Source: Antedon mediterranea
Lineage: Eukaryota > Animalia > Echinodermata
NCBI RefSeq assembly: GCF_964355755.1
Contig: NC_092673.1
Coordinates: forward strand, 10,510,848 to 10,574,847
Direction: 5' to 3'
Length of the DNA stretch: 64,000 nt
The notes beneath the pieces are model-generated. The model did not search any database. It was given only the letters and a program-made list of their open reading frames with translations, and was not told the origin of the DNA. The position numbers and the translations under genes are program-made. Below are positions 1 through 64,000 of the stretch, piece by piece. The first letter of the stretch is position 1. The number at the start of each line of letters is the position of its first letter.

Positions 1-486
1 AAGACTGTAGGAATGTGTACTACCTGTACAGGTCAAAGGTCAATAAGAAGATTTTGGGTCATTTTCTCGAAAAAGTTCTTATTAGACTGAATAGAAATAT
101 ATATCTTCAGATTAATTTGAGCCCTATTTAAAGTTTGTCCAACTGTTAGTTACGGAGTTATTTGATATGTAGGTCAAAGGTCAAAATTGCCAAAAATCAT
201 ACTTCCGGCCATTTTTGGACAAACTTTTCCATTAGAACGAATATTAATATGCATCTCCCAAATAATTTGACACTAAAATTATTTCATTTAAAATAAGCGT
301 TGCAAAGATATGACCATTTTGTTTTCAATGGGTCGAAACATTCAAATTGAGGTCAGAGGTCAAAGATGAATTTTAGAAATTTGACAACATGGGTTTTTAT
401 AACCAGCGTGATTCAAATATTCATAAAACACAATGTTTACACTTTCCCCATGATCTGCACACAAAAATACATAGGGATCTGGACTA
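1..486. mobile_element. Probable terminal part of a non-autonomous DNA transposon, truncated by the window edge
   Basis: Recurrent GGTCAAAGGTCA-like motifs at ~31, ~172 and ~352. The segment ends in ...GGGATCTGGACTA (reverse complement TAGTCCAGATCCC), resembling TAG...CTA termini of Academ-type elements. The other end is not visible. Confidence 0.3.
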
Positions 487-518
487 AAATTGTTTTACAT
501 TATATTATAAACATATAC

Positions 519-1019
519 ACGTTGTAGTGATGTATCGTTACATGTGCTGTACTATTTCAATCGACTAGGACGGTGATAGTTTCAACAAAGTATTACATCG
601 CAATGTTTTACTGTGTTTAGTGGTATATTATTTGTAAAACATGAAAGCAATTAATATTTCGTTACTAAATGGATAAAGAATATATTTTAACATTGTTCCT
701 CTTTGCACCCATCCTCTTCCCCATCCCTCAACCCTAATGTTACATACAAAACACAAATTAAGTTTGTTTAAATTTTACTTAAACAATTGGTCTTATTTTG
801 TGACAAGTTTCTCTTTCGGAAGTAATAGGGTGCTAATTTTAGTTGAGTACATAAATCACAGTGTCTATTTATTCGTTCCTGTACACGACATGTATTATTG
901 TCCTGCGGTACGTACATTTGAAATCGCCAGTTTTTTAACGCTGAAATTATTATGTATTCGAGAACCATCTGTGGGCACGACCTAGATGGTACGCGAGCGA
1001 AGCGAGCGTACCATCTAGT
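519..1019 (+). mobile_element. Non-autonomous Helitron/Helentron-like element, copy 1
   Basis: Diverged reverse complement of 1526-2040. Ends in the stem-loop CTAGATGGTACGC-GAGCGAAGCGA-GCGTACCATCTAG followed by T, i.e. a hairpin plus CTAGT end as in rolling-circle elements. Confidence 0.55.
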
Positions 1020-1525
1020 GTTGATAATTTGATAACAAGTAATGTTCAATTGGAAAAAACTCCATTTTAAAGGAAAACGCAAGCACCAAAAAGTGCGTGG
1101 CATTTCTGTGCAAATAATAGATTATTGTCTTTATGTAATGTTAGATGACGCCGATACGCGGAGCTCCACAGATAATGTGACTAGGCGCGGTTAATGCGCT
1201 AACATCTAACATAAATTCAAAACAATTAGCCCCGCGAAGGTGTTGTTGATACACATAATAGTAAAACAATAGGACACAACTTCATTTAAAGTGCTTTATT
1301 TGCACGTTAGAATGTTTGAATATTATTCCACAATTTCATATGTTATTGAATTTACTATAGACCTAATAAGTAACAATATAAATAGCTTTACTACATAACA
1401 TATATTAATATTATTACAGTACATTTGTATTTGTTTTGCCTATTTCAACTTCAATAATTGATACAGTATTTGTTTGAATACGTTAAATAAATTTATATTG
1501 CGCTTAGAATGGTGAATTATTATAA

Positions 1526-2040
1526 CTAGATGGTACGCTCGCTTCGCTCGCGTACCATCTAGGTCGTGCCCACAGATGGTTCTCGAATACACAGTAATTT
1601 CAGCGTAACAAAACTGGCGATTTCAAATGTACGTGCCGCAGGACTATTGTCGTTTACAGAAACGAATAAATAGACACGATGATTTATGTAGTCAACTAAA
1701 ATTAGCACCCCGGGAATTACTTCCGAAGGAGAAACTTATCACAAAATGAGTCCAAATTTTTGATTTGGACTCATTTAAAGAAACCCAATTTGTGTTTTGT
1801 ATGGGTTTTTTTTATATTAGGGTTGAGGGATGGGAAAGCGGATAGGTACAAAGAGGAACAATTTTTAAATATATTCTTTATCCACTCAGTAACGAAATAT
1901 TGTTTTCGTGTTTTATAGGCCTATAAATAATATACCTCTAAATACAGTAAAACATTTGCGATTTAATACTTTGTTAAAACTGTCACTGTCATAATCGATT
2001 GAAATATTAAAGTACATGTCACGATACACCACTACGACGT
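1526..2040 (-). mobile_element. Non-autonomous Helitron/Helentron-like element, copy 2 (inverted)
   Basis: Reverse complement of 519-1019, including the same terminal hairpin at ~1526-1563. Scattered substitutions and indels elsewhere. Confidence 0.55.
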
Positions 2041-5000
2041 TTATTTTATTGGTAATTATTAATTAATACAAACGTTGAGAAGGAACTGTCAGTATAAAGT
2101 TTATTTGTATATAATAATGTGTTTATATATCTAACAGTAGATCCTATCCACAATCTCAGTAATAAAGTTTATCTGTATATATTTTTACAGTACGAACATT
2201 CACAGTAAGAAATGTTCGATTCAAATGAGGACTAAAAATAGTTACAGTATTGTCAAAGTATTGCAAGTTTATTCTCAAAGGGCCCATATATTTACCTACC
2301 GTATGTGTTAAATCAAGGGCTCATAAATTTACCTACTTGTGCTAAACCAAACTCTGGCAGACTGAGAGATTGGGATGTTCCATTCATCGCAAATCAATAC
2401 ATTTGTATAATCATATATTAAATCTATCAAAATAGTATTTTTTAAAGAAAATCGGCCTGTCTTCAACATTATGATGGTGTACTCTAGCTGTTCAACCGGT
2501 TTTCAGCTATTAAAAACAATTATCGTAGGAGGAGATAGGAAAATGCGAAGCCTCCTCGCATTTTTGTGGCGGGTATTTTTCAAGATGGACATCCATTAGA
2601 CAGTGTATACCACGATCGGAAAACACCCCGATTTGGGGCAAATCGTTGAACCTAAATTCGTTTTAATCGTCAATAACTAATTATCTAACTTAATTTAATT
2701 AGTAAACAGGGTTACATCAGGTGGTTAAAATCAGTACCGAAAGTACGAACCAACTTTATATACCATCGAGTAAAAATTCTAGAAGTAAGGCGCGATTTAC
2801 CGAATTTTGCCCTTACGTAAATTTATATATAGATAAACATTATTTTTATAAAAACTTAACTAAAAAATACGTTTATTCTTTGATTTTATTCTTAAACATA
2901 TATTGGTTGGTTTCATTTATTTTTTTTCTCCATCATGGTTTCATAGGCTTTACTGTACGTTTATAATACTGCATTGGCTTGTTGTAGCTGCGGCGGTATT
3001 GGCGTCCCATAGAAAATGTTGGCGGCCGTTTCAGTCGGCGGCCGTTTCGGTCACACACCTTATTCAGTGTTGGTGCTCTTGATGAAAATGCATTTTTTAA
3101 ATCATATATAAAACTGTAATGTTAAAAAAATGGTCAACAAAATTAGTATCAATGGTCCTATAGTAAAGTTATATTACAATTTAGTTTTAGGCCTGAAACA
3201 ACATTTCAATTAATTAGATGAAATAAATAATCGAATAAATCATAATATATATTAAAGTCAGAAGCCTATAAAATCCAAATATAATAGGCCTATTAAACAG
3301 CTGAAGATTGTGCCCCTGGGAAAATACTAATAAAACTAATAATTGCGTGGCTTAAAACACTTTTTAAAACTGCAAAATGGAAAATAAAACATCTTTATAA
3401 AGTAATAAGACTGGTGAAGAATGGTTCCCTAAAAACATTAAAAGAAAATTATATTATTTAGAAGAACACAACAATCTTACCTTAAGCCAGTTTTTGCCTT
3501 TAGTTGTTTTGGTAAATTTTATAACCTTGCCTAACTGTTCACCGTCAGAATGCTTTATTGCCCTAGTGTTATTAATTATTAGATAAGCAATGTTGTCTTC
3601 CTCTACACAAAACCTCCAGTCCATTTTATCAAATGCGATAACGAAGTGATCACAAACAATGTTGGGCGACGAGTGACGCGCTTTCACACTGTTACGATCT
3701 TTTATTTGGGCCAGGGAGTTATTAGTCAACTCCCTGTTTGGGCATTGTCCACATTGTTTATACTAAAGCTACAGATCAGCAGGAAGAAAAACTCAAGTGC
3801 AAATCGTATTTCATATCGATAACGAGTTTTATTTGCACGATAGAGATCGATAAAATCTGCAAGTAATATATAATCATTTTCATAGAGTAACTTATATATT
3901 TTAATCTACTTATACTGTAGTAAAATAATTTTTACCATTTCCAACTAATTCATATTGGGCTCCCGTAATTTCACCTATGCTACACTGCATATATATATAT
4001 CAACTATGTAAATACTTTATTTGCACATAACATAATAACAACATGATATAAAAAACATATGACCAAAAAATAAATAAATCATATATTCAAAAGTTTAGCG
4101 CCTCTAAAGGAAACATCAAATTGAAGTAAGAAATCCTGATATTTTAACTAAATTAAAATTCTTGAATTAAATTCCTTTTTTATAAGCAGTTGTATATTGT
4201 TTTGTATAATTGTAAATTTATATTATATTTATAAAATAAGAAATTTCGGTTACAAATATGCTTTTTTTTAAATACAGTATTACAGAGATGTTTTATTATT
4301 TGAAGTTTAGGTTGTTGGTGGGGTAGCCAATGAACATAAAATTATTGTATTTTGACTATTTCCATTTTGATTGGTCAATTTTGTCGTTAAAAACACGTCC
4401 GTATAAATTGTGCGTCTCTTTTGAATAACCTACTGTGTAATATTGAAGCTGTTTATAATTGTTTACTATGAATCATTAAAATATAAACATACGCCTATTT
4501 AAAATGAACTTAGAATAGTTATTAAATACATAAGACAAGCTAGTGATCAATACTTTATTTTCTTGTAAAAAAATATGAATGTGATGATTATATCGCGTAT
4601 TATAAGATAAAAGCGTTGATAGTATTCCAGATATCAACTTGAAAAATATAGAACAAAAAAAAACAATTTTAAGCATTCATTGATCTAAACAAAAATTGTC
4701 CACTTTTTATGTACAAAAAAACAAAAGTCATATCGGATAGACCATCATCAAATGTTCACGTATCTCTGAAATATTGTGTCGAACGAAAAGATTATTTCAA
4801 TTTCAAAGTTGGCCTGTCAAACTAGGCGTTAGAAAAATAAATTAAACTAATATTTTCATAAAATTATATTGGACAAATAAATGATATGCACATTTAATAA
4901 TACAATTTACTTTTTGCATGCGCATGATATTATTATATAATGAATTTTTCAATTGTGTAGCCAAGTCACACCTGTGATACATTGGGTTAACTTTCACAAT

Positions 5001-5182
5001 TCTTATTTGTTTTTTTTTTCTTTTCTTCCATAATAGTGTGGTTCTATAATGGTTATAGTAGGTCACCCCATGAATAAAGATGCAATAGTATGATATATAA
5101 CATGGTTTTATCAAAGTGCCGTTAAAATGAATTATTATAAAATATTATTATAATATATCAAAGAAAAGCCACATTAAATCTT

Positions 5183-5750
5183 ATTTAATTAGGATAATAT
5201 ACGGGCAACACTAGCCCTATATCAGTGGAAGTGCTTTTACAAAATTGAGAGTATGAATATTTTACATCCATTTCAAAAGCTTCATTATTATTGCGATCTT
5301 TTAGACATTATGTGAGTTAAAAAACAGAAAATTAAAAAAACATTTAAATATAAATTCACTAGCCCTTTATAAGTGAAAGGACAAAATTGAGAATATGAAG
5401 CAAACAAGCACTGCCTGAGTGAACTGGTTTAAAGAAATAAAAACAAAGGATCGAGGCACAAGCTGAAAACAATGAAGATAGCTTGGTAGATATAAACAAT
5501 TAGGAATGTATTTAAAAAAAAACAACTCAAATGGTGGTTAATATTGAACCTTAAACTTAGGTAGTCGATGGAATAATTTTACCGATCTGGGAGTATGTTA
5601 ATGTTTTGTGGCTTTAAGTAGTAATTCCAAGTTTTTTTTTGTCTTTTGACAACCTAATATGTTCGTGTCATTGATATAAGATATTACACGAATGCGACAT
5701 GTCTTTTGAATGCAATACATTGAACGTTCTTTGCGGTTTCTGCAAGTATC
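5183..5750. repeat. Dispersed repeat copy A (~570 bp)
   Basis: Near-identical direct copy at ~6891-7485 (ATCAGTGGAAGTGCTTTTACAAAATTGAG...GGTAGTCGATGGAATAATTTT...). Diverged inverted copy at ~10840-11105. Confidence 0.85.
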
Positions 5751-6890
5751 AGTATTATTCATTTATATCATTCAGATTAGATATAATATTCAGAACCGGA
5801 GCAACGTTTTTGAAATTTAGTGGTAATTTAAGGTTGTGTATATTTGGAAGTCCAAACCCACGTCAGCTCGACTATGATTGGGACTAATGGTTAGAGCATT
5901 TTTAGGAATTCGGAGTTCTGTGCTGTTTCTGCGATTATCCCTTTATATCACATTAGATAAAAAAAAAACAATGATATGTTATTGATATAAGGGTTTATAT
6001 CTGTCACGGAAATTAGGCATTAATAACGTCAAGGACATTACAATTTTGTCGCAATTGCCAACCCCAAAAACAACTATCACTCAAATCATGCTTGAAAAAG
6101 GCACAACTTTATACACCCTTTATACTACAATGATAGTTTTCAGTAATTACTTCTTATATGCATCATGCACACTAATTAATCAGTTTTGTCTTCTATATAT
6201 AAATTTTGATAATGAAATTGTTTGCAACATCAATATAAACACTTCCAAAAGTGGCATACAGGGTCGGAGCCCCATGCCATTAGCTACCCATGATCATCAT
6301 GTAGGCGTAGTGCCGTTAAAATGAATTATTATAAAATATTATTATTAAGCAAAGGTATAAATGTGTAATTTTATGAAAGCATTTTGTGTCTCACAGTGTA
6401 GATAGATCGCTTAATTATGGATTATTTAACCCTTTTTACCCTGGTGGTGTTTATTTCTTTCTAATAAAAAGTCTAACCTGAAGTTTAAATCAATGAATAA
6501 AGAGTAACAGTGACCGTACCATGCATATAGGCTCAATAGAATTATAAATGTCAAAGAGTTTTGTTAAATGTTTATAATTTATCAAAGTATAGCCACATTA
6601 AATCTTTAAAACAAGTTAATCTAAACTTTTAATTCTATCTTCAAACAATTTCCTGTATGATCAAATCACCTTTTATGTATATAATTTTCAGAAATGAATA
6701 CTGTACCTTGTAATAATAATATAATAATATTTATTTGGAGCAACACATATTTAACAGTGGCACACATACAACATTTAAGCATATCAAAATATGTTTATAC
6801 CTCCATGATTTAAGCAACACAATTACTTTAAAAAAAAACTATACAAAAACAATAGAAAATAAAAACTGAAACTACCTGTACAACTTGTCA

Positions 6891-7485
6891 TATTTAATTA
6901 ATAGGATAATATACTATATCAGTGGAAGTGCTTTTACAAAATTGAGAATATGAATATTTTACATCCATTTCAAAAGCTTCATTATTATTGCGATCTTTTA
7001 GACATTATGTGAGTTAAACAACAGAAATTTAAAAAAAACATTAAATATAAATTCACTAGCCCTTTATAAGTGACAGGACAAAATTGAGAATATGAAGCAA
7101 ACAAGCACTGCCTGAGTGAACTGGAATAAAGAAATAAAAACAAAGGATCGAGGCACAAGCTGAAAACAATGAAGATAGCTTGGTAGATATAAACAATTAG
7201 GAATGTATCTAAAAAAAACAACTCAAATGGTGGTTAATATTGAACCTTAAACTTAGGTAGTCGATGGAATAATTTTTACGATCTGGGAGTATGTTAATGT
7301 TAAGATCAAACAGTTTTGTGGCTTTAAGTAGTAATTCCAAGTTTTTTTTTGTCTTTGCGAGTTTTGTCGCTCCATTTGACAACCTAATATGTTCGTGTCA
7401 TTGATATAAGATATTAAACGATTGCGACATGACTTTTGAAAGCAACAAGACTACATTAAAAGTCCTGTGCGATTTCTGCAAGTAG
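6891..7485. repeat. Dispersed repeat copy B, direct duplicate of 5183-5750
   Basis: Alignable by eye to copy A, with a few small insertions. Confidence 0.85.
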
Positions 7486-9918
7486 ATTGAATTAACATTT
7501 CGGTTACAGAAAAATTAATGTTTTTTATAGCTGATCTGTGTGTCATTCTAATACACAGAGTGTTTTGGTTTCTACCACTCACTACAAATATTACAGTGTA
7601 TGATATAAATGACATTTTTGGTTAGACAATTAATTGGTTATGATTTTCTATGAAGCAACAAGCTAAGCCAATTTAAGCACGTATTGGAAAAGTGTTGGCA
7701 TATAGGCTAATATAATAATAATTTGTTTTACACGTGCATGATTAATTATACTGTACTTTTTAATTCGAGTCTTTGTTGTTAATTCATTAAACCAATCACT
7801 TTATAATATAGGCCCACTAAATTTTGTAATAATAATTCGTTTAGGCCTTAAAACATTCTCAACTAAATTTGGAACAAATAAGTCACCTCTGTGATTGAAG
7901 TTCGCTTTTTGATAGCTCGGTTATGTCAGGTAGGCCTACTAATAGCTGAATGCGATATCTAGAAGCAAAACGAAGACAGCCGACCTGATACCGCTGAGAT
8001 ACGATAGCCAGTTTTATAAAGATGTTGTCTGAGAGAGGGAATCAACATACGAGTTCATCATAATAAATTTGTTCGACCGACATAAAAGTCATTCGAGATT
8101 TTTGACTCCGAAACTAAGACAAATGTGACGATTTTTTTTTTTAAACAGATGCAAAGCACACAACGAGACACATTTAAAAGCTGAACCTATAACAACACCG
8201 TGCTCTATATTCTTAGCTTAATTGACTATTTAAAATACATGGAAAGTACTTAGTAAAGTATACAAAAAAACACTTCGAAGTTTGCATTGCGAAATTAATA
8301 ATTATGTTGAATGATGAAGTACGGGCTTGTATTTAATAGGTAACATACATACAAAATTGCCTTTAGTGACTATATCTTAGTCATACAGAAGAACTTTGAA
8401 CTTCGATAGGGAATAGGCAATAACTTGTATTGTCATTATTCGAGTGATTTATATTAATATATACACTAGGCCTACAGTATATAATTACGAAATTATTTTG
8501 GTGCTAGATTGCCTGGTTTCCATCTAAGGGACAACACACAATAAGTTTTGATGCCTAAATAGGAGATGAAAATTAAAAGTTTTAAAAGTATTTTAATTTT
8601 CTAACGGATTAGGTCTATAAGAAACGTATGGTATATGGTTGCCATTTAAAAGAGCTTTCATTTACAATCACCAGCATAACTTTTAATGTATGATACTTTG
8701 ATGAAAATTCATGTCGCAATCGTGTAATATCAATGACACGAATATAGGTATTTACGATCAAATTAAAATAGTTTAAAGCGTGTAGACTAAATGGGATTCA
8801 AACAACTTCTAAAGTGTATTGTTCGTTACATTTTTCATAACTGTAATTCTATCCTATAGCACTCAACCCGAACAATTATTTACTTCTTGATTTTTAGCAA
8901 TATATCCTAATATTACGTAATATATGATACGAATTCAATTAGATAAACAATCTCAGTATAACCAGACTATGTTCAGAAGGTTCAAAAGTACGGAAAGTAA
9001 AAAGGGATGTGTTCGTTAATATAGATAAATACTGCCAGTGTTAATATAAAACGTATTTATAGAATCGGACACAGCATCATAAAATCGAGAGACGACAAAA
9101 CTTTTTTCAGGAATATAGACCAGGCAATGCACTCTTACTTTTAGCTAACATTATTTTTGAGAGGATTAAAAATCCGGAATGTCTGAATAAAAGTATAGGT
9201 AGGCCTATAGGTAAAATTAAGATTATCGAAGAAACGGTACATTAGACTACTTTACATCTTGTCTATAGTTTTCACTTTTATTTGCACCCCTAAACAAATA
9301 ATATTGCTAAATTTAGTTTTCCTTGGCATTTAATGTATGAACTAAAAATTATTGTAAATGAAAAGTTTTTTAAACGGAAACAAATCCAATACGTTTTTGG
9401 GATGGATTCCTATAGTTTTACCTAGTTTTACTCTAGAGGGCATGTCCAGTCCTATCTATTTATTGCTTGAAACTATAATCAGCGGTTTTTTAAAACTTTA
9501 AACTTATCTGTGATATTATCAAGAGTTAATAGTGGAATTGCTAGCAATCTAAGCTATGTCCATATTCCTAACAAATGCTCTAACCAACCCCATGGTCGGG
9601 CTGAGGTGGTATTAGACTAAAGTATCTGAACATTATATTAGTAATTTGAACGTTATTATTATTATTATTTTCCGTCCAAATGGGGTAGCTAATTACATTA
9701 TAGTGACTCCGACCCTGACAATTCGGAAGTAGACTTTTGTTTTATATTCAGATGAATATAAGGAATAATTGATAATTATAGAAACATTTTAATACAAATC
9801 AGGTAGGCCCCTATTTACAATCACATTAATTTAAAAAAAGTTCAAGCGTTAATTAAAATGTTTCATAGACTCATATTTCATAGTTTATATTTAACTTTGG
9901 TTATACTGTATATGATTT

Positions 9919-10515
9919 TTAGCAATAAATCCTAATATCACGTAAAAACAAGATATGAAAGTCACAGTCCAATTCAGTGGCAACAGGCATTTGATATGGT
10001 CGTCCAAAACTCCGTTTAAAAGATGTTAGTAAGCGTGATCGGTTTTCTTTTAATATTCCCACTGGTTCTTGGGAAATGTAAACATTATACAGTAACGGAT
10101 ACATGATTCCACCCTGTCGCACTCCGTTTCTTACATAGAACCATCGGGAGATAGATCTTCCCCATTTAATACAAAACTGTTGCTGTGAGTACCAACACGA
10201 TAACAATTTTACAATTGCGGTTGGCATCTTTCTGTTTAACAATTTTTAAAAAAGAGTCCAGTTATTTAATCTGTCATATGCCTTAGAGGCATCAAGAAAG
10301 CAAGCATATACAGGGATATTTTGCCGAGTATAAAATGCAACAACTTGTTTTAAGACTAATATACATGTATCTGTGGAGTGACCCGATTTAAACGCAAACT
10401 GATGGTCAGATGACTTAAGGCTATCTCCGGACAATTTAATTAATACAAATTCTAGTACCTTAGATACCACACTAGCTAAAGCTATAGGCCTAATTGCTTT
10501 TACTCGTAATATCAC
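9919..10515 (-). pseudogene. Non-LTR retrotransposon (LINE, RTE-X-like) reverse transcriptase fragment, interrupted
   Basis: Two consecutive minus-strand ORFs with RT motifs RPIALASVVSKVLE, QFAFKSGHST, ACFLDASKAYDRL and NGVRQGGIMYPLLYNVY. Similarity stops at ~10075, before the YADD motif. Confidence 0.9.
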
Positions 10516-10839
10516 CTGATTTAGATTTTAAAATCGGAACAATTTATCACTAGATAAATCTTTAATAATGCCCGCTACCTGTTGGACATTTACCTCACAA
10601 CCACAATCATCATTACAATTAACAAGTATACTGTGAACATAATCCTCCGTCATGAAATAACCTCTCAACTGCATACTGCATAATTTTCAGATAATCAACC
10701 AAACGTGTTTTTGTTATCATCCGGAATGAACAATAATTGCAAGTAATTGAAAATCCGAATGCACCACAAGGTGTATCATTCCCTAAATTGCCCAAAAAGC
10801 TTTTATAAAATGTGTCAATTGAGACGTTCTTTCACGAAA

Positions 10840-11300
10840 AAAACCACTTGGAATTACTACTTAAAACCACGAAATATTTTGACTTAACATTAGGAACATA
10901 TTCCCAGATCGGTAAAATTATTCCATCGACTACCTAAATTTAATGTTTCAATATTAACCACCATTTGAGTTGATTTTTAATTCAATTTCTAAATTGTTTA
11001 TATATACCAAGCTATCTTTATTGTTTTCTAATCTCACTCTTTTCACCAGCATTATGCCTCTTTTGTTTTATTTCTTTTATTCCAGTCCACTCAGGCAGCG
11101 CTTGATTTCTACACACTGATGAAGAGCTAGTTTTGCCCGAAAGCTCTGCTAATTTTGTCTAGTTGTTTAAATTGTATCGTTTAGATTTAGCTTTTTGATT
11201 ATATTATTTTGTATCTTTATTAAGATCAAGCCACTGATACCCACAGTCACACTGATACCCACAGCATTGTCTTTTTTTCAGTAATTTGGATTTATATTGA
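10840..11300 (+). mobile_element. Penelope-like terminal repeat remnant; inverted third copy of the 5.2/6.9-kb repeat, extended
   Basis: 10840-11105 is the reverse complement of ~5400-5640. It continues into a hammerhead-like core at 11116-11146 and a T-rich tail (...GATCAAGCCACTGATACCCACA...) that recurs at ~14390-14515. Confidence 0.5.
11111..11150 (+). ncRNA. Degenerate minimal type-I hammerhead ribozyme motif
   Basis: CTGATGA-A-GAGC-tagtttt-GCCC-GAAA-GCTC: both catalytic boxes present, stem II with one mismatch, and a palindromic AGCT mini stem III as in Penelope-associated minimal hammerheads. Stem I is weak. Confidence 0.5.
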
Positions 11301-11433
11301 AAATTATCTATTTTTTTCAACCCACTAAGGCTGTCTCTCTCTCTCTCTAATTCTGTTAATATTATATATAAATGAACTTACAAAAGATTTCAAAGAGAAA
11401 GAGATTAATATTTTTTATTGATAAAAAGACTCA

Positions 11434-11508
11434 TTCTTGGCCGACGATATAATTCTCATTGGAAATAGTGAAAATGATCTACAATCATTATTGAAAGCAT
11501 CAATTTAG
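11434..11508 (+). pseudogene. Tiny LINE RT fragment (catalytic-motif region)
   Basis: Translates as FLADDIILIGNSENDLQSLLK, matching the (Y/F)ADDhhLh..S..DLQ.hL pattern of LINE RTs. Confidence 0.6.
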
Positions 11509-13222
11509 AACCAAATTTAAAATGTTATAATTTTGAAAAATAATATGCAGGCCTGATTGTAACCAACCACCAACGCATTAACAATCAAATGAAATAGCCA
11601 ATCGGTAACAAATTCATAGACGAAGCCAACATGTATAGCATGCACACAGAAATTACAAAAACACAAGCCATATAGATGAAGGAAAAGGATCGAACAGAAT
11701 TATTTTATTAAATTTTCATGCAGTCAAACAACGCAACAAAGCAACCTGGGGATTTCCTTTCTTGAGTGCTAAGCACTATCGAATTGGTTATCTATACTGC
11801 ATTTCAATCGTAAAACAATAAAAATACATAAGATATAATAAATTGTGTGAACAATCATTTAAATATACAGATAACATGGTTCGTGTGTACAGACAATTAA
11901 AGATGATATACGATAAAATTAGGAATATCTTGCCAAACATGGGGACAATTTTTATACAAGGAATAATTAAAAGAATTGGTTCTTTAATATTATTAATTAT
12001 TCTTTAACAATTGTGTTCTGTTTATGTAGTTATCTGTATGAAAAAAAGCGCCATCTATAGCGGACGTATAAGTAGCGATAATTTTGACCAATCAAATTGG
12101 GATTCTTTCAAACTCATTGTTTCCTAAAAAAAATCCCAAGCTCTGAACTTACCACTCATCGTATTACTATAAGGATATTCATTTCTGAAAAATAGGCCAA
12201 GTTTACATGAAGGATGATTTGATCATAATAGGGGAAGTGGTTTGATGATAGAATCTAAAGTTTATATAAACTTTTTTTTTAAGATTTAATGTGGCGTACA
12301 GTTAATTATGTTATGAATTTTTTTGTATCTCTTTATCAAAAGCACAGTCTCAATGAGGGAGATGTGCAACAAGAGTAAATAAACATAATTATATTTTTAA
12401 AAAAATATACATAAAAACCATTAAAAAAAATATTTAAAAAGTATAATTTGTCATGACAAACCACTGACAAATTTGATATCTTCAAATATAAAACAAAACG
12501 TAAAAAAACAAAGCATTATTAAAAGTAAACTGAGAAAGATTAAAAACTAGAAATGTTACTGTTACTCTATATTCATGCACTACGCATATTTTAGTTTACA
12601 TTTCTATGGCTTTAGGTTAAATCAGGGATCAACCCAAGTTTTCGGCATGTATTGAATATAGGACTATTCCATTATTATTTATAGGGGTGTTAGTCAATAT
12701 GTTGGGTTAGGTGTGCCAGGCTTGTTGAGGCTTCTATTGTTCGTGTCATTGTGCCAATTGTTTTGTATTTCACTGTGTTTGATAAAAACAAACAAAAAAC
12801 TGCTGCTGTAGTTAGCCTATAGCTTTTATTATGTGTCTGTAAATTATATCGTATTTTACACTATATACAGTAGCCTATAGGCCCTAACATGTTTTTTTAC
12901 TCAACAGTTAAATCAAGTAGCCTCTACAAATAACAAGAAAAGATCAAGAAAAAGATTCATATACATTTTAATCTTATTTAATTTATGTTTTAATTTATAT
13001 AAAATATCCAATTTATGTTTTAATTTATATAAATACATCCATGTTTGGTTTTTTTTCTCAACAGTTGCAAATAGCCTCTACAAACAACAAGAAAAAAATC
13101 GATAGATCGAAAGATACATTCTTCAAACTTTATTCAAATATAAGGCACAAGAACTTTAACATTATTTAATAAGGCACAAGGAACATATACTATTTTAACT
13201 TACTTAATCTGTTTAATTTATA

Positions 13223-13408
13223 TTATGCCATATCTTTCTCGCCACATAAATTCGTCAAGGTATTCCGGTAACCATTCCCGTTTACACCTATTCTTTTTAA
13301 CTTTAATTTTTCACGATTCCAGTAGGATTCTATGTTTTGAGTGTGGACTCCTGTTATTGGATCAACAACATTCTTACTGTGGTTTACTGTTAAGTGTCCA
13401 TCTACCAC
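13223..13408 (-). pseudogene. Merlin/IS1595-family DDE transposase C-terminal fragment
   Basis: HLTVNHSKNVVDPITGVHTQNIESYWNREK matches the HxTVNHS..FVDP.TG.HTN.IES.W signature. Confidence 0.85.
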
Positions 13409-13554
13409 ATCCAGGTCCTGTACTCTGGAATAAACCTTCCATTTATTTGATGGTCATTTTAATATAAGGCATGAAATAAGATTATTGGCATGTATTTATT
13501 TTGTTTGTATGGTATTTATATTTTTGTAATATTTTGTTTGGTTGGAATTCACTG

Positions 13555-14062
13555 AATCTTTTACAGTAATTTATTAATAACGGTACCTGTGATTTTACAT
13601 TACCATTGACCATTGAAATCGACAGTAATTTTAATGTAGTTTTACAGTTATTTATCAACATTATTCTACATTAATGGTAGACCACTTCCTTTGAAATCGA
13701 CAGTAATTTTACGTAGTTTTATGGTACCCGTGATTTTACGTTATTGTTGACAAACAGACTTTCAGATTAACAGTAATTATACTGTAGTAATTTATTAGAA
13801 ACGGTACCTGTGATTTTACGTTATAGTTGACATCCGACTTTCAAGTTAACAGTAATTTGTAGTTTTACAGTAATTTATTTTCAACAGTACCTGTGATTCT
13901 ACATTACGGTAGACAACCGAGTTTATGACCAACAGTAATAATTTACTGTAGTTTTACAGTAATTTATTTTCAACAGTACCTGTAATTCTACATTACGGTA
14001 AATTACTGGCGTCCAGATTGCCAGTAATTTACAGTTTTTTTATAAGAATTTTTTTAACAGTG
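13555..14062. mobile_element. One end of a CACTA/EnSpm-like non-autonomous element with degenerate subterminal repeats
   Basis: Several imperfect copies of TTACAGTAATTTATT...GTACCTGTGATTTTAC.TTA. Ends ...TTTTTTAACAGTG|TA, whose reverse complement CACTGTTAAAAAA is typical of animal EnSpm termini. Confidence 0.55.
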
Positions 14063-14984
14063 TAGGCCCTATATATCCTGTACTGGGGAAGGGTTAGTGT
14101 GTGTTGCATGAGAGAAAGTTCTGCAATTTTATTTCTGACTATTTTAGTTTTTGTGTCAGGATCAGCTGGAGAGAGAACCTCACGAACATTGCTAACTCAT
14201 TGAGTTGAACCAAACATGACACTACTAAATAACACTTAAAACTGGGTCGATGAAATAAAACATATATACCTTCAATTAAATATGTTACACAATGTATGTT
14301 TTGCTTAATCTTATGCCTTTAAGTGTACTGAATTTGTTAAAGTCATAAACTGTTGAGAAAAAAACAAACATGGATGTATTTATATAAATTGTTTTTCTGG
14401 CTGTTTTACTTTATCGTTTTGATTGAGCTTTTCGCTTTTTTTTTTGTATCTCTATTGAGATCCAGCCACTGATACCCACATCATTGTCGTTGTTTCATTA
14501 ATTTTCCTTTGGATTTATATAAATTAAAACATAAATTAAATAAGTTGTATATGTTTTCTCCTTATTGTGAATAACGTTTGAATGTATTTTTTCTTGTTAT
14601 TTGTAAGAGGCTATATAACTTGATTCGGCTGTTGAGAAAAAAAAAACATATAATAATATTACATGAAATGTAAAATAAAACATGATAATATGATTTAACT
14701 GTTGACGGTAAAAAACATGTTAGGGCCTATAGGCTATATAAATATAGTGTAAAATACGATATAATTTACAGACACATAGGCTAACTATAGCAGCAGTTTT
14801 TTGTTTGTTTTATCAAACACAGTGAAATACAAAACAATTGGCACAATGACACGAACAATAGAAGCCTCAACAAGCCTGACACACCCAACCCAACATATTG
14901 ACTAACACCCCTATAAATAATAATGGAATAGTCCTATATTCAATACATGCCGAAAACTCAGGTTTAAAGTAGTACAGTATTGTA

Positions 14985-15045
14985 ATTGCATTGGACGTTG
15001 ACGACGTCACATGAAATATAACGTTGATCAGCAGCCAATCAAATT
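14985..15045 (+). promoter_or_regulatory. Candidate promoter of the transposase-like gene
   Basis: ATTGG (reverse CCAAT), GACGTCA (CRE-like) and AGCCAATCA cluster 100-150 bp upstream of ATG 15138. Confidence 0.35.
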
Positions 15046-15137
15046 CGTTCGCGCTTTTTCCAAAGATTAGATGCGAATGACGGTTAAATGAACATAAAAC
15101 CGTATATTGTTCATTTCTGTTATCAATTTGTTAAATC

Positions 15138-15395
15138 ATGAACATGATAAGCGACTCTGAGCTAATGCTTCAATACTCAAGCGAAGACGATGCATATTTC
15201 TACGATAATAACATTATGAATATCACATTTTCTGATGATGGCACGACAGAACACCCTGTTCCAACTGCTGAGCGTATGCTATACTATTTTTCAAGTGAAG
15301 ACGATGAAGAAGGCCTAGGCCTAGTCCTAGGAGTAGATGATACAGAAGGGTCGCCTACTGGGATTAGGCCTACAACAATGAATGTTCATACCTAG
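15138..15395 (+). CDS. Probable first exon of the transposase-like gene (acidic, low complexity)
   Basis: ERMLYYFSSEDDEEGL...VDDTEGSPTGI is paralogous to exon 21721-21999. It ends at AG|GTAG(GC), but this puts an in-frame TAG at the exon end and mismatches the phase of the next exon. Confidence 0.5.
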   Translation: MNMISDSELMLQYSSEDDAYFYDNNIMNITFSDDGTTEHPVPTAERMLYYFSSEDDEEGLGLVLGVDDTEGSPTGIRPTTMNVHT

Positions 15396-15399
15396 GTAG

Positions 15400-15697
15400 T
15401 GTTGTGAACGGCGCCCGCTGGGTAAACAGACCACCCCGCCGACCGAACGAGGGCGTCGCCCCGATAGCTTGATTTGCATACAGGGGGTATGTAAATGTTA
15501 ACGTGGGACCTCGACGCCGCCCGAGCTGGGCTATTCGAAGCAGGAACCAATGAGAAACGGACACAACCGGAATTGACCAAGATATTTGGATTTACTGCTT
15601 ACGGATACCTGTGTGATTTAGGACAAGCGGGACTGTTAAGGTAAGCCTAGTAGCTTTCATTACCAGGCCATTCCAGCACCGACCTAAAATCACAACA
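15400..15697 (+). repeat. 5' LTR
   Basis: Direct repeat of 20744-21041. Only two substitutions seen by eye (CCAATGAG/CCAAGGAG and CCTGTGTG/CCTATGTG). 8-bp terminal inverted repeat. Confidence 0.97.
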
Positions 15698-15698
15698 T

Positions 15699-15712
15699 TG
15701 GCGCTGCGAGCA
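15699..15712 (+). promoter_or_regulatory. Primer binding site, probably tRNA-Ser
   Basis: TGGCGCTGCGAGCA lies 1 nt after the LTR. Its reverse complement TGCTCGCAGCG-CCA resembles metazoan tRNA-Ser 3' ends. Confidence 0.8.
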
Positions 15713-16924
15713 AAAGCTCGGAAATCTTTTTTTTTGGTGGGGAGGCGGGTGCCTTGATTGCCAGCTGGCATTCTTAACGTGATCGGGTTGATTGCGAGGT
15801 ATTTCGTCCTCTGCTGAAACTATTAACTTATTGTACTTACGGTGCATTTGTTAGTTTATTGAAGTTGGTATATTTATTGAAGGTACAACATACCGGTAAA
15901 GTTAATCACGCAGTATTGTGGCATTTGGATACTTGCTGATTAGCGTATCGACGGGGTAGTCGATGCATACCGGGAGTTGTATTTATTTTGCTATAGTTGA
16001 AGGATTAGTGGGCAGTTTACTAGGCCGTATCACCTGGTGGGATACTAGGCGTGGCCGTTGAACTGAGTGGCACCACTAATTTTAAATTTGATTGTTTTTT
16101 ATTGATAACATCTTTTTCGTCCGTCAGTCAGGTTTTTCATCTTGAGAAATTATATTGGCTGTGCGTATTATTGTGTTAACCTCAGAGTGGCATTATCGCT
16201 CTCCTTTCTTTGCATCGGGGGAAGGTTTAGTGGTAAGTGTTGTTAAACTGTATTGACGTCTTTTTGAATAATCTAGTTGTTTCTCATTGCAGGTTTGCTG
16301 GTGAAATATTTTATTATAATGATTTGCATCTCCAACAACCATTTTGCAATATTGTGTGTGTGTTACTGCATTGACGATATTTTATTCTATTGTTGGGCCT
16401 GTAATTTTTATTACGTCTGGCGGTATTTTAATTTGTATCGTACTCTTTGCTTGATAACATCTGTTATCTCACACTGCAGCTAGTTTTACCATACTGAAGA
16501 TCGTAAAGTGTTACTACAACTTTTATTCCGTGCCAGTCTGTTTTCTTCTGGAAAGCTTGAAGACTGTTCACGTGATTTGTGACTTCAACTTCACACGCTG
16601 ATTTTCACTGCCTTTCTGTGGAGGGGAGTGGTCTGGTGATCAGTGTTCGTTGAGCATTACCAAGATCTGGATTTGAAGTATCGTCATCATTTGAATGCTG
16701 TGCAATTGGTGAATGTATCACAAATGTTTTAATAGTTTTATGCCCATTTTAATATTCCAGGCATTGGTATTGTATGGCATTTTACATTCCTAGTTTATAC
16801 ACAGTATTCATCTTAAACCGGACAATTACTAGTGGCACAACATACCTTTAGATACATTTTAATGAAAGTCTTTGACCTCTGGCAATACTTTTATACTTTT
16901 TAAGTGTATCGTATGTTTTAAAGG

Positions 16925-17938
16925 ATGCCTCATGTTGCAATAAATTTCTGGACAGAGCCAGATCTTGTCCATCTACTAGGAAAGAGAGCTAGGAAAATTA
17001 CTGATTGGAGGTCCAAATTTGGAAATATTAGAGCCTGTGACTTAGAATATTTAACTGGAATCAAGTGCTTGTCATCCAAAACGACTCGCTGGGATTTCAC
17101 ACCGAATCCTCAATTAGTGAGTAGTTGGGTTCAGAACACTAGCACTCCTCAGCTGTTCCATGCAGCACAAGTTCCATTTGGAACTTATTCCGGTGATTTA
17201 CCTGGTGGTAGTTTCTCATGGAGACACACCAGTACCAACCAACCTAGTTCTGACCACAGAGAAAAGACAGATTCAGGTTGTAGGAATACTCACTATAGGT
17301 ATGCAACCAAAGCAGAATGTCAACCAATATCTGAACTGTTAGCTTTAGACTCTAGTCTTAATGTACGGGGTCACCATTGCACTAAAGGTAGTAAAACCTC
17401 AAAAACTAGATCTGTGTCTAAGCTTTGTAGATTACTGACAGAGGATTGTTTCAGTGACTCTTCTAGTAGCTCTAGTCTTATGGACTCCAGTTCTAGTAAT
17501 GATGAGAGTTGTACAAGTGACGAAGATAGTGATCAGGATAGGGCTTATGGTAAATATTCTACGAGTGTTCAATCTAAAAGACGACACTCGCATAGGCATT
17601 CCCAACGATCACAAAAACTATTGAGACAAAAAGACATTCCCACGTCTCTAACTTTTAATGGCTGGGATGATGACTGGTATCTTTTTAAGAAACGGTTCAG
17701 ATCTTTCGCAAAGGCGCAGAACCTTACCACCGGGGATAGTAAAAATGCCCTTTTTTGGTGTATGGAGGGACCTGCGGCAAAGTTCTTAACCAATCTTTTA
17801 AGGATGGAGCCAACATTAGACTTCAAAGAGATGATGGATGTCCTCAGTGTACGTTTCGGAGACGGTGAGCGGTTTCTAAAACAAGAACTAATAACCAGCC
17901 TATCCTGGTGGGGTCAACCCTGCATTTCAACCAGCTGA
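16925..17938 (+). CDS. Gag-like protein, C-terminally truncated: N-terminal helix-hairpin-helix-like motif, Ser/acidic linker, capsid-like start
   Basis: 337-aa ORF. TFNGWDDDWYLFKKRFRSFA...ALFWCMEGPAAKF...FKEMMDVLSVRFG fits the Gypsy Gag pattern F.G...W..F...F...L...L.G.A...Y..L...L..RFG. The last ~19 codons come from the hairpin arm. Confidence 0.8.
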   Translation: MPHVAINFWTEPDLVHLLGKRARKITDWRSKFGNIRACDLEYLTGIKCLSSKTTRWDFTPNPQLVSSWVQNTSTPQLFHAAQVPFGTYSGDLPGGSFSWRHTSTNQPSSDHREKTDSGCRNTHYRYATKAECQPISELLALDSSLNVRGHHCTKGSKTSKTRSVSKLCRLLTEDCFSDSSSSSSLMDSSSSNDESCTSDEDSDQDRAYGKYSTSVQSKRRHSHRHSQRSQKLLRQKDIPTSLTFNGWDDDWYLFKKRFRSFAKAQNLTTGDSKNALFWCMEGPAAKFLTNLLRMEPTLDFKEMMDVLSVRFGDGERFLKQELITSLSWWGQPCISTS

Positions 17939-18476
17939 TTTACATGCAAATGAGCAAACTGGACAGGATATTCAAGCGTGAGACCCCTTTCACAACACAC
18001 CTCCCCATTCTAAAAGGGAAGCATTCCACCTTTCTCACACTAGCTTGAATACACCGAGGAAACTCCCTGAAATGTGGGTTCTGTACGTCTTCTTCTACAT
18101 CATCATGGTAAGTGTGAAGCTCAGGAGGCAATGTGATGTACATTTGTTGAACTCAGGTTGATCTCGGAAGTTGCTGCAGATGGTAGGTATAGTGATGCAG
18201 GAGCTGATATCTGTACATCAGTATGCCTCCTGAGCTTCACACTTACCATGATGATGTAGAAGAAGACGTACAGAACCCACATTTCAGGGAGTTTCCTCGG
18301 TGTATTCAAGCTAGTGTGAGAAAGGTGGAATGCTTCCCTTTTAGAATGGGGAGGTGTGTTGTGAAAGGGGTCTCACGCTTGAATATCCTGTCCAGTTTGC
18401 TCATTTGCATGTAAATCAGCTGGTTGAAATGCAGGGTTGACCCCACCAGGATAGGCTGGTTATTAGTTCTTGTTTT
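17878..18476. repeat. Long inverted repeat: 253-bp arms (17878-18130 and 18224-18476) with a 93-bp spacer
   Basis: Arms are reverse complements with no mismatch detected. The ORF track shows the same peptide (PPELHTYHDDVEED...SSLLICM) on both strands. Confidence 0.97.
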
Positions 18477-18482
18477 TTTCAG

Positions 18483-18741
18483 GTGCAGCAGAAATAAGAC
18501 GGTGGTTTTAAATCATGACAAGCTGGCTGATTTTAATTTACCTCCTCTTTCTTCACCTACAGATCCGGATGCAGGACCGTTGTATTGTCTATGTCGCCAG
18601 CCCTGGGCCGGCTCGTTTATGATACAATGTGACTATTGCGAGGTGTGGTACCACGGTGCATGTGTGAATATTGCACTATCTGAGGCCTGGGACATTGACT
18701 TATATCGATGTGCGGACTGCAAGTCCTCAGTTAACAATTAA
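18483..18741 (+). CDS. PHD finger preceded by a probable Gypsy integrase C-terminal remnant
   Basis: LYCLCRQP...FMIQCDYCEVWYHGACV...YRCADC is a complete C4HC3 PHD. The upstream VVLNHDKL resembles the VhHhDRLK motif at the end of Gypsy integrases. Confidence 0.88.
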
Positions 18742-18774
18742 GTACTCACGTTTACCTTCTCTTCTTCCTCAGAT

Positions 18775-20457
18775 ATGGATCAGTTACCGTTTGCTGACGG
18801 AAGTGATACGGAGATTTCCGAGATGGAGGAGGATGTGTTCTTGGCTAGTCCGGGGGTACAGGAGGAACTGACGGTGGCTGGGAATACGGGAGGGGCTTGC
18901 CCGGCGGCGAGCACCCCAGCCAAGGGGAAACCAATCTGCCATCTGATGACCCCGAAAGAAGAGGCAGCGGCTGGGGATACGAGAGGGGCTTGCCCGGTGG
19001 TGAGCACCCCAGCCGAGCGGAAACTAAAATGCCATCTGGGATGTGGTCCAGTGAGCAACATACGGGTCCACGTCACGAAGACGCATGCCCCGGCATGTTT
19101 CCGGCCACTGGAACGGAGTTCTTGGCGGAGGGCACGAGTGCAGTGGCGGGCACTCACCAGTTTGGCAGCGGAGGGCCTTGGTAAAGGCAGAACACCAGAG
19201 GACCTGAGATGTCTCCTGAACGCCCAGCACCTTATGGGGGATGGCACTGATGTCCTACCCCCGGATAGGAAAACTCGTAGTGCCATCTTTATGCTGACAC
19301 GGGTGATTGGGGGAAAGAGGCCCCCGCCTCTCACAATAGCTCCGGTTATCAGTCACCCGTCGGCTCTCATACACTGGCGCTGTGTGATCGCTCTCATCGC
19401 CTCTTTTGGTGAGGAGTTGGTGAAGGAGTGTGGTCGTCGGGCTGAGGAGGAGGAGCCGGCAGTGGACCAGATCGTCAAAAAGTCGACAAAGAGAAGGGCG
19501 GCAGAGGGAGAACATGGAGAGCGACCGACCAAGCGCGATGCCCCGGCACCGAAGGATGGTAGATCAGTGGCGGCGCCACCGATTGTGCGGGGTACATCGG
19601 CTTCGCTTGGTTCGGCACCCAAAGTGTTCGATGCTTGTTTTCACCTGGACCGGTTGCAGAGGGACCTGCAGCTTTCCAGACGAGCGGACCTCTGGGACGT
19701 GGAGCGAGCGGTGCGGGTGAGGAGTAGAACACAGCCTGTGGAAGTGGTAGGCGGGATTGCCCTGTTTGGCGATCCAACCACTTACCCCACCGAGCGGGAG
19801 ATTGGTGGACTGGCGAGGAACGGCTGTGCGGTGGGCTTGGGAGTGGCTCCTGGCTACTCGCCGACAACGGTCCAATTCGATAGGCTCCTGGCCTTAGCCC
19901 GAACTCGAGATGTTCGAGTAATCGGGAGAGTGGGATTGGACCATTCGGCCCCGCCTACAGATTGGCCGAGACAAGATCTGCTGCTAAAGAGGGTGTTGGG
20001 TCGTTGCTTGGACGGCCGCCACCACCGCATCCTGTGTCTTGAAGTCTCTGGAGTTCAAGGCGATGTCACTGGGGAGGAGTGCCACTATCGCGTCTTGGAC
20101 ATCTTGCGTCTAAGTCGTGTGTCGAAGGAACAGCGTCTGCTTCTGGCAGACTACGCTTCCACGGAAGCCGTAGCCACCGCCTACCTTCGACATTTCCCCA
20201 GGACATACTTAATTAGTGTGACCAGTCGAGTGACGGGCTTTACGGCCGATCAACGCAAGGGCCTGCGTTTCATCGCTACCAATGAAGATCGGCGATTGCT
20301 GATGGGGTCAAACGGACCGGATTATCCTCCTGCCGGATACCCAGTTGGAGCACCTCATCTGCTGTGGGCGACCGCCGTCGCCGTGGGACAGGTGCTCGAC
20401 CGGAGCCCCGGGCAGGTCACTGATCTGACATGGAAGAACGGTCGAGATCTCCTTTGA
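18775..20457 (+). CDS. 560-aa protein: acidic N-terminus, C2H2-like motif, basic linker, C-terminal TatD-like (amidohydrolase TIM-barrel) domain with substituted catalytic residues
   Basis: Intact GC-rich ORF. Motifs colinear with TatD: FDACFHLD, GLGVAP, IGRVGLD, Q..LL, YLISVT, RLLMGSNGP, P..L...A..V...L, T.KNGRDLL. CHLGC-x8-H-x4-H motif upstream. Confidence 0.85.
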   Translation: MDQLPFADGSDTEISEMEEDVFLASPGVQEELTVAGNTGGACPAASTPAKGKPICHLMTPKEEAAAGDTRGACPVVSTPAERKLKCHLGCGPVSNIRVHVTKTHAPACFRPLERSSWRRARVQWRALTSLAAEGLGKGRTPEDLRCLLNAQHLMGDGTDVLPPDRKTRSAIFMLTRVIGGKRPPPLTIAPVISHPSALIHWRCVIALIASFGEELVKECGRRAEEEEPAVDQIVKKSTKRRAAEGEHGERPTKRDAPAPKDGRSVAAPPIVRGTSASLGSAPKVFDACFHLDRLQRDLQLSRRADLWDVERAVRVRSRTQPVEVVGGIALFGDPTTYPTEREIGGLARNGCAVGLGVAPGYSPTTVQFDRLLALARTRDVRVIGRVGLDHSAPPTDWPRQDLLLKRVLGRCLDGRHHRILCLEVSGVQGDVTGEECHYRVLDILRLSRVSKEQRLLLADYASTEAVATAYLRHFPRTYLISVTSRVTGFTADQRKGLRFIATNEDRRLLMGSNGPDYPPAGYPVGAPHLLWATAVAVGQVLDRSPGQVTDLTWKNGRDLL

Positions 20458-20735
20458 GCCCCTGGCTCACCCACAACCAGAAGTTTTCAGTTTTCCAGAA
20501 GTTTTCCGTTTCAAAAGAACATGGTTCTGTTTTACATTTATTTTCATTTATATCTTTCAGGTATCTAGGGAAGCGGAGGACGGTGCTACAGGCATGTCCC
20601 ACGGCTAGTGACTACCTGAAGGGATCGTTGGAAGCGGTCTACACAGCTACGGGTATTGGGTATTTTTTCACGTACGAAAATCACCCGGTTTACCCCCGAG
20701 GTGGATCCAGGACGGGGTGCCCGCTTTTCAAACAC

Positions 20736-20743
20736 GGGAGGAG
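20736..20743 (+). promoter_or_regulatory. Polypurine tract
   Basis: GGGAGGAG immediately precedes the 3' LTR. Confidence 0.7.
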
Positions 20744-21041
20744 TGTTGTGAACGGCGCCCGCTGGGTAAACAGACCACCCCGCCGACCGAACGAGGGCGT
20801 CGCCCCGATAGCTTGATTTGCATACAGGGGGTATGTAAATGTTAACGTGGGACCTCGACGCCGCCCGAGCTGGGCTATTCGAAGCAGGAACCAAGGAGAA
20901 ACGGACACAACCGGAATTGACCAAGATATTTGGATTTACTGCTTACGGATACCTATGTGATTTAGGACAAGCGGGACTGTTAAGGTAAGCCTAGTAGCTT
21001 TCATTACCAGGCCATTCCAGCACCGACCTAAAATCACAACA
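20744..21041 (+). repeat. 3' LTR
   Basis: 298-bp direct repeat of 15400-15697, followed by TSD GTAG. Confidence 0.97.
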
Positions 21042-21720
21042 GTAGGCCTAGGCCTAGAGACCTAGTTATTTACTACTAGTACTAGGCCCTAGGCCTGGGC
21101 CTAGTAAATATTACTTATTACTAAGCCTAGCTAGAGATAGGCTCTAGCCTAGGCCTATTCCTATGAGAATTTTAGTATGTAGTACTGTACTGTGTTTGGG
21201 ATAGAAAAAACTTAATAGGGGTAATCAACCATTTGCCAGGTACACTCAAAATGTGTGCCGGCCCCCTTAATAGGCCTATATCCACTTGTTTATGGGAAAG
21301 GGTGTCCCAAAGAAGAGATCAAACATACACATTTTCAATAATATTTTACCATGTGTGGCATATAATTAATTATTTAAAATAACGATAGTGAGGCATTTGA
21401 TGAATAGGCGTCACGCTTGCCATATGATTGTTTGTTGCCTACATTCCTTGTTGTTTTATCATGCTAATTACTTCCTCATTTACATACAACCTGTCCTATT
21501 GGTATATAAGTACTCTAAGCCTAGGCGTTGTTTTCTGTTCTGGTGGAAGATGAGAATAGTTTCTCAAAACATATCAATTTTTAGGCAGTTTGCCTATTCA
21601 TATGCTTCACTATCATTATTTTAACTCAAAATTTCGGTGGAATCATTCTTGATTTAATATCTAATTAATTATGTATGATAATAATTTAATCAAATTGCAA
21701 ATTTTCTGATTACTATACAG

Positions 21721-24700
21721 AATCTGTTTGTCAAGTAACATCAACACACAGCACTGCTTATCCAACTGAGCGTATGCTTTACTATTCTTCAAGTGAAGAT
21801 GATGAAGTAGGCCTAATTGTACGTGGGAACGGTTCAATTCAATCAATCAATAATGGATGTTCTGCTGTTGATGATACAGAAGGGTCACCTACTGGGATTT
21901 CGACTACCGAAGTTCCTCCAGCAGCAAAGAGAAAAGCATGGGAGGTTTCTACAACAGATGTCGATACTTCTGATGATGACATACCTACAGAGTCAGCAGG
22001 TCAGTAACTTTAACAATACAATGACATGTTATGTAGTTATTTACTAGGTTAGAGTAGAGGCCGCCTCTAGGCCTATCCCTATGTTTTTATGGGCCCGATC
22101 TGGGAGGTAACAATATCGTATTCGATTGGGACATTTATCGTTGAGTATAGTTTTGTTTTTGTTGATTTACCTTTCCGTACTTATAACACAATTGTGTGCG
22201 TTGAGATTGTTCTTAACAAAGAAGTTTGCATTGTTAACGTTTTCTATTTCACTGGACCACCTCTAGTTACGTTCAGTATAACCCCTATTAAGGCTTCAGG
22301 AACAAAATAATGTCCCCTTGGCAGGGGTTTTTTACTGGAAAAAAAAAATTATTTTGATATGTAAAATAAATAATTGATCTGGAATCATAAAATTAAAAAT
22401 TGAAATTAGCAGTCCCTTTTAAACAATAAATGTATCTAATTATTTCTATGATAATAGTTTAAATTGCACATTTTCTGATTACAACATAGACTCTGTTTGT
22501 CTAGTAACAACTACCAAAGTTCCTCCAGCAGCAGAGAGAAAAGCATGGGAGGTTTCTACAACAGATGTCGATACTTCCGATGTCGATACTTCCGATGATG
22601 ACATATCAGCAGGTCAGTAGCAATAACATTAACCATGAGCTTTTGCTAACCTTTCTTAGTAGGGCTCCTACCAACTTTATACAAAACTTCATCTAGGCTT
22701 GGGTAGGGAATTACCTTTTAAGCAGCCAGCCTAATAATACTACTACTACTACTACTACTAGCCAGTAGATATTAGTATCCTCTATAGAGGCTAGTTTATT
22801 TATTTAGATTTACTTCCCTACTACACCTTTAAATCATTAGCATACTTAATAATTACAAAGGTGCATTCTTCAGAAATAACAAAATACAACAAAAACCTCA
22901 TTATTAATAACGATGAGAATAATGGTGAAAAAAAAGGATAAATGGTAATAACCTCCCATAAAGCCTATAGCTCCTCGATCAAAATATTATCTTCCACTAT
23001 CCAAAATTTGAAAATGTCTGCTATCAATCACCAGTTACCCCAAATGAAGAATTACTGTACATGTATGTTGCATAGGCTGCTATAAATATTAAACTACTAT
23101 ATTTTTATTTAGCCTGCAAGGAGGCCTAGAGACTGTAGAAACTAATTACCTTAATTCATCTGGATCAAGTGATGATGAGATTAAAATCTCTAATCACACA
23201 AGTAAGCGTAGTGGTAAGTTTGATATGTCATTAATTTTTAAAACTACTTTTATTAAATAGTGCTTGATGTTGATGGTTGTGCTGTACCTAAAAGATATGG
23301 AAATTGCTGGTTGTTTCCATTTGTGTCTGATTCTATGGTCAGGTTCTAATGTTATGTCTGTATGGTATGTAAATAGGTACGACTGTCCAATGAACAAGGC
23401 ACCTGCACAACCTGTAATTGAACACTCGAAAAGTGAAATTGAATTATCTGAACCGAAAAAAAAATTGTTTGTCAAAGAATTAAAAGTATCTATATATTAA
23501 TGCGAATTAGTCACCTAGTTTTACGTAACCTCCAAAACTTCTGAAACCGTATTGACTGATCACATTTTCTGCAATTGGTACCATATAATTGTTATTTTGT
23601 TTGTTTGTTTTTTTTGCCAATGGATAATGTAAGTTTATTCTTTCTGTAGAAAAAAGGAAAAGGAATCACCTACAGCCAATACACAACTTGTATTTGACCT
23701 GCTGTTGTGCATTAATGTGCATTGGTATGCTAAATTTTAGAGAAATAAAACAAACAAGGAAAGCTTTTCAAGCAATGACCGAATATGAACAACGCTGTTG
23801 GATCCTTAAATATTTCAATGAACATCTCAGCACATCCGGAGGTGCCACCAAAATCGGTCTACTAGTTGGTGCTAACAAAGTTTGTGCAAAAGCATGGATG
23901 TTAGTAAATGGTATTGGCCGGTCAACTTTTTACAAAATAAGGAAGCAAGCTATTGGTAATTAATTGTTTAGTTTTACAGTACATTTTACATTATTTAATT
24001 TTACATGCTGTTAATATTACTTTTAATGTATGTGTTTTAATGTTGCTGAAACGGAAAGATTACTGTGACTGTGTGAAGATTACTTTCCATTATACTTATA
24101 GTCGTATTATACAGGGCCATAGCCAGGATCTGACGAGGAGTGGAGAATAACTTTTTTTTAAATGAATAGAATGCATTTGATTATTGTTTAATTATTTTTA
24201 CACAATAAAATCAATATGCTTAACACTATGTTAGAAAGATAATGCAAAATGATCATAAGTCATTAATCAATGGATTAAACCAAACAATAATAAAATAGTA
24301 CAGTATTTGAAATTCCTAATATTTGAAATTTACATTTTATTTCTTTTCAGAAGGATGCTGTTATCTTTTACCACCCAACTTCACCAGAAAGATGGTATAT
24401 AGCAATTCAACTCAACAGTGTCGGGCTTGGTTTATTAAATTTTGTAATGAATACGGTGATCAAATGCCAACTAATGGACAAATCCATCTACCATCAACGC
24501 TTACCAAACATGATGTGTACATGCATATGAAAGATGAGTTTGAGCTAAGAAATGAAGATGTGTGTGCATTAGCGACATTCTACAAGTTTTGGTGTGTTGA
24601 ATTCAAGCATATTGTAATACCCGAGGTATGTTTACGTTTTTACACTTATTATCGTTTGTACCAACAAATACCATTCACTTCAATGGACAAAATCCATGTC

Positions 24701-27700
24701 ATCTTCATTGACTGAAGTATTTTTTAACGTATTTTTATAAATTCACTTCAATGTTATGCAGAAAGTCCTGTAGGTTCAATTTTCATTCATAATAAAATAC
24801 TGGAAAAACATACTGTACAATCCAGATGCATGTATGATGGGCCTCACAACTCCTTCCATACATTCACTATATTGAATGCAAAATTTGTTTAATTTTATAT
24901 TTTTACGTGCTGTATTTTTTCAATTTTTTTTAATAGGAAAATCGTTTTGCAAAATGCAGCAAATGCACCAGAATTAAATTTGAGCTGCACAAGACAAATC
25001 AAAAGCAAAAACGGCAAATACTAATGATGAAGAGAGAGAAACATTTACGAAAACAAAAGTAAGTATGCCTACCTATTTTGTGTACAAAACCAGTAGGTTA
25101 AACCTTTCAACAAGAAATTCTGTTGAACTTGTATACCCGGTATTACCATAGATAGGAAAAATAATTATTGCTTCCACTGTATACCTCCTCTATAGTATTA
25201 TTAGTGTTTTTAAAAATAATTCTAACTTAATAAAATTAAGAGTGATTGAAATAAAACAGAAAATAACTGGGGAAAAATGGTAGAAAATGAAAATAATTAT
25301 TGTGTATGAACAATGAATGAATAAAAGTGGTTGTAAACAAAAAAAGAGAAAAGATAAACAAAATCATTATTATACAAAAAACCTTTACATTTAATCAATA
25401 ATTGTAATAGATTAGAAGTAAAGCATTGTCTCATCTTGTCATCGGCTAATAGATAACATATAACTAAACAAAACAAAAATTTATTATTAAATGCAAAATA
25501 AAACTATAAACATATGATTTGAATTTTTCAGTATTGAACGTCAAAAGTACTATAAACATATGCAGAAAGCAAGACAGAATCCCACCAAGTATTTGTCAAT
25601 AATTATCGATGGAATGGACCAAAGCAAGACTGATTTACCATCTTTTGCTTGCGAATCAAAAGAAACGTCGAAGATGTGGAAACTAGCCACACATGTAACT
25701 GGTGTTCTGGTACATGGGCGACATGGGCACTGCTTCATTGACCTAAAGCAGTTTCCACATGACTCAAACCTAACCTGCAACATTATACTGAAGGTGCTGT
25801 CAGAGATACAACCTCTACCACCAGTCTTATATCTGCAGTTGGACAATAGCGGAAAGGATAATAAAAACAGATTTGTTTTTGCCCTATGTGCTCTTCTTGT
25901 AGAGTTAAAGATTTTTCGAAAGGTAAATGACTATAAATTTATAAATGATATATAAATAATAAAACAGTATACACAGTGCACTTTAAAGAACCCAGTTCAT
26001 CATTCATTTACCCTGTTCTTGTTCACCACAAAATATCCCCTGTGTTGGGTGATTTCCACCTGCCTAATAGGACAGTAAATAATTTACTATTGGTAATTAT
26101 CTAAAGACATAAAATATTCAATAACATTCTAGTCTAACTAGATGAGGAAAAAATGGAAATATACTAAAAATGTATTTTTTTTATGTTGCTTTGAAAAGTT
26201 TTAATTTTAAATCATTACTTCTTTTACTCTTTCAGATAAAGATTGGGTTTTTAATGGTGGGTCACACTCACGAGGATATTGACCAATTATTTTCATGTGT
26301 GGCCAAATACCTGAACAAATATAGAGCATCTACACTTGATCATCTTCGAAGTGCTGTTGAAAACTCGTACAAAAAGTTGCCGATTACATCAAGTATCATT
26401 TCCTATCTGCATGACATTAAGAACTGGTTAGTACCATACATGCAAGACATACGTTACCACAGCAAACCACACCAGTTTAAGTTTGTTTTGGCTCAAACCG
26501 GAAAATGCATCATGTCCTATAAGAACTGGTCAACGGATTGTACTTGGTGTGAATGTGCAAGAGAAATGGACACACTTCCATATTTGCTCAAGGAAAGCCC
26601 TGCTGATATACCAGTGTTGTGTACTCCTGATTTTAGTAATGCAGATATACCAAAGTTAAAAAAAAGTCTGGCGTCTGTTGCAAATTTTTTGCGAATAGAA
26701 GAACGTGACTGGTGGGAGGAATTTTTAAATAATATAGAAGACATCACAGAAGGTATGTACTGTACTACATTGCATGTGTGTTGTTTCACCATTTTACACA
26801 TATATTTTTTGGTTAACAAGAGAATTTTGATTTTAGTATAGATTCAGCAGCTATAACAAAATTCAAAATACTCCACACAACTATGTTGGGTCACATTCAC
26901 CAATGCATGCTTCCACTGATCATTTTATGTGAGAACCTAAAATTATCAAATAACATGAACGATATCTAGTGGAGTACACTGGAGAAACATGCCTCCTGAT
27001 TAATTCATAAGATAAAATCAATCAATCAGCATCTGATTAGCATGGTGCGCAATGTATTGGCCCAGCTTTTATGCAACAAACACCTCGGCATAAATATATC
27101 ATGAATGTATATTATTTACTTTTTAAAACTAATACGTACTCTTTTTTTTTAAGGAAATGAACAGCGATTTTTGCTCCATGACATCATTTTTAATGACAAC
27201 AATGCAAGCCCTATCAGGGAGGAATCTGATGGAAACGAGACAGACATTAGTGACTCAGATAATGAAAATGAAATAAGACCGGTATGATAAAGATATTATA
27301 GATTTTCAAAATTACATCTTTGAAACATGTAATGCAACTTAGTTTAAAGCAGTGCTTATATTTGGAATATGATCTCATAATCGCATCAAGCAAATGCATC
27401 AACGAAAATTCTATATTTTTAGGGTTGTAAGAAAAATGATTATGACTTTTCTATGCTTTCTCCCACACTACAAGGTACACATTGGTAAATTTTCGAAGCG
27501 TAAGCCACCACAGCAACTCGATGTTGGTGCTATGGTAGCAACAGCTTTAAGGAGATATCCCACAGAATGGCCTCAGATAGGCAAAATATTCAGCATAAAT
27601 AACAATGAGGTAGAAGTAGTGTGGTACACTGGAACGTATACTTCCCGGTTTGTTCTGTGTGAAAAAGATGGACAAGAATGGCGAGAAATAATATCGAAGG

Positions 27701-27804
27701 AGGAGGTGATAAGTATATTTAATTTAACACCAACTAGTAGATTGCCTACCAATGTTATTGTTAAATTAAAAGAATTAAGAGATGACTTTTTAAATGAAAG
27801 TTAA
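21721..27804 (+). CDS. Multi-exon Sola-like/DUF7869-type DDD transposase-like protein. Exons: 21721-21999, 22490-22612, ~23121 or 23130-23213, 23650-23955, 24351-24625, 24937-25058, 25532-25922, 26236-26752, 27154-27281, 27475-27804
   Basis: GT-AG introns with compatible phases give an open ~850-aa frame. Motifs: CC...C and C..AW....GI...TFY; F.KC..C...H; SIIIDGMDQSK; LYLQLDNSGKDNKN; FLMVGHTHEDIDQLFS. C-terminal VGAMVA...PQIGKI...VEVVWY is a Tudor/SH3-like barrel. Confidence 0.85.
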
Positions 27805-27914
27805 TGCAGGGAGCTTTACAACTCACTGGTTGTCACAATAGGGTGCACATTAATGGAATTTTACATGTATAATGAATCTAAAAAAATTATTTAATTTTCA
27901 ACCAATTTCATAAT

Positions 27915-28358
27915 TGTATATAACAGTAGCTCAACCATATAATGTAGTCAAGTTTATGACCATGTAGTTTATATAACAATAGCTCAACCATATACTGTAG
28001 TCATAAAGCTTATGACCATGTAGTTTATATAACAATAGCTCAACCATATACTGTAGTCATAAAGTTTATGACCATGTACTTTTTATAACAATAGCTCAAC
28101 CATATACTGTAGTCATAAAGTTTATGACCATGTAGTTTATATAACAATAGCTCAATCATATACTGTAGTCATAAAGTTTATGACCATGTAGTTTATATAA
28201 CAATAGCTCAACCATTATTATACTGTAGTCATAAAGTTTATGACCATGTAGTTTTTATAACAATAGCTCAACCATATACTGTAGTCAAGTTTATGACCAT
28301 GTAGTTTTTATAACAATAGCTCAACCATATACTGTAGTCATAATGTTTATGACCATGC
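27915..28358. repeat. Minisatellite, ~56-bp unit x 8
   Basis: Unit TATAACAATAGCTCAACCATATACTGTAGTCATAAAGTTTATGACCATGTAGTTTA is repeated in tandem with small indels. Confidence 0.95.
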
Positions 28359-28938
28359 AGATGAACTTTATAGTAAAGTTGTATTAAAACAATGAATGAT
28401 TAAAAATTAAAAATATTCTGCAGTTATTAAAATTTGTTTTCTTTGCTTTGTGTGTACTTCGCGAAAAAAAATGGACATTATAAAGATTTTTTTGGCCCAT
28501 ACCATTTATTTTTTTTATTAAATAAAGCAGTTTCTGCACATTAAACCTAGTTTAAATAAGAAGCTAATAATCCGAACAAAACTCATTGTGTAATGTCTAT
28601 TGATGTTTTGGAAAACGGACAGTATATTTTAACCTAAAAAAGCTAGTATGTTTTTTTCTATAATTATGAAAATGATAGCGAATTATAAATTTATAGAATA
28701 ACCAAGGATTTGCATATTGTCGATCTATTTTATTGATCTTTTTCTATCTCTAAAATATTCACCATTATAGACATTATGGCTGACATTATCAAACTGTATG
28801 CTTTCTCAATAATTAAACAAATCTTACAACCACATCTGTTTTTTCAAATAATATTTTTAATTCTAATGATAGCTTTTTTTTAGGAAAATTCTATAAATAA
28901 TACGGATTGTAGAAATCCGTTATGGCACAAAATCGTGT

Positions 28939-31900
28939 TCTCTCTCTCTCGCTGGTCTATCTCTCTCTCGCTGATCTATCTCTCTCTCGCTGATCTATCT
29001 CTCACTCGCTGATCTATCTCTCTCTCGCTGATCTATCTCTCTCCCTCTCGCTGATCTATCTCTCTCTGTCGCTGATCTATCTCTCTCTGTCGCTGATCTA
29101 TCTCTCTCTGTCGCTGATCTATCTCTCTCTGTCGCTGATCTATCTCCCTCTGTCGCTGATCTATCTCTCTCTGTCGCTGATCTATCTCTCTCTGTCGCTG
29201 ATCTATCTCTCTATCTCTCTCTCGTTGATCTATCTCTCTCGCTGATCTATCTCTCTCTCGCTGATCTATCTCTCTCTCGCTGATCTATTTCCCTCTCGCT
29301 GATCTATTTCTCTCTCGCTGATCTATCTCACTCTCGCTGATCTATCTCACTCTCGCTGATCTATCTCTCTCTCTCGCTGATCTATCTCTCTCTCTCGCTG
29401 ATCTATCTCTCTCTCGCTGATCTATCTCTCACTCGCTGATCTATCTCTCTCTCGCTGATCTATCTCTCTCTAGCTGATCTATCTCTCTCTCGCTGATCTA
29501 TCTCTCTCTCGCTGATCTATCTCTCTCGCAGATATATCTCTCTCTCACTGATCTATCTCTCTCTCGCTGATCTACCTCTCTCTCGCTGATCTATCTCTCT
29601 CTCGCTGATCTATCTCTCTCTCGCTGATCTATCTCTCTCTCGCTGATCTAACTCTCTCGCTGATCTATCTCTCTCTCGCTGATCTATCTCTTTCTCGCTG
29701 ATCTATCTCTCTCTCGCTGATCTATCTCTCTCTCGCTGATCTATCTCTCTCTCGCTGATCTATCTCTCACTCGCTGATCTATCTCTCACTCTCTGATCTA
29801 TCTCTCTCTCGCTGATCTATTTCTCTCTCGCTGATCTATCTCTCTCGTTGATCTGTCTCTCTCTCACTGATCTATCTCTCTCTCTCGCTGATCTATCTCG
29901 CTCGCTGATCTATCTCTCTCTCGCTGATCTATCTCTCTCTCGCTGATCTATCTCTCTCTCTCGCTGATCTATCTCTCTCTCGCTGATCTATCTCTCTCTC
30001 GCTGATCTATCTCTCTCTCGCTGATCTATCTCTCTCTCGCCGATCTATTTCTCTCTCGCTGATCTATCTCTCTCTCGCTGATCTATATCTCTCTCGCTGA
30101 TCTATCTCTCTCTCGCTGATCTTTCTCTCTCTCTGGCTGATCTATCTCTCTCTCTCGCTGATCTATCTCTCTCGCTGATCTATCTCTCTCTCGCTGATCT
30201 ATCTCTCTCTCTCGCTGATCTATCTCTCTCGCTGATCTATCTTTCTCTCGCTGATCTATCTCTCTCTCTCTCGCGCTGATCTATCTCTCTCTCGCTGATC
30301 TATCTCTCTCTCGCTGATCTATCTCTCTCTCGCTGATCTATCTCCCTCGCTGTTCTATCTCTCTCTAGTTGATCTATCTCTCTCTCGCTGATCTATCTCT
30401 CTCTCACTGATCTATCTCTCTCTCGCTGATCTATCTCTCTCTCGCTGATCTATCTCTCTCTCGCTGATCTTTCTCTCTCTCTTGCTGATCTATCACTCTC
30501 TCTCTCTCGCTGATCTATCTCTCTCTCGCGCTGATCTATCTCTCTCTCTCTCTCGCTGATCTATCTCTATCTCTCACTGATGTATCTCTCTCTCTCGCTG
30601 ATCTATCTCTCTCTCTCGCTGATCTATCTCTAGCTCTCTGTCGCTGATCTATCTCTAGCTCTCTCTCGCTGATCTATCTCTCTCGGTCGCTGATCTATCT
30701 CTCTCTGTCGCTGATCTATCTCTCTCTGTCGCTGATCTATCTCTCTCTGTCGCTGATCTATCTCCCTCTGTCGCTGATCTATCTCTCTCTGTCGCTGATC
30801 TATCTCTCTCTGTCGCTGATCTATCTCTCTATCTCTCCATCGCTGATCTATCTCTCTCGCTGATCTATCTCTCTCGCTGATCTATCTCTCTCTCGCTGAC
30901 CTATCTCTCTCTCGCTGATCTAGCTCCCTCTCGCTGATCTATTTCTCTCTCGCTGATCTATCTCTCTCTCGCTGATCTATCTCTCTCGCTGATCTATCTC
31001 TCTCTCGCTGATCTATCTCTCTCTCTCGCTGATCTATCTCTCTCTCGCTGATCTATCTCTCACTCGCTGATCTATCTCTCTCTCGCTGATCTATCTCTCT
31101 CTCTCTCTCGCTGATCTATCTCTCTCTCGCTGATCTATCTCTCTCTGTCGCTGATATATCTCTCTCTGTCGCTGATCTATCTCTCTCTGTCGCTGATCTA
31201 TCTCTCTCTGTCGCTGATCTATCTCCCTCTGTCGCTGATCTATCTCTCTCTGTCGCTGATCTATCTCTCTCTTTCGCTGATCTATCTCTCTATCTCTCTA
31301 TCGCTGATCTATCTCTCTCGCTGATCTATCTCTCTCTCTCTCGCTGATCTATCTCTCTCTCGCTGATCTATCTCCCTCTCGCTGATCTATTTCTCTCTCG
31401 CTGATCTATCTCTCTCTCGCTGATCTATCTCTCTCGCTGATCTATCTCTCTCTCTCGCTGATCTATCTCTCTCTCGCTGATCTATCTCTCTCTCGCAGAT
31501 ATATCTCTCTCTCGCTGATCTATCTCTCTCTCGCTGATCTATCTCTCTCTCTTTCGCTGATTTATGTCTCTCGCTGATCTATCTCTCTCGCTGATCTATC
31601 TCTCTCTCTCTGATTTATCTCTCTCGCTGATCAATCTCTCTCGCTGATCTAACTCTCTCGCTGATCTATCTCTCTCTCGCTGATCTATCTCTTTCTCGCT
31701 GATCTATCTCTCTCTCGCTGATCTATCTCTCTCTCACTGATCTATCTCTCTCTCGCTGATCTATCTCTCACTCGCTGATCTATCTCTCACTCGCTGATCT
31801 ATCTCTCTCTCGCTGATCTATCTCTTTCTCGCTGATCTATCTCTCTCGTTGATCTATCTCTCTCGCTGATCTATCTCTCTCTCGCTGATCTATCTCTCTC

Positions 31901-34900
31901 TCGCTGATCTATCTCTCTCTCGCAGATCTATCTCTCTCTCGCTGATCTATCTCTTTCTCGCTGATCTATCTCTCTCTCTCGCTGATTTATCTCTCTCTCG
32001 CTGATCTATCTCCCTCGCTGATCTATCTCTGTCTCTCTCTCTGATTTATCTCTCTCTCGATTATCTATCTCTCTCTCGCTGATCTACCTCTCTCTCGCTG
32101 ATCTATCTCTCTCTCTGGCTGATCTATCTCTCTCTCGCTGATCTATCTCTCTCTCTCTTATCTAACTCTCTCGCTGATCTATCTCTATCTCGCTGATCTA
32201 TCTCTTTCTCGCTGATCTATCTCTCTCTCGCTGATCTATCTCTCTCTCGCTGATCTATCTCTCTCTCGCTGATCTATCTCTCACTCGCTGATCTATCTCT
32301 CACTCTCTGATCTATCTCTCTCTCGCTGATCTATCTCTCTCTCGCTGATCTATCTCTCTCGTTGATCTATCTCTCTCTCGCTGATCTATCTCTCTCTCGC
32401 TGATCTATCTCTCTCGCTGATCTATCTCTCTCTCGCTGATCTATCTCTCTCTCTCGCTGATCTATCTCACTCTCGCTGATCTATCTCTCTCTCGCTGATC
32501 TATCTCTCTCTCTCGCTGATCTATCTCTCTCTCGCCGATCTATCTCTCTCTCGCTGATCTATCTCTCTCTCGCTGATCTATATCTCTCTCGCTGATCTAT
32601 CTCTCTCTCGCTGATCTTTCTCTCTCTGTGGCTGATCTATCTCTCTCTCTCTCGCTGATCTATCTCTCTCGCTGATCTATCTCTCTCTCGCTGATCTATC
32701 TCTCTCTCTCACTGATCTATCTCTCTCGCTGATCTATCTTTCTCTCGCTGATCTATCTCTCTCTCTCTCGCGCTGATCTATCTCTCTCTCGCTGATCTAT
32801 CCCTCTCTCGCAGATCCATCTCTCTCTCGCTGATCTATCTCTCTCTCGCTGATCTATCTCCCTCGCTGTTCTATCTCTCTCTAGTTGATCTATCTCTCTC
32901 TCGCTGATCTATCTCTCTCTCGCTTATCTATCTCTCTCTCGCTGATCTATCTCTCTCTCTCGCTGATCTATCTCTCTCTCGCTGATCTATCTCTCTCTCT
33001 TGCTGATCTATCACTCTCTCTCGCTGATCTATCTCTCTCTCGCACTGATCTATCTCTCTCTCTCTCGCTGATCTATCTCTATCTGTCGCTGATCTATCTC
33101 TCTCTGTCGCTGATCTATCTCTCTCTGTCGCTGATCTATCTCTCTCTGTCGCTGATCTATCTCCCTCTGTCGCTGATCTATCTCTCTCTGTCGCTGATCT
33201 ATCTCTCTCTTTCGCTGATCTATCTCTCTATCTCTCTCTCGCTGATCTATCTCTCTCGCTGATCTATGTCTCTCTCTCGCTGATCTATCTCTTTCTCGCT
33301 GATCTATCTCCCTCTCGCTGATCTATTTCTCTCTCGCTGATCTATCTCTCTCTCGCTGATCTATCTCTCTCGCTGATCTATCTCTCTCTCTCGCTGATCT
33401 ATCTCTCTCTCGCTTATCTATCTCTCTCTCGCAGATATATCTCTCTCTCGCTGATCTATCTCTCTCTCGCTGATCTATCTCTCTCTCTCGCTGATTTGTC
33501 TCTCTCTCGCTGATCTATCTCTCTCTCTCTCTGATTTATCTCTCTCGCTGATCAATCTCTCTCGCTGATCTAACTCTCTCGCTGATCTATCTCTCTCTCG
33601 CTGATCTATCTCTTTCTCGCTGATCTATCTCTCTCTCGCTGATCTATCTCTCTCTCTCACTGATCTATCTCTCTCTCGCTGATCTATCTCTCACTCGCTG
33701 ATCTATCTCTCACTCGCTGATCTATCTCTCTCTCGCTGATCTATCTCTCTCTCGCTGATCTATCTCTCTCGTTGATCTATCTCTCTCGCTGATCTATCTC
33801 TCTCTCGCTGATCTATCTCTCTCGCAGATCTATCTCTCTCTCGCTGATCTATCTCTCTCTCGCTGATCTATCTCTCTCTCTCGCTGATTTATCTCTCTCT
33901 CGCTGATCTATCTCTCTCGCTGATCTATCTCTCTCTCTCTCTGATTTATCTCTCTCTCGATTATCTATCTCTCTCTCGCTGATCTACCTCTCTCTCGCTG
34001 ATCTATCTCTCTCTCTCGCTGATCTATCTCTCTCTCGCTGATCTATCTCTCTCTCTCTGATCTAACTCTCTCGCTGACCTATCTCTATCTCGCTGATCTA
34101 TCTCTTTCTCGCTGATCTATATCTCTCTCGCTGATCTATCTCTCTCTCGCTGATCTATTTCGCTCTCGCTGATCTATCTCTCACTTGCTGATCTATCTCT
34201 CACTCTCTGATCTATCTCTCTCTCGCTGATCTATCTCTCTCTCGCTGATCTATCTCTCTCGTTGATCTATCTCTCTCTCGCTGATCTATCTCTCTCTCGC
34301 TGATCTATCTCTCTCGCTGATCTATCTCTCTCTCGCTGATCTATCTCTCTCTCTCGCTGATCTATCTCACTCTCGCTGATCTATCTCTCTCGCTGATCTA
34401 TCTCTCTCTCGCTGATCTATCTCTCTCTCGCCGATCTATCTCTCTCTCGCTGATCTATCTCTCTCTTGCTGATCTATATCTCTCTCGCTGATCTATCTCT
34501 CTCTCGCTGATCTTTCTCTCTCTCTGGCTGATCTATCTCTCTCTCTCGCTGATCTATCTCTCTCGCTGATCTATCTCTCTCTCGCTGATCTATCTCTCTC
34601 TCTCGCTGATCTATCTCTCTCGCTGATCTATCTTTCTCTCGCTGATCTATCTCTCTCTCTCTCGCGCTGATCTATCTCTCTCTCGCTGATCTATCCCTCT
34701 CTCGCAGATCCATCTCTCTCTCGCTGATCTATCTCTCTCTCTCGCTGATCTATCTCCCTCGCTGTTCTATCTCTCTCTAGTTGATCTATCTCTCTCTCGC
34801 TGATCTATCTCTCTCTCGCTGATCTATCTCTCTCTTGCTGATCTATCTCTCTCTCTCGCTGATCTATCTCTCTCTCGCTGATCTATCTCTCTCTCTTGCT

Positions 34901-37900
34901 GATCTATCACTCTCTCTCGCTGATCTATCTCTCTCTCTCGCACTGATCTATCTCTCTCTCTCTCGCTGATCTATCTCTATCTCTCACTGATCTATCTCTC
35001 TCTCTCGCTGATCTATCTCTCTCTCTCGCTGATCTATCTCTAGTTCTCTGTCGCTGATCTGTCTCTAGCTCTCTCTCGCTGATCTATCTCTCTCTGTCGC
35101 TGATCTATCTCTCTCTGTTCGTTATCTATCTCTCTCTGTCGCTGATCTATATCTCTCTGTCGCTGATCTATCTCCCTCTGTCGCTGATCTATCTCTCTCT
35201 GTCGCTGATCTATCTCTCTCTGTCGCTGATCTATCTCTCTATCTCTCTCTCGCTGATCTATCTCTCTCGCTGATCTATCTCTCTCTCGCTGATCTATCTC
35301 CCTCTCGCTGATCTATTTCTCTCTCGCTGATCTATCTCTCTCTCGCTGATCTATCTATCTCGCTGATCTATCTCTCTCTCTCTCGCTGATCTATCTCTCT
35401 CTCGCTGATCTATCTCTCTCTCGCTGATCTATCTGTCACTCGTTGATCTATCTCTCTCTCGCTGATCTATCTCTCTCTCTCTCTCGCTGATCTATCTCTC
35501 TCTCGCTGATCTATCTCTCTCTCGCTGATCTATCTCTCTCTCGCTGATCTATCTCTTTCTCTCGCTGATCTATCTCTCTCGCTGATCTATCTCTCTCTCG
35601 CTGATCTATCTCTCTCTCTCGCTGATCTATCTCTCTCTCGCTGATCTATCTCTCTCTCGCTGATCTATCTCTCTCTCTCGCTGATCTATCACTCTCTCTC
35701 GCTGATCTATCTCTCTCTCTCTCACTGATCTATCTCTCTCTCTCGCTGATCTATCTCTCTCTCGCTGATCTATCTCTCTCGCTGATCTATCTCTCTCTCG
35801 CTGATCTATCTCTCTCTCGCTGATCTATCTCTCTCTCGCTGATCTATCTCTCTCTCGCTGATCTATCTCTCTCTCGCTGATCTGTCTCTCTCTCGCTGAT
35901 CTATCTCTCTCTCGCTGATCTATCTCTCTCTCTCTCGCTGATCTATCTCTCTCTCGCTGATCTATCTCTCTCTCGCTGATCTATCTGTCACTCGTTGATC
36001 TATCTCTCTCTCGCTGATCTATCTCTCTCTCTCTCTCGCTGATCTATCTCTCTCTCGCTGATCTATCTCTCTCTCGCTGATCTATCTCTCTCTCGCTGAT
36101 CTATCTCTTTCTCTCGCTGATCTATCTCTCTCGCTGATCTATCTCTCTCTCGCTGATCTATCTCTCTCTCTCGCTGATCTATCTCTCTCTCGCTGATCTA
36201 TCTCTCTCTCGCTGATCTATCTCTCTCTCTCGCTGATCTATCACTCTCTCTCGCTGATCTATCTCTCTCTCTCTCACTGATCTATCTCTCTCTCTCGCTG
36301 ATCTATCTCTCTCTCGCTGATCTATCTCTCTCGCTGATCTATCTCTCTCTCGCTGATCTATCTCTCTCTCGCTGATCTATCTCTCTCTCGCTGATCTATC
36401 TCTCTCTCGCTGATCTATCTCTCTCTCGCTGATCTGTCTCTCTCTCGCTGATCTATCTCTCTCTCGCTGATCTATCTCTCTCTCGCCAATCTATCTCTCT
36501 CTCGCTGATCTATCTCTCTCTCGCTTATCTATCTCTCTCTCGCTGATCTACCTCTCTCTCGCTGATATATCTCTCTCTCTTGCTGATCTATCTCTCTCTC
36601 GCTGATATATCTCTATCTCGCTGATCTAACTCTCTCGCTGATCTATCTCTCTCTCGCTGATATATCTCTTTCTCGCTGATCTATCTCTCTCTCGCTTATC
36701 TATCTCTCTCTCGCTGATCTATCTCTCTCTCGCTGATCTATCTCTTTCTCGCTGATCTATCTCTCTCTCTCGCTGATATATCACTCTCTCTCGCTGATCT
36801 ATCTCTCTCTCTCGCTGATCTATCTCTCTCTCTCTCGCTGATCTATCTCTCTCTCGCTGATCTATCTCTCTCGCTGATCTATCTCTCTCTCTCGCTGATC
36901 TATCTCTCTCTCTCGCTGATCTATCTCTTTCTCGCTGATCTATCTCTCTCTCTCGCTGATCTATCTCTCTCTCGCTGATCTGTCTCTCTCTCGCTGATCT
37001 ATCTCTCTCTCGCTGATATAACTCTCCCCCGCTGATCTATCTCTCTCTCGCTAATCTATCTCTCTCTCACTGATCTATCTCTCTCTCTTGCTGATCTATC
37101 TCTCTCGCTGATCTATCTCTCTCTCGCTGATCTATCTCTCTCTCGCTGAAATATCTCTCTCTCGCTGATCTATCTCTCTCTCGCTGATCTATCTCTCTCT
37201 CTCTCGCTGATCTATCACTCTCTCTCGCTGATCTATCTCTCTCTCTCGCTGATCTATCTCTCTCTCTCGCTGATCTATCTCTCTCTCGCTGATCTATCTC
37301 TCTCGCTGATCTATCTCTCTCTCGCTGATCTATCTCTCTCTCTCTCTCGCTGATCTATCTCTCTCTCGCTGAGCTATCTCTCTCTTGCTGATCTATCTCT
37401 CTCTCTCGCTGATCTGTCTCTCTCTCGCTGATCTATCTCTCTCTCGCTGATCTATCTCTCTCTCGCTGATCTATCTCTCTCTCGTTGATCTATCTCTCTC
37501 TCGCTTATCTATCTCTCTCTCGCTGATCTACCTCTCTCCCGCTGATCTATCTCTCTCTCTCTCGCTGATCTATCTCTCTCTCGCTGATATATCTCTCTCT
37601 CGCTGATCTAACTCTCTCGCTGATCTATCTCTCTCTCGCTGATCTATCTCTTTCTCGCTGATCTATCTCTCTCTCGCTGATCTATCTCTCTCTCGCTGAT
37701 CTATCTCTCTCTCGCTGATCTATCTCTCTCTCGCTGATCTATCTCTCTCTCGCTGATCTATCTCTCTCTCGCTGATCTATCTCTCTCTCTCGCTGATCTA
37801 CCTCTCTCTTGCTGATCTATCTCTCTCTCTCTCGCTGATCTATCTCTCTCTCGCTGATATATCTCTCTCTCGCTGATCTAACTCTCTCGCTGATCTATCT

Positions 37901-40900
37901 CTCTCTCGCTGATCTATCTCTTTCTCGCTGATCTATCTCTCTCTCGCTGATCTATCTCTCTCTCGCTGATCTATCTCTCTCTCGCTGATCTATCTCTTTC
38001 TCGCTGATCTATCTCTCTCTCGCTGATCTATCTCTCTCTCGCTGATCTATCACTCTCTCTCGATGATCTATCTCTCTCTCTCTCGCTGATCTATCTCTCT
38101 TTCTCGCTGATCTATCTCTCTCTCGCTGATCTATCTCTCTCGCTGATCTATCTCTCTCTCGCTGATCTATCTCTCTCTCTCTCGATGATCTATCTCTCTC
38201 TCGCTGATCTATCTCTCTCTTGCTGATCTATCTCTCTCTCGCCGATCTATCTCTCTCTCGCTGATCTATCTCTCTCTTGCTGATCTATATCTCTCTCGCT
38301 GATCTATCTCTCTCTCGCTGATCTTTCTCTCTCTCTGGCTGATCTATCTCTCTCTCTCGCTGATCTATCTCTCTCGCTGATCTATCTCTCTCTCGCTGAT
38401 CTATCTCTCTCTCTCGCTGATCTATCTCTCTCGCTGATCTATCTTTCTCTCGCTGATCTATCTCTCTCTCTCTCGCGCTGATCTATCTCTCTCTCACTGA
38501 TCTATCCCTCTCTCGCAGATCCATCTCTCTCTCGCTGATCTATCTCTCTCTCGCTGATCTATCTCCCTCGCTGTTCTATCTCTCTCTAGTTGATCTATCT
38601 CTCTCTCGCTGATCTATCTCTCTCTCGCTGATCTATCTCTCTCTTGCTGATCTATCTCTCTCTCTCGCTGATCTATCTCTCTCTCGCTGATCTATCTCTC
38701 TCTCTCTTGCTGATCTATCACTCTCTCTCGCTGATCTATCTCTCTCTCGCACTGATCTATCTCTCTCTCGCTGATATAACTCTCCCTCGCTGATCTATCT
38801 CTCTCTTGCTGATCTATCTCTCTCTCTCGCTGATCTATCTCTCTCTCACTGATCTATCCCTCTCTCGCAGATCCATCTCTCTCTCGCTGATCTATCTCTC
38901 TCTCGCTGATCTATCTCCCTCGCTGTTCTATCTCTCTCTAGTTGATCTATCTCTCTCTCGCTGATCTATCTCTCTCGCTGATCTATCTCTCTCTCTCGCT
39001 GATCTATCTCTCTCTCTCGCTGATCTATCTCTTTCTCGCTGATCTATCTCTCTCTCTCGCTGATCTATCTCTCTCTCGCTGATCTGTCTCTCTCTCGCTG
39101 ATCTATCTCTCTCTCGCTGATATAACTCTCCCCCGCTGATCTATCTCTCTCTCGCTAATCTATCTCTCTCTCACTGATCTATCTCTCTCTCTTGCTGATC
39201 TATCTCTCTCGCTGATCTATCTCTCTCTCGCTGATCTATCTCTCTCTCGCTGAAATATCTCTCTCTCGCTGATCTATCTCTCTCTCGCTGATCTATCTCT
39301 CTCTCTCTCGCTGATCTATCACTCTCTCTCGCTGATCTATCTCTCTCTCTCGCTGATCTATCTCTCTCTCTCGCTGATCTATCTCTCTCTCGCTGATCTA
39401 TCTCTCTCGCTGATCTATCTCTCTCTCGCTGATCTATCTCTCTCTCTCTCTCGCTGATCTATCTCTCTCTCGCTGAGCTATCTCTCTCTTGCTGATCTAT
39501 CTCTCTCTCTCGCTGATCTGTCTCTCTCTCGCTGATCTATCTCTCTCTCGCTGATCTATCTCTCTCTCGCTGATCTATCTCTCTCTCGTTGATCTATCTC
39601 TCTCTCGCTTATCTATCTCTCTCTCGCTGATCTACCTCTCTCCCGCTGATCTATCTCTCTCTCTCTCGCTGATCTATCTCTCTCTCGCTGATATATCTCT
39701 CTCTCGCTGATCTAACTCTCTCGCTGATCTATCTCTCTCTCGCTGATCTATCTCTTTCTCGCTGATCTATCTCTCTCTCGCTGATCTATCTCTCTCTCGC
39801 TGATCTATCTCTCTCTCGCTGATCTATCTCTCTCTCGCTGATCTATCTCTCTCTCGCTGATCTATCTCTCTCTCGCTGATCTATCTCTCTCTCGCTGATC
39901 TACCTCTCTCTTGCTGATCTATCTCTCTCTCTCTCGCTGATCTATCTCTCTCTCGCTGATATATCTCTCTCTCGCTGATCTAACTCTCTCGCTGATCTAT
40001 CTCTCTCTCGCTGATCTATCTCTTTCTCGCTGATCTATCTCTCTCTCGCTGATCTATCTCTCTCTCGCTGATCTATCTCTCTCTCGCTGATCTATCTCTT
40101 TCTCGCTGATCTATCTCTCTCTCGCTGATCTATCTCTCTCTCGCTGATCTATCACTCTCTCTCGATGATCTATCTCTCTCTCTCTCGCTGATCTATCTCT
40201 CTTTCTCGCTGATCTATCTCTCTCTCGCTGATCTATCTCTCTCGCTGATCTATCTCTCTCTCGCTGATCTATCTCTCTCTCTCTCGATGATCTATCTCTC
40301 TCTCGCTGATCTATCTCTCTCTTGCTGATCTATCTCTCTCTCGCCGATCTATCTCTCTCTCGCTGATCTATCTCTCTCTTGCTGATCTATATCTCTCTCG
40401 CTGATCTATCTCTCTCTCGCTGATCTTTCTCTCTCTCTGGCTGATCTATCTCTCTCTCTCGCTGATCTATCTCTCTCGCTGATCTATCTCTCTCTCGCTG
40501 ATCTATCTCTCTCTCTCGCTGATCTATCTCTCTCGCTGATCTATCTTTCTCTCGCTGATCTATCTCTCTCTCTCTCGCGCTGATCTATCTCTCTCTCACT
40601 GATCTATCCCTCTCTCGCAGATCCATCTCTCTCTCGCTGATCTATCTCTCTCTCGCTGATCTATCTCCCTCGCTGTTCTATCTCTCTCTAGTTGATCTAT
40701 CTCTCTCTCGCTGATCTATCTCTCTCTCGCTGATCTATCTCTCTCTTGCTGATCTATCTCTCTCTCTCGCTGATCTATCTCTCTCTCGCTGATCTATCTC
40801 TCTCTCTCTTGCTGATCTATCACTCTCTCTCGCTGATCTATCTCTCTCTCGCACTGATCTATCTCTCTCTCTCTCGCTGATCTATCTCTCTCTCTCGCTG

Positions 40901-43900
40901 ATTTATCTCTCTCTCGCTGATCTATCTCTCTCGCTGATCTATCTCTCTCTATCTCTGATTTATCTCTCTCGCTGATCAATCTCTCTCGCTGATCTAACTC
41001 TCTCGATGATCTATCTCTCTCTCGCTGATCTATCTCTTTCTCGCTGATCTATCTCTCTCTCGCTGATCTATCTCTCTCTCACTGATCTATCTCTCTCTCG
41101 CTGATCTATCTCTCACTCGCTGACATATCTCTCACTCGCTGATCTATCTCTCTCTCGCTGATCTATCTCTCTCTCGCTGATCTATCTCTCTCGTTGATCT
41201 ATCTCTCTCGCTGATCTATCTCTCTCTCGCTGATCTATCTCTCTCTCGCTGATCTATCTCTCTCGCAGATCTATCTCTTTCTCGCTGATCTATCTCTCTC
41301 TCGCTGATCTATCTCTCTCTCTCGCTGATTTATCTCTCTCTCGCTGATCTATCTCTCTCGCTGATCTATTTCTCTCTCTCTCTGATTTATCTCTCTCTCG
41401 ATTATCTATCTCTCTCTCGCTGATCTACCTCTCTCTCGCTGATCTATCTCTCTCTCTCGCTGATCTATCTCTCTCTCGCTGATCTATCTCTCTCTCTCTG
41501 ATCTAACTCTCTCGCTGACCTATCTCTATCTCGCTGATCTATCTCTTTCTCGCTGATCTATATCTCTCTCGCTGATCTATCTCTCTCTCGCTGATCTATT
41601 TCGCTCTCGCTGATCTATCTCTCACTTGCTGATCTATCTCTCACTCTCTGATCTATCTCTCTCTCGCTGATCTATCTCTCTCTCGCTGATCTATCTCTCT
41701 CGTTGATCTATCTCTCTCTCGCTGATCTATCTCTCTCTCGCTGATCTATCTCTCTCGCTGATCTATCTCTCTCTCGCTGATCTATCTCTCTCTCTCGCTG
41801 ATCTATCTCACTCTCGCTGATCTATCTCTCTCTCGCTGATCTATCTCTCTGTCGCTGATCTATCTCTCTCTCGCCGATCTATCTCTCTCTCGCTGATCTA
41901 TCTCTCTCTTGCTGATCTATATCTCTCTCGCTGATCTATCTCTCTCTCGCTGATCTTTCTCTCTCTCTGGCTGATCTATCTCTCTCACTCGCTGATCTAT
42001 CTCTCTCGCTGATCTATCTCTCTCTCGCTGATCTATCTCTCTCTCTCGCTGATCTATCTCTCTCGCTGATCTATCTTTCTCTCGCTGATCTATCTCTCTC
42101 TCTCTCGCGCTGATCTATCTCTCTCTCGCTGATCTATCCCTCTCTCGCAGATCCATCTCTCTCTCGCTGATCTATCTCTCTCTCGCTGATCTATCTCCCT
42201 CGCTGTTCTATCTCTCTCTAGTTGATCTATCTCTCTCTCGCTGATCTATCTTTCTCTCGCTGATCTACCTCTCTCTCGCTGATCTATCTCTCTCTCTCGC
42301 TGATCTATCTCTCTCTCGCTGATCTATCTCTCTCTCTCTGATCTAACTCTCTCGCTGACCTATCTCTATCTCGCTGATCTATCTCTTTCTCGCTGATCTA
42401 TATCTCTCTCGCTGATCTATCTCTCTCTCGCTGATCTATTTCGCTCTCGCTGATCTATCTCTCACTTGCTGATCTATCTCTCACTCTCTGATCTATCTCT
42501 CTCTCGCTGATCTATCTCTCTCTCGCTGATCTATCTCTCTCGTTGATCTATCTCTCTCTCGCTGATCTATCTCTCTCTCGCTGATCTATCTCTCTCGCTG
42601 ATCTATCTCTCTCTCGCTGATCTATCTCTCTCTCTCGCTGATCTATCTCACTCTCGCTGATCTATCTCTCTCTCGCTGATCTATCTCTCTCTCGCTGATC
42701 TATCTCTCTCTCGCCGATCTATCTCTCTCTCGCTGATCTATCTCTCTCTTGCTGATCTATATCTCTCTCGCTGATCTATCTCTCTCTCGCTGATCTTTCT
42801 CTCTCTCTGGCTGATCTATCTCTCTCACTCGCTGATCTATCTCTCTCGCTGATCTATCTCTCTCTCGCTGATCTATCTCTCTCTCTCGCTGATCTATCTC
42901 TCTCGCTGATCTATCTTTCTCTCGCTGATCTATCTCTCTCTCTCTCGCGCTGATCTATCTCTCTCTCGCTGATCTATCCCTCTCTCGCAGATCCATCTCT
43001 CTCTCGCTGATCTATCTCTCTCTCGCTGATCTATCTCCCTCGCTGTTCTATCTCTCTCTAGTTGATCTATCTCTCTCTCGCTGATCTATCTTTCTCTCGC
43101 TGATCTATCTCTCTCTTGCTGATCTATCTCTCTCTCTCGCTGATCTATCTCTCTCTCGCTGATCTATCTCTCTCTCTTGCTGATCTATCACTCTCTCTCG
43201 CTGATCTATCTCTCTCTCGCACTGATCTATCTCTCTCTCTCTCGCTGATCTATCTCTATCTCTCACTGATCTATCTCTCTCTCGCTGATCTATCTCTCTC
43301 TCTCGCTGATCTATCTCTAGTTCTCTGTCGCTGATCTGTCTCTAGCTCTCTCTCGCTGATCTATCTCTCTCTGTCGCTGATCTATCTCTCTCTGTTCGTT
43401 ATCTATCTCTCTCTGTCGCTGATCTATATCTCTCTGTCGCTGATCTATCTCCCTCTGTCGCTGATCTATCTCTCTCTGTCGCTGATCTATCTCTCTCTGT
43501 CGCTGATCTATCTCTCTATCTCTCTCTCGCTGATCTATCTCTCTCGCTGATCTATCTCTCTCTCTCGCTGATCTATCTCCCTCTCGCTGATCTATTTCTC
43601 TCTCGCTGATCTATCTCTCTCTCGCTGATCTATCTCTCTCGCTGATCTATCTCTCTCTCTCTCGCTGATCTATCTCTCTCTCGCTGATCTATCTCTCTCT
43701 CGCTGATCTATCTGTCACTCGTTGATCTATCTCTCTCTCGCTGATCTATCTCTCTCTCTCTCTCTCGCTGATCTATCTCTCTCTCGCTGATCTATCTCTC
43801 TCTCGCTGATCTATCTCTCTCTCGCTGATCTATCTCTCTCTCTTGCTGATCTATCTCTCTTGCTGATCTATCTCTCTCTCGCTGATCTATCTCTCTCTCT

Positions 43901-46900
43901 CGCTGATCTATCTCTCTCTCGCTGATCTATCTCTCTCTCGCTGATCTATCTCTCTCTCTCGCTGATCTATCACTCTCTCTCGCTGATCTATCTCTCTCTC
44001 TCACTGATCTATCTCTCTCTCTCGCTGATCTATCTCTCTCTCGCTGATCTATCTCTCTCGCTGATCTATCTCTCTCTCGCTGATCTATCTCTCTCTCGCT
44101 GATCTATCTCTCTCTCGCTGATCTATCTCTCTCTCGCTGATCTATCTCTCTCTCGCTGATCTGTCTCTCTCTCGCTGATCTATCTCTCTCTCGCTGATCT
44201 ATCTCTCTCTCGCCGATCTATCTCTCTCTCGCTGATCTATCTCTCTCTCGCTTATCTATCTCTCTTTCGCTGATCTACCTCTCTCTCGCTGATATATCTC
44301 TCTCTCTTGCTTATCTATCTCTCTCTCGCTGATATATCTCTCTCTCGCTGATCTAACTCTCTCGCTGATCTATCTCTCTCTCGCTGATATATCTCTTTCT
44401 CGCTGATCTATCTCTCTCTCGCTTATCTATCTCTCTCTCGCTGATCTATCTCTCTCTCGCTGATCTATCTCTCTCTCGCTGATCTATCTCTCTCTCTCTC
44501 GCTGATATATCACTCTCTCTCGCTGATCTATCTCTCTCTTTCTCGCTGATCTATCTCTCTCTCTCTCTCGCTGATCTATCTCTCTCTCGCTGATCTATCT
44601 CTCTCGCTGATCTATCTCTCTCTCTCGCTGATCTATCTCTCTCTCTCGCTGATCTATCTCTCTCTCGCTGATCTATCTCTCTCTCTCTCGCTGATCTATC
44701 TCTCTCTCGCTGATCTGTCTCTCTCTCGCTGATCTATCTCTCTCTCGCTGATATAACTCTCCCCCGCTGATCTATCTCTCTCTCGCTAATCTATCTCTCT
44801 CTCACTGATCTATCTCTCTCTCTTGCTGATATATCTCTCTCGCTGATCTATCTCTCTCTCGCTGATCTATCTCTCTCTCGCTGAAATATCTCTCTCTCGC
44901 TGATCTATCTCTCTCTCGCTGATCTATCTCTCTCTCTCTCGCTGATCTATCACTCTCTCTCGCTGATCTATCTCTCTCTCTCGCTGATCTATCTCTCTCT
45001 CTCGCTGATCTATCTCTCTCTCGCTGATCTATCTCTCTCGCTGATCTATCTCTCTCTCGCTGATCTATCTCTCTCTCTCGCTGATCTATCTCTCTCTCTC
45101 GCTGATCTATCTCTCTCTCGCTGATCTATCTCTCTCTCGCTGATCTATCTCTCTCTCTCTCTCGCTGATCTATCTCTCTCTCGCTGATCTATCTCTCTCT
45201 TGCTGATCTATCTCTCTCTCTCGCTGATCTGTCTCTCTCTCGCTGATCTATCTCTCTCTCGCTGATCTATCTCTCTCTCGCTGATCTATCTCTCTCTCGT
45301 TGATCTATCTCTCTCTCGCTTATCTATCTCTCTCTCGCTGATCTACCTCTCTCTCGCTGATCTATCTCTCTTTCTCTCGCTGATCTATCTCTCTCTCGCT
45401 GATATATCTCTCTCTCGCTGATCTAACTCTCTCGCTGATCTATCTCTCTCTCGCTGATCTATCTCTTTCTCGCTGATCTATCTCTCTCTCGCTGATCTAT
45501 CTCTCTCTCGCTGATCTATCTCTCTCTCGCTGATCTATCTCTCTCTCGCTGATCTATCTCTCTCTCGCTGATCTATCTCTCTCTCGCTGATCTATCTCTC
45601 TCTCGTTGATCTATCTCTCTCTCGCTTATCTATCTCTCTCTCGCTGATCTACCTCTCTCTTGCTGATCTATCTCTCTCTCTCTCGCTGATCTATCTCTCT
45701 CTCGCTGATATATCTCTCTCTCGCTGATCTAACTCTCTCGCTGATCTATCTCTCTCTCGCTGATCTATCTCTTTCTCGCTGATCTATCTCTCTCTCGCTG
45801 ATCTATCTCTCTCTCGCTGATCTATCTCTCTCTCGCTGATCTATCTCTTTCTCGCTGATCTATCTCTCTCTCGCTGATCTATCTCTCTCTCGCTGATCTA
45901 TCACTCTCTCTCGATGATCTATCTCTCTCTCTCTCGCTGATCTATCTCTCTTTCTCGCTGATCTATCTCTCTCTCGCTGATCTATCTCTCTCGCTGATCT
46001 ATCTCTCTCTCGCTGATCTATCTCTCTCTCTCTCGATGATCTATCTCTCTCTCGCTGATCTATCTCTCTCTTGCTGATCTATCTCTCTCTCGCCGATCTA
46101 TCTCTCTCTCGCTGATCTATCTCTCTCTTGCTGATCTATATCTCTCTCGCTGATCTATCTCTCTCTCGCTGATCTTTCTCTCTCTCTGGCTGATCTATCT
46201 CTCTCTCTCGCTGATCTATCTCTCTCGCTGATCTATCTCTCTCTCGCTGATCTATCTCTCTCTCTCGCTGATCTATCTCTCTCGCTGATCTATCTTTCTC
46301 TCGCTGATCTATCTCTCTCTCTCTCGCGCTGATCTATCTCTCTCTCGCTGATCTATCCCTCTCTCGCAGATCCATCTCTCTCTCGCTGATCTATCTCTCT
46401 CTCGCTGATCTATCTCCCTCGCTGTTCTATCTCTCTCTAGTTGATCTATCTCTCTCTCGCTGATCTATCTCTCTCTCGCTGATCTATCTCTCTCTTGCTG
46501 ATCTATCTCTCTCTCTCGCTGATCTATCTCTCTCTCGCTGATCTATCTCTCTCTCTCTTGCTGATCTATCACTCTCTCTCGCTGATCTATCTCTCTCTCG
46601 CACTGATCTATCTCTCTCTCTCTCGCTGATCTATCTCTATCTCTCACTGATCTATCTCTCTCTCTCGCTGATCTATCTCTCTCTCTCGCTGATCTATCTC
46701 TAGTTCTCTGTCGCTGATCTGTCTCTAGCTCTCTCTCGCTGATCTATCTCTCTCTGTCGCTGATCTATCTCTCTCTGTTCGTTATCTATCTCTCTCTGTC
46801 GCTGATCTATATCTCTCTGTCGCTGATCTATCTCCCTCTGTCGCTGATCTATCTCTCTCTGTCGCTGATCTATCTCTCTCTGTCGCTGATCTATCTCTCT

Positions 46901-49900
46901 ATCTCTCTCTCGCTGATCTATCTCTCTCGCTGATCTATCTCTCTCTCGCTGATCTATCTCCCTCTCGCTGATCTATTTCTCTCTCTCTGATCTATCTCTC
47001 TCTCGCTGATCTATCTCTCTCGCTGATCTATCTCTCTCTCTCTCGCTGATCTATCTCTCTCTCGCTGATCTATCTCTCTCTCGCTGATCTATCTGTCACT
47101 CGTTGATCTATCTCTCTCTCGCTGATCTATCTCTCTCTCTCTCTCGCTGATCTATCTCTCTCTCGCTGATCTATCTCTCTCTCGCTGATCTATCTCTCTC
47201 TCGCTGATCTATCTCTCTCTCTCTCGCTGATCTATCTCTCTCGCTGATCTTTCTCTCTCTCGCTGATCTATCTCTCTCTCTCGCTGATCTATCTCTCTCT
47301 CGCTGATCTATCTCTCTCTCGCTGATCTATCTCTCTCTCTCGCTGATCTATCACTCTCTCTCGCTGATCTATCTCTCTCTCTCTCACTGATCTATCTCTC
47401 TCTCTCGCTGATCTATCTCTCTCTCGCTGATCTATCTCTCTCTCGCTGATCTATCTCTCTCGCTGATCTATCTCTCTCTCGCTGATCTATCTCTCTCTCG
47501 CTGATCTATCTCTCTCTCGCTGATCTATCTCTCGCTGATCTATCTCTCTCTCGCTGATCTGTCTCTCTCTCGCTGATCTATCTCTCTCTCGCTGATCTAT
47601 CTCTCTCTCGCTGATCTATCTCTCTCTCGCTGATCTATCTCTCTCTCGCTTATCTATCTCTCTCTCGCTGATCTACCTCTCTCTCGCTGATATATCTCTC
47701 TCTCTTGCTGATCTATCTCTCTCTCGCTGATATATCTCTCTCTCGCTAATCTATCTCTCTCTCGCTGATATATCTCTTTCTCGCTGATCTATCTCTCTCT
47801 CGCTTATCTATCTCTCTCTCGCTGATCTATCTCTCTCTCGCTGATCTATCTCTCTCTCGCCGATCTATCTCTCTCTCTCGCTGATCTATCTCTCTCTTGC
47901 TGATCTATCTCTCTCTCGCCGATCTATCTCTCTCTCGCTGATCTATCTCTCTCTTGCTGATCTATATCTCTCTCGCTGATCTATCTCTCTCTCGCTGATC
48001 TTTCTCTCTCTCTGGCTGATCTATCTCTCTCTCTCGCTGATCTATCTCTCTCGCTGATCTATCTCTCTCTCGCTGATCTATCTCTCTCTCTCTCGCTGAT
48101 CTATCTCTCTCGCTGATCTATCTTTCTCTCGCTGATCTATCTCTCTCTCTCTCGCGCTGATCTATCTCTCTCTCGCTGATCTATCCCTCTCTCGCAGATC
48201 CATCTCTCTCTCGCTGATCTATCTCTCTCTCGCTGATCTATCTCCCTCGCTGTTCTATCTCTCTCTAGTTGATCTATCTCTCTCTCGCTGATCTATCTCT
48301 CTCTCGCTGATCTATCTCTCTCTTGCTGATCTATCTCTCTCTCTCGCTGATCTATCTCTCTCTCGCTGATCTATCTCTCTCTCTCTTGCTGATCTATCAC
48401 TCTCTCTCGCTGATCTATCTCTCTCTCGCACTGATCTATCTCTCTCTCTCTCGCTGATCTATCTCTATCTCTCACTGATCTATCTCTCTCTCTCGCTGAT
48501 CTATCTCTCTCTCTCGCTGATCTATCTCTAGTTCTCTGTCGCTGATCTGTCTCTAGCTCTCTCTCGCTGATCTATCTCTCTCTGTCGCTGATCTATCTCT
48601 CTCTGTTCGTTATCTATCTCTCTCTGTCGCTGATCTATATCTCTCTGTCGCTGATCTATCTCCCTCTGTCGCTGATCTATCTCTCTCTGTCGCTGATCTA
48701 TCTCTCTCTGTCGCTGATCTATCTCTCTATCTCTCTCTCGCTGATCTATCTCTCTCGCTGATCTATCTCTCTCTCGCTGATCTATCTCCCTCTCGCTGAT
48801 CTATTTCTCTCTCGCTGATCTATCTCTCTCTCGCTGATCTATCTCTCTCGCTGATCTATCTCTCTCTCTCTCGCTGATCTATCTCTCTCGCTGATCTATC
48901 TCTCTCTCTCTCGCTGATCTATCTCTCTCTCGCTGATCTATCTCTCTCTCGCTGATCTATCTGTCACTCGTTGATCTATCTCTCTCTCGCTGATCTATCT
49001 CTCTCTCGCTGATCTATCTCTCTCTCGCTGATCTATCTCTCTCTCTCGCTGATCTATCTCTCTCGCTGATCTATCTCTCTCTCGCTGATCTATCTTTCTC
49101 TCTCGCTGATCTATCTCTCTCTCGCTGATCTATCTCTCTCTCGCTGATCTATCTCTCTCTCTCGCTGATCTATCACTCTCTCTCGCTGATCTATCTCTCT
49201 CTCTCTCACTGATCTATCTCTCTCTCTCGCTGATCTATCTCTCTCGCTGATCTATCTCTCTCTCTCGCTGATCTATCTCTCTCTCTCGCTGATCTATCTC
49301 TCTCTCGCTGATCTATCTCTCTCTCTCTCGCTGATCTATCTCTCTCTCGCTGATCTGTCTCTCTCTCGCTGATCTATCTCTCTCTCGCTGATATAACTCT
49401 CCCCGCTGATCTATCTCTCTCTCGCTAATCTATCTCTCTCTCACTGATCTATCTCTCTCTCTTGCTGATATATCTCTCTCGCTGATCTATCTCTCTCTCG
49501 CTGATCTATCTCTCTCTCGCTGAAATATCTCTCTCTCGCTGATCTATCTCTCTCTCGCTGATCTATCTCTCTCTCTCTCGCTGATCTATCACTCTCTCTC
49601 GCTGATCTATCTCTCTCTCTCGCTGATCTATCTCTCTCTCTCGCTGATCTATCTCTCTCTCGCTGATCTATCTCTCTCGCTGATCTATCTCTCTCTCGCT
49701 GATCTATCTCTCTCTCTCGCTGATCTATCTCTCTCTCTCGCTGATCTATCTCTCTCTCGCTGATCTATCTCTCTCTCGCTGATCTATCTCTCTCTCTCTC
49801 TCGCTGATCTATCTCTCTCTCGCTGATCTATCTCTCTCTTGCTGATCTATCTCTCTCTCTCGCTGATCTGTCTCTCTCTCGCTGATCTATCTCTCTCTCG

Positions 49901-52900
49901 CTGATCTATCTCTCTCTCGCTGATCTATCTCTCTCTCGTTGATCTATCTCTCTCTCGCTTATCTATCTCTCTCTCGCTGATCTACCTCTCTCTCGCTGAT
50001 CTATCTCTCTTTCTCTCGCTGATCTATCTCTCTCTCGCTGATATATCTCTCTCTCGCTGATCTAACTCTCTCGCTGATCTATCTCTCTCTCGCTGATCTA
50101 TCTCTTTCTCGCTGATCTATCTCTCTCTCGCTGATCTATCTCTCTCTCGCTGATCTATCTCTCTCTCGCTGATCTATCTCTCTCTCGCTGATCTATCTCT
50201 CTCTCGCTGATCTATCTCTCTCTCGCTGATCTATCTCTCTCTCGTTGATCTATCTCTCTCTCGCTTATCTATCTCTCTCTCGCTGATCTACCTCTCTCTT
50301 GCTGATCTATCTCTCTCTCTCTCGCTGATCTATCTCTCTCTCGCTGATATATCTCTCTCTCGCTGATCTAACTCTCTCGCTGATCTATCTCTCTCTCGCT
50401 GATCTATCTCTTTCTCGCTGATCTATCTCTCTCTCGCTGATCTATCTCTCTCTCGCTGATCTATCTCTCTCTCGCTGATCTATCTCTTTCTCGCTGATCT
50501 ATCTCTCTCTCGCTGATCTATCTCTCTCTCGCTGATCTATCACTCTCTCTCGATGATCTATCTCTCTCTCTCTCGCTGATCTATCTCTCTTTCTCGCTGA
50601 TCTATCTCTCTCTCGCTGATCTATCTCTCTCGCTGATCTATCTCTCTCTCGCTGATCTATCTCTCTCTCTCTCGATGATCTATCTCTCTCTCGCTGATCT
50701 ATCTCTCTCTTGCTGATCTATCTCTCTCTCGCCGATCTATCTCTCTCTCGCTGATCTATCTCTCTCTTGCTGATCTATATCTCTCTCGCTGATCTATCTC
50801 TCTCTCGCTGATCTTTCTCTCTCTCTGGCTGATCTATCTCTCTCTCTCGCTGATCTATCTCTCTCGCTGATCTATCTCTCTCTCGCTGATCTATCTCTCT
50901 CTCTCGCTGATCTATCTCTCTCGCTGATCTATCTTTCTCTCGCTGATCTATCTCTCTCTCTCTCGCGCTGATCTATCTCTCTCTCGCTGATCTATCCCTC
51001 TCTCGCAGATCCATCTCTCTCTCGCTGATCTATCTCTCTCTCGCTGATCTATCTCCCTCGCTGTTCTATCTCTCTCTAGTTGATCTATCTCTCTCTCGCT
51101 GATCTATCTCTCTCTCGCTGATCTATCTCTCTCTTGCTGATCTATCTCTCTCTCTCGCTGATCTATCTCTCTCTCGCTGATCTATCTCTCTCTCTCTTGC
51201 TGATCTATCACTCTCTCTCGCTGATCTATCTCTCTCTCGCACTGATCTATCTCTCTCTCTCTCGCTGATCTATCTCTATCTCTCACTGATCTATCTCTCT
51301 CTCTCGCTGATCTATCTCTCTCTCTCGCTGATCTATCTCTAGTTCTCTGTCGCTGATCTGTCTCTAGCTCTCTCTCGCTGATCTATCTCTCTCTGTCGCT
51401 GATCTATCTCTCTCTGTTCGTTATCTATCTCTCTCTGTCGCTGATCTATATCTCTCTGTCGCTGATCTATCTCCCTCTGTCGCTGATCTATCTCTCTCTG
51501 TCGCTGATCTATCTCTCTCTGTCGCTGATCTATCTCTCTATCTCTCTCTCGCTGATCTATCTCTCTCGCTGATCTATCTCTCTCTCGCTGATCTATCTCC
51601 CTCTCGCTGATCTATTTCTCTCTCTCTGATCTATCTCTCTCTCGCTGATCTATCTCTCTCGCTGATCTATCTCTCTCTCTCTCGCTGATCTATCTCTCTC
51701 TCGCTGATCTATCTCTCTCTCGCTGATCTATCTGTCACTCGTTGATCTATCTCTCTCTCGCTGATCTATCTCTCTCTCTCTCTCGCTGATCTATCTCTCT
51801 CTCGCTGATCTATCTCTCTCTCGCTGATCTATCTCTCTCTCGCTGATCTATCTCTCTCTCTCTCGCTGATCTATCTCTCTCGCTGATCTTTCTCTCTCTC
51901 GCTGATCTATCTCTCTCTCTCGCTGATCTATCTCTCTCTCGCTGATCTATCTCTCTCTCGCTGATCTATCTCTCTCTCTCGCTGATCTATCACTCTCTCT
52001 CGCTGATCTATCTCTCTCTCTCTCACTGATCTATCTCTCTCTCTCGCTGATCTATCTCTCTCTCGCTGATCTATCTCTCTCTCGCTGATCTATCTCTCTC
52101 GCTGATCTATCTCTCTCTCGCTGATCTATCTCTCTCTCGCTGATCTATCTCTCTCTCGCTGATCTATCTCTCGCTGATCTATCTCTCTCTCGCTGATCTG
52201 TCTCTCTCTCGCTGATCTATCTCTCTCTCGCTGATCTATCTCTCTCTCGCTGATCTATCTCTCTCTCGCTGATCTATCTCTCTCTCGCTTATCTATCTCT
52301 CTCTCGCTGATCTACCTCTCTCTCGCTGATATATCTCTCTCTCTTGCTGATCTATCTCTCTCTCGCTGATATATCTCTCTCTCGCTAATCTATCTCTCTC
52401 TCGCTGATATATCTCTTTCTCGCTGATCTATCTCTCTCTCGCTTATCTATCTCTCTCTCGCTGATCTATCTCTCTCTCGCTGATCTATCTCTCTCTCGCC
52501 GATCTATCTCTCTCTCTCGCTGATCTATCTCTCTCTTGCTGATCTATCTCTCTCTCGCCGATCTATCTCTCTCTCGCTGATCTATCTCTCTCTTGCTGAT
52601 CTATATCTCTCTCGCTGATCTATCTCTCTCTCGCTGATCTTTCTCTCTCTCTGGCTGATCTATCTCTCTCTCTCGCTGATCTATCTCTCTCGCTGATCTA
52701 TCTCTCTCTCGCTGATCTATCTCTCTCTCTCGCTGATCTATCTCTCTCGCTGATCTATCTTTCTCTCGCTGATCTATCTCTCTCTCTCTCGCGCTGATCT
52801 ATCTCTCTCTCGCTGATCTATCCCTCTCTCGCAGATCCATCTCTCTCTCGCTGATCTATCTCTCTCTCGCTGATCTATCTCCCTCGCTGTTCTATCTCTC

Positions 52901-55900
52901 TCTAGTTGATCTATCTCTCTCTCGCTGATCTATCTCTCTCTCGCTGATCTATCTCTCTCTTGCTGATCTATCTCTCTCTCTCGCTGATCTATCTCTCTCT
53001 CGCTGATCTATCTCTCTCTCTCTTGCTGATCTATCACTCTCTCTCGCTGATCTATCTCTCTCTCGCACTGATCTATCTCTCTCTCTCTCGCTGATCTATC
53101 TCTATCTCTCACTGATCTATCTCTCTCTCTCGCTGATCTATCTCTCTCTCTCGCTGATCTATCTCTAGTTCTCTGTCGCTGATCTGTCTCTAGCTCTCTC
53201 TCGCTGATCTATCTCTCTCTGTCGCTGATCTATCTCTCTCTGTTCGTTATCTATCTCTCTCTGTCGCTGATCTATATCTCTCTGTCGCTGATCTATCTCC
53301 CTCTGTCGCTGATCTATCTCTCTCTGTCGCTGATCTATCTCTCTCTGTCGCTGATCTATCTCTCTATCTCTCTCTCGCTGATCTATCTCTCTCGCTGATC
53401 TATCTCTCTCTCGCTGATCTATCTCCCTCTCGCTGATCTATTTCTCTCTCGCTGATCTATCTCTCTCTCGCTGATCTATCTCTCTCGCTGATCTATCTCT
53501 CTCTCTCTCGCTGATCTATCTCTCTCGCTGATCTATCTCTCTCTCTCTCGCTGATCTATCTCTCTCTCGCTGATCTATCTCTCTCTCGCTGATCTATCTG
53601 TCACTCGTTGATCTATCTCTCTCTCGCTGATCTATCTCTCTCTCGCTGATCTATCTCTCTCTCGCTGATCTATCTCTCTCTCTCGCTGATCTATCTCTCT
53701 CGCTGATCTATCTCTCTCTCGCTGATCTATCTTTCTCTCTCGCTGATCTATCTCTCTCTCGCTGATCTATCTCTCTCTCGCTGATCTATCTCTCTCTCTC
53801 GCTGATCTATCACTCTCTCTCGCTGATCTATCTCTCTCTCTCTCACTGATCTATCTCTCTCTCTCGCTGATCTATCTCTCTCTCGCTGATCTATCTCTCT
53901 CGCTGATCTATCTCTCTCTCGCTGATCTATCTCTCTCTCGCTGATCTATCTCTCTCTCGCTGATCTATCTCTCTCTCGCTGATCTATCTCTCTCTCGCTG
54001 ATCTGTCTCTCTCTCGCTGATCTATCTCTCTCTCGCTGATCTATCTCTCTCTCGCTGATCTATCTCTCTCTCGCTGATCTATCTCTCTCTCGCTTATCTA
54101 TCTCTCTCTCGCTGATCTACCTCTTTCTCGCTGATATATCTCTCTCTCTTGCTGATCTATCTCTCTCTCGCTGATATATCTCTCTCTCGCTGATCTAACT
54201 CTCTCGCTGATCTATCTCTCTCTCGCTGATATATCTCTTTCTCGCTGATCTATCTCTCTCTCGCTTATCTATCTCTCTCTCGCTGATCTATCTCTCTCTC
54301 GCTGATCTATCTCTCTCTCGCCGATCTATCTCTCTCTCTCGCTGATATATCACTCTCTCTCGCTGATCTATCTCTCTCTCTCTCGCTGATCTATCTCTCT
54401 CTCTCGCTGATCTATCTCTCTCTCGCTGATCTATCTCTCTCGCTGATCTATCTCTCTCTCTCGCTGATCTATCTCTCTCTCTCGCTGATCTATCTCTCTC
54501 TCGCTGATCTATCTCTCTCTCTCGCTGATCTATCTCTCTCTCGCTGATCTGTCTCTCTCTCGCTGATCTATCTCTCTCTCGCTGATATAAATCTCCCCCG
54601 CTGATCTATCTCTCTCTCGCTAATCTATCTCTCTCTCGCTGATCTATCTCTCTCTCTTGCTGATCTATCTCTCTCGCTGATCTATCTCTCTCTCGCTGAT
54701 CTATCTCTCTCTCGCTGAAATATCTCTCTCTCGCTGATCTATCTCTCTCTCGCTGATCTATCTCTCTCTCTCTCGCTGATCTATCACTCTCTCTCGCTGA
54801 TCTATCTCTCTCTCTCGCTGATCTATCTCTCTCTCGCTGATCTATCTCTCTCTCGCTGATCTATCTCACTCGCTGATCTATCTCTCTCTCTCTGATCTAT
54901 CTCTCTCTCTCTCTCGCTGATCTATCTCTCTCTCGCTGATCTATCTCTCTCTTGCTGATCTATCTCTCTCTCTCGCTAATCTGTCTCTCTCTCGCTGATC
55001 TATCTCTCTCTCGCTGATCTATCTCTCTCTCGCTGATCTATCTCTCTCTCGTTGATCTATCTCTCTCGCTTATCTATCTCTCTCTCGCTGATCTACCTCT
55101 CTCTCGCTGATCTATCTCTCTCTCTCTCGCTGATCTATCTCTCTCTCGCTGATATATCTCTCTCTCGCTGATCTAACTCTCTCGCTGATCTATCTCTCTC
55201 TCTCGCTGATCTATCTCTCTCTCGCTGATCTATCTCTCTCTCTCTTGCTGATCTATCACTCTCTCTCGCTGATCTATCTCTCTCTCGCACTGATCTATCT
55301 CTCTCTCTCTCGCTGATCTATCTCTATCTCTCACTGATCTATCTCTCTCTCTCGCTGATCTATCTCTCTCTCTCGCTGATCTATCTCTAGTTCTCTGTCG
55401 CTGATCTGTCTCTAGCTCTCTCTCGCTGATCTATCTCTCTCTGTCGCTTATCTATCTCTCTCTGTTCGTTATCTATCTCTCTCTGTCGCTGATCTATATC
55501 TCTCTGTCGCTGATCTATCTCCCTCTGTCGCTGATCTATCTCTCTCTGTCGCTGATCTATCTCTCTCTGTCGCTGATCTTTCTCTCTATCTCTCTCTCGC
55601 TGATCTATCTCTCTCGCTGATCTATCTCTCTCTCGCTGATCTATCTCCCTCTCGCTGATCTATTTCTCTCTCTCTGATCTATCTCTCTCTCGCTGATCTA
55701 TCTCTCTCGCTGATCTATCTCTCTCTCTCTCGCTGATCTATCTCTCTCTCGCTGATCTATCTCTCTCTCGCTGATCTATCTGTCACTCGTTGATCTATCT
55801 CTCTCTCGCTGATCTATCTCTCTCTCTCTCTCGCTGATCTATCTCTCTCTCGCTGATCTATCTCTCTCTCGCTGATCTATCTCTCTCTCGCTGATCTATC

Positions 55901-58900
55901 TCTCTCTCGCTGATCTATCTCTCTCTCTCGCTGATCTATCTCTCTCGCTGATCTTTCTCTCTCTCGCTGATCTATCTCTCTCTCTCGCTGATCTATCTCT
56001 CTCTCGCTGATCTATCTCTCTCTCGCTGATCTATCTCTCTCTCTCGCTGATCTATCACTCTCTCTCGCTGATCTATCTCTCTCTCTCTCACTGATCTATC
56101 TCTCTCTCTCGCTGATCTATCTCTCTCTCGCTGATCTATCTCTCTCGCTGATCTATCTCTCTCTCGCTGATCTATCTCTCTCTCGCTGATCTATCTCTCT
56201 CTCGCTGATCTATCTCTCTCTCGCTGATCTATCTCTCTCTCGCTGATCTGTCTCTCTCTCGCTGATCTATCTCTCTCTCGCTGATCTATCTCTCTCTCGC
56301 TGATCTATCTCTCTCTCGCTGATCTATCTCTCTCTCGCTTATCTATCTCTCTCTCGCTGATCTACCTCTCTCTCGCTGATATATCTCTCTCTCTTGCTGA
56401 TCTATCTCTCTCTCGCTGATATATCTCTCTCTCGCTGATCTAACTCTCTCGCTGATCTATCTCTCTCGCTGATATATCTCTTTCTCGCTGATCTATCTCT
56501 CTCTCGCTGATATATCTCTTTCTCGCTGATCTATCTCTCTCTCGCTTATCTATCTCTCTCTCGCTGATCTATCTCTCTCTCGCTGATCTATCTCTCTCTC
56601 GCCGATCTATCTCTCTCTCTCGCTGATCTATCTCTCTCTTGCTGATCTATCTCCTCTCTCGCCGATCTATCTCTCTCTCGCTGATCTATCTCTCTCTTGC
56701 TGATCTATATCTCTCTCGCTGATCTATCTCTCTCTCGCTGATCTTTCTCTCTCTCTGGCTGATCTATCTCTCTCTCTCGCTGATCTATCTCTCTCGCTGA
56801 TCTATCTCTCTCTCGCTGATCTATCTCTCTCTCTCGCTGATCTATCTCTCTCGCTGATCTATCTTTCTCTCGCTGATCTATCTCTCTCTCTCTCGCGCTG
56901 ATCTATCTCTCTCTCGCTGATCTATCCCTCTCTCGCAGATCCATCTCTCTCTCGCTGATCTATCTCTCTCTCGCTGATCTATCTCCCTCGCTGTTCTATC
57001 TCTCTCTAGTTGATCTATCTCTCTCTCGCTGATCTATCTCTCTCTCGCTGATCTATCTCTCTCTTGCTGATCTATCTCTCTCTCTCGCTGATCTATCTCT
57101 CTCTCGCTGATCTATCTCTCTCTCTCTTGCTGATCTATCACTCTCTCTCGCTGATCTATCTCTCTCTCGCACTGATCTATCTCTCTCTCTCTCGCTGATC
57201 TATCTCTATCTCTCACTGATCTATCTCTCTCTCTCGCTGATCTATCTCTCTCTCTCGCTGATCTATCTCTAGTTCTCTGTCGCTGATCTGTCTCTAGCTC
57301 TCTCTCGCTGATCTATCTCTCTCTGTCGCTGATCTATCTCTCTCTGTTCGTTATCTATCTCTCTCTGTCGCTGATCTATATCTCTCTGTCGCTGATCTAT
57401 CTCCCTCTGTCGCTGATCTATCTCTCTCTGTCGCTGATCTATCTCTCTCTGTCGCTGATCTATCTCTCTATCTCTCTCTCGCTGATCTATCTCTCTCGCT
57501 GATCTATCTCTCTCTCGCTGATCTATCTCCCTCTCGCTGATCTATTTCTCTCTCGCTGATCTATCTCTCTCTCGCTGATCTATCTCTCTCGCTGATCTAT
57601 CTCTCTCTCTCTCGCTGATCTATTCTCTCTCTCGCTGATCTATCTCTCTCTCGCTGATCTATCTGTCACTCGTTGATCTATCTCTCTCTCGCTGATCTAT
57701 CTCTCTCTCTCTCGCTGATCTATCTCTCTCTCGCTGATCTATCTCTCTCTCGCTGATCTATCTCTCTCTCGCTGATCTATCTCTCTCTCTCGCTGATCTA
57801 TCTCTCTCGCTGATCTATCTCTCTCTCGCTGATCTATCTTTCTCTCTCGCTGATCTATCTCTCTCTCGCTGATCTATCTCTCTCTCGCTGATCTATCTCT
57901 CTCTCTCGCTGATCTATCACTCTCTCTCGCTGATCTATCTCTCTCTCTCTCACTGATCTATCTCTCTCTCTCGCTGATCTATCTCTCTCTCGCTGATCTA
58001 TCTCTCTCGCTGATCTATCTCTCTCTCGCTGATCTATCTCTCTCTCGCTGATCTATCTCTCTCTCGCTGATCTATCTCTCTCTCGCTGATCTATCTCTCT
58101 CTCGCTGATCTGTCTCTCTCTCGCTGATCTATCTCTCTCTCTCGCTGATCTATCTCTCTCTCGCTGATCTATCTCTCTCTCGCTGATCTATCTCTCTCTC
58201 GCTTATCTATCTCTCTCTCGCTGATCTACCTCTTTCTCGCTGATATATCTCTCTCTCTTGCTGATCTATCTCTCTCTCGCTGATATATCTCTCTCTCGCT
58301 GATCTAACTCTCTCGCTGATCTATCTCTCTCTCGCTGATATATCTCTTTCTCGCTGATCTATCTCTCTCTCGCTTATCTATCTCTCTCTCGCTGATCTAT
58401 CTCTCTCTCGCTGATCTATCTCTCTCTCGCCGATCTATCTCTCTCTCTCGCTGATATATCACTCTCTCTCGCTGATCTATCTCTCTCTCTCTCGCTGATC
58501 TCTCTCGCTGATCTATCTCTCTCTCGCTGATCTATCTCTCTCGCTGATCTATCTCTCTCTCTCTCGCTGATCTATCTCTCTCTCTCGCTGATCTATCTCT
58601 CTCTCGCTGATCTATCTCTCTCTCTCGCTGATCTATCTCTCTCTCGCTGATCTGTCTCTCTCTCGCTGATCTATCTCTCTCTCGCTGATATAAATCTCCC
58701 CCGCTGATCTATCTCTCTCTCGCTAATCTATCTCTCTCTCGCTGATCTATCTCTCTCTCTTGCTGATCTATCTCTCTCGCTGATCTATCTCTCTCTCGCT
58801 GATCTATCTCTCTCTCGCTGAAATATCTCTCTCTCGCTGATCTATCTCTCTCTCGCTGATCTATCTCTCTCTCTCTCGCTGATCTATCACTCTCTCTCGC

Positions 58901-61900
58901 TGATCTATCTCTCTCTCTCGCTGATCTATCTCTCTCTCTCGCTGATCTATCTCTCTCTCGCTGATCTATCTCACTCGCTGATCTATCTCTCTCTCGCTGA
59001 TCTATCTCTCTCTCTCTCTCGCTGATCTATCTCTCTCTCGCTGATCTATCTCTCTCTTGCTGATCTATCTCTCTCTCTCGCTGATCTGTCTCTCTCTCGC
59101 TGATCTATCTCTCTCTCGCTGATCTATCTCTCTCTCGCTGATCTATCTCTCTCTCGTTGATCTATCTCTCTCGCTTATCTATCTCTCTCTCGCTGATCTA
59201 CCTCTCTCTCGCTGATCTATCTCTCTCTCTCTCGCTGATCTATCTCTCTCTCGCTGATATATCTCTCTCTCGCTGATCTAACTCTCTCGCTGATCTATCT
59301 CTCTCTCTCGCTGATCTATCTCTCTCTCGCTGATCTATCTCTCTCTCTCTTGCTGATCTATCACTCTCTCTCGCTGATCTATCTCTCTCTCGCACTGATC
59401 TATCTCTCTCTCTCTCGCTGATCTATCTCTATCTCTCACTGATCTATCTCTCTCTCTCGCTGATCTATCTCTCTCTCTCGCTGATCTATCTCTAGTTCTC
59501 TGTCGCTGATCTGTCTCTAGCTCTCTCTCGCTGATCTATCTCTCTCTGTCGCTTATCTATCTCTCTCTGTTCGTTATCTATCTCTCTCTGTCGCTGATCT
59601 ATATCTCTCTGTCGCTGATCTATCTCCCTCTGTCGCTGATCTATCTCTCTCTGTCGCTGATCTATCTCCCTCTGTCGCTGATCTATCTCTCTATCTCTCT
59701 CTCGCTGATCTATCTCTCTCGCTGATCTATCTCTCTCTCGCTGATCTATCTCCCTCTCGCTGATCTATTTCTCTCTCTCTGATCTATCTCTCTCTCGCTG
59801 ATCTATCTCTCTCGCTGATCTATCTCTCTCTCTCTCGCTGATCTATCTCTCTCTCGCTGATCTATCTCTCTCTCGCTGATCTATCTGTCACTCGTTGATC
59901 TATCTCTCTCTCGCTGATCTATCTCTCTCTCTCTCTCGCTGATCTATCTCTCTCTCGCTGATCTATCTCTCTCTCGCTGATCTATCTCTCTCTCGCTGAT
60001 CTATCTCTCTCTCTCGCTGATCTATCTCTCTCGCTGATCTTTCTCTCTCTCGCTGATCTATCTCTCTCTCTCGCTGATCTATCTCTCTCTCGCTGATCTA
60101 TCTCTCTCTCGCTGATCTATCTCTCTCTCTCGCTGATCTATCACTCTCTCTCGCTGATCTATCTCTCTCTCTCTCACTGATCTATCTCTCTCTCTCGCTG
60201 ATCTATCTCTCTCTCGCTGATCTATCTCTCTCGCTGATCTATCTCTCTCTCGCTGATCTATCTCTCTCTCGCTGATCTATCTCTCTCTCGCTGATCTATC
60301 TCTCTCTCGCTGATCTATTTCTCTCTCGCTGATCTGTCTCTCTCTCGCTGATCTATCTCTCTCTCGCTGATCTATCTCTCTCTCGCTGATCTATCTCTCT
60401 CTCGCTGATCTATCTCTCTCTCGCTGATCTATCTCTCTCTCGCTTATCTATCTCTCTCTCGCTGATCTACCTCTCTCTCGCTGATATATCTCTCTCTCTT
60501 GCTGATCTATCTCTCTCTCGCTGATATATCTCTCTCTCGCTGATCTAACTCTCTCGCTGATCTATCTCTCTCGCTGATATATCTCTTTCTCGCTGATCTA
60601 TCTCTCTCTCGCTTATCTATCTCTCTCTCGCTGATCTATCTCTCTCTCGCTGATCTATCTCTCTCTCGCCGATCTATCTCTCTCTCTCGCTGATCTATCT
60701 CTCTCTTGCTGATCTATCTCTCTCTCGCCGATCTATCTCTCTCTCGCTGATCTATCTCTCTCTTGCTGATCTATATCTCTCTCGCTGATCTATCTCTCTC
60801 TCGCTGATCTTTCTCTCTCTCTGGCTGATCTATCTCTCTCTCTCGCTGATCTATCTCTCTCGCTGATCTATCTCTCTCTCGCTGATCTATCTCTCTCTCT
60901 CGCTGATCTATCTCTCTCGCTGATCTATCTTTCTCTCGCTGATCTATCTCTCTCTCTCTCGCGCTGATCTATCTCTCTCTCGCTGATCTATCCCTCTCTC
61001 GCAGATCCATCTCTCTCTCGCTGATCTATCTCTTTCTCGCTGATCTATCTCCCTCGCTGTTCTATCTCTCTCTAGTTGATCTATCTCTCTCTCGCTGATC
61101 TATCTCTCTCTCGCTGATCTATCTCTCTCTTGCTGATCTATCTCTCTCTCTCGCTGATCTATCTCTCTCTCGCTGATCTATCTCTCTCTCTCTTGCTGAT
61201 CTATCACTCTCTCTCGCTGATCTATCTCTCTCTCGCACTGATCTATCTCTCTCTCTCTCGCTGATCTATCTCTATCTCTCACTGATCTATCTCTCTCTCT
61301 CGCTGATCTATCTCTCTCTCTCGCTGATCTATCTCTAGTTCTCTGTCGCTGATCTGTCTCTAGCTCTCTCTCGCTGATCTATCTCTCTCTCTCGCTGATC
61401 TATCTCTCTCTGTTCGTTATCTATCTCTCTCTGTCGCTGATCTATATCTCTCTGTCGCTGATCTATCTCCCTCTGTCGCTGATCTATCTCTCTCTGTCGC
61501 TGATCTATCTCTCTCTGTCGCTGATCTATCTCTCTATCTCTCTCTCGCTGATCTATCTCTCTCGCTGATCTATCTCTCTCTCGCTGATCTATCTCCCTCT
61601 CGCTGATCTATTTCTCTCTCGCTGATCTATCTCTCTCTCGCTGATCTATCTCTCTCGCTGATCTATCTCTCTCTCTCTCGCTGATCTATCTCTCTCTCGC
61701 TGATCTATCTCTCTCTCGCTGATCTATCTGTCACTCGTTGATCTATCTCTCTCTCGCTGATCTATCTCTCTCTCTCTCGCTGATCTATCTCTCTCTCGCT
61801 GATCTATCTCTCTCTCGCTGATCTATCTCTCTCTCGCTGATCTATCTCTCTCTCTCGCTGATCTATCTCTCTCGCTGATCTATCTCTCTCTCGCTGATCT

Positions 61901-64000
61901 ATCTTTCTCTCTTGCTGATCTATCTCTCTCTCGCTGATCTATCTCTCTCTCGCTGATCTATCTCTCTCTCTCGCTGATCTATCACTCTCTCTCGCTGATC
62001 TATCTCTCTCTCTCTCACTGATCTATCTCTCTCTCTCGCTGATCTATCTCTCTCTCGCTGATCTATCTCTCTCGCTGATCTATCTCTCTCTCGCTGATCT
62101 ATCTCTCTCTCGCTGATCTATCTCTCTCTCGCTGATCTATCTCTCTCTCGCTGATCTATCTCTCTCTCGCTGATCTGTCTCTCTCTCGCTGATCTATCTC
62201 TCTCTCGCTGATCTATCTCTCTCTCGCTGATCTATCTCTCTCTCGCTGATCTATCTCTCTCTCGCTTATCTATCTCTCTCTCGCTGATCTACCTCTTTCT
62301 CGCTGATATATCTCTCTCTCTTGCTGATCTATCTCTCTCTCGCTGATATATCTCTCTCTCGCTGATCTAACTCTCTCGCTGATCTATCTCTCTCTCGCTG
62401 ATATATCTCTTTCTCGCTGATCTATCTCTCTCTCGCTTATCTATCTCTCTCTCGCTGATCTATCTCTCTCTCGCTGATCTATCTCTCTCTCGCCGATCTA
62501 TCTCTCTCTCTCGCTGATATATCACTCTCTCTCGCTGATCTATCTCTCTCTCTCTCTCTCGCTGATCTATCTCTCTCTCTCGCTGATCTATCTCTCTCTC
62601 GCTGATCTATCTCTCTCGCTGATCTATCTCTCTCTCGCTGATCTATCTCTCTCCTCTCGCTGATCTATCTCTCTCTCGCTGATCTATCTCTCTCTCTCGC
62701 TGATCTATCTCTCTCTCGCTGATCTGTCTCTCTCTCGCTGATCTATCTCTCTCTCGCTGATATAAATCTCCCCCGCTGATCTATCTCTCTCTCGCTAATC
62801 TATCTCTCTCTCGCTGATCTATCTCTCTCTCTTGCTGATCTATCTCTCTCGCTGATCTATCTCTCTCTCGCTGATCTATCTCTCTCTCGCTGAAATATCT
62901 CTCTCTCGCTGATCTATCTCTCTCTCGCTGATCTATCTCTCTCTCTCTCGCTGATCTATCACTCTCTCTCGCTGATCTATCTCTCTCTCTCGCTGATCTA
63001 TCTCTCTCTCTCGCTGATCTTCTCTCTCTCGCTGATCTATCTCACTCGCTGATCTATCTCTCTCTCGCTGATCTATCTCTCTCTCTCTCTCTCTCGCTGA
63101 TCTATCTCTCTCTCGCTGATCTATCTCTCTCTTGCTGATCTATCTCTCTCTCTCGCTGATCTGTCTCTCTCTCGCTGATCTATCTCTCTCTCGCTGATCT
63201 ATCTCTCTCTCGTTGATCTATCTCTCTCGCTTATCTATCTCTCTCTCGCTGATCTACCTCTCTCTCGCTGATCTATCTCTCTCTCTCTCGCTGATCTATC
63301 TCTCTCTCGCTGATATATCTCTCTCTCGCTGATCTAACTCTCTCGCTGATCTATCTCTCTCTCGCTGATCTATCTCTTTCTCGCTGATCTATCTCTCTCT
63401 CGCTGATCTATCTCTCTCTCGCTGATCTATCTCTCTCTCGCTGATCTATCTCTCTCTCGCTGATCTATCTCTCTCTCGCTGATCTATCTCTCTCTCGCTG
63501 ATCTATCTCTCTCTCGTTGATCTATCTCTCTCTCGCTTATCTATCTCTCTCTCTCGCTGATCTACCTCTCTCTTGCTGATCTATCTCTCTCTCTCTCGCT
63601 GATCTATCTCTCTCTCGCTGATATATCTCTCTCTCGCTGATCTAACTCTCTCGCTGATCTATCTCTCTCTCGCTGATCTATCTCTTTCTCGCTGATCTAT
63701 CTCTCTCTCGCTGATCTATCTCTCTCTCGCTGATCTATCTCTCTCTCGCTGGTCTATCTCTCTCTCGCTGATCTATCTCTCTCTCGCTGATCTATCTCTC
63801 TCTCGCTGATCTATCACTCTCTCTCGCTGATCTATCTCTCTCTCTCTCGCTGATCTATCTCTCTTTCTCGCTAATCTATCTCTCTCTCGCTGATCTATCT
63901 CTCTCGCTGATCTATCTCTCTCTCTCTGATCTATCTCTCTCTCTCTCGATGATCTATCTCTCTCTCGCTGATCTATCTCTCTCTCGCTGATCTATCTCTC
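28939..64000. repeat. Satellite array >35 kb, unit CGCTGATCTAT(CT)n (mostly 19 bp; 17-25 bp variants), runs off the window end
   Basis: Uninterrupted head-to-tail units (about 1800, estimated from length divided by unit size) with recurrent variant blocks. Confidence 0.99.

What the first reader, a model, noticed from the sequence alone, without database searches (positions are those of the whole stretch)
15400..21041. Young pol-less LTR retrotransposon retaining a four-part accessory cargo (HhH-Gag, long hairpin, PHD finger, inactive TatD)
Seen: all cis signals are intact (298-bp LTRs differing at about two positions, TSD, PBS, PPT), but there is no protease, RT, RNase H or integrase core. 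What remains is an HhH-Gag, a 253-bp stem hairpin, a complete PHD finger and an uninterrupted 560-aa TatD-fold ORF. Known: canonical Gypsy elements carry gag-pol with or without env. Inference: this is a deletion derivative of a Gypsy lineage whose extra 3' ORF is a nuclease-fold protein and whose integrase ends in a histone reader. It may be mobilised in trans or deleted after insertion. Chromatin reader, pseudo-nuclease and dsRNA module together in one mobile unit make it the best candidate here for an undescribed system.
Basis: partly seen in the sequence, partly recalled or inferred. Interest (0 to 1): 0.85.

Follow-up and report, generated by a model that had tools for sequence, protein, structure and literature searches.

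The report
Pol-less Gypsy element keeps dead-nuclease gene
This is a young, crippled copy of a jumping gene, likely from a feather star, whose large but little-described lineage carries a nuclease-like extra gene and a histone-reader finger; here the nuclease has lost its working residues, the finger is a stranded remnant and the hairpin is likely a one-off copying accident, so the four parts are not one system.

Summary
The anatomy is real, but it is not one four-part system. LTRs (296/298 identical), 4-bp TSD, PBS, PPT, a 253-bp perfect stem, a PHD finger and a 560-aa TatD-fold ORF are present, and pol is absent. The common form in two independent runs has no hairpin: gag runs on, and about 1.67 kb lies where this copy has an inverted duplication flanked by microhomology. 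That common form (about 7.1 kb) is still too short for pol, so a pol-less family exists. The PHD is the stranded C-terminus of integrase. Complete relatives (L029, L008) read gag, PR-RT-RH-IN-PHD, ORF3-TatD. ORF3 belongs to a large family (230 representatives at E<=1e-30), with the six catalytic sites intact in 103 of 122. Here 5 of 6 are lost while the N-terminal C/H domain and most fold residues are kept, and a near-identical Antedon RefSeq protein shares the 4 losses it covers. Ten paper searches found no TatD-Gypsy description; Repbase and Dfam could not be searched. This scan noted TatD-ORF3 and IN-PHD Gypsy elements before on other genomes. Verdict: new variant of a known kind, moderate interest.

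The parts
15396..15399 (+). Target-site duplication, left copy (GTAG)
   Evidence: empty-site contig end in X1
15400..15697 (+). 5' LTR, 298 bp; holds a canonical splice-donor-like site (GT at 15641)
   Evidence: a GTAAG donor-like site also lies in the LTR of relative L029; use of the site is inferred
15699..15716 (+). Primer-binding site (tRNA 3'-end complement; tRNA-Ser is recalled, not tested)
15698..16924 (+). 1.2-kb leader; other related elements share it up to about 16463 and then diverge
   Evidence: loose ends at 16463-16464 in X1, X6, X10
16925..17938 (+). Truncated gag: native sequence to 17888, then a stop inside the left hairpin arm; weak N-terminal HhH-like region; C-terminal capsid part and zinc knuckle missing
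   Evidence: family contigs continue gag past 17888
17878..18142 (-). Left hairpin arm: inverted duplication of 18212-18476 that replaces about 1.67 kb of the family form; 11-bp microhomology at 17878-17888 and 13/16 match at 18127-18142
18143..18211 (+). Hairpin loop; ordinary family sequence
   Evidence: X2 record 22 and X1 record 1 run through it
18212..18476 (+). Right arm = original family sequence in place of pol; includes a PPT-like tract and what is likely the first ~100 bp (18357-18462) of a second Gypsy family's LTR
   Evidence: (D14); X6 and X10 contigs start exactly at 18357 or its mirror with another flank
18458..18741 (+). Stranded integrase C-terminal tail with PHD finger (about 18586-18720); two small deletions against family contigs near 18489-18525
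18755..18772 (+). Splice-acceptor-like site (pyrimidine tract + CAG) 2 nt before the ORF3 ATG
   Evidence: similar site 1-10 nt before the ORF3 ATG in 3 of 3 relatives checked
18775..20457 (+). ORF3, 560 aa: conserved C-x3-C / H-x4-H and L-x-H-W N-domain plus TatD barrel lacking 5 of 6 metal/catalytic residues
20736..20743 (+). Polypurine tract
20744..21041 (+). 3' LTR, 298 bp
21042..21045 (+). Target-site duplication, right copy (GTAG)

Best explanation
This is a recently inserted copy of a pol-less Gypsy LTR derivative, likely moved by the enzymes of an autonomous partner, from a widespread lineage whose integrase ends in a PHD finger and whose third ORF is a TatD-fold protein; its hairpin is likely a later, private inversion-duplication. 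Step 1 (layout shown in relatives): the parent reads gag, PR-RT-RH-IN-PHD, ORF3. Step 2 (result shown, mechanism inferred): pol was replaced by non-coding sequence including a PPT/LTR piece of a second Gypsy family, leaving a ~7.1-kb gag + integrase-tail + ORF3 form that likely spreads in trans. Step 3 (junctions shown, timing inferred): in this copy or its immediate parent a microhomology template switch deleted ~1.67 kb, cut gag and duplicated 253-265 bp in reverse. ORF3 is likely made from a spliced RNA (LTR donor to the acceptor at 18772), which would remove the hairpin and the PHD remnant as intron. Its product is predicted to be a folded, zinc-binding pseudo-nuclease that binds rather than cuts nucleic acid; that function is untested.
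For: Family form lacks the hairpin: X1 record 7 and X2 record 22 follow gag to 17888 and leave; X2 record 22 (2627 nt) rejoins at 18127 with ~1666 letters between. X2 depth in bin 17848-17945 (69.2) equals the sum expected from the gag contig and the arm contig alone (69.18), leaving nothing for a junction contig. Microhomology at both junctions. Both arms carry the same window-specific letter (18057/18297), so the duplication was copied in cis. Loose ends at 18458 in X1, X6 and X10 read as an integrase GPY/F-type motif, and X10 record 9 has 1530 other letters upstream. 5 of 44 motif-scan loci are ORF3 relatives; L029 is a complete element and L008 has the same order; the window's tail aligns with their IN-PHD at 40-52%. 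Acceptor-like site before the ORF3 ATG in 4 of 4. Catalytic sites intact in 103 of 122 full-coverage sequences, 5 of 6 changed here. Non-catalytic conserved positions kept 33 of 49 versus 1 of 6 catalytic (Fisher p 0.026 at the 80% threshold); N-domain 10 of 10 kept. 13 of 23 listed ORF3 differences are synonymous versus ~30% expected (p 0.008).
Against: Contigs show presence, not absence. The window copy differs ~1% from X1/X2 contigs and an empty site is seen in X1, so those individuals may simply lack this sub-lineage, and more hairpin copies could exist in the window's own genome, which is not held. Only 4 of 12 listed runs were laid. The ~1.67 kb was not read; its length comes from one contig (X2 record 22). 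No intact autonomous partner was seen in organism A, only an 85-letter integrase-like end. Perfect arms do not date the hairpin after insertion (P about 0.18 at LTR divergence). The synonymous test uses 23 listed sites out of some 289 rows, chosen by the tool for support. The fold-retention test is not significant at the 90% threshold (18 of 28 kept, p 0.066). The RefSeq near-twins P0005 and P0030 are partial and P0030 diverges in frame at its end, so some copies of ORF3 are decaying. The structure model is poor (mean pLDDT 38). No transcript evidence was obtained.
Confidence: 0.8

Rival explanations
1. One reading: HhH-Gag, hairpin, PHD and pseudo-TatD are a co-selected four-part cargo that moves as one unit.
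For: All four are present between nearly identical LTRs; perfect arms are compatible with formation before insertion.
Against: The family form has no hairpin; the hairpin event truncates Gag; the PHD is an integrase tail with no start codon ahead of it and small deletions private to this copy.
Confidence: 0.05
2. The hairpin arose during reverse transcription of an earlier copy and marks a small mobile sub-family that yields dsRNA against its sibling elements and a second Gypsy family.
For: The window's LTRs share several differences from X1/X2 contigs, so it descends from a slightly diverged master; the arms include a likely PPT/LTR piece of another family; the stem is predicted to be very stable (-541 kcal/mol).
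Against: No contig spanning the gag-to-arm junction is listed in the 4 runs laid, and X2 depth leaves no room for one. A 253-bp stem would likely hinder reverse transcription (general knowledge).
Confidence: 0.12
3. ORF3 is simply decaying after loss of function, and its open frame reflects the youth of the family.
For: RefSeq near-twins are partial; non-catalytic conserved TatD positions are also partly lost, 16 of 49; ORF3 here is shorter than L029, L035 and L008 ORF3s.
Against: About 48% divergence from the nearest intact relative P0028 with no stop in 560 codons; N-domain motif 10 of 10 kept; synonymous excess; catalytic loss in about 10 separate places on the tree.
Confidence: 0.2
4. The hairpin is a fold-back artefact of sequencing or assembly.
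For: Arms are 253/253 identical; no junction contig is listed.
Against: Two microhomology junctions plus loss of ~1.67 kb fit a polymerase template switch better than a simple fold-back (inference).
Confidence: 0.07

Closest known systems
Juno and Vesta LTR retrotransposons of bdelloid rotifers with DEDDy 3'-5' exonuclease or GDSL ORF3 (Rodriguez et al. 2017, PMC5408684; passages read)
   Same: A non-env third ORF in the env position encoding a nuclease-type enzyme; the paper says ORF3s are typically expressed from spliced messages and compares them with inactive nucleases Maelstrom and EXD1.
   Different: Different fold (TatD barrel plus a C/H N-domain, not DEDDy); 'TatD' does not occur in that paper; rotifer ORF3 catalytic residues are intact, here 5 of 6 are lost; integrase here ends in a PHD.
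TelKA2n, non-autonomous rotifer LTR family (same paper)
   Same: [quoted passage not shown]
   Different: Its ORF3 is env-like; no hairpin is mentioned (0 hits for the word).
TR-GAG non-autonomous LTR retrotransposons of plants (PMC8704663; passages read)
   Same: LTRs plus gag without pol, shown there to transpose with a helper.
   Different: TR-GAGs have a single gag ORF; this family keeps ORF3 and an integrase tail, and gag is truncated in this copy.
Chromoviruses; CopiaMBD (PMC6673714, passages); Ginger1 transposase with PHD (PMC2836005, passages)
   Same: A chromatin-reader domain attached to an integrase-type protein, proposed to steer integration.
Cellular TatD nucleases, group II HxH type: TATDN2/3, YcfH, YjjV (PMC10085689; passages read)
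   Same: Fold (Foldseek top 8 hits all TatD proteins, best E 5e-6; profile E 1e-26); most relatives keep H-x-H, E, H, H, D.
   Different: Encoded by a retrotransposon, fused to an N-domain with no Pfam match, and in this family missing 5 of 6 of these residues.

Membership tests
Ty3/Gypsy LTR retrotransposon (lineage) | LTRs with TG...CA, PBS, PPT, short TSD | tested here: met
Ty3/Gypsy LTR retrotransposon (lineage) | Order PR-RT-RH-IN with Ty3-type RT and GPY/F integrase tail | tested here: met
   Met in relatives L029 and L008 (RT best hits Ty3, E 8e-42); the window keeps only the homologous tail
Autonomous Gypsy element | Intact gag and pol | tested here: not met
   No pol domains; gag truncated
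Non-autonomous LTR family (TelKA2n / TR-GAG-like) | Same pol-less internal structure in independent individuals | tested here: met
   For the ~7.1-kb form without hairpin: X1 and X2, two studies, share the exit at 17888 and entry at 18127
Non-autonomous LTR family (TelKA2n / TR-GAG-like) | Several insertions with different TSDs and an identified helper | tested here: inconclusive
   Several LTR flanks (4 contigs in X1, 2 in X2) and an integrase-like end exist, but contigs do not link them to this form
TR-GAG | Single ORF encoding full Gag | tested here: not met
   Extra ORF3; gag truncated in this copy
Active TatD nuclease | TatD barrel fold | tested here: met
   (low-confidence model)
Active TatD nuclease | Metal ligands H-x-H, E, H, H, D | tested here: not met
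   5 of 6 changed; also changed at the 4 sites covered by P0005
Active TatD nuclease | Exonuclease / AP-endonuclease activity | not testable with these tools
   needs assay
H3K4me3-reader PHD finger | C4-H-C3 ligands and Y/M/W cage as in PHF8/PHF2/BPTF | tested here: met
   by sequence; the role of these residues as a methyl-lysine cage is recalled, binding untested
Chromovirus | Chromodomain at integrase C-terminus | tested here: not met
   PHD instead; no chromodomain hit in L029, L008, L035
HhH-bearing Gag | N-terminal helix-hairpin-helix | tested here: inconclusive
   Pfam HHH_3 in L029 (E 2e-6), none in the window; 27% over 59 aa between them; model unusable
Named Repbase/Dfam family | Match to a deposited consensus | not testable with these tools
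   Repbase and Dfam are not held

The most novel reading that the evidence does not exclude
A large animal Gypsy lineage uses a spliced, env-position TatD protein as an accessory factor, and has repeatedly turned it into a selected pseudo-nuclease. Pol-less parasites such as this family keep it because it benefits the RNA or locus that encodes it, for example by shielding it from host silencing or decay. Many RefSeq 'YcfH-like' and uncharacterised genes of echinoderms and bivalves would then be this transposon gene.
Probability: 0.3. Interest if true: 0.72.

Novelty: new variant of a known kind. Interest (0 to 1): 0.45.

Why it matters
The copy itself is a broken derivative, and the hairpin is probably a local accident. 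The lineage is what matters. Gypsy elements with a PHD-tipped integrase and a TatD ORF3 form a large family that I did not find described in ten literature searches, and named members are annotated as host genes in crinoids, a starfish, scallops and a symbiont bin. Naturally active-type and pseudo-type ORF3s exist side by side, so what non-env ORF3 proteins do for LTR elements becomes directly testable. The locus also shows how a single template switch can turn a transposon copy into a potential long-dsRNA source.

Tried and rejected
No whole genome is held, so copies could not be collected directly. Word-indexed protein searches gave 1 relative for ORF3 twice and one unrelated PHD protein; the full HMMER search showed these blanks were a sensitivity limit. 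The search for related loci found nothing in viral contigs or metagenome contigs. Two motif scans of viral contigs gave 5 loci, 0 of 5 related. 39 of 44 metagenome motif loci were unrelated. Atlas: only sub-0.9 TatD leads for ORF3; the Gag query did not complete. PDB sequence search: ORF3 alone 0 hits, Gag no significant hit. The Gag model was unusable (pLDDT 37) and was not fold-searched. Rfam gave one miRNA-family match far below its gathering score, explained by the stem. No RNA holder listed; X2's RNA label is a guess and it covers flanks, so it was treated as DNA. Rejected: hairpin as an inserted MITE (one arm is ordinary family sequence, the other replaces a deletion); a spliced PHD exon at 18482 (the tract is part of the integrase reading frame in relatives); arm as degenerate integrase or RT (no similarity to L029/L008). 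Contig depth was not used as a copy number. Supplements of the papers were not read; they, Repbase and Dfam may name this lineage.
Full report
Observation. The element spans 15400-21041. Its LTRs are 298 bp and differ at two positions, with a GTAG target-site duplication, a PBS and a PPT. A 253/253 stem joins 17878-18130 and 18224-18476. Pfam finds a PHD finger (E 1.6e-9) and TatD (E 1.8e-8) and no pol domain in 9 frames scanned. The HhH label on Gag is weak: no Pfam hit, and 27% identity over 59 residues to the HHH_3 domain of a relative. No genome is held for the window, so copies were studied through public run contigs.

The hairpin. Twelve runs hold parts of the element; I laid 4 of them in two halves. 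In X1 and X2 (organism A, two studies) the main contig follows gag to 17888 and then leaves. X2 record 22 (2627 nt) returns at 18127, with about 1666 letters between; X1 also has a loose end before 18127. The arm sequence is covered in these runs by one contig that belongs to the right arm. X2 depth across the left junction (69.2) equals what those two contigs alone give (69.18). Both junctions show microhomology: 11 of 11 at 17878-17888 and 13 of 16 at 18127-18142. Both arms share a letter that differs from the family (18057/18297). I infer a template switch in cis that deleted about 1.67 kb, truncated Gag and duplicated the arm in reverse. Limits: contigs drop rare variants, the window copy is about 1% from these contigs, and X1 shows an empty site, so other hairpin copies in the window's own genome are not excluded. 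Perfect arms do not date the event (P about 0.18).

The pol-less family. The common form is about 7.07 kb. From gag start to PHD stop it has about 3.3 kb, against 5.8 kb in complete relative L029, so it cannot hold a full pol. The length rests on one contig and the 1.67 kb was not read. The sequence in place of pol includes a PPT-like tract and an LTR-like start at 18357; contigs of X6 and X10 begin exactly there or at its mirror position with a different flank. I infer a captured piece of a second Gypsy family. This architecture, gag 5' part plus ORF3 without pol, is known from the rotifer family TelKA2n (PMC5408684, passages), and helper-driven movement of gag-only elements is shown for plant TR-GAGs (PMC8704663, passages).

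The PHD. Loose ends at 18458 in X1, X6 and X10 read as an integrase GPY/F-type motif, and an X10 contig carries 1530 further letters upstream. A motif scan of metagenome contigs gave 44 loci, 5 of them relatives. L029 is a complete, circularly collapsed element: HHH_3-gag-CCHC, PR, RT, RH, IN-PHD, ORF3-TatD. L008 has the same order with frame breaks, and L035 has IN tail, PHD, ORF3. The RT is Ty3-like. The window's tail aligns to these at 40-52% and resembles PHF8/PHF2/BPTF fingers. In this copy it has small private deletions and no Met ahead of the finger, so it is a remnant. Reader domains on integrase-type proteins are known: chromoviruses and CopiaMBD (PMC6673714, passages), Ginger1 with PHD (PMC2836005, passages).

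ORF3. A HMMER search of 1.84 billion representatives gave 230 hits at E<=1e-30 and 865 at <=1e-10, some of which may be cellular TatD; I examined the best 150. Of 156 aligned sequences, 122 cover all six metal/catalytic sites and 103 are intact; the window has 5 of 6 changed (site roles from PMC10085689, passages). Near-identical RefSeq proteins come from the crinoid Antedon mediterranea: P0005 at 97.6%, sharing the 4 changes it covers, and P0030 at 90%. The next relatives are from Anneissia japonica, P0028 being intact at the 4 sites it covers. The window is therefore likely an Antedon genome (inference; for lineage). Of 20 clusters looked up, named ones are crinoid, starfish and scallop genes called uncharacterised or YcfH-like, a symbiont-bin TatD and a JGI TatD label; I did not see their DNA context. 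On a FastTree of 143 domains (13 short ones left out), 15 tips with 2 or more changed sites fall in 10 separate groups, some possibly misaligned. The window keeps 10 of 10 highly conserved N-domain positions and 33 of 49 non-catalytic TatD positions against 1 of 6 catalytic (p 0.026; 18 of 28 and p 0.066 at the stricter threshold). Thirteen of 23 listed differences are synonymous against about 30% expected (p 0.008; a tool-selected subset). A low-confidence model still matches TatD structures first. An acceptor-like site lies 1-10 nt before the ORF3 ATG in 4 of 4 elements, and a donor-like site is in the LTR of the window and of L029. Splicing is inferred; it would drop the hairpin and PHD remnant from the ORF3 message. 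Against: P0005 and P0030 are partial, so some copies decay, and an X1 contig joins 18798 to 20569 with unknown sequence between, which may be a form lacking or diverged in ORF3.

Prior knowledge. Ten searches found no paper describing TatD in a Gypsy element: TatD + LTR retrotransposon + Gypsy gave 0, and the 21 and 3 listings for looser terms were unrelated by title and abstract start (one checked, a host TATDN2 label). 'TatD' is absent from the main text of PMC5408684, PMC6431247 and PMC13524379; of PMC6338049 I read part 1 of 4 only. Most subscription papers, Repbase and Dfam were not searchable. This scan's own notes report a TatD-ORF3 Gypsy clade in sea urchin, TatD-fold ORF3s lacking catalytic residues in a flatworm, and IN-PHD elements in sea urchin; I had reached the same reading beforehand and tested the layout independently on L029, L008 and L035.

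Verdict. Three of the four parts are a truncation, an accident and a remnant. What stands is a pol-less family of a little-described Gypsy lineage that keeps an env-position TatD pseudo-nuclease. New variant of a known kind; interest 0.45.

Noticed in passing
window 18343-18462: PPT-like tract followed by an LTR-like start at 18357 that resembles this element's own PPT/LTR boundary; other runs have contigs starting exactly there, so likely a piece of a second Gypsy family embedded where pol was.
   Followed up: partly
window 15700-16463 and 18446-20460: In X1 and X6 contig depth over the leader and ORF3 is several times that over gag, and contigs leave the leader at about 16463; further derivatives lacking gag but keeping ORF3 may exist. 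Depth is not a copy number.
   Followed up: no
window 18798-20569 (X1 joint): A deep X1 contig links 18798 to 20569 with unknown sequence between: a sister family with a diverged or missing ORF3.
   Followed up: no
L044 145-2975: Gag zinc knuckle and partial protease lie directly before a frame-broken ORF3 with intact TatD sites: a second, independent pol-less derivative of this lineage, or a misassembly.
   Followed up: partly
window 24320-27801: Exon-like ORFs with strong DUF7869 hits (E 8e-33 and 3e-36), likely a DNA-transposon transposase; the Gypsy copy sits in a repeat related to 21650-22630.
   Followed up: partly
window 28941-64000: 35-kb satellite of a 19-bp unit, about 1790 copies, filling more than half of the window.
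   Followed up: no
P0006 cluster: ORF3 relatives deposited as TatD hydrolase of Candidatus Thiodiazotropha symbiont bins on 2-4 kb contigs; likely host retrotransposon contamination (inference).
   Followed up: no
ORF3 residues about 86-202: A conserved C-x3-C, H-x4-H, L-x-H-W domain with no Pfam match precedes TatD across the family; possibly an undescribed zinc-binding domain.
   Followed up: partly
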